Positions 1 through 64,000 of a stretch of 64,000 bases of DNA are shown here, one piece after another. A model generated the notes under the pieces. The model did no database searches, was not told the origin of the DNA, and was given only the letters and a program-made list of their open reading frames with translations. The position numbers and the translations under genes were made by a program. Positions within the stretch are counted from its first letter, which is position 1; the number at the start of each line of letters is the position of its first letter. The stretch is from a virus, in IMG/VR virus record IMGVR_UViG_3300044692_000046, positions 31,149 to 95,148 of that record; one strand, given 5' to 3'.

Positions 1-97
1 AACACCGGGCCATCACCGCCGAGAAGCCCTCCCGGTACACCTGCGCCAGGTCGAGGCCACCCTGGTAGAACGCGATGTCGATCGTGAACAGGGTCAT
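1..97 (-). CDS. Endolysin, GH25 muramidase (5' end only)
   Basis: Manual translation MTLFTIDIAFYQGGLDLAQVYREGFSAVMARC resembles the GH25 N-terminal D-I/V-S-x-Y/W-Q motif; ATGA overlap with upstream gene; follows tail genes. Confidence 0.75.
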   Translation of the reverse strand, partial: MTLFTIDIAFYQGGLDLAQVYREGFSAVMARC

Positions 98-594
98 GCC
101 GAGCCCTCCTCGCCGGGAGTGAACTCCCACTCGTCCTTGGCCAGCCGGTCCAACTTCCACACCGGGTACGTGATCGAGTGGATGCCCCGCGCCGCCGCAC
201 GATGGTGGATGTCGCAGAGGATCATCAAGCCACCCTCGGACTCTGCCGCGTTGAGGAAGTCCTCCTGCGAGTGGACGTCCAACTGCGGGAAGTCCGCCGC
301 GACCTTCCGCCAGTCGATCTCGTTGAGACCCGCGAACTCCGCGATATCGTGATGAGCTTCCAGTTGCTTCGCCCCGTGGCAGCGGTGCCCTGCCGGCAGC
401 CCGGAGTGGATCTGGTCGATGGTCGCGCCGCCGATCCAGCAGCCCACTTTCAGCACGTGGATCAGGTGGTGCTGCGCCTGGTGGAAGACGCGGTAGTGCG
501 GGTCGGACTCTCGTGGCCCGTGCGGCGGGTAGGCGGCCAGCTCGTGCAGGGTGCGCCGCTCGTAGTGCGCCGGCGGCGGCTGTTCATCGGCCAT
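94..594 (-). CDS. His/Cys-rich protein, HNH-like metal-binding fold
   Basis: Start reassigned to ATG 594 (overlaps the previous stop); motifs GCWIG, EAHH, LCDIHHR..GIH. Confidence 0.6.
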   Translation of the reverse strand: MADEQPPPAHYERRTLHELAAYPPHGPRESDPHYRVFHQAQHHLIHVLKVGCWIGGATIDQIHSGLPAGHRCHGAKQLEAHHDIAEFAGLNEIDWRKVAADFPQLDVHSQEDFLNAAESEGGLMILCDIHHRAAARGIHSITYPVWKLDRLAKDEWEFTPGEEGSA

Positions 595-899
595 CAGGAC
601 ACCGCGCCGGTCACCGGGTCCACCGTGTACATCACCTGGTCGTTGGTCATGCCGAACCGGCTCAGTGCGATCTGCGGCGCGCTGTCTGCCGGGGCGTACT
701 GGTGGTAGGCGGCTACCACCGCCGTGATGAACGCCTTCGCATTCGCGTCCGTCCAGTCCGCGATGGCGCCCTGAACCGGCTGGTTCCACGGCCCATTGAA
801 CGTGTTGCCGAGGCACACCAGCACCTGGTTGCCGCCGGGGCTGCCGTCGTAGATGGAGAGCTGGTAGGACACCTCGGTGCTTGTGAAGTCCTGGCTCAA
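594..899 (-). CDS. Hypothetical protein, distal tail region
   Basis: ORF with coding-like codon bias, coupled to the downstream gene. Confidence 0.65.
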   Translation of the reverse strand: MSQDFTSTEVSYQLSIYDGSPGGNQVLVCLGNTFNGPWNQPVQGAIADWTDANAKAFITAVVAAYHQYAPADSAPQIALSRFGMTNDQVMYTVDPVTGAVS

Positions 900-910
900 G
901 GCACTGCCTC

Positions 911-1447
911 TCAGGTGTGGACCCAGCGGGTCGTCATGAATGCCTGCACCACGCCCGTTGCGGAGCCGGTGGAGATGGAGCCGCCGTTGTCCTGCAGGGC
1001 CTGCAGCTCGACGTAGTCACCGACGTTGAGGAACACAGTGCGGCCGAGCCCGAAGCCGGTGGCCGACGTGCCGGCGACCATCGTGGACTGACCGCCGTTG
1101 ATCTGGGTGCCGTTGATGGCCCAGATGGACAGACGGCGGCCAGTCGCTGTGCCGGCAACGAGCGTCCAGCCGCCTTCGATCTCGTACCAGCCGGCTGTCT
1201 GGCTCGTGTAGCGGCTGGTGTTGCTGACGGTCGAGTGACCGTTGTCGGAGTCAATGTCCTCGGTGTCGTAGAGCAGGGCGGTGGCCGCGCTGGGGCCCAG
1301 CGACTGCGCAACCGTCTGCCGGAGACAGCACAGGGGCGGCGCCGACAGGTACGCGAACGCGCTCACCGTGTTGTTGTTGATGTTGCTGGCGGTCGCTACC
1401 TCGCCGGTGGCGAACGTGTGCATGGTCGGGATCGTGGCCACGCCCAC
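911..1447 (-). CDS. Short tail fibre / receptor-binding protein, copy 2
   Basis: Beta-rich; paralog of 1475..2011 (IPxMHTFxxGEV, NNNTVSAFA, DTEDxDSDxGHSTVxNTSRYTxQTAGWY, FLNVGDYVE, WxHT). Confidence 0.75.
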   Translation of the reverse strand: MGVATIPTMHTFATGEVATASNINNNTVSAFAYLSAPPLCCLRQTVAQSLGPSAATALLYDTEDIDSDNGHSTVSNTSRYTSQTAGWYEIEGGWTLVAGTATGRRLSIWAINGTQINGGQSTMVAGTSATGFGLGRTVFLNVGDYVELQALQDNGGSISTGSATGVVQAFMTTRWVHT

Positions 1448-1474
1448 CCCCGGATCGGTTGCTGCGGACGGGGG

Positions 1475-2011
1475 TCAGGTGTGTATCCAGCCGATGTTGA
1501 ACGTCGGGAAGCAGTCGCCGCCGGAGGCCAGCGCGTTGAGCGTGATCGTGCCGGAGGTGGCCTGGATGCCGACCTCCACGTAGTCGCCCACGTTGAGGAA
1601 GCGGGTCGCCACAGCTGTCGGCGCGCAGGCGATGCTGGACGATACGTAGCCGCCGGTTTTGCCCGCCAGGAAGCTGGTGCTGCCGTTGGTTTTGAACGCC
1701 ATCTGCACAACCACCGCCGACGCGCTCGACGACAGGCACTGCATGGAGGCCGTCAGGTCATACCATCCGGCCGTCTGCGCCGTGTACCGAGACGTGTTGG
1801 TGACGGTACTGTGGCCGCCGTCGCTGTCCTCGTCCTCCGTGTCGAACAAGACGCTCGCCCATCCGGACAGGGAGGTCTGGAGCACCGTCTGCCGCAGCAC
1901 CGCCAGCGGTGGGGCGCTGGAGAAGGCGAACGCGGAGACCGTGTTGTTGTTCAGGTTGCTGGGCGTCACCACTTCGCCGGCGGTGAAGGTGTGCATGCTG
2001 GGGATGATCAC
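1475..2011 (-). CDS. Short tail fibre / receptor-binding protein, copy 1
   Basis: Paralog of 911..1447; lies after the large tail proteins. Confidence 0.75.
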   Translation of the reverse strand: MIIPSMHTFTAGEVVTPSNLNNNTVSAFAFSSAPPLAVLRQTVLQTSLSGWASVLFDTEDEDSDGGHSTVTNTSRYTAQTAGWYDLTASMQCLSSSASAVVVQMAFKTNGSTSFLAGKTGGYVSSSIACAPTAVATRFLNVGDYVEVGIQATSGTITLNALASGGDCFPTFNIGWIHT

Positions 2012-2026
2012 GCGGCCATCCCCCGA

Positions 2027-2491
2027 TCACCTGCTGATGCGCCACTCGTGGAAGCGGCGCGGGATCTCGGCCAGATGCTCGTGGTTGACCTGCGGCGCGT
2101 CCCAGTCGTGGGGCAGCCAGCCGACCGAGCCGCGGCACCGGGCCTCACGGCAGGAGATCGGCGGCTTGATGTGGTAGGTGTTGCCCTGCTCGTCGTGCCA
2201 CACCGTGTCCAGCCAGACTCGCGGCCACGGGTCCGGCAGGAGTCGCAGCGGCTGGCCGGAGATGTTGTCCAGGTACCAGACGTTCGCGTCGGGCGTCCCG
2301 TCGTCGTTCAGGAACGGGTGCCCCTGAACTGCCGTGACGACCGCCTCGACGAGGTCTCCGAACTGCTGAGCCCGGTACCAGACGATGTCCCCGACCTCGG
2401 GGATCGGTGTCGGTCGCGGCCGGGCGTGCACCGACAGCGTGATCTCCTCGCGGGTCAGGGGCACGGAGCGAAGGTCAGGGTCGTAGTCCAC
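2027..2491 (-). CDS. Hypothetical protein
   Basis: GAGGGGG RBS; fills the gap between tail genes. Confidence 0.65.
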   Translation of the reverse strand: MDYDPDLRSVPLTREEITLSVHARPRPTPIPEVGDIVWYRAQQFGDLVEAVVTAVQGHPFLNDDGTPDANVWYLDNISGQPLRLLPDPWPRVWLDTVWHDEQGNTYHIKPPISCREARCRGSVGWLPHDWDAPQVNHEHLAEIPRRFHEWRISR

Positions 2492-2500
2492 GCCACCCCC

Positions 2501-5008
2501 TCAAAAGGCGCACACGGCGGAGACATCGAGCTGGCCGAACACCGGGTCCCCGACGATCCACACCTGCTGCCGGTCCACCGGGGATGCCTGGATGCCGACG
2601 GTCCACTGCCCGGCAGAGAAGTCGATGCTGTGGTCGAGCTTCTCCAGGAAGAAGTCGTGCGACATGGTGAACACCGGGTTGCGGCGCTTGACCGTGATCC
2701 TCTGGTTGAGCTCCATCCCCAGCACCGTCGCGAACGCCCCGTACGGGTTGGAGCCAGCGTCGATCGTCAAGGCGCCGAGCCGCTCGACCGGTGTCTTGTA
2801 CCGCCACAGCAGGTAGTTCGCGTGGTCGATGGTCTCGGAGTCGTACGCGATCCCGATGGTCTGCGTCAACTGTCGGTCGAAGTTCGCCAGGATCGAGGTC
2901 GGGTCGGTGACGTGCTGGACGATCCCGCCGGATCGGGTGACTTCGACATCGTTGTACACCTGCGTCGGGTCCAGCGAGTAGTTGATGTCGTCCAGGTACG
3001 GGACCTCAAGCTCGCCGAACGTCCACTGCGAGGTGGTGGCCAGGAAGCGGCTGTTGCGGCCCTTGAACCGCAGCGTGCCGCCCGCGTCGACGAAGAGGAA
3101 GCCCTGCTCGCTGATCGCCACGTCGTTCATCACGTCGAGAGCGAAGTTGCCGTTCTGGGCCAGCGAGAACCCCATCGTCGACGACCCCACATCAGCGAAG
3201 CTGGGGATCGTGTAGTAGATGTTCGCCAACCGCGTCACCCGCGTGCCGCTCGACTCGCCCCAGAACCCACCGCCAGCCGTGTTGAGCGTGCTGATCTGGC
3301 TTGAGGACAGCACCGAGTTCCACAGGGCGACATGTGCGATCTCGCCGTCGAACATCTGAGTCACGCGGCCGGTGTCGTTCTCCCCACCCACCATCACCGA
3401 CGTGGCGTTCGACGGGAGCATGCCACCCAGCGAGCTGGTGGTCACAGTCGTCGAGGCCGCCGACGTGCCGTCGATCCAGACCGTGACCGTCGTGTTCGTC
3501 GAGTTCTGCGACACCGTGGACACGATGTGGTGCCAGTTGCCGTCGTTGATCTTCTTGGTGGTGATCGCCTGCACATAGCCAGCGGACGCGCCACCACCCA
3601 CCGCATAGCCAACCTCCGCGACGATCGTCGCGTCGCCCTGCATGAACATACCGATCGGCAGGGTGGTGTTGTTGCCGGTAACCTCCCCGACGAGCGCAAT
3701 GTCGCCGGCGACGTTCGGTGCGACGCCGACCGCGTCACAGTGCACCCAGGCGGCCAAGGTCGCGCCCCACGCTGAGCCCGGCGTAGCAGGAACGGCGACG
3801 ATGCCGGTTGTCTTGTTCGCCGACCGGCCGGCCCCGATCGCGGTGCCGTTGCTGGAAGTCGCCTGGTCGGGGAAGAACTGGGCAGCCACCCCGCCGGGGT
3901 CTCCGGTGATGGCCGACGATTGACCAGCGGAGACCCCGCTGCCCGCACCGTACTTCGACACCATCAGGCCGAGGCTCGGGCCGTTGTTGCCGCTGGCCTC
4001 GGCGAAACTGGAAGCGCCCTGAGGCTCCCAGAGAGGCCAGTAGTAGGCCGGCTGGTAGGACAGGATCTGGTTCGCGACCTCGCCATGGACTGCTTGCTGG
4101 CTCAACACCGCCAGGGAGTCCACGCACGTGATCTCCGCCATCCCGTAGGTGCCCTGGAAATCCCACCGGGACGGCCACCGCTCGACGTAGCCCGTGAACA
4201 CCGAGTACAGCACCGGCCCGCTCGTCGACCAGGTGGTGGCGGTGGCTCCGCTCTCCTGCTGGATGGCGTCCACGTACACGGTGCCCGTGTTGGCCGGGCT
4301 GGGCGCGTACACCCACAGGTTGATGCGGGGCTGCGTCGCCGTCCACGTGACCGTGATGCGCGTCCAGGCTCCCGTGGTGCTCGTGCCCGCACCGGTGGCC
4401 GCGAACGACGCGGGCGGGTCAACGAGGCTAGTGTCGATACCGAGCTGCACCGTGTACGCGGCGGTCAGCCACACGTAGGCGCTGAACGTGTACTGCTGGC
4501 CGGGGGTAACGGTCAGCTTCCAGCGCATCCCCTGCAGGCCGCCGCCGGACGACACCGGCCACGAGACGCTCTGCGTGCCCTGGAACGCCTGCGCAGTGGA
4601 CACCGTGGGGGGCGAGGTCAGGAACCAGTTGATATCCCCCGCCGGCAAGCCACCAACAGCCGCCGCCTCGAATCCCGGGTCCATCTTGGTCAGCATGTTC
4701 GGCCCGCCCGCCGCAGTGTTCGTCGGCGGCCACAGCGCCTGCGTGATGATGCGGCGGTAGGGCACCACGTTCGGGTAATAGGCGGAGGCGGTGTTAGCCG
4801 GGTTGAACGCCTCGTTCGAGTCCAGCAGTACCATGTTCGCGGTGCCGGCCTGGATCGTGTCCAGCTCGTACTGCCGGCCCCGCGTGGTGCTGAGGCTCTG
4901 CACCTGACTGGAGATGTCCGTCCACACCGGCGTCACGTTGCTCGCTGGGCCAGCGTTGAACGCCACCTGCGTGGTGAGGATCGGCCAGTTCGGGTTGGGA
5001 GAGGTCAT
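2501..5008 (-). CDS. Minor tail (tip/hub) protein with CBM-like and LamG/concanavalin domains, copy 2
   Basis: DPGFE..AFQGTQS..YTFSAYV..VYVDAIQ (CBM4/9-like); INDGNWHHIV..FDGEIAHVALWNSVLS (LamG). Confidence 0.85.
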   Translation of the reverse strand: MTSPNPNWPILTTQVAFNAGPASNVTPVWTDISSQVQSLSTTRGRQYELDTIQAGTANMVLLDSNEAFNPANTASAYYPNVVPYRRIITQALWPPTNTAAGGPNMLTKMDPGFEAAAVGGLPAGDINWFLTSPPTVSTAQAFQGTQSVSWPVSSGGGLQGMRWKLTVTPGQQYTFSAYVWLTAAYTVQLGIDTSLVDPPASFAATGAGTSTTGAWTRITVTWTATQPRINLWVYAPSPANTGTVYVDAIQQESGATATTWSTSGPVLYSVFTGYVERWPSRWDFQGTYGMAEITCVDSLAVLSQQAVHGEVANQILSYQPAYYWPLWEPQGASSFAEASGNNGPSLGLMVSKYGAGSGVSAGQSSAITGDPGGVAAQFFPDQATSSNGTAIGAGRSANKTTGIVAVPATPGSAWGATLAAWVHCDAVGVAPNVAGDIALVGEVTGNNTTLPIGMFMQGDATIVAEVGYAVGGGASAGYVQAITTKKINDGNWHHIVSTVSQNSTNTTVTVWIDGTSAASTTVTTSSLGGMLPSNATSVMVGGENDTGRVTQMFDGEIAHVALWNSVLSSSQISTLNTAGGGFWGESSGTRVTRLANIYYTIPSFADVGSSTMGFSLAQNGNFALDVMNDVAISEQGFLFVDAGGTLRFKGRNSRFLATTSQWTFGELEVPYLDDINYSLDPTQVYNDVEVTRSGGIVQHVTDPTSILANFDRQLTQTIGIAYDSETIDHANYLLWRYKTPVERLGALTIDAGSNPYGAFATVLGMELNQRITVKRRNPVFTMSHDFFLEKLDHSIDFSAGQWTVGIQASPVDRQQVWIVGDPVFGQLDVSAVCAF

Positions 5009-5026
5009 GCTCGACCTCCCCCGTGC

Positions 5027-8000
5027 TCACCAGCCCAGCTTGGTTGTGCTGCCGAGCACCCCGAACACAGGATCGTTGAGTAGCCACGCCTGTTGCAGGT
5101 CGGCGGGGCTGGCCTGGACCGACAGATCCCATTCGCCGGCCGCGAAGTTGACGCTCACGTCGAGCTTCTCGATGAAGTAGTCGTCGATGTCGGTGAACGC
5201 CGAGGTGCGGCGCTTCACCGTCGCCCGGTCGTTGAGCTCCATGCCGAGCACCACCGACCACGCGGTCGGCTTGCCGCCTGCGGAGATGGTCAGCGTGTCC
5301 AGTCGGCGCAGCGGCTGCTTGTACCGCGACAAGAGATAGTTCGCGTGGTCTACCGTCTCGCTGTCCGAGGCCGTGTTGACCTCGGCGGTGAGCTGCCGGT
5401 CCCCGTAGGCCAGCATGCTCGGTCCGTCCGTCACGTGGCAGACGGTGCCGCCGTAGAAGTTGTCCGACGAGTTGATGCCCGACTGGAAGTTCAGGTACGA
5501 GGACGCGTACGCGGGCAGCGCCTGCCCACCCACCCGGCTGATCGTGATGTCGTTGTAGACCTGCGTGGGGTCCTCCGAGAACGCCACATCCGCCTCGTAC
5601 GGCGTCTCCTGCTCCCCCAGCGTCCACTTCGGTGTGGCGGTCTGGAACCGGGCGGTGCGCGCCTTGAAGGTGACCGTGCCCGCCTTGTCGGCGTACAGCA
5701 GCCCACCCTCGCCCAGCACTACACCGTTCAGGGCGTCCAGGGCGTAGTTGGCGCGCTGCACCGGGGACACGTCCTGCACCGACTGGCCGGCGTCCACCGC
5801 CGTCGTGCCGGTGAACACGTAGCCCAACCAGCGGCTCACCCGCGCCCCGGACTTCTCGGTGAAGAACGTATACGGCCCCCAGCCGATCTGCCCGGCGGAG
5901 TAGATGTTGCCGATCGCGCCCGACGGCAGCGCCGAGTTCCACAGGCTGACGTGTGCGACCTGACCGTTCCAGGTCTGCCCGGTCAGGCCGAGCGTGGACT
6001 GCCCGCCGACCTGCACGATGCTCGCCCCGGCCGGAAGCTGACCGCCCAGACTCGCTGTGGAGGCTGTGGCGGAGGCATTCTGTGTGTTGTCGACCTGCAG
6101 CGAGACCGTGGTGTTGCCGGCCGGGTCCTGGATGACCTGCGCGACGAACATGCGCATCTTGCCGTCGGCGTCGTTCGTGCCGGTCTCCATCGCGGTGAGC
6201 GTCTGACCGCCCGGCCCTTCGTAGGTGACGAAGGCGTTGCCGTAGTTGGTGGTGAATGCGGACGCCGCGGGCCCGGCCTCGACCTGCATGCCGTCGATGT
6301 AGACGGTGCTGTTGTTGGCGGGCGCCGAGGAGTAGACCCACATGTTCTGCGACGTGCCGTTCGCGGTGAAGCTAACGGTCATCGTGACCCAGGTGTTCAC
6401 CGAGGTCATGCCCGACGAGTTCGCCAGCCACGACGCCGGCGGGATACCCGAGTCGGCCGCCGCGCCCAGCAGCATCGTGTTCGCGGCGGTCTGCCGCACG
6501 CCGCACGAGAACGTGTACTGCTGACCGGAGGTCAGCCCGAACGCCGTGATGAGCACACCCTGCAGCCCGGAACCCGCGCCGATGGGGAACTGTGCGGAGT
6601 TCGCGCCGTACAGGTGCTGCGTGTTGGTGACCGTCATCGCGCCGATCAGCAGCGACCCAAGGTAGGTGGGTGTCGCCCCGGAGGACTGCCCCTCGAAGCT
6701 GGGGTCCTGCTGCCACAGCACGTTCGTTCCGGTCACGCCGATCGTGAGGGGCTGCGCCTGGTTGGAGCCCTGCGGGGGACACACCAGCGTGGCCAGGGTC
6801 TGCGTGGTGCCTTTGCGGCTGTCCGTGGGCAGGTTGGCGCCCGCCCACACGATCAGCGTCGCCGACCAGGAGACGGCCGGGTTCGCCGGGATCGCCTGGA
6901 TGCCCGTCGAGCCGCTGGTGCCGACAGGACCGGCGTTGAGGATCTGGCAGTCCATCTGCGAGGCGTTGGTGTTGTTGCCGGGGGCGAACGTGACCCGCAC
7001 CCCGCCGTTGTCCCCCGGGATCGGCAGAGCCGAGTCGCCCGCCACCAAGCCATTGCCGGCGCCGAACGGGCCGGTGTACACGCTCAGCGGCGGCTGCCCG
7101 GCAAGGGTGGTGTTGGCGAACGCCTGGCTTCCCTGCGGCTCCCACAGGGGCCAGTAGTAGGTGGGGGCCAGTGCCTCGATCTGGTTGGACAGCTCCGAGT
7201 CGAGGGTGGCCTGCGACAGCACACCCAGTGCGTCGACGGCGGTGATCTGACAGATGCCGTAGGTGCCCTGATGATTCCAGGTCGACGGCCAGCGCTCCAC
7301 GAACCCGGCGAAGATCGGGTAGATGACGGGGCCGATGCTCGACCAGGTGGACGCCGAGGAGCCGGTCTCCATCTGGATCGCGTCCAGCCACATCGACCCC
7401 GACAGGGACGGCGCCGTGGACCCCACGTACACCTGATGCGCTGTCGATGTCGCGGTGAACGTCACCGACAGGCGCGTCCACGTGGTCGTGGCGGTGGTGT
7501 TCGTGCCGCCAGCGCCGCCGTTGATGAAGATAGCCGTCGTGTTGCCGGCGGTCTGGTAGACGTAGGCGGAGATAGTGTATTGCTCGCCCGGCACGCACAG
7601 CAGGTTCCAGCCGGTGACCTGCTCCCCCGAGCCGCCCGTCACTGTCCATGCCAGCGACTTGGTGCCCTGGAATGCCTGCGCCGACGAGACGTTCGGGGTG
7701 GTGGCGAACGTGACAATCCACGACGGGACCGCGGTGTACGACTCGAACGACGGGTCATACGGGCCAGGCGCCACCGCCGAGGAGTTCAGCAGGTTCGGGC
7801 CACCGGCCGCAGTGTTACCGGGTGGCCACATCGCGGCCAAGGCCAGCCGCCGGTACGGCACCACGTTCGGGTAGAACGGACTGGCGGTGTTGGCCGGGTT
7901 GAGCTGCTCGTCGGAGTCTCTCAGAGTCGCCGTGAACTCGCCGGCCTGCACCTGATCCAACTCGTACTGCCGGCCGCGCGAGACGGTGAAGTCCAGCAGC

Positions 8001-8110
8001 CGGTCGGTCAGGTCCGTCCAGGTCGGCGTGCCCGCGGCCGGGTCATTCGGGTTGATGTTGAATGCGACCTTGCACCACAGCAGCGGCCAGTTCGGGTTCG
8101 GGGAAGACAT
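5027..8110 (-). CDS. Minor tail (tip/hub) protein with two CBM-like modules and LamG, copy 1
   Basis: Directly after tape measure; same scaffold as 2501..5008; two DPSFE...D(A/G)xQxE modules. Confidence 0.85.
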   Translation of the reverse strand: MSSPNPNWPLLWCKVAFNINPNDPAAGTPTWTDLTDRLLDFTVSRGRQYELDQVQAGEFTATLRDSDEQLNPANTASPFYPNVVPYRRLALAAMWPPGNTAAGGPNLLNSSAVAPGPYDPSFESYTAVPSWIVTFATTPNVSSAQAFQGTKSLAWTVTGGSGEQVTGWNLLCVPGEQYTISAYVYQTAGNTTAIFINGGAGGTNTTATTTWTRLSVTFTATSTAHQVYVGSTAPSLSGSMWLDAIQMETGSSASTWSSIGPVIYPIFAGFVERWPSTWNHQGTYGICQITAVDALGVLSQATLDSELSNQIEALAPTYYWPLWEPQGSQAFANTTLAGQPPLSVYTGPFGAGNGLVAGDSALPIPGDNGGVRVTFAPGNNTNASQMDCQILNAGPVGTSGSTGIQAIPANPAVSWSATLIVWAGANLPTDSRKGTTQTLATLVCPPQGSNQAQPLTIGVTGTNVLWQQDPSFEGQSSGATPTYLGSLLIGAMTVTNTQHLYGANSAQFPIGAGSGLQGVLITAFGLTSGQQYTFSCGVRQTAANTMLLGAAADSGIPPASWLANSSGMTSVNTWVTMTVSFTANGTSQNMWVYSSAPANNSTVYIDGMQVEAGPAASAFTTNYGNAFVTYEGPGGQTLTAMETGTNDADGKMRMFVAQVIQDPAGNTTVSLQVDNTQNASATASTASLGGQLPAGASIVQVGGQSTLGLTGQTWNGQVAHVSLWNSALPSGAIGNIYSAGQIGWGPYTFFTEKSGARVSRWLGYVFTGTTAVDAGQSVQDVSPVQRANYALDALNGVVLGEGGLLYADKAGTVTFKARTARFQTATPKWTLGEQETPYEADVAFSEDPTQVYNDITISRVGGQALPAYASSYLNFQSGINSSDNFYGGTVCHVTDGPSMLAYGDRQLTAEVNTASDSETVDHANYLLSRYKQPLRRLDTLTISAGGKPTAWSVVLGMELNDRATVKRRTSAFTDIDDYFIEKLDVSVNFAAGEWDLSVQASPADLQQAWLLNDPVFGVLGSTTKLGW

Positions 8111-8128
8111 CCAGCCCTCCCCGAACCG

Positions 8129-11100
8129 CTACGACAGCATGGTCCCCGACTTGGCGGAGTTACGCCGCTTGTGCTGCTGCACTAGGGCCGCCAGGTTCGG
8201 GTACACCGCCTTAGCGAAGGTCTTGCCGTCAAGGTCGAAGTACAGCGTCACCGGCCCCGAGTTCGCGCCGGACGTTGCCGCGCTGTTCGCGCCGACCGCC
8301 AGCGACGCCGTGTTCACCGCCAGCGTCCCAGTCTGCGTGCCGATACCGACTGGGCCAGCCGCGCCGGCCGCCGCCACCTGGAGCGTGGGGCTGCCGAACC
8401 CAGCCATCGCCGTGTTGGCGAGCGCCTTGGCCTGGTCGGACACGGTCCCACTCATCGACTTGAGGCCGTTCACGAGACCCTGCGCGATGTTCTGACCAAA
8501 CGAGTGGAACACCTTCGACGGACTGGAGATGCCGAGGGCTTTCATGAACCCGCTACCGATGGAGCCCGCGAAGTCCTTGACCCACTTCACCACCGTGTCG
8601 GCCATCGCCTTCAAGCCGTTCAACAGCCCGGTGATGATGTTCTTCCCGAAGTTCACCGCATCAGAGACCAACTGGTTCCAGAGCTTGGAGATCTGCCCCG
8701 GCAGCCCGCTCACCACCGACACGACCTTGCCAGGCAAGGAGGTGAAGAAACTGACCACGTCGTTCCACAGCTTCTTGACCTCTGCGATCGCGCCGTTGTA
8801 CAGGTCGGTGAAGAACTTCGCGATCTTGCCTGGCATCGACGACACCCACGTGATGGCCTTGTTCAGGCCAGCCACGAACGTGCTGTACAGGTCGTCCCAG
8901 GTCTTCGACACCCAACTCGTCACGCCGTTGTAGGTGTCGACCGCGAACTTCTCGATCTTCCCTGGCAGGGAGGTCACCCAGTTGATGACCTTCGTGCCAC
9001 CCTGAACAAAGAAGTTGTACACGTCCGACCAGGTCTGCTTGACCAGCCGCACGACCTCATGCCAGTTGTCGACGAAGAACTTCTCAATCCTCGCCGGCAA
9101 CGACTTCACGAAGTTGACAACCTTCGTGGCGCCCTGCACCCAGATCCGGTAGCCCTCATCCCACAGGTGGGTGATCGCATTCCAGATCTTGACAGGCATC
9201 TCAATGAACTGCTTGACGATCCACCCGAGCGCGTAGCCGATCGCGAATCCCAGCTTCTTGAGCCCGGCGTCGAAGATCTTCGGAAGCTGCTCGATCCCCT
9301 TGAGGACGTTGCCCGGCAGCGCCTTCACGAAGCCGATGAACTTGTCGAACGCGGCGCCCGCCTTCTTCGGCAACCCCTCGACCCACTTGATGGCCGCCGA
9401 GATCGCTCCGCCGATGGCGTGCACGGCGTCCCAGAAGATCGCCTTGATGTCCTTCCACAAGGCGGAGAAGAACTTGCTGACCTGCTTCCAGTGGGTGACC
9501 AGCAAGATCACGATCGCTATCAGGGCGGCGATCGCCAAGATGATCAAGCCGACGGGGTTGGCGTCCATCGCGATGTTCAAGATCCACTGGGCGACGGCCG
9601 CTGCCTTCTCCGCGATCGCAGAGGCGACCACGGCGACCTTCTCAGCCACCCACGCGGCGGCGGTCTTCACTGCCTGGGCCGCCTGCAATACCAGCGACTT
9701 GGTGACGCTGCCGATGGCCATCGCAGCCTGCTTTGCCCCGGAGGCGATCGTGCTGAACAGGGAGCCGAGCTTGTTGGCGACGGTGGCCTCCTTGACCACC
9801 TTTTCGTTCTCGACCACCGCGTCCGAGACGCCCTTGAAGCCCTTGATGAGACTGGAGGTGGTGGACACCGCTGACTTGCCGATATCCACCATGCCCTTGA
9901 CGAACGACATGGTGGTCTTGCCGGCCCATGTCACCACCGCGATCGACAGCACCCCGGCGATCACGCCCGCCAGCACCTTGAGGGTGCCGGTGTTCTTCTC
10001 CGCCCATTTCATGGCGTCGATCAGCGGCGGGATCAGCTTCGTGCCGAGCTGGATGCCAGCCTTCTCCGCTACCTCACGCAACTGGGCGAGCTGGAAGTTG
10101 AAGGTCTTCTGCACCTCGGCGAAGCCGGAGACGCTCTTGTTGCCCTTGTTGTAGGCGTTGATCGTGTTGTTGACGTTGTGCTCCATGCCAACAAATCCGT
10201 CGGAGCCCAGTTGCAGGGCGAGCTGGAGGCCGTTGGCGCCGCCCAGCATGTTCTTGAGTTCCTGCTGGTAGGTCTTGGCCTGCGGGGTGCCGTTCTTCAG
10301 TTCCTGTGAAAAGCCCTTGGCCTTGTTGTTCATGGCCACGAACTGCTGCACCAGTGCCGCCTGGTCGGCCGGCAGACCCTTCAGTTCCAGCCGGTAGTCC
10401 GCGAGCGTGATCTTTCCGTCGGCGTAGGACTGCGCGACCTGCTTCGCCGCGTTCGGCAGCTTCGACAGGGCGACCTGGGCGTCCTGCGCTGCAGCGGCGG
10501 ATTGGTTGAACGCGTTCAGCAGGACCAGGCCGCTCGGCCCCATGTGCTGCAGCACAGCCCGTGATAGGTCGAGGACCGTGCCCGACAGGCCCTTCTGCCC
10601 AAGCTGCTGGGACACATCGGTAGCGCTGATCCCCAGTTGCGCCATCGTGTTCACGGCGACGTTCGACGGCGCTTCCAGCGACCGGATCGTGAACGCCATC
10701 TGCTGGGTGGCTTCCTGCGCCGACACACCGTGATCGGTCAAGGTGGCCAGCACGCCGGTCATGTCGCCGAGCTTGATGCCCGCCGAGGCCGCCAGCGCCT
10801 GCACAGTGGACAGGCTCGACGCGAAGTCCTGGAAGGTGGTCTTACCCTCGGACACGGCCGCGATGTACGTGTTCACCACACGGGTCGAGTCGCTGGCCTT
10901 GAGGTTGTAGTCCCGCAACGCGGTCGTCACCGCGTCCGCGACCACTGACAGGTCGGCGTTCTCGGACTTGGCGCCCTTCGCCGCCGCGGTCAGCACCGTC
11001 AGCCCCTGCGCGCCGTGGAAGCCCGCCGACTCGATGGTGTACAGGCCCTGCGCGAGCTGCTTGGTGGACGTGCCGGTAGCCACGGCGATGTCCAGCACGC

Positions 11101-11377
11101 CCTTGGACACCTGCGCCAGCGCCTTCGTGGACTCGCCGGCGCTGGTGACCAGTCGAGTCATGTTGGCCTGGAAGTCGCCGGCCATCTTGACGCTGACGAC
11201 CGCGACTCCGGCTGCTGCGGCGACTGTCGCTCCGCCCAGCTTCGACAGGGCCCCGCTGACGCCGCCCATCTTCGAGATGAAGGACTCGCCGGTCTTGCTG
11301 GCGTCGTTGAAACCCTTCGTCAGCGGGTCGGAGACGGTGCGCAGGGTGATGAACAGGTCCGCGATCTCGGAGGCCAC
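8129..11377 (-). CDS. Tape measure protein
   Basis: 1082 aa, Ala/Lys-rich helical, TP901-type N-terminal core, periodic W/F repeats. Confidence 0.95.
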   Translation of the reverse strand: MASEIADLFITLRTVSDPLTKGFNDASKTGESFISKMGGVSGALSKLGGATVAAAAGVAVVSVKMAGDFQANMTRLVTSAGESTKALAQVSKGVLDIAVATGTSTKQLAQGLYTIESAGFHGAQGLTVLTAAAKGAKSENADLSVVADAVTTALRDYNLKASDSTRVVNTYIAAVSEGKTTFQDFASSLSTVQALAASAGIKLGDMTGVLATLTDHGVSAQEATQQMAFTIRSLEAPSNVAVNTMAQLGISATDVSQQLGQKGLSGTVLDLSRAVLQHMGPSGLVLLNAFNQSAAAAQDAQVALSKLPNAAKQVAQSYADGKITLADYRLELKGLPADQAALVQQFVAMNNKAKGFSQELKNGTPQAKTYQQELKNMLGGANGLQLALQLGSDGFVGMEHNVNNTINAYNKGNKSVSGFAEVQKTFNFQLAQLREVAEKAGIQLGTKLIPPLIDAMKWAEKNTGTLKVLAGVIAGVLSIAVVTWAGKTTMSFVKGMVDIGKSAVSTTSSLIKGFKGVSDAVVENEKVVKEATVANKLGSLFSTIASGAKQAAMAIGSVTKSLVLQAAQAVKTAAAWVAEKVAVVASAIAEKAAAVAQWILNIAMDANPVGLIILAIAALIAIVILLVTHWKQVSKFFSALWKDIKAIFWDAVHAIGGAISAAIKWVEGLPKKAGAAFDKFIGFVKALPGNVLKGIEQLPKIFDAGLKKLGFAIGYALGWIVKQFIEMPVKIWNAITHLWDEGYRIWVQGATKVVNFVKSLPARIEKFFVDNWHEVVRLVKQTWSDVYNFFVQGGTKVINWVTSLPGKIEKFAVDTYNGVTSWVSKTWDDLYSTFVAGLNKAITWVSSMPGKIAKFFTDLYNGAIAEVKKLWNDVVSFFTSLPGKVVSVVSGLPGQISKLWNQLVSDAVNFGKNIITGLLNGLKAMADTVVKWVKDFAGSIGSGFMKALGISSPSKVFHSFGQNIAQGLVNGLKSMSGTVSDQAKALANTAMAGFGSPTLQVAAAGAAGPVGIGTQTGTLAVNTASLAVGANSAATSGANSGPVTLYFDLDGKTFAKAVYPNLAALVQQHKRRNSAKSGTMLS

Positions 11378-11426
11378 AACAACCTCCCCGATCCGGCGTC
11401 AGGGGTCGGGAAGGTCGCGTGCGGTG

Positions 11427-11891
11427 TCAGGCGAAGCGGGCCCAGGCCTCGCCGTACATCGCCTTGTAGATCTGCGGTGCCGCGATCGTGCCCACGAACA
11501 GGCCCGCAGGTCTCAGGAACGGGAACTTGGCGCCGTTGCGCAGACCCTTCGCCTCCAGGTACCAGCCGACCAGCGACGCGTTCGTCTTGCTGTACGGGGC
11601 GCGCCTGCCGACAGCCGTGCCTATCAGGCACTCCCAGCCAGTGGGGATACGCTTCACGATCGACCGGTCGAGTGACGCCCGCAGCGTTCCCGAGATCATC
11701 GCCGGTCCGTTCCCCGGGTGCGCCGGTGTGGGCGTGCCCCGGGCGTGCCGACCGTTGCCGGCGTTGATGCGGGCCTGCTTCACGATGGCGTTCGCGACCG
11801 GCTCCAGTGCTGCGCGGGAGCGGCGGCCCGACTCTGCGGCCACCTTCGAGAACACCATCTCCAGCACGCCAGGGCGTAGTTCGGTGGCCAC
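11427..11891 (-). CDS. HK97 gp10-like tail completion protein
   Basis: P..ISGTLRASL...Y.....YLE.....KFPFLRPA pattern. Confidence 0.6.
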   Translation of the reverse strand: MATELRPGVLEMVFSKVAAESGRRSRAALEPVANAIVKQARINAGNGRHARGTPTPAHPGNGPAMISGTLRASLDRSIVKRIPTGWECLIGTAVGRRAPYSKTNASLVGWYLEAKGLRNGAKFPFLRPAGLFVGTIAAPQIYKAMYGEAWARFA

Positions 11892-11895
11892 GGCC

Positions 11896-12143
11896 TCACC
11901 CCTTGCTGGCCTTCTTTACTGCGGAGTCCTCGGCCTGACGGCGGGCCAGCAGCATGTCCCAGCAGTACTGCACCACGTAGACCGGAGTCTGGCGCAGCTC
12001 CCAGAACGTCCAGCCCATCTCCCGCATCAGTTCGAAGTCGCGCAACTCATCCGGTGGCGGCCCGGACGACCACGTGCCCTCGTAGATGGACTCGGCGGGC
12101 CAGAGCACATCGTTGAGGTACGGGGAGTCCGGGCCTAGCTGGG
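11896..12143 (-). CDS. Tail assembly chaperone C-terminal extension (probable -1 frameshift product)
   Basis: -1 frame open across the chaperone stop; LMREMGWTFWELRQTP is typical of gpT-like extensions. Confidence 0.65.
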
Positions 12144-12488
12144 GTTCACGACGTCCGTGATCGCCTTGATCATCGCCTGCTGGATCTCCATGGGCAGCTT
12201 CCGCACGCTCGCTGGGGTCGCCGGCAGCGGCAGGGGGCGCTGGTCGTCGGAGTCGTCGGTGGCGTCGTACACGTGCCACGCCTTGACCAGCGGCGCGAGG
12301 ATCCCGTACGACGCTTCCGTCATCTGGGTGACGTCGGGCTCCCCATTAGCGCCCGTCGGCACGTCGCTGGCGGTCAGTTCGTCTAGCGGCACCAGTCGGG
12401 GGTTCTTCATGACGACGTGCACGAGGTCGCCCGGCTCCGACAGCTCCTCGAAGTTGAGGGTGATCACCCGGTTGGCGTATCCGGCCAC
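12135..12488 (-). CDS. Tail assembly chaperone
   Basis: AGGAG RBS before GTG 12488; between tail tube and tape measure. Confidence 0.8.
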   Translation of the reverse strand: MAGYANRVITLNFEELSEPGDLVHVVMKNPRLVPLDELTASDVPTGANGEPDVTQMTEASYGILAPLVKAWHVYDATDDSDDQRPLPLPATPASVRKLPMEIQQAMIKAITDVVNPS

Positions 12489-12533
12489 GGTTGTTCTCCT
12501 TGCGGTGAGGGACTGAGTGATGGACGCCAACCG

Positions 12534-13706
12534 TCAGTAACTGGTCGACTGGAAGTTGTTCAGCGTCGCCTGAACCGCGCCGCCGTCAGTGCTGTTGTAG
12601 ATGCCGGAGATGGAGTAGTCGGCCTGGACGTAGCCCTGGCCGAGATCGCGCTTGCCCTTGTACCAGCCGGACTTGCTCATCGTGAACGACAGCTTGTTGC
12701 CGCCGAACGCGATCGGCTGGGCCAACGACGCCACGAGCGGCTGCTGCGACCACTGCGCGAACAGGTTCAGATCGAGCTGGTTCTCGAAGATGGCCTTGAA
12801 AGTTCCATCGCAATCCAACGTCCCGGCGAAGATCTCGCGCGGGATCTGCACGCCGTTACTGGTGTGCAGAGCTTCCACGGCCCGCTTGATGGTCAGGTCG
12901 AGGGTCAGGCCGCGGGTGGAGGCGGTGCCGGCCTGAGTCTGCGTCCACTCCCAGCCCAGCATCGGCTGATCCTGCGTGTAGGTCTCCGACACGGTGGTCT
13001 GCACCGCGCCGGGGAACGCGGTCAGGTCAGCGGTGAGGCTGACGCCCGCCTTCGGGTCGATCTTGACCTGGAGCTGGCTCATCTTCGCCCCGACGTACCC
13101 GAGGTACTGGAGGGTGTCGTAGACGGTCAGCGAGTAGGTGGGCCAGGTCTGGCCCGGCGACTGCTTGAACAGGTGCGTGGACTGGCTGATCACCGTGCAC
13201 GTCGGCGCGGTGTGCGCGTACTGGAGCGTGGTCCCGCCGTTCGGGTTCGACGTGCTGGTCAGCGGGATCGTGTACGGGCCGGCACCCGACGGGGACCCGG
13301 TGACCGCGTACTCGGTGTTCGCACCGCCCGTGTCCTGAATCTGAATCGTGGAACCGGCGGTGATGGACGCAGTGGTCTGGATGGAGTTCGCGCCAGCCGT
13401 CGACGACGTGGACAGGGTGGTGGACACGCCGGCGGTCACCGTGTCAGGGCCGATGATGCCGCGCAGCCAGTGCCCGGTCAGCAGCGGGTAGGCGAGCACG
13501 TCGATCGACCAGGTGGCCTGCTGCACACCCGGGTACAACCCTTGCAATGTCGTGTCGTTGCCCCGGATGCTCTCGTCCTTGATGCTCTCCGTGACGTCTT
13601 CGAAGTCGCCCTTCGTGAAGGGGACAGCGATCACGGGGCTCTGGTAGGTGTTCGGCGTCGTCTCCTTGGCGATGCCGAGGGTGGACAGGTGGGAGAGCTG
13701 AGTCAC
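12534..13706 (-). CDS. Major tail (tube) protein with inserted Thr-rich beta domain
   Basis: LGIAKETTP N-terminus, TYSLT motif, NxxxxY C-terminus; position. Confidence 0.85.
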   Translation of the reverse strand: MTQLSHLSTLGIAKETTPNTYQSPVIAVPFTKGDFEDVTESIKDESIRGNDTTLQGLYPGVQQATWSIDVLAYPLLTGHWLRGIIGPDTVTAGVSTTLSTSSTAGANSIQTTASITAGSTIQIQDTGGANTEYAVTGSPSGAGPYTIPLTSTSNPNGGTTLQYAHTAPTCTVISQSTHLFKQSPGQTWPTYSLTVYDTLQYLGYVGAKMSQLQVKIDPKAGVSLTADLTAFPGAVQTTVSETYTQDQPMLGWEWTQTQAGTASTRGLTLDLTIKRAVEALHTSNGVQIPREIFAGTLDCDGTFKAIFENQLDLNLFAQWSQQPLVASLAQPIAFGGNKLSFTMSKSGWYKGKRDLGQGYVQADYSISGIYNSTDGGAVQATLNNFQSTSY

Positions 13707-13975
13707 GGCGCCGGCTCCTCATCGGTCGCGGCCGACGCGCGGCCAGGCTTGCGGGGTGGCTTGCTGGGGCCCGCGCCCGTCCCCGGTCCCTCGGCGGAGT
13801 CAGGCGCGGGCGGCTCGGGGGTGGGGTTGTCGGCGGGTTCGAACCCGGCGATCGGGACCGGCCAGTCGACCTCGCCGCCCGGCGGCACCTCCACCGCGGC
13901 GAACACCTCGCCGGTGTCGGGGTCCCGGGTCTCCATCAGGTCGACCGGCCACGGGTTGGGGTTGCGTTGCCGCAC
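13703..13975 (-). CDS. Small Pro-rich hypothetical protein
   Basis: GGAGG RBS before GTG 13975; overlaps tube start. Confidence 0.65.
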   Translation of the reverse strand: MRQRNPNPWPVDLMETRDPDTGEVFAAVEVPPGGEVDWPVPIAGFEPADNPTPEPPAPDSAEGPGTGAGPSKPPRKPGRASAATDEEPAP

Positions 13976-14052
13976 GGCGTCCTCCAAGGCATGCCGAAGA
14001 ACCCGCCGTGGCGGGCAAGGGGGGTTAGCGGGGTGGGTGAGGGACGCTGCGG

Positions 14053-14571
14053 TCAGGTGACGATCTCGGGGTCGTCCGCGCTGTAGGTGACGCTCGCGGT
14101 GAGGATCCCGGCCGGAATGTCCACCTCTGGGTCGCCGTATTGGACGTCGATCTCCGCCCGGCCGTCCGCCTCGGCGACCGACAAGAACCGACCGCCGTGA
14201 GTGTGGTCGTCGCGAAACGCTCGGATCCGCAGCAGCAGATCCTCGACCGCGTTGTCCAACGCCTGCTGTTCCTGCTCGGCGATGTCAACCGCCTGTGTCG
14301 TGGAGCCGATCTTCCAGTACAGCTTCAGTCGGAAGTCGTGCGAGTTGCGGACCCGCTGCATCGCCACGCGGTGGCTCTGGAGCCGTGCCCTGGTGACGTA
14401 GATGCGGTTGACGGTGGTCTTCGAGGTGCGCGGCACGTACGCCTGCACCACATCCCACAGGCCACCCTGCGCCACGACAAGCGCCGGCAGCGTCTGCCCC
14501 GTCGTGCCCGATGTGATGGCTGCTCCGGACAGCCAGTCCGCTTCACGCTGCACCGCGTCCGCAGAGCTCAC
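14053..14571 (-). CDS. Putative tail terminator / neck protein
   Basis: Size, position upstream of tube, DHTHGGRF motif. Confidence 0.55.
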   Translation of the reverse strand: MSSADAVQREADWLSGAAITSGTTGQTLPALVVAQGGLWDVVQAYVPRTSKTTVNRIYVTRARLQSHRVAMQRVRNSHDFRLKLYWKIGSTTQAVDIAEQEQQALDNAVEDLLLRIRAFRDDHTHGGRFLSVAEADGRAEIDVQYGDPEVDIPAGILTASVTYSADDPEIVT

Positions 14572-15083
14572 TTCGCCGCCCTCCCCCGAACCACAGGACG
14601 GTGATGGCGGTGCCCGAGCACCTGCTCGCGGTGCCGCCGATGCCGGTTGCGGTGCTGGTCGATCGTCCGGTGGCGCGTGTCCAGCTTCGCCACCGCCGAG
14701 CGCACCGCGGCCTTCCGGCCGTGATGACGCGAGGCTGTTGGATGCTTGGCCTTCGCGTGTCGGGCCACCGCCGCGCGGTGCTGGATTGACCCGGACCGGT
14801 GCCGGCCCTTCAACGCCTTCGAGATCTTCGCCTTCGTGGCCGCCGACAGCTTGTGCCCGACGTGATGCCTACCGCGCAACGCCGCCGAGATCTTCGCCTT
14901 GGTCGCGGCGCTTAGCCGGTGGCCTTTGTGGTGCCGGCCGCGCAGAGCCTTCGAAATCTTCGCGCGGGCCGCCGCCGACATCGGATGGCCCTTGTGGGGG
15001 CGCTTCTTGCCCTTCATCCGCGCGGACATCTTCGCCCGCGCCACCGCGGACAGGTGGTAGCCCTTGCGGTGCTTCCACGCCAC
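14568..15083 (-). CDS. Highly basic protein with four NUMOD3-like DNA-binding repeats
   Basis: Four copies of G(Y/H)xxSAxx(R/K)AK(I/M)Sxx(L/M)(R/K)G; almost no acidic residues; GTGA overlap with next gene. Confidence 0.7.
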   Translation of the reverse strand: MAWKHRKGYHLSAVARAKMSARMKGKKRPHKGHPMSAAARAKISKALRGRHHKGHRLSAATKAKISAALRGRHHVGHKLSAATKAKISKALKGRHRSGSIQHRAAVARHAKAKHPTASRHHGRKAAVRSAVAKLDTRHRTIDQHRNRHRRHREQVLGHRHHRPVVRGRAAK

Positions 15084-15086
15084 GGC

Positions 15087-15746
15087 TCAGCCCCGCGCGT
15101 AGTCGGCGAGCATCCCGATCGCCTCTTCCCGCAGCAGGTCCGGGTCGTGCTGGCTGGAGCCGGGCTCCAGCTCCCGCACAGCGATCGCGCCCGCCATGAA
15201 CTTCGCGGCCTGCGCCAGGTCCCACGGGATCGTGGAGTAGCCGCCCGAGTAGGTGCAGACGATGGTGGTGCCGGGCGGCACGAAGGTTCCGAGCTGAAAC
15301 CGGACATGCCCCGTGTCGGGCTCGTACTGGATCTGGCTGGTCACCACGTCTTGGTCGCCGGAGAACGACCGGCGCAGCAGGATCGAGGTGATGCTGCCAC
15401 TCCACAGTTCTGGGTAGCGGGGAGGGAACTCCCGCACCCAGAAGTGCCGGACCAGCAGCGTCGAGCCCAGCGACATGGCCCGCGAGAACCCGAGTTGTGA
15501 GGTGGGGTCCAGCGGCACGTACGCGTCGAGGGCGTCTTCCACGTCGAGGGCGTCGGCGCGCTGCGTCTCGACCACGTTGGTGAACGGGGCGAGCCGCCGG
15601 TCACACACCGACTCGCAGGCCCGGGTCGCCGCGTACAGCAGGTCGTTCTGCGGCTGGCCGTTGGCGTAGGTGCGGAACAGGTCCGCCAACGGCCCCTCCG
15701 TGAGCTGTGCCCACGTGCACAGCGGCGTCGGCGCGTCAGCGGGCAT
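15087..15746 (-). CDS. Head-to-tail adaptor
   Basis: ATRACESVCDRRL and TYSGGYSTIPWDLAQAA motifs of gp6/gp15-like adaptors. Confidence 0.8.
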   Translation of the reverse strand: MPADAPTPLCTWAQLTEGPLADLFRTYANGQPQNDLLYAATRACESVCDRRLAPFTNVVETQRADALDVEDALDAYVPLDPTSQLGFSRAMSLGSTLLVRHFWVREFPPRYPELWSGSITSILLRRSFSGDQDVVTSQIQYEPDTGHVRFQLGTFVPPGTTIVCTYSGGYSTIPWDLAQAAKFMAGAIAVRELEPGSSQHDPDLLREEAIGMLADYARG

Positions 15747-15749
15747 CAG

Positions 15750-16022
15750 CTACTCCTCGACAGCGGTGCGCCGTCGGTAGGCGCGCTTCGCCGGCTTCTC
15801 CTCGGCCTGCTCGCCATCCTCGGCGTGCGTCTCCGGCTCCTGCGCCTTGCCCTTCGCCGCCTTCGGGGGCTCGTCCACCTCCGAGAACCCGCCGCCCGGG
15901 ATGTCCAGCAGCGATTCGCCCAGGTCGTCGGGCACCTCGATCACGTCCCCGTTGTTCTTCCACTCGAAGACCTGCCCGCCGCGGTAGCCGCAGGAGCCCG
16001 CCTTCGCCTTCCGGATCCACAT
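15750..16022 (-). CDS. Small acidic protein downstream of capsid
   Basis: ATG 16022; position between capsid and adaptor. Confidence 0.65.
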   Translation of the reverse strand: MWIRKAKAGSCGYRGGQVFEWKNNGDVIEVPDDLGESLLDIPGGGFSEVDEPPKAAKGKAQEPETHAEDGEQAEEKPAKRAYRRRTAVEE

Positions 16023-16105
16023 GGGTCCGTGCACCTCTTCCTCATGGGTAGGTGGGCAGGATCCGGCCCGGCCGCGCTCTTCCACACGGCCGAGCCGGAC
16101 CTGGC

Positions 16106-17515
16106 TCAGATGGAGCTCACGATGCCGTGGCCCCGGCCCACGTACTTCGGACCCCGCAGAGCGAGGGCCGTGTCCGTGACCAGCGCGAACGGCAGGGTGT
16201 CGGGGCTGGTGACAGTCGGCGCCAGCGGGATCACCTGCATGTCCCGGGTGTACGGGCGGACCATGAAGTTCGGGTCCCGCGGGATCAGGTAGATGTCCTC
16301 GACCGGGTTCGCCGAGCCGTTCAGGCGGGCGAACATGTTGCCGAGCACGCCGCCCGCGCCGACGCCCTGGTAGGCGGCGGCCTGCGCGGTGCCGGTGTTG
16401 CCGGAGGAGTTGGTCAGCAGCGCCGCGCCGGTGTCGATGATCGACGTGGTGGCGGTGCCGGTGGTGTCGAACGCGTCGACCACGCCCACGAACACCGGCG
16501 TGCCAGCCGCGCCCGTCGACCGGTACACCTTGTACAGGATCGGGGTGAGGCCGTCAGGGAAGTTCGTCGGCGTCGAGAACGACAGGGTGACGGTGCTGGT
16601 CGAGCCGGTGGTGGTCTGGGTGACCTCCGCGCTGGCCAGCGTCTCACCGAACCGGGCCACGACCGCCGACACCGAGTACCGGTAGGTCGCCGCCGCCAGC
16701 GTGCCGCCCGTGGTGGCGGTCGCCGTCGACACGGTGCTCATCGCCGTGGACCGGGGGCTCAGGAACGACGACTTCACCAGCGGGATGTCGCGGTAGGACG
16801 GCACGTTCAGACCGGCGGCGATCTCGACGGTCGGCGCCATGAACCGCTGCTGGTTGGTCAGCAGCTGCCCGACGCTGGACACCATGCGCGGCGACATCAC
16901 GAACATCCAGTCCGAGCCGATCGGCTGGCCGGCGTTGGTCTCCACCAGGTCGATGATCTCGTCGAGGTTCTTCAGGGCGAGGGTGCCGCCACCCGACGCC
17001 GACGCGTACTCGATCGCGTTGACGTAGGCGTTGGAGCCGGTGCCCTGGGAGAAGTTCGCGGCCAGGTAGTCTAGGCCGGAGCAGATCGGGTAGGCGCCGG
17101 CGCTGGTGGCGCCGTCGTTGCCCCACACGAACGCGTTCTCCACCGACCACAGCATCGACTGGACAGTGCCGTCGACTTCGAGCTGCCGCAGATCGCCCAC
17201 CAGGTCGCGGGTGACGGTCTGCGCGAAGCCGGTCACCGACCCGACGGCCTGGAACAGCCTGATGTTGTAGACGGCCTGCTCGTAGGTGGAGTTGCCGATC
17301 GGGCGGGCGCCGCCGTCGACCACGCCGCCGGCGTCGGGCCGGTTCACCCGGCGGTTGAAGAAGTACTGGGTGGAGCCCCACTGCTTGCTGGGCAGCGCGC
17401 GCAGCAGAGGCGCGTAGCGGCGCTGGTACTCCAGCAGGAGCGGGTCGATCTGCTTCTGGATCAGGGGGGTAACTGACGCCGCAGCGGTCAGAGCCTCCTG
17501 GAGTTCGGTGGGCAC
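16106..17515 (-). CDS. Major capsid protein with inserted Ig/FN3-like domain
   Basis: GAGGAG RBS; follows scaffold; ENAFVWG, DGL-like SGLD; Thr-rich insert TYRYSVSAV...YKVYRS. Confidence 0.9.
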   Translation of the reverse strand: MPTELQEALTAAASVTPLIQKQIDPLLLEYQRRYAPLLRALPSKQWGSTQYFFNRRVNRPDAGGVVDGGARPIGNSTYEQAVYNIRLFQAVGSVTGFAQTVTRDLVGDLRQLEVDGTVQSMLWSVENAFVWGNDGATSAGAYPICSGLDYLAANFSQGTGSNAYVNAIEYASASGGGTLALKNLDEIIDLVETNAGQPIGSDWMFVMSPRMVSSVGQLLTNQQRFMAPTVEIAAGLNVPSYRDIPLVKSSFLSPRSTAMSTVSTATATTGGTLAAATYRYSVSAVVARFGETLASAEVTQTTTGSTSTVTLSFSTPTNFPDGLTPILYKVYRSTGAAGTPVFVGVVDAFDTTGTATTSIIDTGAALLTNSSGNTGTAQAAAYQGVGAGGVLGNMFARLNGSANPVEDIYLIPRDPNFMVRPYTRDMQVIPLAPTVTSPDTLPFALVTDTALALRGPKYVGRGHGIVSSI

Positions 17516-17536
17516 GAGAGGGTTCTCCTCACAATT

Positions 17537-17604
17537 CAGGCCCGCACGAGGCGGGCCTGCGAGTGGTCAGGGCATGACGAAGGCCCCGCGTCGGGCGGGG
17601 CCTT
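17537..17604 (-). terminator. Two GC-rich stem-loops between scaffold and capsid genes
   Basis: CAGGCCCGC/GCGGGCCTG (17537-17559) and AAGGCCCCGC/GCGGGGCCTT (17580-17604). Confidence 0.55.
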
Positions 17605-17624
17605 GGGGTGGCGCTGGACGGGGG

Positions 17625-19433
17625 CTACTGCTGGTCGGACGGTGCCACCGGGATCGGCGCCTGCTGGCCGATGCCCAGGTTCGCCCAGACGTCGCTGCGG
17701 TTCTTCCACAGCTCCTCGGGGGTCGGCTCCTTGCTGTCCGCCGACTCGGTGGTGCGGTAGCCGCGGCGCGGCGGCAGGCCGAAGTCTCGGCGCAGCTCGT
17801 CGCGCAGGTCGTCCTTGATCCCGCTCATCGCGTCCTTGACCGCCTCACGGGCCGTGGTGGCCACCTCCTGGGCCAGGTTCACCGTCTCGCTGGCGTCCGC
17901 CTTCGTGGTGCTCTCGGCGGTGATCGCCTGCTCCGTGGTGTCGCTGGCGCCGGGGGCCGGCGCGGTCTCGGTGCTGGTGGCGCTGGTGTCGGCGGCGGGG
18001 GCCGCCGGCTTGCCGACCGCGGCGAGCAGCTGCTGGAACTGGTCCGGGGTGAAGGTCACCACGGGCGTGTTCGCGGTGGGCTGCTCGGCCGGCTGGTCGG
18101 TGGTCTCGGAGGTGGCGACCGCCTCGGCGGCCTTGTCGGACTCGCTCACGGCGGTCTCCTCGGGGGTCGTTTCGGTCGTGGTGGTCTCCTCCGCCTGCGC
18201 GGGCGGGGAAGTCTCGGTGGCGGGCTGGGCGGCGGGCATGGTGGCCTCGGCCGTCTTCTGGTCGGCGCGCAGCTTCGCGGCGACCGCCTCGGCGATCTGG
18301 TCCACGGTCGGCGCCGCCGACTCCATGTCGTTGTCGTTGGGCGCCTCGCCCATGTCGCCGTCGGTGTCCGCCCCGGGTGCGCCCGGCACGTCGATGTCGG
18401 CGTCCATGTCCGGGTCCATCGCCTTCAGCGCCTGGCACGCCGCGTCCATCGCCGCCTTCGCGATGACCTCCAGCTCGCCGGACTCGATGCCGTCGTAGGC
18501 GTAGATGGAGATGTGGATCGGGCCGTTGTTCGCGCTGATCGAGAAGCCGGCGCGGCCGTCGTCGTAGCAGCACTCCTGCACCGGCTCGAACGTGGATTCG
18601 GCGGCGAGGGTCCGCGCGGCGGGGTCGGTCATGGTGGCGGTCTCCTTGCTCACCTGGACGCCGAAACCCTTCAGCGCCTTCACGATGCGGGCCTTGATGC
18701 GCTTGAGCTGTGTGGAGGTGTAGAGCTTGGCGTTGTCGGCCTGGTTGATGTAGGACCAGGCGGCCTTCGCCCGGGACTTGGTGTCCAGTGGGTAGCGCTT
18801 CTGCTTGTCCTTCTGGTAGCCCGGGTCGGCGTATGTGACGTTGCCGTAGGGCTTCTTGTTTGCCTCATCGGCAGTCACGTCGACCTCCTCGACGACCAGG
18901 GCGACGGTGGCGTCCACGGCTTCACTGATCAGTACCCGCGACTCCGCAGCCTCGGAAGCGGTCAGGTTCACGCTGTCCAGCCGCGAGGCTGGAACCCCCG
19001 GGAAGTGGGTGAAGTCCAGGGCGTTGATCTCCAGGTCGTCGCCGGTCTCGACCGGCTCCCCGTCGTGGTCGACCTGGCGGGTCGGGCCGAGCCACCAGCC
19101 GTAGATGGAGGTGTTGCGTAGCGGCCCCGACGTCTTCTTGTCACCGAGCAGCGCGGCGATGTCCTTGCCGGCCTGCGACGAGTACAGCTGCGCCTCGTAC
19201 TTCGCCGAGCCGTCACCGACCTGCTTGATCGCGGTGATGTGCCCGACGATGCGGGTCGAGTCGTCTCCGGCGCCGTGGTGGGAACGCATCACCACCGGCT
19301 CAGCGTCAGCATCCGCGAGCCGGGCCCGCATCCGCTCCACGGCCTTGCCGATGATCTCCTTGGTGTACAGGCGCCCGTTGCGGGACACACCCGGGGCGAG
19401 CATCGTGCCGGAGATGGTGCCAAGAACCCCCAT
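17625..19433 (-). CDS. Prohead protease-scaffold fusion with DUF6582-like domain
   Basis: SRNGRLY..SHH..TSIYG..LDFTHFPGV protease; PYGNVTYADPGYQ..RYPLDT..AAWSYIN; acidic low-complexity C-terminus. Confidence 0.85.
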   Translation of the reverse strand: MGVLGTISGTMLAPGVSRNGRLYTKEIIGKAVERMRARLADADAEPVVMRSHHGAGDDSTRIVGHITAIKQVGDGSAKYEAQLYSSQAGKDIAALLGDKKTSGPLRNTSIYGWWLGPTRQVDHDGEPVETGDDLEINALDFTHFPGVPASRLDSVNLTASEAAESRVLISEAVDATVALVVEEVDVTADEANKKPYGNVTYADPGYQKDKQKRYPLDTKSRAKAAWSYINQADNAKLYTSTQLKRIKARIVKALKGFGVQVSKETATMTDPAARTLAAESTFEPVQECCYDDGRAGFSISANNGPIHISIYAYDGIESGELEVIAKAAMDAACQALKAMDPDMDADIDVPGAPGADTDGDMGEAPNDNDMESAAPTVDQIAEAVAAKLRADQKTAEATMPAAQPATETSPPAQAEETTTTETTPEETAVSESDKAAEAVATSETTDQPAEQPTANTPVVTFTPDQFQQLLAAVGKPAAPAADTSATSTETAPAPGASDTTEQAITAESTTKADASETVNLAQEVATTAREAVKDAMSGIKDDLRDELRRDFGLPPRRGYRTTESADSKEPTPEELWKNRSDVWANLGIGQQAPIPVAPSDQQ

Positions 19434-19436
19434 CGG

Positions 19437-19889
19437 TCAGCCCACCTGCCGGGCCACGATCGTCGCGCTGTAGACCGCTGACGCGCCGCCCGCGCCGATG
19501 GCCTTCACCGCGAGGGTGTCCGATGCGGCGGCCGACACAACCAGCACCGTGGGCTGCGGGAACGCGTTCGCGGTCGCCGGCATCAGGATCGGGTTGAGCA
19601 CGTCGACGGCGTTCTGCACCAGCTTCACGTTGTTGGCGTCGCCGGCCGCGACAGTGCCGGACAGGAACACCGAGACCGTGACCTCCCACATGCCGGCGGT
19701 CGGGATCGTCACGTTCCCCGCGACCGTTGCCCCCGCGGCGGGCGCTGTGGCGGTGCCGGACTTCTGCTGGGTGGCGTGCGAGTCGCGGGTCAGCGGCACG
19801 GGTGTGCCCGTGAACACCGGCAGCGAGCCGCCGACTGCGAGGGAGTTGCCGGTGTCGTCGACCAGCGTGACGACCGGGTTGTGAGGCAT
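19437..19889 (-). CDS. Hypothetical beta-rich virion protein
   Basis: GGAGG RBS; Ala/Val/Thr-rich; in head cluster. Confidence 0.65.
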   Translation of the reverse strand: MPHNPVVTLVDDTGNSLAVGGSLPVFTGTPVPLTRDSHATQQKSGTATAPAAGATVAGNVTIPTAGMWEVTVSVFLSGTVAAGDANNVKLVQNAVDVLNPILMPATANAFPQPTVLVVSAAASDTLAVKAIGAGGASAVYSATIVARQVG

Positions 19890-19897
19890 CGGTCCTC

Positions 19898-20821
19898 CTA
19901 GGCTGGGGCGAGGATGCAGCGGCAGCTGGGGTGCAGGGGCGGGCTGGGGGCGTTGAGGGGCGTGTACGGGGAGTTCGCCTCAGCGTCGTCGCAGGCCGGG
20001 CACACACGCGTGTCGCCCGCGGTGAGGAAGTTGACGGCCTGCACACCAGAAGCGAGGTAGCGGGCGGCCATGCCCGCCAGGTAGGCGGCGGAGATCGCGG
20101 TGTCGAGGTCCACGTGCAGGGAGCGTGGGTCGTCGAGGGTGTCGGACAGGTCCCCGTCGAGGCCGTCGTCGCCCGGCTCGTAGCCGTCGGCCGTCAACTC
20201 CCACGCCACCCGGTCGGAGGTGTGGTCGAGGATCCCGAACAGCAGCTGCTGAGCGGCGGCGTTCGCCTGATCGTCGTCGAGCCGGGGCACGTCCCCGCCG
20301 TCGAGACTCGCCGGGTCCACACCGGCCTGCTGGGCGACCAGTGCGAGCCCGGCGTCCCAGCCGTGCTGCTGCGCCGACCGCAGACCGGCCGCGACCACGG
20401 CCACCAGCGAGGCCCAGCCGGAGCGGCGGGCCAGCAGCATCAGTGCCGCGAGGATCGCCGCCGTGGCCTGCTGCTGGCGGCGCTGCCGGTCGTCGTCCGC
20501 CTCACCCAACCCGAGCAGCGTGCGCAGATGCTCGGCCAGAGCCGTGGTGTCGAGGTCGGCGAGCAGGTCCCGCCACGCCGTGCTGACGTCCGCGTCGACC
20601 TGCCGGTGGAGGGTTTCCCGTTTGGCGTAGATGTCCGCCCAGGTGCCTTCCAGCTCGCCCAGCTTGAGGGTGACCTCCAGGACATCCGGCTGGTCGGCGT
20701 GCTCGACTGCGAACTCGACCGCGGCGAGACAGCCGGCCTTGACCCGTTCGGTCATCGGACCGCCCGACGACGCCCAGCCCTGGGCGAACGCGGTGCGGGC
20801 GTACGGGACGATCGGGTGCAC
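19898..20821 (-). CDS. Minor head / MuF-like protein
   Basis: TAGDTRVCPAC...PPLHPSCRC motif. Confidence 0.85.
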   Translation of the reverse strand: MHPIVPYARTAFAQGWASSGGPMTERVKAGCLAAVEFAVEHADQPDVLEVTLKLGELEGTWADIYAKRETLHRQVDADVSTAWRDLLADLDTTALAEHLRTLLGLGEADDDRQRRQQQATAAILAALMLLARRSGWASLVAVVAAGLRSAQQHGWDAGLALVAQQAGVDPASLDGGDVPRLDDDQANAAAQQLLFGILDHTSDRVAWELTADGYEPGDDGLDGDLSDTLDDPRSLHVDLDTAISAAYLAGMAARYLASGVQAVNFLTAGDTRVCPACDDAEANSPYTPLNAPSPPLHPSCRCILAPA

Positions 20822-20912
20822 CGCCCACCCCCGAAGCGTCAGCCGATTTGCTTGGAGATGAGCGGCAGCACATCCTGCGCGCGGGTTGGATGGCCGGGGT
20901 TCGTAGCACCGT

Positions 20913-22526
20913 TCATGACGCCTCCTTCGCCGGGTCAGGAAGCTCCCTCAGCGCCTGCCGGCGCCTCGCCCGGTACGTGTGCTGCCACGACTCGGACAGG
21001 CGGCGAGCGTCGCGCTGGTAGGCGTCCTCGCGGGGTGCTTTGCCCTGCGCGGCGTCGTCCGGACCGCCCGGCCGGTTATCGGGGGACTCGTCGTCCGAGG
21101 GCGGGTTGTCCTGCCCGGCGAATGGCTTCAGCACGTCCGGCACCGGGGCCGGCTCGGGCTTCTCCACGCTGATCGGCTCGCCCTGTTTCGGCTCGCTCGG
21201 CTCCAGCGCTGAGCCTTTCAGCTTGGCCGCCACGCCTGCCTTCGACATGGCCTCCATGTCCGACCACAGCACCAGGTTCTGCCGGTCCACCAGCACCGCC
21301 GCGTCACCGCCGTCGACTGGCGGTTCGCCGATCTCGTCGCGGTAGCGGTTCAGGACGTACGAGCCGTTGCGGAGCCGCATGTCGCGGATCTCCTCGACCA
21401 CCTTCGAGTCCCGGTAGTCGATCTCGTTGAACTCCAGGTGCCAGTCGGTGATCCCGAAGCCGACCTGCAGCAGGATGTAGTTCAGCTTCTCCAGCACGAG
21501 CGACTGCACCGGCAGGACCGTGTTCACCCGGAACGTCTTGTCCTGGCCTTCTGCCGTACCGCCGCCGAGGTTGCCGGACTCGATGATGCCCAGCTTCGCA
21601 GGCGGCACCCCGAAACAGGCGATGATCTCGTCCCGCAGCTGCTTCGACGCGGCCAGGTAGTCGGTGACCTTCCGCGGGTCCAGCACCGACACGGCGCCGT
21701 TCTTGGTGGTGATGACCGGCGTACCCACGGCCTTCGGGCCGAGGTTGAACACCCGGTACTTCTCCCGCCACTGCTGCACCTCGGGATCCTGGTAGGAGCC
21801 CAGGTCCACGTGCAGGCGCGGCGGGTCACCCTGCCGGAAGTTCTCCTTGATCGTCGCCTCGGTGAACAGCCACGCCGTCACCGGCAACAGCGCCTTCTGC
21901 GCTGGCGACACCCCGTACACGCCGCCCCGGGGGGCGTCGAGTGAGATGTGGATGACCTGCTCGGGCTTGAACTCGGCCTTACGCACCCCGTCCACGGCTT
22001 GCACGTAGCCGGACACCTCGCCGTGCTGGTCGGTGACCGCCGTCATCGTCGTCGCGTCCAGGGTGTACAGCGCGACCGGCTCACCCAGCAGCCACACCAC
22101 CTCGATGAACGCGTCCCCGAACAGCTTCAGGTCCGTGACCGTGTTGCGCAGCAGCTGGACCATGTCCTCACGCGGGTTGACGAACTTCATCAGCCGCGTC
22201 AGCCGCTGCACCACCGGAGGCTGCGGCGGCACCTTCCCTTCGGGAACGTCGTTGTCGTACACCACCTGCACGCCGCCGGCCGTCACCGTCCGGGCGATCA
22301 GATCGATCGGCGCCGACACCCACGGGCACGTCAGATACGCCTGGTGCAGCTGGGTGAGGATCTGCAGCCGCTCCTGCGACTCCGCGACCTGCGCTGTCGG
22401 GGAGGAAGCGCTGAGACTGACTCCGTACTCGAACCCGACCCGCTTCACCTGCGCCGCGCTCGGCTGCTCCGCCGGGGCGGCGAGCTTCTCCGACAGCCAG
22501 CGTCGCGCCCGCTCTACAGCGCCCAC
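20913..22526 (-). CDS. Portal protein (HK97 family)
   Basis: LFGDAF, YGVSP, IIACFGVPPAKLG; follows terL. Confidence 0.95.
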   Translation of the reverse strand: MGAVERARRWLSEKLAAPAEQPSAAQVKRVGFEYGVSLSASSPTAQVAESQERLQILTQLHQAYLTCPWVSAPIDLIARTVTAGGVQVVYDNDVPEGKVPPQPPVVQRLTRLMKFVNPREDMVQLLRNTVTDLKLFGDAFIEVVWLLGEPVALYTLDATTMTAVTDQHGEVSGYVQAVDGVRKAEFKPEQVIHISLDAPRGGVYGVSPAQKALLPVTAWLFTEATIKENFRQGDPPRLHVDLGSYQDPEVQQWREKYRVFNLGPKAVGTPVITTKNGAVSVLDPRKVTDYLAASKQLRDEIIACFGVPPAKLGIIESGNLGGGTAEGQDKTFRVNTVLPVQSLVLEKLNYILLQVGFGITDWHLEFNEIDYRDSKVVEEIRDMRLRNGSYVLNRYRDEIGEPPVDGGDAAVLVDRQNLVLWSDMEAMSKAGVAAKLKGSALEPSEPKQGEPISVEKPEPAPVPDVLKPFAGQDNPPSDDESPDNRPGGPDDAAQGKAPREDAYQRDARRLSESWQHTYRARRRQALRELPDPAKEAS

Positions 22527-24091
22527 GGGTCACCCCCGTTCAGCACTGGGAAGCCGCCGATGGAGGGCACAGGCGCATGAATCGCGTGCGGGTTGGTGGC
22601 CTGCGGATCGAGGGTGGTAGTCGACACCTCCCCGTCCTCCGGGAAGTGGAACCGCGACTCGGTGCCCAGGTTCGTCAGCAGGTAGCGCAGCGCGTCTGGG
22701 GCGTGGTCCTCGGAGTTCGTGTCCGCGTCCTCCGGGTTACCGGTTGTCGCGTGCGGTAGCGCCGCCAGCGTCCGGATCAGATTCGAGCAGGTGCGGAACA
22801 CGTGCAGCTTCGGGCACTTCTCCCAGCCCTGCGCCCGGTGATGCGGACACGCCGGCGCCTCAGCCAGGTAGGAGTGGATGCGCTGCCAGCCGATCACCCG
22901 CGACCCCGGGCCCTTACCGGCGGCAGTCAGCGGCACACCCTCGTCGGCGTAGACCTCCGCGATGGGTTTCGCGTCGCCTCTAGTTGCCCACATGGCGTCG
23001 TCGGCGAACCGGCCCGCGATGCTCTCCCCGTCAGCCTCGGCCGCGAGGATTCGCTTCGCCTGCTCCGACTCGCCCACCTGCACGTCGTACAGCTCGCGGT
23101 ACACCCAGACGCGGCCGTCCTCGTCGACAGCACCCCACAGCACCGCCCACGGCTTCGAGAAACCCCAGTCCAGGCCGTTGTAGCGGCGCCACGAGCCGGC
23201 CAGCGGGATCGGGTTGAGGGTGTGCCGGTCGTAGCGCCACTCCCCGAACACCTGACCCGCGAACTGGTCCCAGTCGCCGTCACGCATCGCCGCCCGGCGC
23301 TGCGGATCCGGGATCGAGTCCAGCCGCTTGAAGTACCCGTCGTCCAGGTGCGGATTGTCGGTGGCCTTCGCCTGGATGAACCGCACCGACAGGCCGTTGT
23401 CGTCGGTAACGACCTGCTTGCCGTGGTCGGTGGCGTCGATGTAGCGCAGCTTCACCTGCCCGTGCGACGGGCCGCCCGGGTTGCAGGTGGAGCGCACCCC
23501 GATCACCGGCACCGTGCCGTCGGAGCGGATCCGCTCGAACCGCAGAATGTCGATCACGCCCGGCGGCATCAGCGTCGCCTCATCCACCAGCAGCAGCTGA
23601 TACTGGCCGCCCTGCCGGCGAGACGCGTCCGTCACCGACTCCAGGTACCGGAACCGGATCAGCGACCCGTTCGGGAACCGCAGCTCCCGCTCCGTGCCGT
23701 TCCAGCGCGCACCCAACGCCTCCGCGTAGCCGAACTTCCCCAACGTCGGGAAGATCGACTCGTTGAGTTCGTCGTAGGTCCGGCGCACCAGCAGCACCCG
23801 CATCTGCGGGAAGCGGGCCGCCGCCCTGATGCCCTCGGCTACGATCGCGACGCTTTTACCGCCGCCGGCCGCGCCGCCGTACAGCACGTCGAACTCGGTC
23901 GCGGCATGAAACTCGGCCTGCCGCTCCGACGGGGCGTAGCCGATCTCGGCGAACACATCGACTGCGGCGAGGCGGTCCTGGTCCCGCCGCTGCTTCTCCA
24001 ACTGCAACCTACGAAGCCGCTCCAGGCGTTCCAGCTTCAGAGCGGCCAAGCTCTGCGGAGAGTCGGCTGATCTCGGCGTCGATCGCGTCAA
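22514..24091 (-). CDS. terL: Terminase large subunit
   Basis: YGGAAGGGKS Walker A, LLVDEA Walker B, TCNPGG, GLDWG, DHAPDALRY; exact start uncertain. Confidence 0.95.
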   Translation of the reverse strand: MTRSTPRSADSPQSLAALKLERLERLRRLQLEKQRRDQDRLAAVDVFAEIGYAPSERQAEFHAATEFDVLYGGAAGGGKSVAIVAEGIRAAARFPQMRVLLVRRTYDELNESIFPTLGKFGYAEALGARWNGTERELRFPNGSLIRFRYLESVTDASRRQGGQYQLLLVDEATLMPPGVIDILRFERIRSDGTVPVIGVRSTCNPGGPSHGQVKLRYIDATDHGKQVVTDDNGLSVRFIQAKATDNPHLDDGYFKRLDSIPDPQRRAAMRDGDWDQFAGQVFGEWRYDRHTLNPIPLAGSWRRYNGLDWGFSKPWAVLWGAVDEDGRVWVYRELYDVQVGESEQAKRILAAEADGESIAGRFADDAMWATRGDAKPIAEVYADEGVPLTAAGKGPGSRVIGWQRIHSYLAEAPACPHHRAQGWEKCPKLHVFRTCSNLIRTLAALPHATTGNPEDADTNSEDHAPDALRYLLTNLGTESRFHFPEDGEVSTTTLDPQATNPHAIHAPVPSIGGFPVLNGGDPWAL

Positions 24092-24542
24092 GGCTCAACA
24101 CCTCAACCTTCGACGGCGCGTCCAGCCCCAGCAGCTTCGCCCGCCGCTCCTGGATCTTCAGCAGCCGGTCGATGGCGTTGAGGACCGGCGCGTCGTCCTC
24201 CAGCGGCACCCCGTCGTCGCTCTTAACGACCCGGCCCTGCGACACGTGAATGTGGGTGCGTTCCAGCACCTTCAGCGCCTCGCGGGTCAGCCGGTCCAAC
24301 TGGGCGAGCTGGATCTGCCGGACCTCCTCGGCCGGCTCCCGGACCGTGTCCGCCAGGGCCCGCTGCACGGCCTTGCGAGCCGCCGACCGGTTGGCGAAGT
24401 TGAGTTGGTCTGCGATGTGCTGGTAGCTTGCCCCGCAGGCCCGAAGCTGTGCTGCCTCAGCATCCCGCCGCGCCGTATCGGCTGTTCGGGTGTACCGGCC
24501 GTTGTGTCCTCGGCCTGGGGTGTCCTTGGTTGTGGTGGCCAT
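24009..24542 (-). CDS. terS: Terminase small subunit
   Basis: N-terminal HTH (GASYQHIADQL), ERRAKLLGLDAP; directly upstream of terL. Confidence 0.85.
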   Translation of the reverse strand: MATTTKDTPGRGHNGRYTRTADTARRDAEAAQLRACGASYQHIADQLNFANRSAARKAVQRALADTVREPAEEVRQIQLAQLDRLTREALKVLERTHIHVSQGRVVKSDDGVPLEDDAPVLNAIDRLLKIQERRAKLLGLDAPSKVEVLSLDAIDAEISRLSAELGRSEAGTPGAAS

Positions 24543-24716
24543 CCGACACCACCGATTCTCACTCTGCGTCGATCTTTTCGGGATCGGGGTGGTCTCAGCC
24601 CGGGAATCCGGAGCACTCGGCGCTACGGTCGGTGATCTGCGGCGCCGTTCGGATGTCCGCTGCCTCAGCCGTTCGCCCCATGTCGTACCGAACCGGGCAG
24701 GTCGTACGGTGCGGCC

Positions 24717-25109
24717 ATGCTTCCTCGCCGTGCCGCGCTAGCGGCTGCCTCAGCCCTGCTCATCCTGCCCGCAGCGTGTAGCTCCGTATCCCAGGGCTAC
24801 AAGCAGGGCTCGTCCACCAAGAAGTCCACTGGCGGGACGGTGCTCACGTTGCAGGCGTCCGCCGACAAGGGCGTCACCTTCGACGTGAACTGGTTCCCCG
24901 GGAGCGGGAAGGCGCAGGTCAAGAACTCGCTGACCGGCTCGTGGTCAACCAGCGTCACCACCGACAAGCCGGCGGCCGTCAACATGGGGGTGCAGGCCGA
25001 GTCCGGCAGCGGGAACGTCACCTGCAAGATCCTGAAAGGGTCGAAGGTGATGGTCGAGCAGACGAAGCCCGGTTCCGATGGGGCGAACTGCGCCTACCCG
25101 GCCAGCTAG
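24717..25109 (+). CDS. Lipoprotein, MmpS-like Ig domain (moron)
   Basis: Signal peptide with lipobox-like PAAC; VTCKI...ANC cysteine pair; opposite strand; TACGGT -10 box 6 nt upstream. Confidence 0.75.
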   Translation: MLPRRAALAAASALLILPAACSSVSQGYKQGSSTKKSTGGTVLTLQASADKGVTFDVNWFPGSGKAQVKNSLTGSWSTSVTTDKPAAVNMGVQAESGSGNVTCKILKGSKVMVEQTKPGSDGANCAYPAS

Positions 25110-25168
25110 CCGCAGGTCAGCCGCCCGGCTGATAGATGGGCGTTGATCTGTCGGAGCACACTGGGAGC

Positions 25169-25300
25169 GTGAATCCGTGGATGCAGCTCGCCCTCGTGGT
25201 GGTCGCGTTCGTCGTCATCGGGGGCATGTGCTTCGGGGCGGGGATGGCTACTGCCGAGGCGCTCGCTCAGCGTGCCGGCCGTCGGCAGTCTCGCCCGTAA
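25169..25300 (+). CDS. Small single-TM protein (43 aa; not in ORF track)
   Basis: MNPWMQLALVVVAFVVIGGMCFGAGMATAEALAQRAGRRQSRP; CACACT 6 nt before GTG. Confidence 0.5.
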   Translation: MNPWMQLALVVVAFVVIGGMCFGAGMATAEALAQRAGRRQSRP

Positions 25301-25484
25301 CCTCCACGTGCAGTGCCTCGACCTTGCCGTGCAGGTCGTCGACGTGCCCGTACAGCCGCTCCAGCTTCTTGCCGATGCGCCAGTGGTGCACCAGGATGCC
25401 GGCGCCGAACGCCAGCGCCGAGGCTTCGAGGTTGGGGTAGACGGCCAGCCAGTTCGTCCACGCCCAGTGCAGGAGGCCGTTCAT
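25248..25484 (-). CDS. Small membrane protein with coiled-coil tail
   Basis: Hydrophobic N-terminal half; ATGA coupling. Confidence 0.6.
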   Translation of the reverse strand: MNGLLHWAWTNWLAVYPNLEASALAFGAGILVHHWRIGKKLERLYGHVDDLHGKVEALHVEVTGETADGRHAERAPRQ

Positions 25485-25588
25485 TGCTGGCCCTTCCTCG
25501 CGCCAGCCGCAGCGCCGATCAGTGTCTTCATCGCCTCAGCGCCGCGCTGTGCGGCCTCCGCGATCAGGTGCCAGTCGTTCTCGGTCAC
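25481..25588 (-). CDS. Small hypothetical protein (35 aa)
   Basis: GTGA/ATGA coupling at both ends. Confidence 0.5.
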   Translation of the reverse strand: MTENDWHLIAEAAQRGAEAMKTLIGAAAGARKGQQ

Positions 25589-25824
25589 GCCGGCGCCCCC
25601 TGTCCGTTGTCGCCCGGCATGACGTGTCGGGCGAACTCTGCCGCGTCGATGTGGAGTTCGACCGGCAGGTCCGGGACCATCCGCAGTTCGGTGCCGCCGT
25701 CGGTGACGCGGGTGTAGCGCCTCGTCGGGATGCCGTAGTGCTGCATCCACATCCAGGCGGGCATCGAGGTTGAGGAGGCCAGCCGCAGCAGGATCTGCCA
25801 CAGGAGCGCGCGCGGGTGCTGCAT
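25585..25824 (-). CDS. Hypothetical protein
   Basis: GGAGG RBS; coupled. Confidence 0.6.
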   Translation of the reverse strand: MQHPRALLWQILLRLASSTSMPAWMWMQHYGIPTRRYTRVTDGGTELRMVPDLPVELHIDAAEFARHVMPGDNGQGAPA

Positions 25825-25833
25825 GGCAGCCTC

Positions 25834-26025
25834 CTAGCTCAGGGCGCTGAGGATGCCGTCGTACGGCTCGGTCAGCTCCGGGCAGATGTGCTCAGTGACC
25901 GAGCCTGTGTCTACCTGCACGAACACCCGGCCGGACCGGTCCGAGGTGGGCGTTGCGGTCACGGTGAGCGGCTCACCGCAGACCGGGCAGGTCGTGTTGT
26001 ATTCGAAGGTGCCTGCGCTCGCCAT
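25834..26025 (-). CDS. Small Zn-ribbon protein
   Basis: CPVC...HIC; GGAGG RBS. Confidence 0.6.
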   Translation of the reverse strand: MASAGTFEYNTTCPVCGEPLTVTATPTSDRSGRVFVQVDTGSVTEHICPELTEPYDGILSALS

Positions 26026-26035
26026 GAGGGCCTCC

Positions 26036-26392
26036 TCAGTCCCAGGGCAGCTTGCCGGTGCGCTCCTTGTGCGCCCCGATCGCCGCGAGCAGGTCCGTGA
26101 TGAGTTCCTGCCGCTCGGCGCGCTTCGCCTCGGCCGCGGCCTGCTGCTCGGCCTCGGCCTGGAGCCGGGCCGTCTCGACCTGCTGGCGGATCTCCTCGTC
26201 CAACTCCGGGGTGCACCCGGTCCACTGCGTCAGCGTCCCGTCCGCGTTCCGGCCGACGTGCGGCACCCGGTTGCCTTCCTCGTCCGGGTGCTCAGGTCGG
26301 ATGCACACGGCGCCGCCGGAGTGGTGCTCGCAGGAGTGCCCGCACACCTCCGCCTGCCCGGCCTCGGCCAGCGCCACCTCATCAGCGATCAC
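26036..26392 (-). CDS. Hypothetical protein (Cys/His cluster + coiled coil)
   Basis: Coding-like codon bias only from about 26392; start uncertain. Confidence 0.55.
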   Translation of the reverse strand: MIADEVALAEAGQAEVCGHSCEHHSGGAVCIRPEHPDEEGNRVPHVGRNADGTLTQWTGCTPELDEEIRQQVETARLQAEAEQQAAAEAKRAERQELITDLLAAIGAHKERTGKLPWD

Positions 26393-26415
26393 GTCGTGAA
26401 AGGTTCGCTGCCGCC

Positions 26416-26592
26416 TCAGTCCGACCGGGGCTTGTACCGGATCGGGGTGTTGATGCTCCGCGGCATCGGCCCGTGTCGCTGGCGGGCGAGCTGTCGGCGC
26501 TGCTGCCGGTTCAGGTCCCGGTACCGGATGTCCCACTCCTGGCGCGGGGACTCCTGGTTCAGGTCCGTTCGGGTGCACTTGCGCTCCTCCAC
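26416..26592 (-). CDS. Basic 58-aa protein (not in ORF track)
   Basis: MEERKCTRTDLNQESPRQEWDIRYRDLNRQQRRQLARQRHGPMPRSINTPIRYKPRSD; much higher GC3 than the overlapping listed frame. Confidence 0.55.
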   Translation of the reverse strand: MEERKCTRTDLNQESPRQEWDIRYRDLNRQQRRQLARQRHGPMPRSINTPIRYKPRSD

Positions 26593-26595
26593 AAC

Positions 26596-27363
26596 TCAGT
26601 CCAGCGCGTCCAGGTCGGCCAGCAGTTGCCGGAGGTCGAGGCCCTGGGGGTCGTGGCCGGTCTTGTCGAGGAAGTCCGAGGTCACTACCGCGTAGCACTC
26701 TTCGAAGTAGGTGTCGAGGAACCGGCCAGTCATGGCTTGGAGAGCGCCCCACGTCACCGTGTAGTAGTTCGCCGGGTCGTAGCCGAGGATCGGCACCGCG
26801 TGCGCGCCGATGATCGGGGAACCGTCCACCACGTGCCAGTGGTCGCCGACCGCGAACTGATCCTCAGCGGACTGCGGTACGTTGAAGCCCGCGTACACGC
26901 CGCCGAACGTGGCGATGGCCTGCTTGAGTTGCCGGTGGTTGTGCGGGTCGATCCGCAGGAACGCCACGATCTTGTGTCCGGCGATGCCGTGCCGTCGCCA
27001 GTACTTGAGTACGTCGAGCTCGTTCGCGCCGCGGTCGGTCGGGTTGGTGCCGTCCGGGCGGGTCTGCGACGGGTCGTAGCCGGTGATCGCCTCGTAGGTA
27101 CGCTGCACGTCCTCGTCGGTGACCGAGACCTCGCGGCCGAGAGCGTACTGCGTCCACGCCTCGATCATGTGGGCCAGCGCCGCGATCGTGCAGTCCCCGA
27201 TCCGATCGTTCAGAAAAACGGGCCATTCGGTCACATCGCCGTACCAGTTCGCCCGCAGCGGCGGAGCGACCAGCCGCGCCTTCTGATAGGTGGCGTAGTT
27301 CAGGGTCCGCTCGTCATGCCGGACGGGGAGCCGGCCGTAGCAGTGCTGGACGTGACGGGACAC
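26596..27363 (-). CDS. Papain-like (C1-type) cysteine peptidase
   Basis: NDRIGDCTIAA (catalytic Cys), GAHAVPILGYD (catalytic His), VTWG. Confidence 0.75.
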   Translation of the reverse strand: MSRHVQHCYGRLPVRHDERTLNYATYQKARLVAPPLRANWYGDVTEWPVFLNDRIGDCTIAALAHMIEAWTQYALGREVSVTDEDVQRTYEAITGYDPSQTRPDGTNPTDRGANELDVLKYWRRHGIAGHKIVAFLRIDPHNHRQLKQAIATFGGVYAGFNVPQSAEDQFAVGDHWHVVDGSPIIGAHAVPILGYDPANYYTVTWGALQAMTGRFLDTYFEECYAVVTSDFLDKTGHDPQGLDLRQLLADLDALD

Positions 27364-27403
27364 GGAGGCTCCTCGATGGCGTTGTCAGGGATGTTTGTGC
27401 AGG

Positions 27404-27613
27404 TCAGCCGTTCTCGTCGGTGGCGAGAACCTGCTGGACGTAGGCGTCGAAGAACTCGCGGGTCACGGGGTGGCCGCACGGTTCGAGCCAGTACGTCATC
27501 GGCTGCGGCTCGTCGCGCTCGTACTGCCGGCCGCCCTGGGAGTGCAGCGTGGACGCTTCGCCGCCGCAGTCGGGGCAGGTCAGCGGCGTCAGGTAGGGCA
27601 GAGTGAGGCTCAC
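27404..27613 (-). CDS. Small Zn-ribbon protein
   Basis: CPDC...PCGH; GTGA coupling. Confidence 0.55.
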   Translation of the reverse strand: MSLTLPYLTPLTCPDCGGEASTLHSQGGRQYERDEPQPMTYWLEPCGHPVTREFFDAYVQQVLATDENG

Positions 27614-28116
27614 GTCAGCGGCCCCGTCCACACCTCGACGCCGGGCCGGCTGGCGAGGTCGGCTGGGGTCACCTCGTCGGCGTTCGCCCGGCCGCACATC
27701 CAGTCCAGCCCCGCCGCCGCACCAGCCACGGCACAGAGCTGACTACAGATGGTCACGTGCTCCTTGCCGAGGAGCTTGAACAGCCACCGCCAGTGCCAGC
27801 CCAGCGCGTTCAGGCCCAGCGCCCCGAGGTCGAGGTACGAGTACGGCTCGTTGACGGCCTTCACGGCGGTGTCGACCACCGTGCGGCGCTGCTGGTCGGT
27901 CATAATCTCGCCCGTGTTGAACGCGAGCGGCTTGCCGGCGTACTCCGACAGCCACTCGACCCGCACGCCGCGGGCTGCGGCCTCCACCACCTGGCCGTTG
28001 TCCCCGACGATGAACGCGTGGTCGTAGGGGCTGTGGGTGGCCTTGCGGATCAGCCACGACAGCAGGCCGCCGGAGTTGACGACGCCGTATCGGCCGGGCT
28101 GTATGGCACTGGGCAT
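27610..28116 (-). CDS. Permuted papain-like NlpC/P60 enzyme (YiiX/YebB, C92-like)
   Basis: SPYDHAFI..VVEA..PYSY..ICSQL; His precedes Cys; GGAGG RBS before ATG 28116. Confidence 0.85.
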   Translation of the reverse strand: MPSAIQPGRYGVVNSGGLLSWLIRKATHSPYDHAFIVGDNGQVVEAAARGVRVEWLSEYAGKPLAFNTGEIMTDQQRRTVVDTAVKAVNEPYSYLDLGALGLNALGWHWRWLFKLLGKEHVTICSQLCAVAGAAAGLDWMCGRANADEVTPADLASRPGVEVWTGPLT

Positions 28117-28387
28117 GCGGGCGCACCCCTCCCAGGTGAAGGGTCCTTCGGAGTGGAGGAACGTGCGGCGAACGTCAGGCAGCGGTCCGTTCACGGCCGC
28201 CTCCGGGGGTACGCCGGCCGGGCGCAGCGTGAGGGGAGAGGAAGGTGCTGCGCCCGGACCGACGCGGGTAGACGGCTGGCCACCGGGCAGGCACCCGTAG
28301 GTGCGGCGACAACCCGATAGAGGGGTCAGGCTCACGGTCGTCTCCACCGTGGACGCAGTGGCCAGCACGAGGTGGAGGGGTGGGCAC

Positions 28388-28434
28388 GAAGAAGCCCGCC
28401 GCGGCCGTGTGGGTGGCGTGTGCGACGGGCTCTC
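28388..28434 (-). terminator. Promoter-proximal terminator-like hairpin
   Basis: GAGCCCGTCGC...GCGGCGGGCTT followed by CTTC, about 25 nt after the predicted start site. Confidence 0.55.
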
Positions 28435-28463
28435 AGAACAGACTATGAAGCAGCCTTATGCGA

Positions 28464-28733
28464 TCACGTTAAGGTGCTGGTCAGAGCGTTGTCAACTCGC
28501 CGCGTCTCGCGTGTCGCCGCGCGGCGGTCGCGCTCGCACATCAAGATCTCCGCTTCGATCACGTACGTCCCGGTTCGATTCGTCCACGAGCGGACCCCGT
28601 GGACCCTGATCCACTGACGGATCGTTGCGGGCTTCCGGCCGGTACGCTCGGCCACCTGCTCCAGGGACATCAGGGTGCACCCAGGGCAGGAGTTCGGCCG
28701 GCGACAGGAGCAGGTGCGGTCCATTGCCGGCAC
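28464..28733 (-). CDS. Helix-turn-helix DNA-binding protein
   Basis: SLEQVAERTGRKPATIRQWIR. Confidence 0.75.
   Translation of the reverse strand: MPAMDRTCSCRRPNSCPGCTLMSLEQVAERTGRKPATIRQWIRVHGVRSWTNRTGTYVIEAEILMCERDRRAATRETRRVDNALTSTLT
28466..28495 (-). promoter_or_regulatory. Putative late promoter
   Basis: TTGACA-N18-TAACGT overlapping the 3' end of the HTH gene, facing the structural genes. Confidence 0.7.
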
Positions 28734-29060
28734 CTACCTGTTCCTCGGCAGTGCGCCGGGCGGCTGCGCCTGACCCGCTACGAGCCGGCCGCACGTTGGG
28801 ACGACTCCGTCCGCCATCCGCGTCGACAGGATGTGGGTGCCCGGCCCGAACATCTGCCTGATCTGATCCCGCTCCGATCGCGGCGGGCAGGCGTGCGAGC
28901 GGCTCAGGACGTGTACCTCGTCCAGGTCGGCCACGTAGTAGTTCCTGCCGCACACGTCGTGGGTGAGCTTCACGAACGGCGGGCTGTCCTCGATGCTGGC
29001 CAGAGACCAGCCGGAGAGGCGCCGGCGGCCGGTCAGCCACGCCCACAATCTGCGCATCAC
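28734..29060 (-). CDS. Hypothetical protein
   Basis: GTGA coupling. Confidence 0.55.
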   Translation of the reverse strand: MMRRLWAWLTGRRRLSGWSLASIEDSPPFVKLTHDVCGRNYYVADLDEVHVLSRSHACPPRSERDQIRQMFGPGTHILSTRMADGVVPTCGRLVAGQAQPPGALPRNR

Positions 29061-29650
29061 GCGATCGCCTCGAACCTGTCGAGCCTTACCGGAGTACCGC
29101 AGTTGGAGCACGGGATCGGCGGGGTAGCGAACCACACCCGCCAGAACGGCAGGCTGGCCTGCTGCACGATGTGCTTGTGCTCGTCGCACAGCAGCATCGG
29201 CGCCCACAGTGGTCCCTCACCTTGAGGGCGTCCCGTAGTCCACGGGGTCGCCTCCTCGGGGAACTCGATGGTCTTGTCGATCAGCGCGCCGACAGGCTCG
29301 TCCGGCGGCTCCTCGAACTGCTCGGGCCGGTAGTACACGCTCAGTTCCAGCCGCCCGTCCGCTACCAGGCCGTCCGTGCCGTCCTGCTTGTGGAACACCT
29401 CGCCGCCGATGCGGATCTCGGGGTGCTGCTCCCAGCCGAAACCCATCGCCTCGAACGCGAGGATCACCGTCTGCGCCGAGTCGAACATCGCCGCCCGCAC
29501 CTCCGCTGGTGTTGTCGGGTTGCCGCGCGGCTTGAGCTGGAAGACGAACTCGCAGGTGGTCGGGTATCCGCGCAGGCTGACCTTGTGGGTCACGTTCCAG
29601 CCCGCGATCTCGTCCGCAACGATGGCGATGATCTCGTCAGGGAAGCTCAC
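29057..29650 (-). CDS. Hypothetical protein with C-terminal Zn motif
   Basis: CDEH..CSNC; coupled. Confidence 0.6.
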   Translation of the reverse strand: MSFPDEIIAIVADEIAGWNVTHKVSLRGYPTTCEFVFQLKPRGNPTTPAEVRAAMFDSAQTVILAFEAMGFGWEQHPEIRIGGEVFHKQDGTDGLVADGRLELSVYYRPEQFEEPPDEPVGALIDKTIEFPEEATPWTTGRPQGEGPLWAPMLLCDEHKHIVQQASLPFWRVWFATPPIPCSNCGTPVRLDRFEAIA

Positions 29651-30047
29651 AGCGCCATTCCTCTCGGTACCCGGGGTGGTTGGAGTACGCCTCGGCACGC
29701 ACCTTGATCACGTCTTCCAGCGCAGCGATCCGCGCGTACTCGCCGCCATTCCAGAGCGTCCGCTCTCCGACTTCCAGCGAGGCCCTGTAGAGGTCGAGGA
29801 GCTTCCGGTCGGCGGCCACCTGCGCCAGCACGGAGGCCGGGTCGTTCGCGGCGATGTGCGCGGCCTGCTCGTCGGTCGGGTGGCATTCGTCGTGCGCCAC
29901 GTCGGTGCCGTCGGCGTCGATGATGCGGTTGCCGTCGTGGCCACCGGTGTGCCAGCGGCCCTCCGGGGTGTCGCCGCCGACGTCCTGCGCCAGCCGCTCC
30001 CGCTCGTCCAGCACGCCGCGCCACCACGTCACCAGGTCATCCATCAC
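29637..30047 (-). CDS. DUF6221-family protein
   Basis: HIAANDPASVLAQVAADRKLL...YSNHPGYREEW. Confidence 0.8.
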   Translation of the reverse strand: MMDDLVTWWRGVLDERERLAQDVGGDTPEGRWHTGGHDGNRIIDADGTDVAHDECHPTDEQAAHIAANDPASVLAQVAADRKLLDLYRASLEVGERTLWNGGEYARIAALEDVIKVRAEAYSNHPGYREEWRCELP

Positions 30048-30676
30048 GGCGACACCATTGTCGAATGCGTCCACCGGTACACCCAGAACGTCACGTCGTC
30101 CTCCAGTTCCGCTCGCTCGTACGAGTAGTACGACATCACTTCGCCGTCACGAGGGTCTTTCGTGATTCGGGCATATTGGTGCCCCGGAGACGGGCTGATC
30201 GTGCCGGTGTCTGCGTACGACTCGGGCGTCTCTCCATGGTGGGGACCGCCGTCGAGACGCATCACAATCCGGCGAACCGCCGAGCAGTCCACGTGCGTAG
30301 ACGCATGGTTCCGGTAGGCGTCCCACGCCTCCTGGTCGGTGTCCTGGGCTTCGCCTTGCCAGGGCTCGTCGTGGAACGCTGGGGCGTCACACCGCCACAT
30401 CCACCGACCAGCCTTTTGGTAGACGCCGATGCCGACAGGGCCGACGACGTGCTTCTTCTTCTCGATGGCAACCGTCAGCCGGTCCCGCAGCAGTACCGCC
30501 GCGTCCGGCCTGAGCCTCACCTCGAACACGTCGCCGCCGTGACCATCGGAGTAGCCGCACAGCCGGATCTCGTCCGTCCAGGACGCCGCCGTTGCCACGT
30601 CGAGGATCGTGTCGTTGGGCTGATCGTGCTCCGCGAGCACCTCGCGGCCGTCGTGGATGCTGCCCCAGATGCTCAC
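30044..30676 (-). CDS. Hypothetical protein
   Basis: Coupled ORF. Confidence 0.6.
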   Translation of the reverse strand: MSIWGSIHDGREVLAEHDQPNDTILDVATAASWTDEIRLCGYSDGHGGDVFEVRLRPDAAVLLRDRLTVAIEKKKHVVGPVGIGVYQKAGRWMWRCDAPAFHDEPWQGEAQDTDQEAWDAYRNHASTHVDCSAVRRIVMRLDGGPHHGETPESYADTGTISPSPGHQYARITKDPRDGEVMSYYSYERAELEDDVTFWVYRWTHSTMVSP

Positions 30677-31122
30677 CGCTTCCCGCCTTCCAGTCGGTCC
30701 ATCTCGATCCAGGAGTCGTCGGCCGGGGCGGGCTGCGGCTTCCAGGACGGATCGGCGGTACGTCCCGGCTGCTCGGTGTGCCCGCGCGACGGATCGTGCA
30801 TGAAGGCTGCCAGCACGTCGGGCGGGATGGGCGGCATCGGCCGGCGCATGGACTCCTCGATCAGCCGCTGCCGTTCCGCGATCCGCGCCATCGCCGCCTC
30901 CTCATCCGGGGAGCCGTACATCGCCACCGTCAGCACGTACCGGCGGTCCTCGTCCGGCACGCCCCGATCCTGCATCGCCATGTCCGCGAGGCTCAGCGTG
31001 CGACGCAGCCAGCCGACATGCGCGTTGTACGTCGGGTCCTTGAGGAACGCTTCGTCGGCTCGGGACATGCGGTCCAGGTAGTTGCCGATCAACTCGTCCA
31101 CGAGGTCGCTCTCGCCTCTCAC
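30673..31122 (-). CDS. Hypothetical protein
   Basis: GTGA coupling. Confidence 0.6.
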   Translation of the reverse strand: MRGESDLVDELIGNYLDRMSRADEAFLKDPTYNAHVGWLRRTLSLADMAMQDRGVPDEDRRYVLTVAMYGSPDEEAAMARIAERQRLIEESMRRPMPPIPPDVLAAFMHDPSRGHTEQPGRTADPSWKPQPAPADDSWIEMDRLEGGKR

Positions 31123-31958
31123 GCCGCCCCTCCTGCCTGCTCCGCTTCCATCGCCGCCAACTCGGCCTCCACCCGCTCGTCGAACTCCCCAGGACGTGGC
31201 TCCCTGCGCCCCGGCACGCGCCGTGGGCCCACCAGTGCGTGGCAGAACGAGCACTCCTCCCACGCCGACAGCGGGAACCGCTTCAACGTCAGCAGGTCGC
31301 ATTTCGGGCACGGCACCGGCAGCGCCTTGGCCGACATGCCCGTGACGCGGCGCATCAGCGCCAGATGCTCCCGCAGCTCCTCGCAGAAGTCCCCGAACGC
31401 CTCATCGTGGTCCGCCGCCCAGTCCACCCGCGCCCGCAGCCAGCCGGCCAGCCGGTCCGGGGTCGGCACCGGCAGCCGCTCCGGCAGCATGTCGGCGCGC
31501 GCCTCCTGCCAGTACCTCGCCCACTGATCCAGCCACCGCAGCGTCGGAATCTCCCCGGTCTGATCGTTCGCGGGCACCAGCTCCGGGGAGCCGTCCGCGG
31601 CGCGCACCAGGTGCCGTTCCCACGTCACCACCTGCCGGGAGCCGCCCTCCACGTCCACTGTCACGACTCGCCGCTGTGTCACGATGTGCGGCACCAGCCC
31701 GTCAGACACGCCGTCCCGTAGCCGGTGGGAGTGGATCGACGGGACGGGCAGCATCAGGTCCAGGGCGTGCAGGTTCAGCCGGCCTGTCGAGGTCAGCACC
31801 TCATCCGGCAGGTGGTGCGTCCACAGGTCCACCAGTTCGTCCAGCGCGGTCCGCGGCCACTGCCGGCACCACCAGCAGATGTCGCCCTCGCCGGGTTTCG
31901 GGTCGCGGCGGAAGCACAGGACGCAGGAGCCTTCCGGCTGCACGGTCTCCTCGGTCAT
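31119..31958 (-). CDS. Zn-finger protein resembling actinophage late-gene regulators
   Basis: CVLC..CWWC N-terminus; LAGWLRARVDWA..DFCEEL; CPKC..CSFC; no C-terminal HTH. Confidence 0.6.
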   Translation of the reverse strand: MTEETVQPEGSCVLCFRRDPKPGEGDICWWCRQWPRTALDELVDLWTHHLPDEVLTSTGRLNLHALDLMLPVPSIHSHRLRDGVSDGLVPHIVTQRRVVTVDVEGGSRQVVTWERHLVRAADGSPELVPANDQTGEIPTLRWLDQWARYWQEARADMLPERLPVPTPDRLAGWLRARVDWAADHDEAFGDFCEELREHLALMRRVTGMSAKALPVPCPKCDLLTLKRFPLSAWEECSFCHALVGPRRVPGRREPRPGEFDERVEAELAAMEAEQAGGAA

Positions 31959-32869
31959 CGCCGCGACCCCCTGAGTTCGTAGGGTCGGCCGGCGCCGACG
32001 ATGGAGTCGATGGATCTCCACGTCGGGACCGGCTCGTTGTCGTAGGGCTCGAACAGGACAGCCACGCTCCTGAGTGGCTGGCGCGTTCGCTCGGCCAGCC
32101 GGGCGACCACCGCCGCCTCTAGTGCCCCGTGCTTCTCGTGCTCCAGCGGCGGGCGGTACTGACGCTCCCAGCCCGCCTCGTGCGCCATCGAAGGCGCGGG
32201 CGGTAGAGGTGGCGGCTCGTACGTCGAGACGGTGTAGGACGGCGGCGGCCACTCCTCTAGCGAGTACGCCTCTTGGCCCACCGTCAGCGAGGTCCCATCA
32301 ATCTGGGAGCCTCCGATGATTTCCCGCAGGAAGTTGCCGGCGTAGGCGCCAAAACCCGATGGGTAGGGCGTGAGCTCCACGGGGCACGTCGCTCCGCTGG
32401 TGCGGACCGCGGAACCGTGGTGTCCGCCGCCGGCTATGTTGTCCAACTCGGCACGCGGGACAGCTCGTTCCCCCGACCCATCGTCCATCAGGAGCGTGCC
32501 CTCACGGCGACAGAACGCGCATGCGCACGCGAGGTCCACGGTGAGCGTGACGGTGCCCGCATCTCTTCCAGGTTGGAATCCGGCCTCGGCCACGACCTCT
32601 TCAATCGGTCGCCACAGGCCAGAAGGCGTCGGCGTTGATTTCGGCGCCCACCGCATCGAGTCGCCACGCGTGTAGCCCGACATGTCGCTGTCCAGCGGGA
32701 AGAGTTGCCGTGCTCCTACCTGCTCGGCCGTCCATCCGCGCTGGCACGCTGGCGAACAGAACCAGCCCGACTCGCCATCTGCGGGCAACGGCTCGCCGCA
32801 GTGCGCACACCGCTCCTCGACTGCGCTGTCGATGGCGTCCAGCACGCTGTCCGCGCGTTCCCGGTTCAC
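31955..32869 (-). CDS. Hypothetical protein with treble-clef Zn motif
   Basis: CAHCG..FCSPAC. Confidence 0.55.
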   Translation of the reverse strand: MNRERADSVLDAIDSAVEERCAHCGEPLPADGESGWFCSPACQRGWTAEQVGARQLFPLDSDMSGYTRGDSMRWAPKSTPTPSGLWRPIEEVVAEAGFQPGRDAGTVTLTVDLACACAFCRREGTLLMDDGSGERAVPRAELDNIAGGGHHGSAVRTSGATCPVELTPYPSGFGAYAGNFLREIIGGSQIDGTSLTVGQEAYSLEEWPPPSYTVSTYEPPPLPPAPSMAHEAGWERQYRPPLEHEKHGALEAAVVARLAERTRQPLRSVAVLFEPYDNEPVPTWRSIDSIVGAGRPYELRGSRR

Positions 32870-33183
32870 CGTTTCCCCCTCATCCTCAGCCGCCCGATCC
32901 GGCGCCACGGTGCAACTCGTCTTGGAGCGTCGGCTGGAACTTCCAACTCGGGTGCCCTCTGTGTTGGAACCTGCGGAACCCCTTCGACCTCCACCTCGGC
33001 CGCGAACGTGGCCACCATGGAGTTGGTTGGCGGCGTCGACGCCATCGCGGCCAGTGGCCGCGCCAGCAGGTCCATCGACGGCAACTCGTGCGCGCCTTGC
33101 CGCATGTAGAAGTACTGGTGGTCGTAGGAGCAGTAGTCCAGGCTCACGCCGTTCGCTGGCTTACCGCATGGGCAGGTGTTCAC
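32866..33183 (-). CDS. Hypothetical protein
   Basis: CPCG..YCSYDH; coupled. Confidence 0.55.
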   Translation of the reverse strand: MNTCPCGKPANGVSLDYCSYDHQYFYMRQGAHELPSMDLLARPLAAMASTPPTNSMVATFAAEVEVEGVPQVPTQRAPELEVPADAPRRVAPWRRIGRLRMRGKR

Positions 33184-33308
33184 CGCGGCTCCCCGATCGT
33201 CCAGTGCATCCCCAACAGGAGCCCGACCGTCAACACCCCGAGCACAGCCACCCGGGCTAGGTAAGCCCACTGGGTGCGAGCGAGGAACAGCCACGTCAGG
33301 GCGGTCAC
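33180..33308 (-). CDS. Small membrane protein
   Basis: Hydrophobic 42 aa, coupled at both ends. Confidence 0.5.
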   Translation of the reverse strand: MTALTWLFLARTQWAYLARVAVLGVLTVGLLLGMHWTIGEPR

Positions 33309-33502
33309 AGCGGCACCTCCTCTAGCGGCTCCCGCTTCGCCCCGTACCGCAGCAGACAGTCCCAGGAGCAGAAGTGGTGCGGGCCGGAGCCGTCCGAAAC
33401 GCTCACCCAGCCCGAGCGGTACGGCGGGGTGTCGCCCAGCTCGGAACGCTGGTGGGAGTCGCAGTCGGGTCCCTCGCACATCCACAGGGCGGCCAGCGTC
33501 AT
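33305..33502 (-). CDS. Small Zn-binding protein
   Basis: CEGPDC..HFCSWDC. Confidence 0.6.
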   Translation of the reverse strand: MTLAALWMCEGPDCDSHQRSELGDTPPYRSGWVSVSDGSGPHHFCSWDCLLRYGAKREPLEEVPL

Positions 33503-33879
33503 CGGTACGCCTCCTGTGCCCGCCTCAGTGCGTTGATGCCCAGCGCGGACCGCACGCCCTTCTCCTGGTTCGCCTCGGACACGGCCTGAATCTGAAAGTC
33601 CACCGGCAGACCTGACGCGCGGCCCAGCCAGTCCGACAGCGCGCAGTTGACGAAGCGGCGCAGGTGCGGCATGGCCTCGGGGAACATCGCCTCTACCACG
33701 TCGTCGTTGAGCACGAGCCGCACATCCACGTCCCGGAAGTCCTGCCGCGTGAACACGCTGCCCACCAGGTAGGGGCAGCAGCCGAACGCCTCCACGACCG
33801 CAACACAGGCGTGGTCGAGGCGGTACATGTCGTGCGGGCCGAGGAAGGTGGAGCGGGTGCGCGCCGCCGGCTCAGTCAT
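33499..33879 (-). CDS. Minimal nucleotidyltransferase (Pol beta superfamily)
   Basis: YLVGS..RDVDV..VDFQ. Confidence 0.75.
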   Translation of the reverse strand: MTEPAARTRSTFLGPHDMYRLDHACVAVVEAFGCCPYLVGSVFTRQDFRDVDVRLVLNDDVVEAMFPEAMPHLRRFVNCALSDWLGRASGLPVDFQIQAVSEANQEKGVRSALGINALRRAQEAYR

Positions 33880-34147
33880 GATCGGTCGCCGCTCGCGCGC
33901 CGAACTCGCGCTCGAAGTACGCGTCGATCATCGCCTCGTGGTAGCGAGACTTCTTGTCCGGCGGCATCGTCTCGGCCAGCTCGGACACGGTCATCTCGCG
34001 TCGGTACTGGCACTCGCTTATCTCGTGGCCGAAGTCGCCGCCACGCTCGTCCCCGCACCGCGAGCAGTGCGGGTTCCGGCGACCGACCGAGATCGGGGGC
34101 TTGTCGGCGCGGTCGTCGTCACGCGCCTCAGATAGGGGGGTGGACAC
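33872..34147 (-). CDS. Hypothetical protein
   Basis: CSRC..H..C; GAGG RBS. Confidence 0.55.
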   Translation of the reverse strand: MSTPLSEARDDDRADKPPISVGRRNPHCSRCGDERGGDFGHEISECQYRREMTVSELAETMPPDKKSRYHEAMIDAYFEREFGARAATDHD

Positions 34148-34270
34148 GGAGGACCCTCACCAGGCAGATAGCCGAGGAGGGGTCGACTCGGTGGTGCTGG
34201 TTGCAGTCTGCCATACACGCAGGTCAGGTTGCCAACGATGGGCGTCGATCTCCGACGGCGTGTCGCGGGG

Positions 34271-34456
34271 CTACTTGGCCGGCGGCGCAACCGACTTGAA
34301 GTCGATCTGGATCTGCGTCCGCGCGCCCTCGGCCCTGGCCACGATCGGCGTCATGCGTTCCATCAGCGAGCCGAGATCCTGAGCGTCCACCGTCTGGCCC
34401 TTGTATGAGCCGCGCACCCCGGACGGGATTGGCCACCACTCCACCGTGTACCTCAC
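34271..34456 (-). CDS. Small protein divergent from the recombinase
   Basis: TAGGCT 7 nt before GTG 34456; 61 aa. Confidence 0.55.
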   Translation of the reverse strand: MRYTVEWWPIPSGVRGSYKGQTVDAQDLGSLMERMTPIVARAEGARTQIQIDFKSVAPPAK

Positions 34457-34590
34457 GATCGTCAGCCTACGGCCGGGCTGATCGTTTGAGGGCGGGTTTG
34501 AGGGAGGTGACACGGACGGAGGAAGGTGGCGGAGCGATCTAGATGGCGGAGCGACGTAGCTAGATCCGTTGCCAGACAAGCTCACTGGGC

Positions 34591-34618
34591 GTTCGTGATA
34601 ATCCCCGTTATGATCGGT
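34591..34618 (+). promoter_or_regulatory. dif-like recombination site overlapping the recombinase -10 box
   Basis: GTTCGTGATAA-TCCCCG-TTATGATCGGT, 11-6-11 layout with ATAA/TTAT core; TATGAT 6 nt before ATG. Confidence 0.7.
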
Positions 34619-34620
34619 CC

Positions 34621-35706
34621 ATGGGTTCCGACCTCGAGTATCTAGAGAGATCGCCGGGGCACCTCATCCGGCACCGCGGCAAGAAGATCACCGAAGAGGA
34701 GATCTGGGCGACGGTCCAACTCCTGCCGATCCCCGGCGACCACGACGACCGCTACGGGGCTCCCCGGCTCACCTCGAGCTGGCTCAGCAAGTTCAAGTCC
34801 CCCCACACGGTCGCCGCCTACGGACGTGATCTTGCGCAGTGGCTCATGTGGTGCGAGGAGGAAGGGCTCGATCCACTCGAGGTCCGCCGCGCCGACGTCG
34901 ACCGCTTCATCCGGAGCCTTGACGAAGCCGACCGGCCGCCCGTCGCGTCCACGATCGCCCGCAAGCTGTCCGCGATCTCGTCCTGGTACAAGTACCTCGC
35001 CAGCAATCGCATCCTCGGGCACAACCCGCTGTCCGCGGTCGACCGGCCCGAGTTCGACAAGGACCGGTCCAAGACGGTCGGGCTGTCAGTCAAGGAGGTC
35101 TGGGCGTTCATGGCGCGGCTGCGCCTCGAGCGAGGACCGCAGGCTGTCCGGGACCGCGCGATGCTCGGCGTCCTCCTCGAGCTGGGCCTGCGCGTCGGGG
35201 AGCTCGCTCGAGCAGACATCGCCGACGTCCACCACCGCGCCGGACACCGGGCGCTGCTCGTCCACGGCAAAGGCGGCCGGGACCGCGTCCTGCCGATCCC
35301 GGCACCTGTGGCGCTCGAGCTCGATGCCTACCTCGAGCAGCGCGCCGCCGACGCTGGCGTTCCGGTCGAGGAACTCGAGGGCCCGCTGTTTGTCACCTCA
35401 GGCGCCAAGGCGCAGGGCGAGCTCGAGCGGAGCCGGCTCACCCAGCCGCACGTGTTCGCGCTGATCCGTCGTATCGCCAAGGCCGCCGAGATCCCGTCTT
35501 GGCGCTCGCTGTCCCCGCACAGCTTCCGCCACACCGCTGCGACCGCCGCGCTCAACGACGGCGCCTCGCTGCGCGACGTCCAAGACTTCCTCGGCCATGC
35601 CGACCCACGGACCACTCGGCGGTACGACCGGGACCGCGGCGCCCTCGAGCGCTCCCCCGCCTACCGGCTTGCGTCCCTGTTCGCTCCCACCACCGACGAG
35701 GACTAG
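34621..35706 (+). CDS. XerC/D-family tyrosine recombinase
   Basis: GLRVGE (R), GKG (K), SPHSFR (HxxR), LGHADPRTTRRY (H, Y); SAM-like N-terminal domain. Confidence 0.95.
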   Translation: MGSDLEYLERSPGHLIRHRGKKITEEEIWATVQLLPIPGDHDDRYGAPRLTSSWLSKFKSPHTVAAYGRDLAQWLMWCEEEGLDPLEVRRADVDRFIRSLDEADRPPVASTIARKLSAISSWYKYLASNRILGHNPLSAVDRPEFDKDRSKTVGLSVKEVWAFMARLRLERGPQAVRDRAMLGVLLELGLRVGELARADIADVHHRAGHRALLVHGKGGRDRVLPIPAPVALELDAYLEQRAADAGVPVEELEGPLFVTSGAKAQGELERSRLTQPHVFALIRRIAKAAEIPSWRSLSPHSFRHTAATAALNDGASLRDVQDFLGHADPRTTRRYDRDRGALERSPAYRLASLFAPTTDED

Positions 35707-35709
35707 CCC

Positions 35710-36330
35710 GTGGTCATGCTGATCTTGGAGCAGATCTTCGAGCTTCGCGAGAACCAGCCACCCGAGGTGACCGATGCGGAGGTGCTCCTCGAGGAGCCCC
35801 GCAACCAGCCTTGCGGACGGTTCACCAAGGCAGGCGCGCCGTGCAAGCATCAGCGGAAGCCGAGCCAGGCGGCGTGCGGTCAGCACGCCAGCCACGAAGA
35901 GACTCGAGCGTACGAGGAGCAGTTGGTCGCCGCGAGGGAGCTACGCGAGGCGTACTGGTCTCAGCTCGAGCCCTGCTGCTGGCACTGGCCAATCACTGAG
36001 GACGACCGGGCTCGAGTGGCAACGGCCGAGGACCCGATGCAGGCGATCTACGACTGGCAGGCTGGCCGCTGCGCGGTCTGCGGCGGGAGCAACGAGCGGC
36101 GAGACTTCGTCCTCGACCACGACCACTACACCGGCCTGTCTCGAGGCTGGCTGTGCTGGATGTGCAACCGAGCCGAAGGCGCTGGCCGGAAGCGCGAGTA
36201 CGAGAAGTATCGGCACCAGCATCCCGCCTCGATGTTCGGCGTCCGCGACGTGTACGAGGGTCCGTGGTGGAACCCCCGCGATCTGCGGCGTGATCGGTCC
36301 TGGATCGAAGAGGAGTTCGGGGCCTCCTGA
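35710..36330 (+). CDS. Endonuclease VII-domain protein with N-terminal Zn finger
   Basis: CAVC..LDHDHYTGLSRGWLCWMCN; CGRFTKAGAPC..CGQH. Confidence 0.85.
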   Translation: MVMLILEQIFELRENQPPEVTDAEVLLEEPRNQPCGRFTKAGAPCKHQRKPSQAACGQHASHEETRAYEEQLVAARELREAYWSQLEPCCWHWPITEDDRARVATAEDPMQAIYDWQAGRCAVCGGSNERRDFVLDHDHYTGLSRGWLCWMCNRAEGAGRKREYEKYRHQHPASMFGVRDVYEGPWWNPRDLRRDRSWIEEEFGAS

Positions 36331-36339
36331 GACGCAGAA

Positions 36340-36366
36340 CGGGCGCCCTCCCGAAGGTGGCGCCCG
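36340..36366. terminator. Hairpin between convergent genes
   Basis: CGGGCGCC/GGCGCCCG stem. Confidence 0.65.
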
Positions 36367-36434
36367 CTACTCTCTGTTGAGTCTCGGCCCGGTGTTAGAG
36401 ATCATCATCCCCGGTTTCGTCACGCTGCGTCGAT

Positions 36435-36992
36435 CTACTCGCAGTCTGGGTCGTCGTCTTCGGCAAGCCACCGCTCGGCGCGCTCAGTCGGCACGGCTAG
36501 GAACGTGGCGTTGCCCCACCGCACCTGCTCGCCGGGACGGTGTAGCGGCTCGACGACGTAGATGTCTGGGTACTGCGGATCGTCGCCTTCGACCGCTCGC
36601 AGGTGGCCTACGCCGTCCGGGTCGTAGCCGCGCAGGCTGGAGGTCTCGACCACCAGGTCGCCCACCTCGGGGTGCATCATCCGCTGCGACAGACGCTGGT
36701 ACAGCGGACCGTCGTTCGTGGCGGCGACCACGTTGCCGACGTTCAGCCACCAGGCGCGCTCGCCCATCTGCTCCACATGCAGCCAAGTGTGCCCCGGTCC
36801 GCCCACCACCAGCTTGTCGAAGTCGGTGCCGGCCAAGTTGTGGTGGGTGACGATGCCCGGCTCGTCGTCGCCTGCCGCGTCGGTGCCGATGTCGTGGGAG
36901 GTGCCCCAGGGGCAGCCTGTGGGGCTGCCACGGCCGAGCCATTCGACGGCCTTGACCCGCCAGCGGGCACCGGGACGGCGGTTGCGGGTCAC
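36435..36992 (-). CDS. Hypothetical protein
   Basis: GTGA coupling. Confidence 0.55.
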   Translation of the reverse strand: MTRNRRPGARWRVKAVEWLGRGSPTGCPWGTSHDIGTDAAGDDEPGIVTHHNLAGTDFDKLVVGGPGHTWLHVEQMGERAWWLNVGNVVAATNDGPLYQRLSQRMMHPEVGDLVVETSSLRGYDPDGVGHLRAVEGDDPQYPDIYVVEPLHRPGEQVRWGNATFLAVPTERAERWLAEDDDPDCE

Positions 36993-37201
36993 GCGCCCTC
37001 CTCGAATCGGTGCGGGCCTCCGCAGAAGCCGACCCTCCTCGCCGGCCATTCCTGCGGACAGCCCGCCGCGCCGCAGCAGCACGGTATCGCCGGGGCCTCC
37101 TCCCACCGCACGGGCGAGTTGAGGCAGTGGCGCACCCGACCGGTGCGGATCTCCTCCGCCGACGGGATAGCCTCCACGGCCGAGCAGTGATCGGCTGTCA
37201 T
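36989..37201 (-). CDS. Small Cys-rich protein
   Basis: Coupled at both ends. Confidence 0.5.
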   Translation of the reverse strand: MTADHCSAVEAIPSAEEIRTGRVRHCLNSPVRWEEAPAIPCCCGAAGCPQEWPARRVGFCGGPHRFEEGA

Positions 37202-37686
37202 CTTGTCTCCTCGGGCATTGTCAGGTCGTACAGCCCCATGTCGATCGAGTCCTGGGTCATCGTTCGGATCAGCCGGCGACGCTCGGTCTCCGGCGGCTTC
37301 CACGCGTCCTGCGGGTACGGGCGCACCTCGATGCCCGCGGCGTGCGCTTGGTCGCAGCAGTCCTTGGTCCCCTTGTTCAATGCGCTCTCCTGGTAGAAGG
37401 CCACCAGCAGATCGGCGCCGGCGGCCACCATGCGGGCGTTGCGCAGATGCCCCGCCCGCTTGCCGTACCTGCCCCACTCCAGACCGGTCACCGGGTGCGG
37501 CTCGTGGTCCACCGGCCGACCGGCGGCCTTCTGCTCCCGGACCCAGGTCGCCGCGATCGTGTCCGCGCCGCGGGCAGCGCCGTGCACCACCAGCAGCTCG
37601 CCGTGCTCGGCCAGCAGCCCGTCCAGCACGCTGCGGAGGCGAGGAGCGTCCTGGTAGTCGCGAGAGCCCGTGATCAGGAGGCGCAT
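37198..37686 (-). CDS. SLOG (DUF2493/YspA-like) protein
   Basis: LLITGSRD..VVHGAARGAD..AGHLRNARMV..KGT. Confidence 0.9.
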   Translation of the reverse strand: MRLLITGSRDYQDAPRLRSVLDGLLAEHGELLVVHGAARGADTIAATWVREQKAAGRPVDHEPHPVTGLEWGRYGKRAGHLRNARMVAAGADLLVAFYQESALNKGTKDCCDQAHAAGIEVRPYPQDAWKPPETERRRLIRTMTQDSIDMGLYDLTMPEETR

Positions 37687-37850
37687 GACTTCCCCTCGAT
37701 CTCTTGCCCCAGCGCCGCGAGGCGCACCAACTCCTCCAGGCGATCGGCGGGTATCCGTGCCATGGGCGCCGTACCTCGCCGCTCGGCGTTCTGTCGGGCC
37801 GTGGCGAGCCTTCGGCGCGCGCTGCCAACAACGTCAATGTCCAGCGCCAT
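37674..37850 (-). CDS. Small hypothetical protein (58 aa)
   Basis: Fills gap; RBS; manual translation MALDIDVVGSARRRL... Confidence 0.5.
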   Translation of the reverse strand: MALDIDVVGSARRRLATARQNAERRGTAPMARIPADRLEELVRLAALGQEIEGKSCAS

Positions 37851-38130
37851 CGCTCCCCCTCAGTCGGTCGTACGCCGCTCGGAAATCCGGATCGCTGGCC
37901 CGCTGCTCCTCGATGAACGCGTCCTGGTCGTCCGCGATGCCGTACGCCCGGCCCGTCTCGTCCTCATCGACAAGCTTCTCCTCCTGCAGCTCCCAGAAGG
38001 TCGCGGTCACCTCATCCACGCCCGCGCCGGTCTGCTGGGCCACGGTGTACGCCAGGTCGGGGCCGGGCTCGTCGTGCACTACGGCGAGGCGGTTCAGGAT
38101 CGCGGCGCGGATGGTCCGATTGTCAGTCAT
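37834..38130 (-). CDS. Small winged-helix-like protein
   Basis: Coupled ORF; VAQQTGAGVDEVTATFWELQEEKLV. Confidence 0.55.
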   Translation of the reverse strand: MTDNRTIRAAILNRLAVVHDEPGPDLAYTVAQQTGAGVDEVTATFWELQEEKLVDEDETGRAYGIADDQDAFIEEQRASDPDFRAAYDRLRGSDGAGH

Positions 38131-38485
38131 CGTCGTCCTCGTATTCGACCGTGAAGTTCGGGTTGCGGTAGAGCTTGCCGGTGGCGAGTGCGATGCTCTC
38201 CAAGTCGCTCCGGTGCACCGGGCCAGCGATGATCTCGTGGTCGTCGTCCGGATCTGCTGCGGGCGCGTGAGACTTCGCGACTAGCGGCGCCACCGCCACC
38301 GCGATCGCCCTCGGCAGCGCCTCCGGGTCGCTCGGGTTCACCGACGACGACCACCAGCCCCAGCCCATGCACGCCGGACAGTCGTCGCCGTCCCGCTTGC
38401 CGGTCCGGTTGCACGGCTCGCAGGGGTGGATCAGGACGTTGCGGACCGCTGCGTACACCTCGTCGGGGATCGGTGGCTCAGTCAT
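38123..38485 (-). CDS. Hypothetical protein with DnaJ-type CxxCxGxG motifs
   Basis: CEPCNRTG..CPACMGWG. Confidence 0.55.
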   Translation of the reverse strand: MTEPPIPDEVYAAVRNVLIHPCEPCNRTGKRDGDDCPACMGWGWWSSSVNPSDPEALPRAIAVAVAPLVAKSHAPAADPDDDHEIIAGPVHRSDLESIALATGKLYRNPNFTVEYEDDDD

Positions 38486-39035
38486 CGTCGTTCCCCGGTC
38501 TGAGTACGGCACGGGCACGTCCCAGGCGCTGTCGGTGCATGCAGTCCGGGCGGTGGCCGAGCACCGAGTCCTCAGCCAGCTCCAGCAGATCCTTGACCGC
38601 CGCCTGCATCCGCTCGTTCTCCTCCTGTACCTCGCGCGCGTAGTCCTCGGCTTGGGCCAGCAGTGCCTCGTGCCGCTGCCGCTCCTCGGACAGCGCTCGC
38701 TCGGCCGCCTCTCGCCGCATGTCCGACCGGTAGCACTCGTCCAGCATGTGCGCGCAACTCACGCAGGTCACCTGGAAGTCAAGGCTGCGTTCCACCTCGC
38801 GCTGACCCTCGGCAGCGAGTTTCTGACCGATCAGCCGGTCCACCTCGCGCTGCCCGTCGTCCAGGTCGTCCCAGCCGGCCAGCCACGAGGGCTTCGGGTT
38901 CGGCTGGCGGCTCGCCCACTCCACCCACACCTCGCGGACACGGCGGCCCAGGAAGTCCGCCCGCTCCTTGTCCACGCGCCGCTGGATCTCTTCTCGGCTC
39001 ACCTCGGGAGACACGTCGAGGTCGTTGTCAGCCAC
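38478..39035 (-). CDS. Coiled-coil hypothetical protein
   Basis: Coupled ORF. Confidence 0.6.
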   Translation of the reverse strand: MADNDLDVSPEVSREEIQRRVDKERADFLGRRVREVWVEWASRQPNPKPSWLAGWDDLDDGQREVDRLIGQKLAAEGQREVERSLDFQVTCVSCAHMLDECYRSDMRREAAERALSEERQRHEALLAQAEDYAREVQEENERMQAAVKDLLELAEDSVLGHRPDCMHRQRLGRARAVLRPGNDDD

Positions 39036-39330
39036 GGCCCTTGTCCTCTTCGCGCACCCATCCCAGGAACAGGTCCGCCGCCGGCCCCTCGATGCGGTGG
39101 TCGCGGGGCTCCTTGCCCGTCGTGTGCACCGTGACCGTCGTAAACTCCGGGTCGGTGGTGATGTCGAGGCAGCCGTCGAAGACGGTGTGCTCGTCGCCCA
39201 TCAGCGGGTAGCCGTTGATGACAAGCTGGGCGTACAGGCCGCCGTGCTTGCCCCAGTTGATGGTCTCGCCCTCGGCGTCGACCTCTTCGACGGTGTCATC
39301 GGAGTACAGGATGAAGGCTCGGTCGGTCAT
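39028..39330 (-). CDS. Hypothetical protein
   Basis: GGAGG RBS. Confidence 0.6.
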   Translation of the reverse strand: MTDRAFILYSDDTVEEVDAEGETINWGKHGGLYAQLVINGYPLMGDEHTVFDGCLDITTDPEFTTVTVHTTGKEPRDHRIEGPAADLFLGWVREEDKGRG

Positions 39331-39333
39331 CGT

Positions 39334-39624
39334 TCAGTCCTCTTCCTTCTCGTAGGTGGCCTCGAAGATGTCCGGCTTGCACGGGTAGAACTCGCCCTTG
39401 ACTCCCCGGATCACCCAGTCGTTCTCGCTGGCCCACATGGTGCCCTCCAGCGTCGGGATGGTCAGGCTCGTGACGTACTCGTCGCTCGGGTCCTGGGTCT
39501 GGTGGATCCGGCCGCCGCACCAGGCGGCGATGGCGTCCCAGTCGGCCTCGTCGGTGAGCTGAACGGCCTCGATCGTGACGGGCTTCTTCGTGAAGCGGTC
39601 GATGTGCAATTCGGTGGTGGTCAT
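39334..39624 (-). CDS. Conserved small phage protein
   Basis: KKPVTIEAVQ..IPTLEG..DWVIRGVKGEFYPCKPDIFEATYE is a widespread phage motif. Confidence 0.85.
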   Translation of the reverse strand: MTTTELHIDRFTKKPVTIEAVQLTDEADWDAIAAWCGGRIHQTQDPSDEYVTSLTIPTLEGTMWASENDWVIRGVKGEFYPCKPDIFEATYEKEED

Positions 39625-39690
39625 CGGGTCAGTCCTCTCGGGATGGGTTGGCGGGTAGCTGTGTCCGGCTCCTCTGGATCCGCTGCGGGC

Positions 39691-39951
39691 TCACCGGTTC
39701 GCCTCCACGTACGCACGGGCCACGTCGACGGCGGCGTTGTCCGTGCAGCACGCCCCGTTGCAGCCCGCGTCCAGAGCCCGCTTCGCCACCGCGGCCAGCC
39801 AGCACGCCACCGACTCCTGAAACCCCGGCCGCCACGCGCCGCGCGACCGCGCGTCCTCCAGCATGTCCGCTGCGATTGCCCGGACTGCCAGCGCCGGCTC
39901 TGTGTCCAGCATCGCCAGCGCCCATTCGGTGGTCATCCTCGCGCCCACCAT
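39691..39951 (-). CDS. Hypothetical protein
   Basis: TGATG coupling. Confidence 0.5.
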   Translation of the reverse strand: MVGARMTTEWALAMLDTEPALAVRAIAADMLEDARSRGAWRPGFQESVACWLAAVAKRALDAGCNGACCTDNAAVDVARAYVEANR

Positions 39952-40172
39952 CAGCCCTCCACCTCCAGGTCGTCGGCGGGCCGCAGCCCCAGCATGTCCA
40001 GCATCTCCGCCAGCCACTCCTCCGGACGCTCATGCTCCGTAGCGAACGCGGCCAGGTTGCGGCGGGCAGCCTCACGGCGCGCGTTGTAGCGGCGCCGCTC
40101 CCGGGCCGAGGCGAGCTTCGGGGTACGCGCCGAATCCAGCTGCGACGACAGGTCGCCTGCGATCGCCGTCAC
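39951..40172 (-). CDS. Hypothetical protein
   Basis: Coupled at both ends. Confidence 0.55.
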   Translation of the reverse strand: MTAIAGDLSSQLDSARTPKLASARERRRYNARREAARRNLAAFATEHERPEEWLAEMLDMLGLRPADDLEVEG

Positions 40173-40396
40173 CGGGCACGCTCCGGCTTGATGTCCACCG
40201 TGATGTCTCGCGGACCCGCCGCCCACGACAGGACTGTCTCCGGGTCGGTGCCATGCTCGTCCTGGTCGACCGTCGCCATCTGCCAATCGGTCAGCAGCGC
40301 ACCACTCGGATTGCCGTACATACCTCGCTCTGCCGAGTACCGCACCGTGATCGTGGCGACCAGCGTCACCTCGTCGTCCTCACGCAGGTCGCTCAC
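40169..40396 (-). CDS. Hypothetical protein
   Basis: Coupled. Confidence 0.55.
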   Translation of the reverse strand: MSDLREDDEVTLVATITVRYSAERGMYGNPSGALLTDWQMATVDQDEHGTDPETVLSWAAGPRDITVDIKPERAR

Positions 40397-40977
40397 TGCT
40401 CCGTCTCCTGTTCCGATCGCACCGAGGCGCGCACACGCGCCATCACCTCCGGGTCACGCTGGCCGACCGGCACCGTCGCCATCAGCCGGATCCGCTTCAG
40501 CTGCGCCTCAGTGCGGCCGTATGCCCGGACACCGCCGCACAGAGCGCATTGGCCGTACCCGCTGTGGTCGAGCAGCGGGTCGGGGCAGGTGCAGGAGCGG
40601 TGGGCACGCTCCAGGGACGCGCAGTCGGAGTGGAACAGGTCCAGCTCGCCGCGCCACCACGGCGACTTCCTGCCGCCGTCCCAGCCGCTGTTGCTGTGGT
40701 TAACCACGTCGCGCCTGGTGCTGCGTCCACCGCACCACGCACAGCGGGTCAGCAGCCGGCGGCGCAGCGCCTGGAGCGGCGGGAACTGGAGCCGCCAGTG
40801 GTGCGGGTGCCGCCAGTGCGTCCGGTACGGGCAGACCGTGCCGGCGTCGTGGCCGTCGGGCTCGACGTGCCAGACGGTCACCAGCGGCGGCCAGTACCAG
40901 CACGCGTGTTCTCCTCGGCCGCTGCGCCTCGGCCACGGCCGGCGGATCTCGAACGCCACCAGCATCGGGTCATGCAT
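40393..40977 (-). CDS. Cys/His/Trp-rich hypothetical protein
   Basis: GGAGG RBS; several CxxC motifs. Confidence 0.6.
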   Translation of the reverse strand: MHDPMLVAFEIRRPWPRRSGRGEHACWYWPPLVTVWHVEPDGHDAGTVCPYRTHWRHPHHWRLQFPPLQALRRRLLTRCAWCGGRSTRRDVVNHSNSGWDGGRKSPWWRGELDLFHSDCASLERAHRSCTCPDPLLDHSGYGQCALCGGVRAYGRTEAQLKRIRLMATVPVGQRDPEVMARVRASVRSEQETEQ

Positions 40978-40980
40978 CTC

Positions 40981-41244
40981 TCAGCCCTCCTCGACCGGCA
41001 GGCCCAACGCCTGCGCCACCTCACGCCTGATCAGGTGCACCTCTTCCGGCACCGGCAGCGGATTCGTCCACCGCAGCGCCCCGTACTCCCAGCGGTCCGC
41101 CAGATCCAGCACCGCCCGCAGCGCCTTCGCCGCCGTGTGGATGCACTCCGGACCGCCGGGGCAGCCCGTCGTGTCGTGCTCCGCGTCCCAGTCGTCCAGG
41201 CGGGCACGGATCTGCTCCACCAGGGTTGTCGTTGTTGTCGCCAT
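40981..41244 (-). CDS. Hypothetical protein
   Basis: GGAGG RBS. Confidence 0.6.
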   Translation of the reverse strand: MATTTTTLVEQIRARLDDWDAEHDTTGCPGGPECIHTAAKALRAVLDLADRWEYGALRWTNPLPVPEEVHLIRREVAQALGLPVEEG

Positions 41245-41264
41245 CTCAGCCCTCCACGTTGTCC

Positions 41265-41594
41265 CTACGCCGCCGACTCGTCCGCCGGCAGTTCCACGAA
41301 CACGAACCCCAGCGCCCTCGCCATGTGCTCCTCCACCGTCGCCCCCTTGCTGCGCTCCCAGCCCGGCAGCAGACAGATCGCGTTGCAGCTGAGGAGGTCC
41401 AGCAAGTCTCGGCGCAGGTACTCCTCGTACGACCAGTCGCCGCCCGAGCCCGCGTCAGCTGGGTTCACCACGTCGTGACCCAGCCCTCGCAGCGTCTCGG
41501 CGGCTGCGTGGAAGGCGGGGAAGTTCATCAGCGGCAAGCCCGTCATCGGACCCGACACGTACACCCGCAGGCTCTGCTCTGTCTCGGTGCTCAC
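41265..41594 (-). CDS. DUF4406 (nucleoside deoxyribosyltransferase-like) protein
   Basis: VYVSGPMTG..NFPAF..VVNP..LPGWERSKGATVE. Confidence 0.9.
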   Translation of the reverse strand: MSTETEQSLRVYVSGPMTGLPLMNFPAFHAAAETLRGLGHDVVNPADAGSGGDWSYEEYLRRDLLDLLSCNAICLLPGWERSKGATVEEHMARALGFVFVELPADESAA

Positions 41595-42247
41595 CGGGAC
41601 ACCTCCGCGCTCTCGTAGTTGTTGGCATGCGTGTAGCACTCGCAGTCCTCCTGTCGGCCCGAGCACTCCCGGCAGCCGTCCGGGCAGGCCCGGCAGTCGC
41701 CCGGCTCCAGAGCGGTCAGCGTCGCGTCGGCCCGCACGTACAGCGGGTGCTGCGGATGCCCGTCGCGGGTCCGGTTCAGGCAGCGCAGTCGCACACCCTC
41801 ACCGGCCAGCAGTTCCCGCACCCGCGCGTCCCGGCCCTGGTGTGTCCCGTTCACGCCCCACGCCGCCACCCACCGGTACGCGTGCATCGACGTGACCGCC
41901 TCGAACACCGCGTCGTTGCGCTCCCCCACCGGCTGCGGATGCGCCAGCATCACCCTCGGGTCTGTGGCGCGCAGCGCGAACAGGTTCAGCACCACCAGCC
42001 CACCCGACCCCCAGCGCCGCGCGAAGCCCAGGCAGCGGCGGATCGTCGGGTCGTCCGCCGCCGCGTCCGCTGTCGAGGGGTTCAGCATCACGAACACTGT
42101 TGGCGGTTCCGTGCCCCAGATGCGCGACAGCATGTACCGGTAGGCGCCGTCCGGGGAGAACACGGCGGCGTCCTGGCCGAACAGGTTGTCGCCGAACTCG
42201 ACCCGCAGCCCCAGCGTGTCCTTGCAGTACGACCAGATGGTGTTCAC
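41591..42247 (-). CDS. DUF1643 protein
   Basis: YRYMLSRIW..VMLNPSTAD..DDPTIRRC..NLFALRATDP..AAWG..HPLY. Confidence 0.9.
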   Translation of the reverse strand: MNTIWSYCKDTLGLRVEFGDNLFGQDAAVFSPDGAYRYMLSRIWGTEPPTVFVMLNPSTADAAADDPTIRRCLGFARRWGSGGLVVLNLFALRATDPRVMLAHPQPVGERNDAVFEAVTSMHAYRWVAAWGVNGTHQGRDARVRELLAGEGVRLRCLNRTRDGHPQHPLYVRADATLTALEPGDCRACPDGCRECSGRQEDCECYTHANNYESAEVSR

Positions 42248-42477
42248 GGCCGCGCCGCCGCCCACGACGCCCACTGCTCGATCTGCTCGGTGTCGATCGT
42301 CTCGTCCAGCTCGAACACCGCGTACCGCTCCCTGCGCCCATCCCGGCGGTTCTGCCGGCAGGCGTGCACGGCCCGCTCCACTGCCTCCTCCTTGTCGAAG
42401 ACAACCTCACCGACCACCTCACCCGGGATCCCGGACGCTTGGTTGTACTCGACCACCACGAACAGTCGGTCGCTCAT
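42244..42477 (-). CDS. Hypothetical protein
   Basis: Coupled. Confidence 0.55.
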   Translation of the reverse strand: MSDRLFVVVEYNQASGIPGEVVGEVVFDKEEAVERAVHACRQNRRDGRRERYAVFELDETIDTEQIEQWASWAAARP

Positions 42478-42722
42478 GCCATGTACTCCTCGCCCGTCAA
42501 GGTGGCCAGATGCCTCGCGTGCCTCTCCGCTGGGCCGGTCCACGGCACCACCTCGGCGTGCCACCGGTCGTCCTCGTGAGCGCCCGGCTTGGTCGCATAC
42601 CACCCGTACGCCGCGTTGATCGCGTCGGCCTTCTCCTGCGCCGCCTCGCGGCTCTCGGCCGGCAGAATGTCGTCCGGGCCTTCCACGTGCACAGCCCACA
42701 GCTCCGTCGTCGTTTCGGTCAT
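42474..42722 (-). CDS. Hypothetical protein
   Basis: LWAVHVEGPDDILPAESREAA motif; RBS. Confidence 0.6.
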   Translation of the reverse strand: MTETTTELWAVHVEGPDDILPAESREAAQEKADAINAAYGWYATKPGAHEDDRWHAEVVPWTGPAERHARHLATLTGEEYMA

Positions 42723-42806
42723 CTCTCGCCCCTCCATGGGTCTGGTCCTTCCTGCCGGCTCACGCGGCCGGGTTGTCATTCCGAAGATCACGAAGCGGGC
42801 GCCCCA

Positions 42807-43655
42807 TCAGCACGCCTCCTTGAAGCTGGCCTCGGTCTCACCGAGACCCGTGCAGCCCTCAAACGAGCAGCGAGTGAACGGGCGCAACTGGTGCTTCGGG
42901 TCGTCCCACACCGACGTGCCGCACCAGTCGCCCTCGCCGGGCCAGTGATGCCCGGTGCACAGCGGGCCGGCCGTGCAGTCGCGGCGCTTGCCCTCCTGGT
43001 GCGTGAACGCCGCCCCCGTGCACGTCACCAACCGGTCGACGTGCGGGTAGTCGCGCAGCCGCAGACGCTCATACCGCTGCGCCTCGTACCGGCACTCCCG
43101 GCGCAAGTGGAACGTCGGGCCCGGCGCACCCGGCACCTCCAGGTTCGGCTCCGGGAACGTCACTGTCTTCTGCCGCGCCGTGATCGGACCCCGACAGGCG
43201 TAGCACACACCCGGGGCGGTGCCCGCCAACTTCCGGTCCAGCTGCTTGCCGGCTTCCTCCGCTATCCGGTCGCGCACATCCGCCAAGCACGGGAACGGGT
43301 CGCCGTGGCAGGAGCAGACCGCGAACCGCTCCGGCACCCGATTCCAGGTGACGTGCGCACCGGCCCGGACGATCAGGTGCAGCCGACCGTCCGGCCGCAC
43401 CTCGTCCAGCTTCGGTCCGCGGACGTGCATGAGCACCAGCGCGTACGGCGGGCGGGCTCGGGTCCCGTACGACGCCAACCGAGCAATCGCCGCGCGATCC
43501 TCGGCGCTCCAGTCCACCTCGGCGCGCACCGCACACTCCTCGACGCGCCACACGGCGTACCGCCAACCCAACAGCCAGCCCACCTCGGGAAGGCCACTGC
43601 CTGCCCACCGGCTCGGGCGCGGCGTCCACTGGTCCGGATCATCGGTTCGGTACAC
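42807..43655 (-). CDS. Cys-rich hypothetical protein
   Basis: GGAGG RBS before GTG 43655; many Cys/His clusters. Confidence 0.6.
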   Translation of the reverse strand: MYRTDDPDQWTPRPSRWAGSGLPEVGWLLGWRYAVWRVEECAVRAEVDWSAEDRAAIARLASYGTRARPPYALVLMHVRGPKLDEVRPDGRLHLIVRAGAHVTWNRVPERFAVCSCHGDPFPCLADVRDRIAEEAGKQLDRKLAGTAPGVCYACRGPITARQKTVTFPEPNLEVPGAPGPTFHLRRECRYEAQRYERLRLRDYPHVDRLVTCTGAAFTHQEGKRRDCTAGPLCTGHHWPGEGDWCGTSVWDDPKHQLRPFTRCSFEGCTGLGETEASFKEAC

Positions 43656-43656
43656 G

Positions 43657-44508
43657 TCAGCACGCCTCCTCGTCCTGCGCCGGGAGTTCCTCAAACAGCG
43701 ACGCTTGCCGGCCCAGCGGGCGGTTCGACCACAGCACCTCCGTGCGGGATTCCCAGGAGCCGCCCTGGCCTGTGGAGGTCGCCATCGTGTGCCGATGCCA
43801 AGTGGCGTACAACTCGTCGTCGTACAGCGGCGACGGGTAGCCACACAGCACAACCGCCGCCTCGCAGGCGTGCAACGCCTCCGCTAGTTCCCGGTGTTGC
43901 GCCTCTGCGGGCATGTCGTGGGCGTAGCCGCCCGACCGACGCGTCTCCCCGAGGTATGGCGGGTCCACGAACAACAGCACGTTCGGGTCGCGACCGTACG
44001 AGGCGATCACTTCCAACGCCGGGCGGCACTCCAGACTCACCGAAGCGAGCCGGACGGCAGCTGGTGCCATCCGCTCCACGTAGCCGCGCAGATAGTCCGG
44101 CATCGACGCTGACGACCCGGCGGGGTTCACGTAGTGCCGCCAACCGGTTCGGGTTCGCACACCGGCCCGGCCCTGGGTGAGCTGGATCCACACTCGCCGG
44201 GCCCGCTCCAGGTCGTCCACCTCGGCCATGTCGTAGGCCGCGGCGTGCTCGGCGCGCGAGTGCGGCGTCAAGGCGCAGACCCTCGCCAGGTCGTCCGGGC
44301 GGTCCCGCAGGATCTGCCAGAACACCATCAGGTCGCCGTCGAGGTCGTTCACCGTCTCGTGCGCCGACGGCTTCTTCGCCAGCAGCACAGCAAGGCTTCC
44401 GGCGTAGGGCTCCACGTAGTGGCCGTGCGGCGGGAGCAGGCTCACGATCTGCTCGGCCAGCGTCATCTTCCCGCCTAGGTAGACGATCGGTGGCTTCAAC
44501 CCGCTCAT
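43657..44508 (-). CDS. DNA adenine methyltransferase (Dam/D12 class)
   Basis: YLGGK, YVEPYAGS, NDLD, FVDPPY. Confidence 0.95.
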   Translation of the reverse strand: MSGLKPPIVYLGGKMTLAEQIVSLLPPHGHYVEPYAGSLAVLLAKKPSAHETVNDLDGDLMVFWQILRDRPDDLARVCALTPHSRAEHAAAYDMAEVDDLERARRVWIQLTQGRAGVRTRTGWRHYVNPAGSSASMPDYLRGYVERMAPAAVRLASVSLECRPALEVIASYGRDPNVLLFVDPPYLGETRRSGGYAHDMPAEAQHRELAEALHACEAAVVLCGYPSPLYDDELYATWHRHTMATSTGQGGSWESRTEVLWSNRPLGRQASLFEELPAQDEEAC

Positions 44509-44569
44509 CAGCCCGCCTTCCTGAACGACGCCTCGATCTCACCGTTCTGCGGCTGCCAGTTAGTCATGA

Positions 44570-45952
44570 TCAGATCGCCATCGAGACGAAACGGGAGAAG
44601 TGCAGCTGCGCCGCGACCGTCACAGTGCCGGTCGACGCGTCGCGGGCCTTCGCGATGATGAAGTCCGCCTCGCCGGCGCGCGGGCACTCGTCGTCGTAGT
44701 AGTCCTCCCGGTGCAGCAGGATCACCACGTCTGCCGCCGCTTCCAGATCCCCGGACTCGCGCAGGTCCGACAACACGGGCCGCTTGTCCTGGCGCTTCTC
44801 GTTGTCGCGGTTGAGCTGGGTCGGGACGATCAGCGGCACTTCCAGCTCGCCGGCAAGCTCCTTGAGCCCGCGGGCGACCGCGGCGACCTCCTGCTGCCGG
44901 TTCTCGACCCGGCGGCCCGGCTTCACTAGCTGGGCGTAGTCCACGACCAGCATCCCTAGCCCGTGGCGGCGCTTGTGCCGCTGCGCCTCACCGCGCAGCG
45001 TATTGAGGGTGAGGTCGCGTTCTTCGGACAGCCACAGCGGGATCTCCGACAGGTCACCCGCTCGGGCCGACAGCTTTCGCCAGTTGTCTTCGTCGAGGCC
45101 GCCGTCGCGGATGCCTTTCAGCGGTACGCGCGCCTCCGCCGCCAGCAGCCGGTACATCAGCTCCAGGCGGGTCATTTCCAGACTGAACATCGCCACCGGG
45201 TAGCCGAGCTTCGCCGCAGTGAGAGCGAACCCGGTGGACGCTACAGACTTGCCCATGCCCGGCCGCGCCGCCACCAGGACCAGTTGGCCGGGGCGCCAGC
45301 CGCCCAGCATGTCGTCCAGGTCGACCAGGCCCGTGGGGATGATGGTGGGCCTTTCCTCGATCTTGACTGTGTTGTTGGCCTGGATCGCGTCGATCGCGTC
45401 CGGCAGCAGGTCCGGCACCGACACCAGCAGGCCCTGCGTGGAGATCGTGGCGGCAGCCTCGGCCAGCCACTTCTCAGCCTGGGCGAGCACATCCTCCGGG
45501 GACAGCATCCCGGAGGTGTGTGCCCCGTAGCCGAGCTGGACCAGCTGCCCGCCGACCTGGATGGTGCGGCGCAGGAACGCGGTCTTGGCGACCTTCCTGG
45601 CGTAGTAGGTGGCGCTCGCCGCAGCCGGCGTGTTCTGCCACAGGGTGTGCAGGTACGCGGCACCGCCCAGCCGCTCCAACTTCCCCGCGTCCTGTAGCAC
45701 CGACGACACGGTCACGAAGTCCACCGGCTCGCCCCGGCCGAACATGTCCACCATCACCGAGAACAGGTCCGCGTGGCGAGGCTGGTAGAAGTCCTCAGCC
45801 CGCAGGATCTCCACGACCTCGCCGATGGCGATGGGGGACATGAGCATCGCGCCGAGCACCGCCTGCTCCGACGGCAGGTGGTGTGGGGGTTCGTTGTCGA
45901 ACTCGGTGCCGGTCGGCTCGTCTGGGACGGCGTGCAGGTCAGCGGCGGTCAT
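44570..45952 (-). CDS. dnaB: Replicative DNA helicase
   Basis: EQAVLGAML, AARPGMGKS, FSLEM, VDYAQL, DLRESGDLE; start reassigned to ATG 45952. Confidence 0.95.
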   Translation of the reverse strand: MTAADLHAVPDEPTGTEFDNEPPHHLPSEQAVLGAMLMSPIAIGEVVEILRAEDFYQPRHADLFSVMVDMFGRGEPVDFVTVSSVLQDAGKLERLGGAAYLHTLWQNTPAAASATYYARKVAKTAFLRRTIQVGGQLVQLGYGAHTSGMLSPEDVLAQAEKWLAEAAATISTQGLLVSVPDLLPDAIDAIQANNTVKIEERPTIIPTGLVDLDDMLGGWRPGQLVLVAARPGMGKSVASTGFALTAAKLGYPVAMFSLEMTRLELMYRLLAAEARVPLKGIRDGGLDEDNWRKLSARAGDLSEIPLWLSEERDLTLNTLRGEAQRHKRRHGLGMLVVDYAQLVKPGRRVENRQQEVAAVARGLKELAGELEVPLIVPTQLNRDNEKRQDKRPVLSDLRESGDLEAAADVVILLHREDYYDDECPRAGEADFIIAKARDASTGTVTVAAQLHFSRFVSMAI

Positions 45953-47052
45953 CAGGCACTCTCCAAACCATCGAACAGCGACGCCTGACCGGACACCTCG
46001 ACGGGCGGCTTCGCCACACCCAGCACCTTTGCCAACTGACCGGGGTCGGTGGTGCGCCAGGTGGCGAGCCGGCAGTAGTCGGCGGACCGGTCCACGCTGA
46101 TGCCGTGCCGACCCAGCGCCTTGGCGATCAGCGCGGTGGTGCCGGTGCCGCCGAACGGGTCGAGCACCACGCCGGCCGGCGGGCACCAGCCGCGGATGAG
46201 TCGATCCGGCCAGCGGGTCGGGAACGCGGCGAAGTGGTCCACGCCGAGCTCGGTCGGCACCTGGAGCGGCTCGGTGGCGACCTCCCACACGCTGCTCGGC
46301 AGCTTGCCGAGCGGGTTCACGCCGGCCCTCGGCACATCGGTCAAGGTTGACGAGTGCCTGGTGGCCACCCCAGCCGGCTGCTCGCCGCGATCCCTCATCT
46401 GCGGCGCGAATCGACGTTGCGGCTTCGCCTCGTACGGCTGCCGGATCTCGTCGACCGCGCTGTAGTAGCGCGGCTGCTTGACGAGGTGGAACCACTGCTC
46501 GTGCGAGCGCCGCACCCGGTCCGTCACCGACTCGGGTAGGCCGTTGGGCTTCGACCAGATCAGCTCGGCGCGCAGGATCAGGCCCAGGTCGTCGATGCAG
46601 CGCAGCGCGTACCGCCACGGCAGACCCATCAGCGACTTCTCCGGCACGTACCGGCCGCCGTCCGGGTCGGTGATGTTCTCGTACGGCATGCGCGCCAGGC
46701 CGGCGGCGCGGTCGCGCTTCCAGTCTTTGACCAGCTCCGAGCGATCCGGGAACAGGCCGTCCTGGTGGCTGGACATGCGCGCGGCGACGCGCTGGGAGTA
46801 CTTGTCGCCGAGGTTCACCCACAGCGATCCGGACGGCTTGAGGACCCGCACCCACTCCCGGGTGCACTCGATCAACGCGTCGATGTAGGCAGCCGGGGTG
46901 CGCTCGGAGCCGATCTGTTCGGCGTAGTGCCCGCCGCCGTCCTGGTAGCTCCGGAGCCCGAAGTACGGCGGGGAGGTCACCACGAGATCCACTGATGCGT
47001 CGGGCAACGGTAGGTGTCGAGCATCGCCACGCAGGACGGATGCCGTTCCCAT
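45952..47052 (-). CDS. Beta-class N4-C/N6-A DNA methyltransferase (5' end supplied by the insertion)
   Basis: TSPPY motif IV, HFAAFP, VLDPFGGTGTT motif I. Confidence 0.9.
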   Translation of the reverse strand: MGTASVLRGDARHLPLPDASVDLVVTSPPYFGLRSYQDGGGHYAEQIGSERTPAAYIDALIECTREWVRVLKPSGSLWVNLGDKYSQRVAARMSSHQDGLFPDRSELVKDWKRDRAAGLARMPYENITDPDGGRYVPEKSLMGLPWRYALRCIDDLGLILRAELIWSKPNGLPESVTDRVRRSHEQWFHLVKQPRYYSAVDEIRQPYEAKPQRRFAPQMRDRGEQPAGVATRHSSTLTDVPRAGVNPLGKLPSSVWEVATEPLQVPTELGVDHFAAFPTRWPDRLIRGWCPPAGVVLDPFGGTGTTALIAKALGRHGISVDRSADYCRLATWRTTDPGQLAKVLGVAKPPVEVSGQASLFDGLESA

Positions 47053-47734
47053 ACCCGCCATCATGGTAGGCACTGAGTACCCTGTTGGCATGGCTTCAGC
47101 ACCAACCGATCTGGCCTACGCGGCCGGCGTTGTGGACTCGGACGGCTACATCGGTGTGCACCGCAGCACCTATGCGATGCGGGTCCGCGGCGACGCTGGC
47201 CAAGCCGTCTACGTGCCGCGCGTCGCGGTCAAACAAGTGACCCCACAGGCACTGGACCTGCTCCACGAGGTGTTCGGCGGGCACCGGTACAGCGGGAAGC
47301 CGACAGCCGCCCGTGGCCGGCCGCTGCTCGGCTGGGCCGTGCACTCGGCCATGGCCGCCCGAACCTGCGAAGCGCTGCTGCCGTTCCTCAGAATCAAGCG
47401 CGAGCAGGCGCTCAACGCCATCGAGGTAGGCCGACTTAATGCGCTCGGGGAGCGCCACCGGTTTGATCTCCCCGAGGTTGACCCTGCAGAGCCTATGGTG
47501 ACCATGGCCGAGGCAGCCCGCAGGCTCGGCAAGCGCTACGACGTGGTGCTGCAATCCGTGCGCCGGGGCAACGTGCCGCACCTGCGCCTTGGACCACGGA
47601 AAGTGCTCATCCCGGAGTCGTACCTTGTGATCTGGGCAAGGCGCGGCACGAACGCACCGCGCCGCGCGGACATCACCACGCAGCTGGAGGTGTGCCTGGC
47701 GCGCGCCCAGGAGCTGAACCGGGTTGGCCGCTGA
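46963..47734 (+). mobile_element. Free-standing homing endonuclease cassette carrying a replacement MTase 5' end
   Basis: Bounded by direct copies of AGTACGGCGGG (46962-46972, 47734-47744); duplicated MTase N-terminus on each side. Confidence 0.8.
47090..47734 (+). CDS. Single-motif LAGLIDADG endonuclease with inserted excisionase-type HTH
   Basis: LAYAAGVVDSDGYI, LLPFLRIKREQA; TMAEAARRLG..G..P..RLG..VLIP; TACCCT 6 nt before ATG 47090. Confidence 0.9.
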   Translation: MASAPTDLAYAAGVVDSDGYIGVHRSTYAMRVRGDAGQAVYVPRVAVKQVTPQALDLLHEVFGGHRYSGKPTAARGRPLLGWAVHSAMAARTCEALLPFLRIKREQALNAIEVGRLNALGERHRFDLPEVDPAEPMVTMAEAARRLGKRYDVVLQSVRRGNVPHLRLGPRKVLIPESYLVIWARRGTNAPRRADITTQLEVCLARAQELNRVGR

Positions 47735-47827
47735 GTACGGCGGGCTGGTGACGATCAGGTCCACGCTCGCGTCCGGTAGCGGCAGGGCGCGGGCATCGCC
47801 CCGCAGGATCGTTGCGGTACCCAACAT
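47735..47827 (-). pseudogene. Orphaned original 5' end (31 codons) of the DNA methyltransferase
   Basis: MLGTATILRGDARALPLPDASVDLIVTSPPY, still TGATG-coupled to the upstream gene, broken right after SPPY. Confidence 0.85.
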
Positions 47828-48186
47828 CAGCACGCCTCCCCCGGGTCGTCTTCGGACATCTCCGCGATGCGCCCGAGCAGATCCCGGCGGCCGGCACGCC
47901 AGCCAGCCTTGTACGGCTCCTCCTCGGCCGCGACCAGCAGCGTCACCGGGCCTCGGGCCAGCAGGTCGTCCCAGGTGTTGTGCACCTTGGTCACACCGGC
48001 CGGCATGCGCCCGCGGTCCCAGACCATCCAGAACTCGCCGCCGAGCGGGTACCAGACGCCGATGTTCGCGCCCGACGACACCCAGATCTCCTGATCGCGG
48101 TAGTAGCCGTAGTTGATGGCCACCACGGCGCCGCTGCACAGGTCCGGCTCGGGGTCGCCCGCCCGGAACACCTTCGGCTCGCTCAC
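47827..48186 (-). CDS. Hypothetical protein
   Basis: Coupled at both ends. Confidence 0.6.
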   Translation of the reverse strand: MSEPKVFRAGDPEPDLCSGAVVAINYGYYRDQEIWVSSGANIGVWYPLGGEFWMVWDRGRMPAGVTKVHNTWDDLLARGPVTLLVAAEEEPYKAGWRAGRRDLLGRIAEMSEDDPGEAC

Positions 48187-48863
48187 CGCGCACCACCCGG
48201 CACCCGCCGGTCCGGGCCGGAGAACCCGACCCGCACCGAGTCCAGCAGCCGCGACGCGATCCGATCCCCCACCGCCTCGTCCAACTCGTCCGCGTCGGTG
48301 TTCGCCGTGATCACCATCGGCAGGTGATCCGCCCACCGGGTGTCCACGATGTCCAGCAGCGCCTCCGCGCCCCAGTCCGAGATCCGCGCCGACGTCAGGT
48401 CGTCGAGGAACAGCAGGTCGCACGTCTTGTACCGGTAGATCTTCGATAGGTGCTCGTCGTCCGGCCTCGGCCGCACATCCCCCGCCAACTGCACGTGCGT
48501 GCGGAACTCCCACCTCAACGTCTTGTTGAGATGCGCGAACGCCAGCGCCGTCTCCCGCAGCACCCCGTACGCGGCGTGCGTCTTGCCGGTGCCGCGCAGC
48601 CCCAGCAGGATCAGCGACGGCACCCCCCGCGAGTTGTCGACGAACTCCCGCACCCAGCGGGCGATGCGCGGGTGCTCGACCTTCGCCTCCTGGAACTCCA
48701 TCCGGATCCGCCGGGCCAGCACCCCCTCGGTGCGTTCCACCCGCCACGCGATCGGGTCGAAGCGGTCCGCGTCGATCTCTTCCTGCGTCAGCGGCGGCAG
48801 GTCCTTCGGGATCCTGGCCCGGATCTGCTCGACGAGATCCGCGAGGTTCTTCGGCTCGTTCAT
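48183..48863 (-). CDS. DnaC/IstB-like AAA+ helicase loader
   Basis: GLRGTGKT, LLFLDDL, ITAN, GDRIASRL, GPDRR. Confidence 0.9.
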   Translation of the reverse strand: MNEPKNLADLVEQIRARIPKDLPPLTQEEIDADRFDPIAWRVERTEGVLARRIRMEFQEAKVEHPRIARWVREFVDNSRGVPSLILLGLRGTGKTHAAYGVLRETALAFAHLNKTLRWEFRTHVQLAGDVRPRPDDEHLSKIYRYKTCDLLFLDDLTSARISDWGAEALLDIVDTRWADHLPMVITANTDADELDEAVGDRIASRLLDSVRVGFSGPDRRVPGGAR

Positions 48864-49909
48864 GCACCTCTCCTGCCACGGCTGCCGTACAGCCGGTCGT
48901 CATCGAACGCGTGGGGGTCGTTAGTAACGGTCTTGATCGACGAAGTGCGGCCGTTCGTCGGCCGCGACGGGAGCCGCTCCTGGGCGTTGAGCATCCAGTT
49001 CCGCCAGGTAGCAACCCAGTCCCGCTTGGTCGCGTCCCTGCCGGTCTTCGCCGTCCAGTAGTTGATGAACTTCTCGGTCTCGCGCCGACCGTCAACGTCC
49101 GGGGCGTTCTCCGCAGCCCACGCAACCATCGCCGGGGTGACCGCGAAGTCAGCCGGGATCCGAGTCCCTCTGTTCGAGCTCCGCTGCGAAGCAGCGGAAG
49201 AAGAAGTTTGGGAGTGGGAATGGGTACGGGTAGCTATCCCTTTAGGGATAGCCCGACGCGCAGGCGCGCGCGAGCCATCGTTTGCTACGCCGTTGCTATC
49301 GGCGTCATGGCAACCGGATGGCAAGTTGCCATCGTCTCCTGCGGTTTCACCCGCAGGGTCGAATAGGCCCTCGGCGATGTGAACCCCGTTGCGGGGTGCC
49401 GCCGCCTGCGTCCCGTCCAGAGGCTGCTGTGCCGTCTCGGCCGCCATACCGCTGCCATCGCCAGCCATGTCGTTGCCATCCGTCTTGCCATCGGAGTCAT
49501 GGCTAGCCGATGGCAACTTCCCATCCTGTCCTGCGGTTTTGTGGCCTGCCCAGCGCTTCGCGGCACCGCGCTTGCCTGCCTCCGACCGGGCCTGCTTGGT
49601 CTCCTCGGTCGGCAGGTAGTCGTTGAAGTCGTGGATCAGCCAGGCGCCGTCGTCCTGCGTCTCCCACAGGTTGTGCTTCACCAGCAGCTCGGCCGCCAGC
49701 TTGGCGTGACCGCCGAGGTAGCGCCGCGGCAGCCCAGCCGGCAAGCGGCCCGGCGTCTCCCCGCGCTTGCGGGTGTTGCGGTGCGCCCAGGTGAAGCACA
49801 GCGACCACAAGCCGATCGCCGCCGCCCCGAGGAGCTGGTCCTCTTCGTCGAGAAGGGCGAGCACCTTCGGGTGGTCGTCGAAGCGGTCATCGATGCGTCC
49901 CCAGCCCAT
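48860..49909 (-). CDS. Replication initiator (replisome organiser)
   Basis: WGRIDDRFDDHPKV..IHDFNDY N-terminus; EKFINYW..DWVATWRNW C-terminus; precedes loader. Confidence 0.85.
   Translation of the reverse strand: MGWGRIDDRFDDHPKVLALLDEEDQLLGAAAIGLWSLCFTWAHRNTRKRGETPGRLPAGLPRRYLGGHAKLAAELLVKHNLWETQDDGAWLIHDFNDYLPTEETKQARSEAGKRGAAKRWAGHKTAGQDGKLPSASHDSDGKTDGNDMAGDGSGMAAETAQQPLDGTQAAAPRNGVHIAEGLFDPAGETAGDDGNLPSGCHDADSNGVANDGSRAPARRAIPKGIATRTHSHSQTSSSAASQRSSNRGTRIPADFAVTPAMVAWAAENAPDVDGRRETEKFINYWTAKTGRDATKRDWVATWRNWMLNAQERLPSRPTNGRTSSIKTVTNDPHAFDDDRLYGSRGRRGA
49233..49525. repeat. Iteron-like TTGCCATC/GATGGCAA repeats (putative origin)
   Basis: Exact copies at 49317, 49326, 49473, 49485, 49509 plus variants; palindrome at 49233-49252. 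Confidence 0.65.
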
Positions 49910-50520
49910 CAGCGCGCCGTCTCTTCGGAGGCGGCGTACCACGCGGCAAGCACCGTGGCCCGGTCGTGTAGCTTCACCAACTCGATCCGAGCCAACTTGC
50001 AGGTGTGACGGAATACGTTGTTGAGGAAGATGCTCTCGTCCGACATGGCGATGTCGAGGCAGTTGAGCAGGATCTCGAATGGCAGGCCACCGAGCAGCAG
50101 CCCGTCCACGATGCCCACCCACGTCTGAGGTCGCGGCGCCTCGAACCGGTGCTTCTTCAACCGCGAACCCGGACGGCTCCAACTCATCCACCGCTCATCG
50201 AACTCCCGGATGCGCTGTCGCCGCTCCTCCATGTCGGTCAGCGCTATCTGCGCGCAGACCTCGATGGCGCGTGCCCACCGCTCCGCGTCGTCGCGGACAG
50301 CGGGGATCATCGGCTCGCTGTCGAGCGGTACGTCATGCTTGCCGCTGTTGCAGTCCCAGCAGGCGACAACGAGGTTCTCGGCGCGGTTGAGGCCACCCAG
50401 ACTGATCGGCACGAGGTGGTCGATGGTGAGTCGCGCCTCGGCTGAGGTCGCGCCGCAGTAGCGACAGCGGTATCCGTCGCGCTTGAACACCTCGAACCGG
50501 ATCCTCTTGTTGACCGCCAC
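49909..50520 (-). CDS. HNH endonuclease
   Basis: RFEVFKRDGYRCRYCG..IDHLVP..GG..ENLVVACWDCNSGK. Confidence 0.9.
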   Translation of the reverse strand: MAVNKRIRFEVFKRDGYRCRYCGATSAEARLTIDHLVPISLGGLNRAENLVVACWDCNSGKHDVPLDSEPMIPAVRDDAERWARAIEVCAQIALTDMEERRQRIREFDERWMSWSRPGSRLKKHRFEAPRPQTWVGIVDGLLLGGLPFEILLNCLDIAMSDESIFLNNVFRHTCKLARIELVKLHDRATVLAAWYAASEETAR

Positions 50521-50605
50521 TCGTTCGTCCCCCCAGGTCGTGGTTGTCGTGTCGGGCAGACCCCGGCGGTCGCGGCGCCGCGGTGAGCGCGTGACTTGCG
50601 CTCCG

Positions 50606-50642
50606 TACCTCACAGACCTTACAGTACTAGCAGACCTCACAG
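50606..50642. promoter_or_regulatory. Four tandem ~9-bp repeats over a putative leftward promoter
   Basis: ACCTCACAG, ACCTTACAG, TACTAGCAG, ACCTCACAG; minus strand TTGCTG-N18-TAAGGT. Confidence 0.55.
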
Positions 50643-50703
50643 CAAGATCCGGCAGGAGGGCGGGATGTTCAAGGTTGAACCTGGAGGGCTGTACGATCCG
50701 TAC

Positions 50704-50925
50704 ATGGCGAAGCGCGTGAAGCTCGGCATTCAGGACACGCGCCTTCATCTGCGCACCCGCGTGGACGAAGGGCTGGAGGAGGGCTCGCACACCGTCGTGA
50801 TGCGGCACGACAAGCTCGTGGCCGCGCTCGTGCCCTACTCCTGGTACCGCGACGCCTGCCTCGCTCTGGGCTACCCGGAGTTCGAGGAGGACGCGGCCCC
50901 GATCGAGCCCCCCGCCGCTTCCTGA
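50704..50925 (+). CDS. Phd/YefM-fold protein
   Basis: GIQDTRLHLRTRVD..HTVVMRHDKLVAALVPYSWY; TACGAT 6 nt before ATG 50704. Confidence 0.75.
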   Translation: MAKRVKLGIQDTRLHLRTRVDEGLEEGSHTVVMRHDKLVAALVPYSWYRDACLALGYPEFEEDAAPIEPPAAS

Positions 50926-50927
50926 CC

Positions 50928-51152
50928 TCATCCCTCCCCCTCCTCCACCTGTAGTCCCGGTATCTCTGGCTGCCTGTCGCACACCTCGGGTGGATGCGGC
51001 GGGCTGTCTTTCGTGTGTGCGGCCGGGCGTCTGCGTCCTCGGCCGCGGTCGCCCCGGCACTTCGGTCCGCGCCGCAACGCCCGTGACGCCGGGTCCCGGA
51101 GCGGGCGGTGGCAGTCACGGCACTCCACCCGGTCCTCGGCGGGGGCGGGCAT
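50928..51152 (-). CDS. DUF6011-like Zn-finger protein
   Basis: CRDCHRPLRDPASRALRRGPKC. Confidence 0.7.
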   Translation of the reverse strand: MPAPAEDRVECRDCHRPLRDPASRALRRGPKCRGDRGRGRRRPAAHTKDSPPHPPEVCDRQPEIPGLQVEEGEG

Positions 51153-51748
51153 CAGGCGCTCCTGGGTAGGCGCGCCTTGCAGGCGCGAGCCCGGTTGACG
51201 CAGCCGTGGGAGCAGTACTGCTGGGCTCGGCTGGTCGGGGTGTAGGCGCCCTCGCAGTGCCGGCAGATCCGCTCACCGGGCCGCAGAGGACGGTTGTGCG
51301 CTACGACCTTCATTGGCGCCGGACGGGCCTTGTGGTGGCTGCGGTTGCGGCAGCCGTCGCACATGTCCACCGACGCCGGCCACTCGGGGCGGATCTTCCG
51401 CTCCCCGCAGGAGCGGCACACCCGCCACTGCGGCAGCGGCACCGGTCGGGGACGGTTGCCGGCCAGCATCGCCCGCCGCTCGGTCTCGTCGTAGCCGCCG
51501 CGCACCCCGTCCAGCTCGCCGGAGTCCAGCGCGTCGGTCAGGCAGGTTTCGCGGACCGGGCAGCGCCAGCAGATCTCCTTGGCGATGGCCACGTTGCGCT
51601 GGTAGGCGGGGCTGTCGGGCTTCCCGGTCGGGTAGAACACGTCTGGGTCGTCCTCGTAGCGGCAGAGCCCCTTCGCCTGCCAGTTGAAGGCGGGATCGCT
51701 GTCAAGGTGGGAGCGGACTCGGGACGGCCGGCGCACGTAGGCGCTCAC
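51152..51748 (-). CDS. whiB: WhiB-family regulator with extra C-terminal Zn fingers
   Basis: C..DPDVFYP..AKEICWRCPVRETC..GVRGG..ERR. Confidence 0.85.
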   Translation of the reverse strand: MSAYVRRPSRVRSHLDSDPAFNWQAKGLCRYEDDPDVFYPTGKPDSPAYQRNVAIAKEICWRCPVRETCLTDALDSGELDGVRGGYDETERRAMLAGNRPRPVPLPQWRVCRSCGERKIRPEWPASVDMCDGCRNRSHHKARPAPMKVVAHNRPLRPGERICRHCEGAYTPTSRAQQYCSHGCVNRARACKARLPRSA

Positions 51749-52443
51749 GACGCCCTCCCGAGGTAGCTGGCGGGGTCGTAGCGGGACGGCAGGCCCATGC
51801 GGATGCGGCGCTTCCCGATCGTCTTGTGGTCGGCGCGCAGGATTGCCGCGATCTCCCCGTCGGTCTTGTCGGCCGCGTTCAACCGGCGCACCGCCTCCGC
51901 CCGCTCGGCGGGCCACATCTCGTCGTAGGCGACCTCACCGCGGCATGCCCGGATGACCCGGGGCTCGTCGTAGCGGGCGCTGCGGTCCCGGCCGGGCTGC
52001 TGCGGTTGCGCATCAGGGTCGTCGATCTCGTCGTCGTCCCAGGCCAGCGGCGGGGCGTAGCCGGCCGACTCGGCACGGCGCTGCGTCCGTTTCGACGGTC
52101 CAGGCAAAGCCCAGAGAGTGTCGTAGGCCGCTCGGATCGCGGTGATGGTCGCTTGCTTCACCGTCGTTCGCTGCATGACCTGCCCGCATGTTCCGGCGGG
52201 CAGGCTGGCTTGCTGCTCGATGAGCACGCCGGGCCAGCCCATCCGCATGAGCGCCTGGATACGCCGCTGGGTGCCGGTGGCATCGAGGTAGGTGGGGGCC
52301 AAGCGGCCTTCACGGCGGCGCTTGCTGTAGAGGCGGTGTTCCTCACGCGCGTCGGGACAGCGGCAGCCGCGCCGGTAGTCCCACTCTCGCCCGTGCCGTC
52401 GGCCTCGGTATTGGCAGCCGGAGCGGTCGACGTCGGTCATCAC
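51745..52443 (-). CDS. HTH DNA-binding protein
   Basis: GCRCPD, RRIQALMRMGW, APPLAWDDDEIDDP, C-terminal HTH. Confidence 0.7.
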   Translation of the reverse strand: MMTDVDRSGCQYRGRRHGREWDYRRGCRCPDAREEHRLYSKRRREGRLAPTYLDATGTQRRIQALMRMGWPGVLIEQQASLPAGTCGQVMQRTTVKQATITAIRAAYDTLWALPGPSKRTQRRAESAGYAPPLAWDDDEIDDPDAQPQQPGRDRSARYDEPRVIRACRGEVAYDEMWPAERAEAVRRLNAADKTDGEIAAILRADHKTIGKRRIRMGLPSRYDPASYLGRAS

Positions 52444-52607
52444 GCCGCCTCCGTGCCCTGCGTGACCGGCTCCACAGCCCCGTCAGCGGCGTCAGCGAGC
52501 CGTACCCTGCACTCCTCGGGGAGGATCAGATCCAACTCCAGCAGGGCGCGGCTGAGGGCCGCCAGGATGCGACTGCGGCGCTGCTCGGCAAAGTCGATGG
52601 TGTCCAT
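52440..52607 (-). CDS. Small hypothetical protein
   Basis: AAGGAG RBS. Confidence 0.55.
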   Translation of the reverse strand: MDTIDFAEQRRSRILAALSRALLELDLILPEECRVRLADAADGAVEPVTQGTEAA

Positions 52608-52694
52608 CAGGTGGTGCTCCTTCGTGGGTCGTGCCAGTCGCTCAGGACCGTCCACCGGAACCCGGGCGGGATGTGGGTGCCCGGTGGACGGCGC

Positions 52695-53426
52695 TCAGCG
52701 GCCGGGAGGTTCGGTCGTGGAGGTGGCGGACTCGGTAGCGCGACGCTGGTACAGCGCGATCAGGTCCGGGTCGAGCAGTTCGCCGTCCTGGCCGACGGTG
52801 GCCACTAGACGGTCATGGAGATCGGTGAACGCCGGGCGGCCACCGACGCCGCCCACGAACTCGTTCATCCAGTGGGCTGTCTTGTGGATCGCCGCGTCCA
52901 CGCCTGCGCGCCAGGCCGCGCGCATCGCCTCTTCGAGCAGCGCACCGTCCTGCCTGTCACCGGGGTAGTGGGTGGCCAGCGGGTCGGCGGTGGTGACGAG
53001 CACCGTGGTCTCGTCGCGGCTGTCGGCACGGCGCATCAGCCGTGCGGCGTCGTGCATGCCGCGCTGCCAGTCACGGCCGCCGATGCTGTGCATCTCGGCC
53101 ACCGCGTCGACGTGGGCGGACACCCGCTCCAGCTCGGACGGACCGTTGTCGACCGGCGGTCGGGTGCTCGCGGCGGCAGAACCTGGCTGCACCGCCGCGT
53201 GCGTCTCGATGCTCGGGTAGATGGCCTTGAGCGCTTGCGTCAGCCGCTCCGCCAACTCGCCGCCGGCGCCCGCGCTAGCGACCGCCTCCAGCACGCCTCG
53301 GATCGGGCCGCCGATGACGGTGAGCGTGACGGTTTCGAGTTCGTCGACGACGCCCTCTGGCCGCCCCTGGCCCTGCTCGTCCACGGTGCACGCTGTGATG
53401 CGCACCGGGTTGTCGTTGTCGGGCAT
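52695..53426 (-). CDS. Hypothetical protein
   Basis: TGATG coupling. Confidence 0.55.
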   Translation of the reverse strand: MPDNDNPVRITACTVDEQGQGRPEGVVDELETVTLTVIGGPIRGVLEAVASAGAGGELAERLTQALKAIYPSIETHAAVQPGSAAASTRPPVDNGPSELERVSAHVDAVAEMHSIGGRDWQRGMHDAARLMRRADSRDETTVLVTTADPLATHYPGDRQDGALLEEAMRAAWRAGVDAAIHKTAHWMNEFVGGVGGRPAFTDLHDRLVATVGQDGELLDPDLIALYQRRATESATSTTEPPGR

Positions 53427-53596
53427 CAGAACCCCCACATCGCAAGGGCGGCGATACACAGGCCGTTGATGACGACGGTCGCAACGGCCGCGGCGTGGGT
53501 GATGGGCTTGCGCGGCCTGCCGATCTGCGAGACCACGGCGACCGCCTCGATGGACAGCAGCCCGATCACTAGGGCGATCAGAATCGTGTGGATCAT
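53426..53596 (-). CDS. Small two-TM protein
   Basis: Two hydrophobic helices around IGRPRKP. Confidence 0.6.
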   Translation of the reverse strand: MIHTILIALVIGLLSIEAVAVVSQIGRPRKPITHAAAVATVVINGLCIAALAMWGF

Positions 53597-53600
53597 GGGG

Positions 53601-53957
53601 TCAGGCGCTCCTGTTCTCGGTGATGGTGTTCTGCTCCTGCTGGGCCAGCCACTCCCGCTGATCCGCTGTCGCCGCGTCCTCAGCGACCAGGGCTCGGATG
53701 ATGGCCACACACGGCGCCATCGCCGCCGTGCCCCGGTGCAGTGCCCGCACGCCCGGCATCCAGGCGATCAGCCCCCGGCAGCGGGAGCAGCGGAACTCGT
53801 GGCCGGTCGGCTGGTTCTCGGTGTGGTGCTCGGCTTGGAGGATGTGGCCCAGGCGAGAGGCGCGAGTCAGGGTGTCCGCGAGCGCGAAGACTGCGGGCTG
53901 GTCGGCTTGGCTCATGCCTTCGGCGGTCAGGGCCGCGTGCAGTCCGGCGGTGCTCAT
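53601..53957 (-). CDS. Hypothetical protein
   Basis: Coupled; CSRC. Confidence 0.55.
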   Translation of the reverse strand: MSTAGLHAALTAEGMSQADQPAVFALADTLTRASRLGHILQAEHHTENQPTGHEFRCSRCRGLIAWMPGVRALHRGTAAMAPCVAIIRALVAEDAATADQREWLAQQEQNTITENRSA

Positions 53958-54973
53958 GCCGTCACCGGCTCGGGGAACTCGTCCCAGGTACGACCGTCGA
54001 GGAGCCGGCCGGCGGCGTGCTTGCCGACCTTCACCATCGCGGTCTGCCCGGCGGACGGCTCCCAGGACTGGTCGAAGCTGCCGTCAGGGTTGATCCAGAC
54101 AGCGGGTCGCGCCGGGTCGCCACCAGGGCGGTACTGACCCCATTGTTTGAACAAGAAGGGCACTCCGGCGGCGTTGCACTGGTCTCGCAGTGTCCGCGCC
54201 CAGTCGGGGTGCATCGGCCGGGCGCGCGGGCCGGACTCTCCTCCCGCTACGACCCAACGGATGCTGGTCGGCCAGCACTCCAGGGGAGTGATCGCGGTCG
54301 CGCCGTCCCAGTCGACCATCATCAGGTCGACCGGACCCAGCAGAGGTTCGCAGGACAGCCAGCGCACCGCCGCCGGAGTCTTCATCAGCGCCGGGATACG
54401 CAGATCGGCCCGCTTCTGGTCCTCGACACTGACCCCGAGCCAGACGTTGCGCAGCGGCCAGTTCGCAGCGACCCAGCGCGCGCCACGCTCCACCACGAGC
54501 GCCTCATCAGTGCCGTAGCCTGTGCTGCGCATTCCGGCGCGGTACACCGCCGCAGCGAACTGGGGACTGGACAGCAGTGAGCGCATCCGGCCGTGCCGCT
54601 TACTCAGCACCTGGTACGTGTGTTGTGGCGTGGCAGCCATGACCGCGAACGCCTGGACGATCACCTCGTCGGGAACGTCCGCGTGGAACAGGTCGGACAG
54701 GCTGTTCACGAACACCTTGCGGGGCTTGCGCCAGCGCAGCGGCAGAGACAACCGCTCCCGGATCACGTTGACCCGCCCGGTCCAGTCGACCCGGCCGTCC
54801 CGGTGCTCCACGGTGCCAGCGAACGCGGCGGCCACCTTCGGGTTGGGGTTGTGCTGGCGGATGTTGGCGGTCGTGATCGCGTAGCACTGGTCGCAGCCGG
54901 GCGACACTCGGTCGCAGCCGACCAGAAAATTCCAGGTGGCGTCGGCCCACTCTATGGCCGTGTTGTCGCTCAT
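53954..54973 (-). CDS. DUF5131 (phage Gp37/Gp68) protein
   Basis: TAIEWADATWN..GCDRVSPGCDQCYA..FVNSLSDLFH..SCEPLLG..GGESG..FKQWG. Confidence 0.92.
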   Translation of the reverse strand: MSDNTAIEWADATWNFLVGCDRVSPGCDQCYAITTANIRQHNPNPKVAAAFAGTVEHRDGRVDWTGRVNVIRERLSLPLRWRKPRKVFVNSLSDLFHADVPDEVIVQAFAVMAATPQHTYQVLSKRHGRMRSLLSSPQFAAAVYRAGMRSTGYGTDEALVVERGARWVAANWPLRNVWLGVSVEDQKRADLRIPALMKTPAAVRWLSCEPLLGPVDLMMVDWDGATAITPLECWPTSIRWVVAGGESGPRARPMHPDWARTLRDQCNAAGVPFLFKQWGQYRPGGDPARPAVWINPDGSFDQSWEPSAGQTAMVKVGKHAAGRLLDGRTWDEFPEPVTA

Positions 54974-55536
54974 CGGTCCATCGCCTCCACGGCGGGAAGT
55001 TGGGGCCACTCCACGGCGTCCAGCGCCGCCCTGTTGGCCTTCGGCATGTCCACCCACGGCTCGCCCAGGTGGTCGGCTCCCATCGCCGCCAGCGCCAGCG
55101 CGTCCGCTTCGTCGTTGCCGCCGTCGAACCAGCCGAAGCGCTTCGTGATCTCGCGGATCACGTCGTCCTTGCCAGCGTTCCCGCGGCCCGTCGCGTACCG
55201 GGCGCGGCAGGTTGGAGTCACCACGGCGTAGGCGATGCCGGCCTGGTCGAGGGCGTCCACGGTCAGCCACCACAGCCCCGCGCGGGACGTGGCGTGACCG
55301 GTCGTGCGGGTGTAGGCCAGTCCCTCGATCACCACGAACGGCTCGGTGGGGTCGATGAGCCTGCCGCCGGCGTTGACGTGGAACAGCACGGCATCACGCA
55401 TCCACCGCAGCCGCCGCAGCTCCGGCCACGAGTGGAGCTGGCCGGATGGACGGGCCACCTTCGCGGTGCGACTCTTGAAGGCCACCGCCGAGCAGGTCAG
55501 CGACAAGTCCACGCCGATCACGCGGTAGCCGGACAT
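54970..55536 (-). CDS. RuvC-like Holliday junction resolvase
   Basis: GVDLSLT, VVIEG, ATGRGNAGK, NDEADALAL. Confidence 0.85.
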   Translation of the reverse strand: MSGYRVIGVDLSLTCSAVAFKSRTAKVARPSGQLHSWPELRRLRWMRDAVLFHVNAGGRLIDPTEPFVVIEGLAYTRTTGHATSRAGLWWLTVDALDQAGIAYAVVTPTCRARYATGRGNAGKDDVIREITKRFGWFDGGNDEADALALAAMGADHLGEPWVDMPKANRAALDAVEWPQLPAVEAMDR

Positions 55537-55613
55537 CAGTCGTCGCCTCCGACGTAGTAGCTGAGCAGCGTCACGAGGGCCGCGACGCCGACGAGAATCC
55601 AGACGACGATCAC
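55536..55613 (-). CDS. 25-aa single-TM micropeptide
   Basis: MIVVWILVGVAALVTLLSYYVGGDD; GTGA and TGATG overlaps at both ends. Confidence 0.5.
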   Translation of the reverse strand: MIVVWILVGVAALVTLLSYYVGGDD

Positions 55614-55747
55614 TGCACCCTCCGATCGATGAGGACATAGCGGATGAGCCCGTTGAGGACGCCCGCCAGTCCGAAGCCGGCAGCGATCAGCAGGGCGAAG
55701 CACAGCAGCGGGACGCCCACGTTCTCCGCGAGGAACAGCGGCATCAC
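55610..55747 (-). CDS. Small membrane protein
   Basis: Hydrophobic, coupled. Confidence 0.55.
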   Translation of the reverse strand: MMPLFLAENVGVPLLCFALLIAAGFGLAGVLNGLIRYVLIDRRVQ

Positions 55748-56352
55748 GCCACCCCCGCCGGGGGCTCGTCGCAGTAGTTCCCGTCGTCGTCCAGCCACAC
55801 CGTGCCGACGTGCTTGAGGATCACCGGCACCTGCAGCGGGTCCTGGTTCTCGGTCAGCAGGAAGCCCAGCAGCCGATACCCGGACAGGTGCGGCTGGACC
55901 GCGTCGGTGGTCAGGTCATGGCAGTGCCTACACGCGTACAGCACGGCCGACGCCTTCGACTGGGCGATCTTCGCCTGACCGAACCGGCCGCCCGCCTTCT
56001 TGCCCTTGCGGTGGGCAGGATCGGTGGCTTGCCCCCAGCAGCCCTCCAGGCGGAGTTCGCAGTGCCCGCCGCTGCGCTTGGCGATGAGGCGGCGCGTCGC
56101 GTCCGGCACCGCGGGCTGCGGCCGAGACCGCAGCGGCGTAGCGCGGCGGGGAGCGGACTCCCGGACGCGAGCCCGGTAGTCTCGGACTGCCTCCGTGACC
56201 TTCGCCTTCCGGATCGCCTCCGCGCCCAGCGGCTTCAAGTCCCGTCGCAGCCGGTCCACATCAGCCGGGGACAGCACCCCATCACCCGACAGACGCACCG
56301 TGCCGTCCTCGGCTTCCTCAACCAGCACGCCGCAGATTTCGAACGCCTTCAT
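55744..56352 (-). CDS. HNH-like nuclease
   Basis: RSGGHCE..C..DPAHR..ACRHCH. Confidence 0.7.
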   Translation of the reverse strand: MKAFEICGVLVEEAEDGTVRLSGDGVLSPADVDRLRRDLKPLGAEAIRKAKVTEAVRDYRARVRESAPRRATPLRSRPQPAVPDATRRLIAKRSGGHCELRLEGCWGQATDPAHRKGKKAGGRFGQAKIAQSKASAVLYACRHCHDLTTDAVQPHLSGYRLLGFLLTENQDPLQVPVILKHVGTVWLDDDGNYCDEPPAGVA

Positions 56353-56552
56353 CGGGTGTCCTCCTCCCCCAGCCCCAGCAGGCACAGCCGCGGGTCACAG
56401 GCCGGGTGCTCCCGGCCGGGGGTGATCGGGCAGCCGCACTCCGGGCAGGCGCCCGGCTCGCCCGGCGCGGACTCTTCGGGGTGATGCGGGCAGGTCGGCC
56501 CGAGCGGCAGGACGAAGCGGGAGCCGCCGTTGCGGTCCACGGTGTGCGTCAC
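56349..56552 (-). CDS. Small Cys-rich protein
   Basis: Coupled. Confidence 0.5.
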   Translation of the reverse strand: MTHTVDRNGGSRFVLPLGPTCPHHPEESAPGEPGACPECGCPITPGREHPACDPRLCLLGLGEEDTR

Positions 56553-56947
56553 GACTCCTCACCGCCGTTCGGCGGCTCGATGCGGGCGGTGATGATCAGC
56601 CGGGTGCCCTCCGGGAAGTCGGACGCGAACGCCTTGAACCCGGGACCGGTACACAGGCCAGAGCCGGTAAGCGGACCGGCGCCGAACCAGAAGAGGTCGG
56701 GCAGCGTCCGCGTTCCGTGCACGCTCTCGTAGGGCGAGGTGGATGCGATGAGGACCCGCTCAGTCACCGGGTTGGCGGTGGACAGCACCTCGTTGGGCTT
56801 ATCGTGGCGGGTGCACGACCAGGCGGTGCCGTACTTCTTGACGTGCTCGGCCCGGTCACGCAGGCTGTCGAACTCCAGGAACGACACCTCCTGGCAGTGG
56901 GGTGTTGTGCAGTTGCGCCGCAGAGTGTTTCGCCGGCCCGCCATCAC
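56549..56947 (-). CDS. Hypothetical protein
   Basis: Coupled. Confidence 0.6.
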   Translation of the reverse strand: MMAGRRNTLRRNCTTPHCQEVSFLEFDSLRDRAEHVKKYGTAWSCTRHDKPNEVLSTANPVTERVLIASTSPYESVHGTRTLPDLFWFGAGPLTGSGLCTGPGFKAFASDFPEGTRLIITARIEPPNGGEES

Positions 56948-57858
56948 GCACCCCCGCCCGGCTGATCGGTGCCGGGAATGGTGGCCGTGTCGGGCCACTG
57001 CTCGCCGTCACTCGGCCCCTCCACCGCCTCGCCGTCGATGAAGTCGGTGACCTCGGCGGCGTCCGCACCCGGGTTCAGGTCCACCCGCACCCCGTCGTCT
57101 ACCGCGATGGCCTGCGCCAGCTCCGTGGACTTCGGCATGTACTTCGCCAGCTGGCGGACGCAGGTCTTCAGTGCCATGCCTTCGAAGTTCTCGACCCACG
57201 GCCCGAACAGCTGCTTCTCGCGGTTCCGGGGTGCGTACTCCTCGCGGTAGTTGAGCATCTCCCGCTGTGACATCACGATGAACGCGTGACCGCCGTTGGT
57301 GGTCTTCGCGATCGCGTAGTAGGCGACGGGCTTGCCGCGGTCCTCCAGCATGTTCGGCTTGTGCACCAGCCGGTCCGCCAGGCCGTAGTCCACGTCGAAC
57401 TCGTCGTTCTCGTACACGACTCGGGCGATCAGCGAGGCGACTTTGCCGGAGCGGTGCGCGAGTTCGATGTAGCCCTGGTAGCCGATGACCAGTTGCGCCT
57501 TGAAACCACCCTGCCAGCGGCCGTTGTCGTCCTTGTACAGCTTCGAGGTCCAGAACGGTAGCAGCCACGCATGACCCAGCACGCCGGGCCGTAGCCCAAG
57601 CTGCGCGCAGGTCATCAGGGAGCCCAGCACGCTGGCGCGCTCGCACTTCTCCAGGTTCTTCGTGGTGCGCAGCGCGGTCAGCGCGTCGCGGATCAGCTGG
57701 GTCGCCTCGGCGCCCTTCGGCATGGCCAACTGGTACTCGGCCTGCATCTTGACGATCTCGTCCTTGAGCGTCTTGATGGCCGGGTTGCCGTTGCCGTTCT
57801 CCCGGCGGGTGGCCAGAGCGGTACGCGCGTCGGGCTGTGCCTGACGGGTGCTCATCAC
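56944..57858 (-). CDS. recT: RecT ssDNA-annealing protein
   Basis: CAQLGLRP..LGHAWLLPF..IGYQGYIELAHRSG..MALKT. Confidence 0.95.
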   Translation of the reverse strand: MMSTRQAQPDARTALATRRENGNGNPAIKTLKDEIVKMQAEYQLAMPKGAEATQLIRDALTALRTTKNLEKCERASVLGSLMTCAQLGLRPGVLGHAWLLPFWTSKLYKDDNGRWQGGFKAQLVIGYQGYIELAHRSGKVASLIARVVYENDEFDVDYGLADRLVHKPNMLEDRGKPVAYYAIAKTTNGGHAFIVMSQREMLNYREEYAPRNREKQLFGPWVENFEGMALKTCVRQLAKYMPKSTELAQAIAVDDGVRVDLNPGADAAEVTDFIDGEAVEGPSDGEQWPDTATIPGTDQPGGGA

Positions 57859-58841
57859 AACTCCTCTTTCACGCCGAGGACCCGCTTGGCGGGCCGGCGG
57901 TAGGTCTCAGGGTCAGGAAGGTCGAAGCCGTGTTCGGCGGCGAGGTCGAGAACCATGCGCTGCCAGTCCACGGTGTTGCGCTGCTCGTCCCAGGTGACGA
58001 TCGGTCGCCCGTCGAGCAGCCCGACAGCGTGCTCCTTGAGCAGCGCCTTGAGCAGCACGCCCTCCGCCTCCTTGGCCTTCTTGGCGTCGGACTCGGCGGT
58101 GCGGTGCTTGCGGTAGCGGGCAACGATCTCGGCGGCCTCGGTGCCGTCTAGGTCGATCTCGGCGGCAGTGGGATGCGGGTACAGAGCTTTCAGGATCGCG
58201 TTGTCGCCTGCGCCCAGCGGCGGTTCCACGCCCTCCACGACGTGCTGGCGCCACCACTGACCCACCTGCGCTAGCAGCTCAGCTTCGATGCCGAGGTCAC
58301 GCTCAACGACGTGGTGGACGACGCCCATGCCGGCCACCAGGCCCACCACGTGCACCCGGTCGGCCAGCATCACCGACATCTGCCAGCGTGCCTGCAACTC
58401 GTAGGCCAGCGGGATCGAGTCCTCGGTCCAGCCCGCCGGAGCGCCGTAGCCGGAGGCGATGCCCGCGGTCTTGCATTCGACCAACTCGGCCAAGCCGTCC
58501 ACCGCGCCGTCCGGAGACGCCATCCGCCACCGGCGCACCGGGTCCCGGTACAGGCGGGCAGGAGTGCGCTCCACGGGCCGTCCGAGGATGACCGCGGCCT
58601 GACTGAGCAGCCACGGCTCCAGGTCATCGCCCAGCCTGGCCGCCGCCGACTGGCTCTCCTCGAACGGACGCCCGCCGGTCTTCTCCACCCACACCTCGTA
58701 CGGCGTGTCGTAGCCGGAAAACCCCAGCACCGAGGCGATGTCCGAGGCGCCAAGCCCGGCGCTGCGAGCATCGAGCCACTCCTCGCGGGTGGCTTCCCAG
58801 CCGATCACCGGCTGCGGGTCGGTAGACAGGATCGCGGTCAT
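57855..58841 (-). CDS. YqaJ/RecE-like exonuclease
   Basis: WL..R..GLGASD, ASPDG, ECKT, YELQARWQM. Confidence 0.92.
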   Translation of the reverse strand: MTAILSTDPQPVIGWEATREEWLDARSAGLGASDIASVLGFSGYDTPYEVWVEKTGGRPFEESQSAAARLGDDLEPWLLSQAAVILGRPVERTPARLYRDPVRRWRMASPDGAVDGLAELVECKTAGIASGYGAPAGWTEDSIPLAYELQARWQMSVMLADRVHVVGLVAGMGVVHHVVERDLGIEAELLAQVGQWWRQHVVEGVEPPLGAGDNAILKALYPHPTAAEIDLDGTEAAEIVARYRKHRTAESDAKKAKEAEGVLLKALLKEHAVGLLDGRPIVTWDEQRNTVDWQRMVLDLAAEHGFDLPDPETYRRPAKRVLGVKEEL

Positions 58842-59014
58842 GCCGCACCCCAGTCCCCGTGCACCCGGTCATACCGAGCGTGGTCGTCGGTCAGCCACTC
58901 GTCGTGCAGAGCCGGGTCGGGGCAGCCGCCGTCCTCTGGAGTCCGGTTGCGGTCCAGAGCGCAGTGCTTGCAGGCGACGAACGGCGAGGTGGTGTAGGGC
59001 AGCGGCTCGGTCAT
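58838..59014 (-). CDS. Small hypothetical protein (58 aa)
   Basis: ATGA overlaps at both ends; CKHC. Confidence 0.5.
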   Translation of the reverse strand: MTEPLPYTTSPFVACKHCALDRNRTPEDGGCPDPALHDEWLTDDHARYDRVHGDWGAA

Positions 59015-59325
59015 CGCTGAACCCCCCAGTCGATCTGCGCGTCCAGTTCACGCCAGTTGGTTTCGGCGACCAGCCGCCCGGCGCGCTCGTCCATGGCGCG
59101 GCGCACCGCCGCGTGGTACAGGTCCACGGGCTCGACGAGGCGGGCCTGCTTGACCGGCGGGTCGTTGACGTAGGCGCGGGCAACAAGCCGACCCAGGCGC
59201 GCCGCGCAGCGCCCGATCCGCTGGGCGTTCAGCACCAGCAGGATCACCGTGCCGTCGAAGCCAACCGCGCCGGTGAAGCCGGCGATCGCGGTGTGCCGGT
59301 GGCACCACAGCATCAGCCAGGTCAT
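59011..59325 (-). CDS. Membrane-anchored hypothetical protein
   Basis: Coupled. Confidence 0.55.
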   Translation of the reverse strand: MTWLMLWCHRHTAIAGFTGAVGFDGTVILLVLNAQRIGRCAARLGRLVARAYVNDPPVKQARLVEPVDLYHAAVRRAMDERAGRLVAETNWRELDAQIDWGVQR

Positions 59326-59492
59326 CGCGCACCCGCCTTGGCCTTGAGCACGCCGACCAGACCGCGAACGAAGACACTGCCGCCGACAACAAGGCCGGTC
59401 ACGCAGACGCCGATCGTGAAGCGCGGGTGCTGCGCCACGAACGCCACGGCGGCGAACATGGTGGAGTCGAAGAACCGGACGACCGCGGCCAT
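59322..59492 (-). CDS. Small membrane protein
   Basis: Coupled at both ends; hydrophobic. Confidence 0.5.
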   Translation of the reverse strand: MAAVVRFFDSTMFAAVAFVAQHPRFTIGVCVTGLVVGGSVFVRGLVGVLKAKAGAR

Positions 59493-59707
59493 CAGGCGGC
59501 CCTCCCCTGCACGTTGCAGGCGTGCGCCCGCAGGTGCCGCAGCCGTGCGTGCCCCCGGGACATGTGGTGCGCCCCGTCGTCCGGGCAGTCCTGGCAGCCG
59601 GGCTCGTGGATCAGCCCGCCGGCCACCAGCACCTCATCGGAGTCGGTGAGCGGGCCGAGGATGAACGGTGCGTCGGCGGTGATGTCGGTGGTGTCGATGA
59701 GCCTCAC
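59492..59707 (-). CDS. Hypothetical protein
   Basis: Coupled; CQDC. Confidence 0.55.
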   Translation of the reverse strand: MRLIDTTDITADAPFILGPLTDSDEVLVAGGLIHEPGCQDCPDDGAHHMSRGHARLRHLRAHACNVQGRAA

Positions 59708-59991
59708 GACGACTCACCGCCCGCCTGCTGGTCGATCCATTCGCCGGCCGTGACATCCCGGATGGTGCGGATGTCCTCCTCAGCGGCGGCGAGCATCAGC
59801 AGCCAGCGCCCGTCGAACTCGCCGTGTATGGTGATGCGCCGGATGTGGCCGACCCGGTTGATGACCGGACTGAACAGCCCGATGCCTTCCGGAGGGGGCA
59901 GGATCAGCTGGTGGCCTTGGATGCGCTCGACGTGCCCGGTCTGCCACGTGATCTCGTAGGTGCGCAGCGGGCCGTAGTCGTGGTCGATCAT
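59704..59991 (-). CDS. Hypothetical protein
   Basis: Coupled. Confidence 0.6.
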   Translation of the reverse strand: MIDHDYGPLRTYEITWQTGHVERIQGHQLILPPPEGIGLFSPVINRVGHIRRITIHGEFDGRWLLMLAAAEEDIRTIRDVTAGEWIDQQAGGESS

Positions 59992-60182
59992 CGGGTCTCA
60001 CCCCCGGCAAGCGCCGCCCAGCCTTCGGCGTACAGGTCGTTGATGAGCCGTCGGGCCACGACCACGCGGGTGCGGTAGCGGCGGTGGTAGCGGTGCGCGC
60101 CGTGGGTGTGCCGGGGGCGGTGGTGGCGCCACTCGCGGCGCATCCACCGCGCCAGCTCGATGTACAGCAGCAGGCGGAACAT
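59988..60182 (-). CDS. Small Arg/His-rich protein
   Basis: Coupled. Confidence 0.5.
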   Translation of the reverse strand: MFRLLLYIELARWMRREWRHHRPRHTHGAHRYHRRYRTRVVVARRLINDLYAEGWAALAGGETR

Positions 60183-60466
60183 CAGCGGGCACCTTCCTCG
60201 GTCAGGAACTGATGGACCCAGCACTCGCGCTTCCCGCTGAACGGGCTCTTGCCGAGACGGGCGAGAACCTCACCAGTCCGCTTGTCGCGCACCTGGATCC
60301 ACTGCCAGCCCGCCCGGTCCCGCTGCTCCAGCCATGCCGAGATCGGCTTGTGGTGGGCGCGGCCGGTGCGCTCCCGGCCCTCGGCGTCCACGCCCCGGTA
60401 CAGGAGAGTCGGGTTGCGGCCCGCAAAGAACAGGTCGCGGTAGGTCGTCTCTGCGGTGATCCTCAC
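60182..60466 (-). CDS. Hypothetical protein
   Basis: Coupled. Confidence 0.55.
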   Translation of the reverse strand: MRITAETTYRDLFFAGRNPTLLYRGVDAEGRERTGRAHHKPISAWLEQRDRAGWQWIQVRDKRTGEVLARLGKSPFSGKRECWVHQFLTEEGAR

Positions 60467-60726
60467 CGGGCACCTCCCTGACGGAGCAGCGAGTACGAGT
60501 GGGTGTGACGGTGCAGCGCGTCATGCACCAGCCGGGCACGCTCCGCGGCCTTCTCGGAGCCGTAGCGCAGCGGCAGTGTCGTCCGCTCCCCGGTCGCCCG
60601 TTCGGTGGCGAGGATCTGCCAGTAGGGGCGGCGCAGCTGCTTGTCCAGCCAGTGCTTGAGCGCGCCGACCGAGCCGCCGAGGACGAGCACGACCGCGATC
60701 GCGAACAGTTCGGGGGCGTGGCTCAT
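60463..60726 (-). CDS. Membrane-anchored hypothetical protein
   Basis: N-terminal TM; coupled. Confidence 0.55.
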   Translation of the reverse strand: MSHAPELFAIAVVLVLGGSVGALKHWLDKQLRRPYWQILATERATGERTTLPLRYGSEKAAERARLVHDALHRHTHSYSLLRQGGAR

Positions 60727-60914
60727 CGCGCACCATCCAGGTACGCGGCGGCGGCCTTCTGTGCGTGCGGGTCCACCCAGCCAGGGATTTGCTCCGCGAC
60801 CCGTGCTTCGCCTTCCAGCCAAGCGGCGACGTGCAGCTCCCACTCAGTCTCGGTCGCCAGCGCGTCTTCCCGGATCAGGCGGGCGGCCTCGCGCATCTGC
60901 TCGGCGGGGCTCAT
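60723..60914 (-). CDS. Hypothetical protein
   Basis: Coupled. Confidence 0.55.
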   Translation of the reverse strand: MSPAEQMREAARLIREDALATETEWELHVAAWLEGEARVAEQIPGWVDPHAQKAAAAYLDGAR

Positions 60915-61126
60915 GACGCACCGCCCCAGCGCTGGCACATGACCTCGTCACTCGGGTCGGCGGTGAAGAACGACCCGTCCGAGAGCTTGATGACCATCTG
61001 GTTCGACGGCGGGGTGGTCTCGATCGCCGTCACACGGACCCAAAGGCTGTCGTCGGTCTTGACCTCGAATCCCGGCTTGATGAAGGTCGCTTGCCGGAAC
61101 AGTGGAGGCAGGTAGGTCTGCGTCAT
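60911..61126 (-). CDS. Small beta-barrel-like hypothetical protein
   Basis: Coupled. Confidence 0.55.
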   Translation of the reverse strand: MTQTYLPPLFRQATFIKPGFEVKTDDSLWVRVTAIETTPPSNQMVIKLSDGSFFTADPSDEVMCQRWGGAS

Positions 61127-61518
61127 GACGCACCGCCTTGAGCCTCGGCCAGCTCCCGCAGGTAGCTGTCGGCGATGCGGTCGAAGTCGAGCGCGACACC
61201 CTGCGCGGATCGGCAGTACGGCCAGCCGGGCTCCGGCAGCTTCGCCTCGATCAGTGCCCACACCCGGCCGATCAGCCGCCCCGCCTCCAGCGGATCCGAC
61301 CACCGCTGCTCCACCGCCGAGCGCACCGCCTCCCGGGCGTCAGACAGCGACGGCCCGGCGTTGCGGGACTCCAGCAGCAGTGCCGCCGCCGCCCGGATCA
61401 CCTCCACCGCCGACGGGGTAGGAACGGGCTGATCGGGGTGCTGGTGCATCCAGGCCACCGCGTGGCGGGCCTCGTCCACGTCGTGGACCCACTGCGGGTC
61501 GTGCAGCACGGCGGTCAT
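61123..61518 (-). CDS. Hypothetical protein
   Basis: Coupled. Confidence 0.55.
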   Translation of the reverse strand: MTAVLHDPQWVHDVDEARHAVAWMHQHPDQPVPTPSAVEVIRAAAALLLESRNAGPSLSDAREAVRSAVEQRWSDPLEAGRLIGRVWALIEAKLPEPGWPYCRSAQGVALDFDRIADSYLRELAEAQGGAS

Positions 61519-61754
61519 GACGCGCTCACCGCGATCCGCCAGTCCCGCCACACGCCCGACGCCATCGAGCCGTCCAGCGTGAAGCCCAGCGCGGTCGCCC
61601 ACAGCGACACGTCGGCGGTGTTCTCGGCCGTCAGGTACAGCTGCGAGCCCTGGAACCAGATGTTCGGCTGCGGGAGCTGCCACTCGGCGGCGAGGTCGTA
61701 CAGCGCGATAGCGACGCCGGAGTAGTCCCGCGGCTCCTGGGTGGCGGTGGTCAT
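61515..61754 (-). CDS. Hypothetical protein
   Basis: Coupled. Confidence 0.6.
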   Translation of the reverse strand: MTTATQEPRDYSGVAIALYDLAAEWQLPQPNIWFQGSQLYLTAENTADVSLWATALGFTLDGSMASGVWRDWRIAVSAS

Positions 61755-62164
61755 CGCGACTCACCCCGATCGGCCAACTGGTGCCGACGCTCCAGCCGCA
61801 GCGGTGCCAACTCGCGCAGAGCCCAGTCCGGCTTCAGCGAGGCGCCGCCCATGATTCGCTGCGCCGGAGCGAACTCCACACGCGGAGCCTCGTACTCCTC
61901 GTCGTCGGGGTCGCTGAGGTCGCGAGCGAACAGCAGCACGTCGCCCCACGCGCTACGGCCGATCCACAGGTCCCCGACCTGTGGCGGCCACTCGGCCGGA
62001 GCGGTCTGCTCGGTCGTTACCGCCGGAACCAGCGGCAGATCGACCCGCCCGTCGTGTGGCGTGCCAGGGATGGATATCGTCACCCAGAAGTCGTTGCTGT
62101 CGTGCACTCGGGCACCCTTGATGGTGATGTCCCGCAGTTCGCCGGGCTGGAAGTTGGCGGTCAT
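61751..62164 (-). CDS. Hypothetical protein
   Basis: Coupled; N-terminal half resembles 62161..62352. Confidence 0.6.
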   Translation of the reverse strand: MTANFQPGELRDITIKGARVHDSNDFWVTISIPGTPHDGRVDLPLVPAVTTEQTAPAEWPPQVGDLWIGRSAWGDVLLFARDLSDPDDEEYEAPRVEFAPAQRIMGGASLKPDWALRELAPLRLERRHQLADRGESR

Positions 62165-62352
62165 CGCGACTCACCCGCCTCAACGGGCTCGACCGTGACG
62201 CTCGGGGTCGAGGTGGCCACGGTGGCCTCGAAGACCTCGCCGGTCTCCTCATTCGAGTAGATGACGGTCACCGTGCCGTAGTCGTCGACCTCGGTGATCT
62301 GCGCGCCCCGAATCTGGATGTCGACGGTTCGGTAGGGGATGAGCGCACTCAT
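62161..62352 (-). CDS. Small hypothetical protein
   Basis: Coupled. Confidence 0.6.
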   Translation of the reverse strand: MSALIPYRTVDIQIRGAQITEVDDYGTVTVIYSNEETGEVFEATVATSTPSVTVEPVEAGESR

Positions 62353-62699
62353 CGCGACTCACCGCCGAACTCCCGCTCGTACCACGACTCCAACTCGGCG
62401 CGGATCACCGCGTCGTCCTCGCCGGCCTCACGCCAGCGGCACCCCAACTCCTGACCGGCCAAGCCGCCACCGTCGCCGTAGCACACGCCGCCGATCACGG
62501 GGCAGTTGGTGGACAGGGGCACGTCACCGTCGCTCTGCGGCGTGCTGGAGTGCACCTCGATCGAGCCAGAGTAGCCTCCGTACGCCGACCAGGACACGGC
62601 GCGGCCGGGGGCGATCAGCGCCCACAGGCGCATGTCGTTCTGGGTTGTGGTGGTGAACGTCGGCTGGTCGCTGGTGACCTTGCTATCGTTCTGACTCAC
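62349..62699 (-). CDS. Hypothetical protein
   Basis: AAGGAG RBS before GTG 62699; CPVIGGVCYGDG. Confidence 0.6.
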   Translation of the reverse strand: MSQNDSKVTSDQPTFTTTTQNDMRLWALIAPGRAVSWSAYGGYSGSIEVHSSTPQSDGDVPLSTNCPVIGGVCYGDGGGLAGQELGCRWREAGEDDAVIRAELESWYEREFGGESR

Positions 62700-62732
62700 G
62701 GGACCTGCTCCTTCCATGTGGTCTGGTCCCCA

Positions 62733-62835
62733 GGCCCCACCCCTGGGATCTGCGGTCCCGGGTGGGGCCGATCTCTGTCTGGACTTGTGGTTCCGCGGGT
62801 CGCCCTGCCGACCCCTCGAACGACAGGGCGACCCG
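62733..62835. terminator. Two long intergenic stem-loops
   Basis: GGCCCCACC/GGTGGGGCC (62733-62769) and 12-bp CGGGTCGCCCTG/CAGGGCGACCCG (62796-62835). Confidence 0.55.
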
Positions 62836-62863
62836 TCCCGGTCATCGCCGCCGGGAAGTTGTG

Positions 62864-63685
62864 CTACTCGTCTTCCTCGATCCGCCACCAGGACGGCAGC
62901 TTCTTGCCGCCCCGGCCGCGGTTGATGATTTCGACGGCCGACGCTGCGACGCAGTGCGCGAGCGGATTGCCGGTCTGCTGTCGCATCTGCGCCGCCCGGT
63001 TCATCAGCCCGTTCACGCCACCGTGAGCGTTCCCGAGCCGCTGCACCGCGTTGCCCACATCGAGTTCGCCGTTGTAGCGGTGGCAGAGCAGGCCGACACC
63101 CTCGATCACCGGAGCTTCGAGACCCGAGTCGCCGTAGGCGTCACGGATGATGCCCAACGACCGGGCCAGCGGGTTCGCACCCAGCCGGTACACCTTCCGC
63201 AAGGCCGCTACGGCACGGATCGCCCCGCCACCCTGGTCCCGAGAGATGCGAAGCTCCTGCGCCCGCACGATCCGGTCGATGTCGCACTCCTCAGCGCGCC
63301 CGGCCTGGATCCCGACCCGGAACTTCTCGAACAACGGCACCGTCAAGGTGTCGTTGAGGCGCAAGAACTTCTCCGCCTCCTCGTCCTCCGACAGGCCCTC
63401 GTAGCTCCAGCACTGCATCGACTGGTCTTCCCAGCCGCCCTCGCCGAGCCACTTCTTGAGTGCCTCCACGCGGTGCTGACCGTCGATGAGGTAGAAGTGG
63501 GCGTCCGACCGCAGGTTCACGGTCGGGTTGCCCAGCTGCTCCAACTCCAGTTCGGAGGCGAGCTTGTCGACGCGGGCCGGGTTGAGTTCCCGCTGCGCCA
63601 GCGGGTTCACGCGCATCTTGGCGAGCGGCACCCAGCGCAGTCGAGCTTCCCGCTCGACCCGGTTGCCGGTAGCCTTGGGGGTCAC
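62864..63685 (-). CDS. ParB/Srx-like DGQHR-domain protein (DUF6551-like)
   Basis: QREL..LIDGQHRVEAL..EAEKFLRLN. Confidence 0.8.
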   Translation of the reverse strand: MTPKATGNRVEREARLRWVPLAKMRVNPLAQRELNPARVDKLASELELEQLGNPTVNLRSDAHFYLIDGQHRVEALKKWLGEGGWEDQSMQCWSYEGLSEDEEAEKFLRLNDTLTVPLFEKFRVGIQAGRAEECDIDRIVRAQELRISRDQGGGAIRAVAALRKVYRLGANPLARSLGIIRDAYGDSGLEAPVIEGVGLLCHRYNGELDVGNAVQRLGNAHGGVNGLMNRAAQMRQQTGNPLAHCVAASAVEIINRGRGGKKLPSWWRIEEDE

Positions 63686-64000
63686 TGGATCATCTCCTTC
63701 AGTTGACGGTTCAGCCGGTTGAGAGCCCGGATGGATTCACTGAGGGAGACGGTCCAGTTCTTGATCTCCTCGGCGTCAAGCTCGCCAAAGTTCACGAGAG
63801 ACAGCCCGGGAACCAGACCTTCGATGTTGGTGACCGTCTCCCGCACGATGCGGTTCGAGTCGATCGACTTGCGGGTACCGCGGCCCAGCGCCTCATCGGC
63901 GGGGATGCGGATGCGTTCCTTGCGGGCGATGTCGCGGACGGTCTGCGTGAGGATGCCGACCTTCTCGCTGATCTGCGCCGAGGAGTAGCCGCGCTCGGCC
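63682..64000 (-). CDS. HTH-containing protein (3' end only)
   Basis: Manual translation ERGYSSAQISEKVGILTQTVRDIARK...LKEMIQ; GTGA overlap with the ParB-like gene. Confidence 0.65.
   Translation of the reverse strand, partial: AERGYSSAQISEKVGILTQTVRDIARKERIRIPADEALGRGTRKSIDSNRIVRETVTNIEGLVPGLSLVNFGELDAEEIKNWTVSLSESIRALNRLNRQLKEMIQ

Follow-up and report, generated by a model that had tools for sequence, protein, structure and literature searches.

A free-standing LAGLIDADG endonuclease cassette in the catalytic-motif codons of a phage DNA methylase gene carries a recoded copy of the methylase N terminus

The 64,000-nucleotide stretch of viral DNA analyzed here (the window) contains a beta-class N4/N6 DNA methylase gene whose N terminus occurs twice on the minus strand, with an antisense endonuclease gene between the two copies. 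We assign a probability of about 75% to the reading in which a free-standing homing endonuclease cassette of ~770 bp has lodged in the SPP/Y codons of the phage methylase gene. In such an element, the endonuclease would cut the insert-free allele, and repair from a cassette-bearing genome would copy the cassette in. The native N terminus would remain as a stub that doubles as the left homology arm, and the cassette would provide a synonymously recoded N terminus and start signals ahead of the methylase body. As the second copy is in frame in the window, a complete methylase would be encoded without splicing.

RESULTS

The methylase N terminus is present twice around an antisense gene. Upstream of the methylase lies a gene of 119 amino acids (47827 to 48186, minus strand) of unknown function, with no Pfam or PHROG match. 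Its TGA stop codon (47829 to 47827) overlaps the ATG (47827 to 47825) of the first methylase copy in the TGATG arrangement reported in an initial annotation of this DNA. This first copy, the stub (47735 to 47827, minus strand), comprises the native N-terminal 31 codons, MLGTATILRGDARALPLPDASVDLIVTSPPY, and ends in SPPY, the left part of the putative split target. Matching to the methylase ends at 47735, and the codon directly after it, TCA, is the reverse complement of the endonuclease TGA stop (47732 to 47734), so that the antisense frame abuts the stub as described. As a correction to the initial annotation, the stub reading frame does not end at 47735 and remains open for another 212 codons through the antisense gene (47096 to 47734, minus strand) to a TGA at 47098 to 47096.

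The endonuclease gene (47090 to 47734, plus strand) encodes 214 amino acids, or 223 from an alternative start at 47063, and fills 645 to 672 nt of the ~770-nt insert. Overlapping its start on the opposite strand, the rebuilt methylase begins at ATG 47091 with a 13-codon extension, MPTGYSVPTMMAG (47053 to 47091, minus strand), which is homologous to the extension found in relatives (M..YS....KGGTGAS). The second, cassette-borne N terminus follows with 30 recoded codons (46963 to 47052, minus strand; MGTASVLRGDARHLPLPDASVDLVVTSPPY), and its frame continues through the methylase body to 45952. The body (45952 to 46962, minus strand) begins with FGLRSYQDGG, carries DPFGGTGTT near its C terminus and matches PF01555 (N6_N4_Mtase; E = 1.1e-41). 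Motif IV, SPPY (residues 40 to 43 of the 379-residue open reading frame), precedes motif I, FxGxG (in DPFGGTGTT), which is the beta-class order. The junction is contiguous, with no gap, and the frame is intact over 379 codons; its product is predicted to be an active methylase. The phage encodes a second methylase, of the D12 class, at 43657 to 44508.

A search within the genome pairs the stub with the methylase at E = 3.8e-12, and the duplication is therefore not a chance resemblance. The two copies share 25 of 29 residues, codons differ at 14 of these 25, and the last string common to both is CCGCCGTACT. These counts, the coordinates of both copies and the in-frame fusion agree with the initial annotation.

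The endonuclease has an I-CreI-like fold and a C-terminal HTH domain. Searches of the endonuclease against Pfam LAGLIDADG_1/2/3 gave no match at E ≤ 0.01, the sole match being a weak one to HTH_17. The LAGLIDADG assignment made initially thus finds no Pfam match but is upheld by the motif, LAYAAGVVDSDGYIG, by a match to PHROG 5046 (E = 2e-16) and by the predicted fold. Residues D16, S17, D18 and G19 are invariant among 28 homologues. Its AlphaFold2 (AF2) model (pLDDT 92) contains the alpha-beta-beta-alpha-beta-beta-alpha core, and Foldseek matched it to I-MsoI, I-CvuI and I-CreI with a probability of 1.00 and ~3 Å rmsd over 120 residues, in keeping with the I-CreI type proposed earlier. The LAGLIDADG domain spans approximately residues 1 to 120, and the second domain is an excisionase-like HTH at the C terminus. 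A two-copy model with its interface on the LAGLIDADG helix scored 0.69 against 0.00 for the best control. Of 30 solved pairs, 20 attain that mark, as does 1 of 23 single chains, and likeness to solved I-CreI dimers may explain the pass; judging by the model, the endonuclease is probably homodimeric. Changes relative to the endonuclease of a related locus, L132, number 37, 30 and 116 at codon positions 1, 2 and 3, and this dominance of third positions indicates that the gene is real.

The endonuclease shares its fold and single motif with I-CreI, I-MsoI and I-CvuI at only 15 to 22% sequence identity, and the predicted dimer would likewise form via the motif helix. Its inferred target, like theirs, is a pseudo-palindrome centered on 4 bp. 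Enzymes of the I-CreI type cleave site-specifically and leave 4-nt 3' overhangs. Those three enzymes are encoded in group I introns and have no C-terminal HTH domain, whereas the window enzyme is free-standing and has one.

Related loci share the layout, and the insert is present or absent at a single site. The endonuclease has 182 homologues, and the whole layout recurs in ~16 further loci on other metagenomic contigs, with endonucleases 36 to 78% identical. Because these contigs come from other metagenomes, the duplication is not an assembly artifact, a possibility that the initial annotation had raised. A 22-kb Logan contig covers the region with zero differences, but it is probably from the same sample and hence is not independent support. 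Including the window, ~17 diverged loci carry the insertion at the same SPP/Y codons, and 37 related phage methylases have no insert; this is a presence/absence polymorphism at one conserved host-gene site. At three other loci (L137, L138 and L121), the endonuclease lies next to an intact methylase and there is no stub. Among 401 sampled genomes from the class of a Phycicoccus metagenome-assembled genome (MAG), the endonuclease gene occurs only in that MAG.

Megablast of the region against phage records returned no match, nor did scans of viral contigs with the endonuclease or the upstream gene as a single protein; alignments were needed. A second viral scan with divergent members yielded no new full-length loci, and the short second-copy open reading frame was not found when sought as a called protein.

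Two insert-free alleles contain the candidate target site. Joining the stub to the body produces AGCCCGCCGTACTTCGGGCT, a 20-bp pseudo-palindrome in which 8 of 10 pairs about GTAC are symmetric, as reconstructed in the initial annotation. The inferred left half, AGCCCGCCGTAC, lies at 47735 to 47746 and the right half, TTCGGGCT, at 46955 to 46962, both on the minus strand. Among the 37 insert-free alleles, two (L011 and L033) contain exactly AGCCCGCCGTACTTCGGGCT, and homology between stubs and native alleles breaks inside or adjoining GTAC. The endonuclease probably cleaves insert-free alleles at the pseudo-palindrome around GTAC. The serine codon AGC of the stub is indeed TCC in the second copy. 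Only 3 nt within 30 distinguish the rebuilt junction from the reconstructed target, so that immunity of the cassette through AGC>TCC plus other silent changes is a guess.

The layout points to probable translational coupling. The initial annotation had the cassette donate a promoter, but a consensus scan of the region detected neither promoters nor terminators. A look-up of RNA data sets containing the stretch listed none. The TGA that closes the stub frame (47098 to 47096) lies 4 nt ahead of ATG 47091. Since no promoter was found and the stub frame stops where it does, translational coupling appears likelier than a donated promoter. Ribosomes leaving the upstream gene probably translate the stub frame across the antisense gene, terminate at 47098 to 47096 and reinitiate at ATG 47091. 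All 10 stub-bearing loci have a stub frame that is open through the endonuclease gene and either terminates at the second-copy start or overlaps it. Alone, the openness of this antisense frame is not significant, as ~0.34 to 0.48 per gene is expected by chance at this GC content.

At the join, most relatives have a stop codon and a small gap. The initial claim that the cassette rebuilds the gene holds for the window and for L134/L135, where the second copy is in frame, but such in-frame fusions are in the minority within the family. At 12 related loci the second copy terminates in SPP and a stop codon, followed by 0 to 6 nt before the Tyr codon, and all three frames are represented. The bodies are open wherever readable in 11 of these 12 loci (the body of L158 was unread); at this GC content, the chance that 330 random codons contain no stop is p ~1e-3. 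The 8-nt gaps form an imperfect tandem repeat, CCGTAGTT.CCGTACTT. Hairpins predicted around the stop and gap vary by locus, and no covariation can be claimed for them. Frameshifting or readthrough was rejected as a general answer, given that gaps of 6, 7, 8 and 9 nt need three mechanisms and none restores SPPY. Reinitiation inside the body was also rejected, as the codons read first after each join include no ATG, GTG or TTG.

We tentatively entertain, at somewhat less than even odds, that ribosomal bypass is the ancestral and commonest state of the family: SPP-stop, 0 to 3 nt, a re-pairing codon and resumption at the catalytic Tyr. Take-off would occur at UCG-CCC-CCG (Ser-Pro-Pro), directly followed by the stop codon. 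Termination after Pro-Pro is poor. The peptidyl-tRNA-Pro would re-pair with CCG, CCA or CCU, or with UCG or CUG through G.U pairs. The stop-containing gap of 6 to 9 nt would break the target and so confer immunity, while the ribosome would restore SPPY. The tandem-repeat look of the 8-nt gaps suggests that a duplicated target core gave rise to the take-off and landing pair. The gap-less window would then be a derivative that has lost its gap.

The stub is native-like and the second copy cassette-specific. Comparison of the two copies supports a native-like stub and a cassette-specific second copy that is synonymously recoded, or de-optimized. The proline codon CCC is used by 8 of 13 second copies versus 1 of 37 native alleles, making TCG-CCC-CCG a signature of the second copies. 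Second-copy changes at codon positions 1, 2 and 3 amount to 7.0, 3.8 and 12.4 per 24 codons, consistent with the earlier view of a diverged allele under protein-level selection, and, at residues that distinguish lineages, second copies agree with their own locus (permutation p = 1.5e-4). The opposite polarity, with the second copy native and stub codons 9 to 31 having arrived with the cassette, draws on a 151-nt contig sequenced in a different run of the soil sample behind the window (depth 2.1; X3 and X4 are seemingly the same data). This contig is an endonuclease-less hybrid allele in which stub codons 1 to 8 are joined to the second copy from codon 8 on, across a 772-nt deletion with end points at 47029 and 47802 and a shared TCCTGCG. 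It is identical to the second copy and body at 79 of 79 positions, joins stub sequence only ahead of codon 8 and has a single mismatch in its upstream 38 nt, as expected of a sister strain; taken alone, it could allow the second copy to be native. Another joint, 46821 to 47734, was dismissed (side 22, low likeness). However, deletion between the repeats or repair templated by the second copy explains the contig equally well, and the GC3 of the second copy is 0.67 in a gene and genome of ~0.9, where the stub has 0.92 (across loci, 0.72 for second copies versus 0.88 for stubs). Further, stubs are nearer than second copies to insert-free alleles in 9 of 9 loci, and the second copies of many loci have cassette-specific codons in common. 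We therefore consider the reversed polarity unlikely.

We think it about equally improbable that the cassette destroyed the methylase and that the second copy is a decaying by-product of illegitimate, one-sided repair. The stop codon, often with a frameshift, at the join in 12 relatives would fit such a loss, as would the presence in this phage of another methylase (the D12-class gene at 43657 to 44508) and a body dN/dS of 0.25 to 0.55, which is not very low. Against this stand the 379 intact codons in the window, the third-position bias of the second copies and their match to residues of their own lineage, and the bodies that are open in 11 of the 12 stop-containing loci despite the low chance of this per 330-codon frame. 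An insert removed from RNA or protein, as a group I or II intron or an intein, is by far the least probable reading, and the initial annotation had likewise seen neither. Related LAGLIDADG genes do lie within C5-methylase genes of Gordonia phages whose coding sequences are annotated as joined. Here, however, the endonuclease gene is antisense and occupies 645 to 672 of ~770 nt, with no in-frame Hint domain on the sense strand; the window and five relatives have no Rfam match at E ≤ 1, and the boundaries do not follow the U/G rule known for group I introns. The second copy, moreover, already supplies an intact frame.

DISCUSSION

The free-standing cassette proposed here resembles the MobA/gene 60 mobile element of phage T4, reportedly described by Bonocora et al. 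in 2011. Both involve a conserved phage gene interrupted by a free-standing homing endonuclease; the T4 homR, a replacement of the host segment around the cut site, has its counterpart in the second copy, and each resembles its local host more than the equivalents of other clades. The T4 gene 60 has a GGA-UAG stop before its non-coding gap, as the relatives have a stop before theirs, whereas the window itself is gap-less. Loss of the T4 element leaving a fused gene ("hit and run") has its likeness in the apparent loss of the window cassette. Unlike the antisense LAGLIDADG-HTH enzyme of the window, MobA is an HNH nickase in sense orientation; the T4 element deletes 55 to 75 nt of the host gene, whereas the window keeps the host N terminus as a stub, and the T4 gap spans 50 nt and has known stimulators, whereas gaps in the relatives measure 4 to 9 nt including the stop and their bypass is putative. 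MobA/gene 60 elements have been surveyed (bioRxiv 10.1101/2022.08.31.505936).

Intron-less endonucleases are also found in fungal mitochondrial elements (Allomyces atp6, Paquin et al. 1994; Glomus atp6, atp9, cox2 and nad3, PMC3630166). There, too, a foreign copy of a gene terminus is fused in frame, and the native terminus persists as a relic that is not translated; the duplicated termini are alike in protein, with DNA only 64 to 81% alike (PMC3630166). Those elements reside in an organelle rather than a phage and replace the 3' end, in sense orientation and often in phase. The window cassette replaces the 5' end and must therefore also supply translation start signals. Short bypass has been proposed for the terminase of the Streptomyces phage phiHau3, where 10-nt inserts interrupt an essential frame, and mass spectrometry revealed a junction peptide in E. 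coli (PMC10732093). This is again an actinophage with short in-frame interruptions, but the trigger is a rare UUA codon and not Pro-Pro-stop, and no endonuclease cassette is involved, unlike in the relatives of the window.

The locus would illustrate how a selfish endonuclease can be tolerated within an essential catalytic motif with neither intron nor intein, by bringing a silently recoded 5' end and a means of starting translation. In this respect the cassette would mirror, at the 5' end, the 3'-end replacements of fungal mitochondria, and its logic would be akin to that of T4 MobA. The enzyme, a compact I-CreI-like nuclease extended by an HTH domain, has a defined 20-bp candidate site and so lends itself to direct testing. 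If the bypass proposal is true, the MobA/gene 60 logic would have arisen in nature a second time, independently, in actinophages. With 182 homologues and ~17 loci examined, this large family offers natural replicates on how immunity is gained, how direct repeats avoid recombining, through synonymous de-optimization, and whether ribosomes bypass short stop-containing gaps.

A methylase split by a homing element that has neither intron nor intein

The interrupted methylase belongs to a replication module on the minus strand of a complete IMG/VR soil phage contig (95,148 bp, with terminal repeats; GC content, ~68-70%). In order, the module contains a DnaC-like loader (48183-48863), a 119-aa gene with no assigned function, the interrupted methylase, DnaB (44570-45970), and, two genes downstream of the interrupted methylase, a D12-class N6-adenine methylase (43657-44508). 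Re-examination of the window bore out the sequence statements of the initial annotation. The TGA stop of the 119-aa gene overlaps the ATG of a 31-codon methylase stub (47827-47735) ending in ...VTSPPY, and the TCA that follows it is, read on the other strand, the TGA stop of a plus-strand ORF (47063/47090-47734). A second N terminus (47052-46963) is in frame with the PF01555 methylase body (46962-45952; E value, 1e-41). The two copies share 25 of 29 residues, with 14 of these 25 codons differing. Their identity stops after CCGCCGTACT, and joining the stub to the body yields AGCCCGCCGTACTTCGGGCT. The stub is 31 codons long as a match, to 47735, but its frame stays open for 212 codons more, through the antisense gene, to a TGA at 47098-47096.

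Relative to its closest relative, the antisense ORF shows 37, 30, and 116 changes at codon positions 1, 2, and 3, indicating that it is a real gene. Its assignment as a LAGLIDADG endonuclease stands on the motif, PHROG 5046, and the predicted fold; no Pfam LAGLIDADG model matches it. An AlphaFold model based on a 28-homologue alignment has a pLDDT of 92, and Foldseek matches residues 1 to 120 to I-MsoI, I-CvuI, and I-CreI, which are homodimeric single-motif LAGLIDADG enzymes, at a probability of 1.00 and an rmsd of about 3 Å. The two-copy model scored 0.69 against 0.00 for the best control, with the interface at the motif helix, although likeness to solved dimers may explain this pass; the benchmark mark is attained by 20/30 solved pairs and 1/23 single chains. 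The protein also has a second domain, a helix-turn-helix (HTH), which adds to the original description. Most of its 182 homologues (E ≤ 1e-3; many 55 to 78% identical) are unnamed or titled "excisionase family DNA binding protein."

We scanned viral, genome, and metagenome collections with the methylase and with an alignment of endonucleases and found about 16 more loci in which, read along the methylase strand, a stub is followed by an antisense endonuclease gene (product 36 to 78% identical to that of the window), a second N terminus, and a body. Some family loci have no detectable stub, partly because of short contigs. The insert is absent from 37 related viral methylases ("natives"), two of which (L011 and L033) carry the 20-bp pseudo-palindrome exactly. 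Stub-native homology ends after CCGTAC(T), or after CCG in three loci, placing the break at the GTAC centre, the expected cutting position of a LAGLIDADG enzyme. Rfam searches of the window region and five relatives returned no family at E ≤ 1. The family loci, the insert-free alleles, and the lack of an Rfam match together indicate an intron-less and intein-less homing element, as initially proposed.

At L137, L138, and L121, the endonuclease gene and a small extra ORF are free-standing beside an intact methylase with no stub, an arrangement resembling a donor that could give rise to the insert form. An ORF of 71 to 82 aa with no Pfam match, encoded on the endonuclease strand, occupies the space just upstream of the endonuclease gene, between that gene and the methylase start, in three loci (L137 and L121, oriented 2634-2882 and 3134-3382; L134, 1353-1568). 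A distant endonuclease homologue (36%) at L042 (2588-2956) lies on the same strand about 1 kb upstream of an insert-free allele, whose N terminus is the native most like the window stub (26/30 residues). LAGLIDADG homologues ~30% identical to the window enzyme also occur downstream of the ENV motif within C5-cytosine methylase genes, in a frame different from that of the methylase, in Gordonia phage Ailee (L001:2110-3984), Sedona (L004), and Mycobacterium phage DotProduct (L002:2128-4119). Annotation of these loci varies by record (joined CDS, single 663-aa methylase, or separate genes), and they may be a case of the same endonuclease lineage having invaded a second methylase family.

Origin and expression of the second N terminus

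Codon use is native-like in the stubs and not in the second copies. CCC encodes the first Pro of SPP in 8/13 second copies versus 1/37 natives, and Ser is encoded by TCG in 11/13 second copies and by AGC in none. At all nine loci compared, the stub is nearer to the natives in nucleotide distance than is its own second copy. Stubs have a GC3 of 0.88, natives 0.85, bodies about 0.85, and second copies 0.72 (window, 0.92 for the stub versus 0.67 for the second copy). These three lines of evidence agree with the earlier claim that the second copy is cassette-borne and recoded, and indicate silent de-optimization. Second copies share more amino acids with their own stubs than with those of other loci (permutation P = 1.5e-4); in loci with both copies, third positions are saturated and no closer to the own stub than to others. 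These shared lineage-specific residues do not fit any simple scheme in which the stub is a dead relic and the second copy is foreign; the same own-host likeness is described for the T4 MobA "homR" region (bioRxiv 10.1101/2022.08.31.505936).

The cassette had been proposed to donate a promoter, but a scan of the region found no sigma-70-like promoter or terminator. Wherever a stub is present (10/10 loci), its frame runs open through the entire antisense gene, and its stop falls at or overlaps the second-copy ORF start (overlaps of TGATG in L132 and L013 and of ATGA in L134 and L145). The window has its stub-frame TGA 4 nt ahead of an ATG at 47091, from which a 13-codon extension homologous to that of L133 (...YSVPT...) begins. 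A strong AAGGAAAGGAGGT element precedes the copy in relatives; the window has lost it and has several ATGs instead. Since an open in-register antisense frame is expected by chance in about 0.34 to 0.48 of genes at this GC content, the open frame is suggestive rather than proof. Given this layout and the negative promoter scan, we favor translational coupling over a donated promoter as what would start the rebuilt methylase.

Stop-and-gap junctions in the relatives

The second copy joins the body in frame only in the window, L134/L135, and L137/L138. In 12 other loci (L013, L039, L132, L133, L139 to L145, and L158), the copy ends in SPP (or, in L158, SPPY); a stop codon (TAG, TGA, or TAA) and then 0 to 6 nt separate it from the body's Tyr (or Phe) codon. 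Examples are L013:860-880, L039:1198-1216 (CCG TAG C TCG TAC), L143 (CCG TAG TT CCG TAC), L139 (CCG TGA CT CCG TAC), and L142 (CCA TAG CTG TAT). Stop plus spacer totals 6, 7, 8, or 9 nt in eleven loci, with all three frames represented, and 8-nt gaps read as CCGTAGTT.CCGTACTT; the L158 gap is 4 nt (TGA plus C), and its body frame is shifted by TGAC. In the eleven loci besides L158, Tyr is preceded by CCG, CCA, CCT, TCG, or CTG, all pairable with a Pro anticodon if G·U is allowed.

A short ribosomal hop to such a Pro-like landing codon would restore SPPY in these eleven loci. Termination is inefficient after Pro-Pro before a stop, and E. coli ribosomes are known to hop short distances across stop codons. 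As a reading of these junctions, we consider it possible, if a little short of an even chance, that ribosomal bypass operates in the stop-state relatives. The main rival is that the stop-state methylases are dead and each insertion is young; because the same module encodes the D12-class methylase, the phage may tolerate losing the interrupted one. The stop is kept in every one of the 12 loci, which argues that it is under selection. Bodies are open in all eleven loci where they were read (five complete, at 320 to 494 codons, the others leaving the contig end), and stop-state second copies carry mostly third-position changes. Frameshifting or readthrough would require three separate mechanisms, none restoring SPPY. 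A 10-nt bypass is supported in actinophage phiHau3 (PMC10732093). In T4 MobA, an endonuclease goes together with a homologous replacement region and with a gap that begins at a stop and protects against self-cleavage (bioRxiv 10.1101/2022.08.31.505936). On a weakly supported, midpoint-rooted tree, the stop state occupies the deep branches and the in-frame state arises about three times, so the window may be a gap-less derivative.

Possible loss of the cassette and relation to known elements

A different run of the same soil sample contains a 151-nt contig (depth, 2.1) in which 47802 and 47029 meet at a shared TCCTGCG, with 772 nt missing between them; the record recurs under a second study, perhaps because a single data set was deposited twice. 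Reading frame is preserved in the product, which has stub codons 1 to 8 followed by the second copy and body and lacks the endonuclease gene. Its low-GC3 codons indicate derivation from a cassette-bearing genome, either by deletion between repeats or by repair that would have been templated on the second copy. Thin as this evidence is, such an endonuclease-less hybrid resembles the "hit and run" loss described for T4 MobA.

The initial observation is confirmed, and the core of its interpretation holds. The concept is precedented by the T4 MobA element and by fungal mitochondrial elements (PMC3630166), which replace the 3' end, whereas the window cassette replaces the 5' end. New here are this 5'-end replacement, the antisense LAGLIDADG-HTH endonuclease, the methylase catalytic motif as its location, and the cassette's membership in a large actinophage-associated family, the common form of which may use a miniature bypass.
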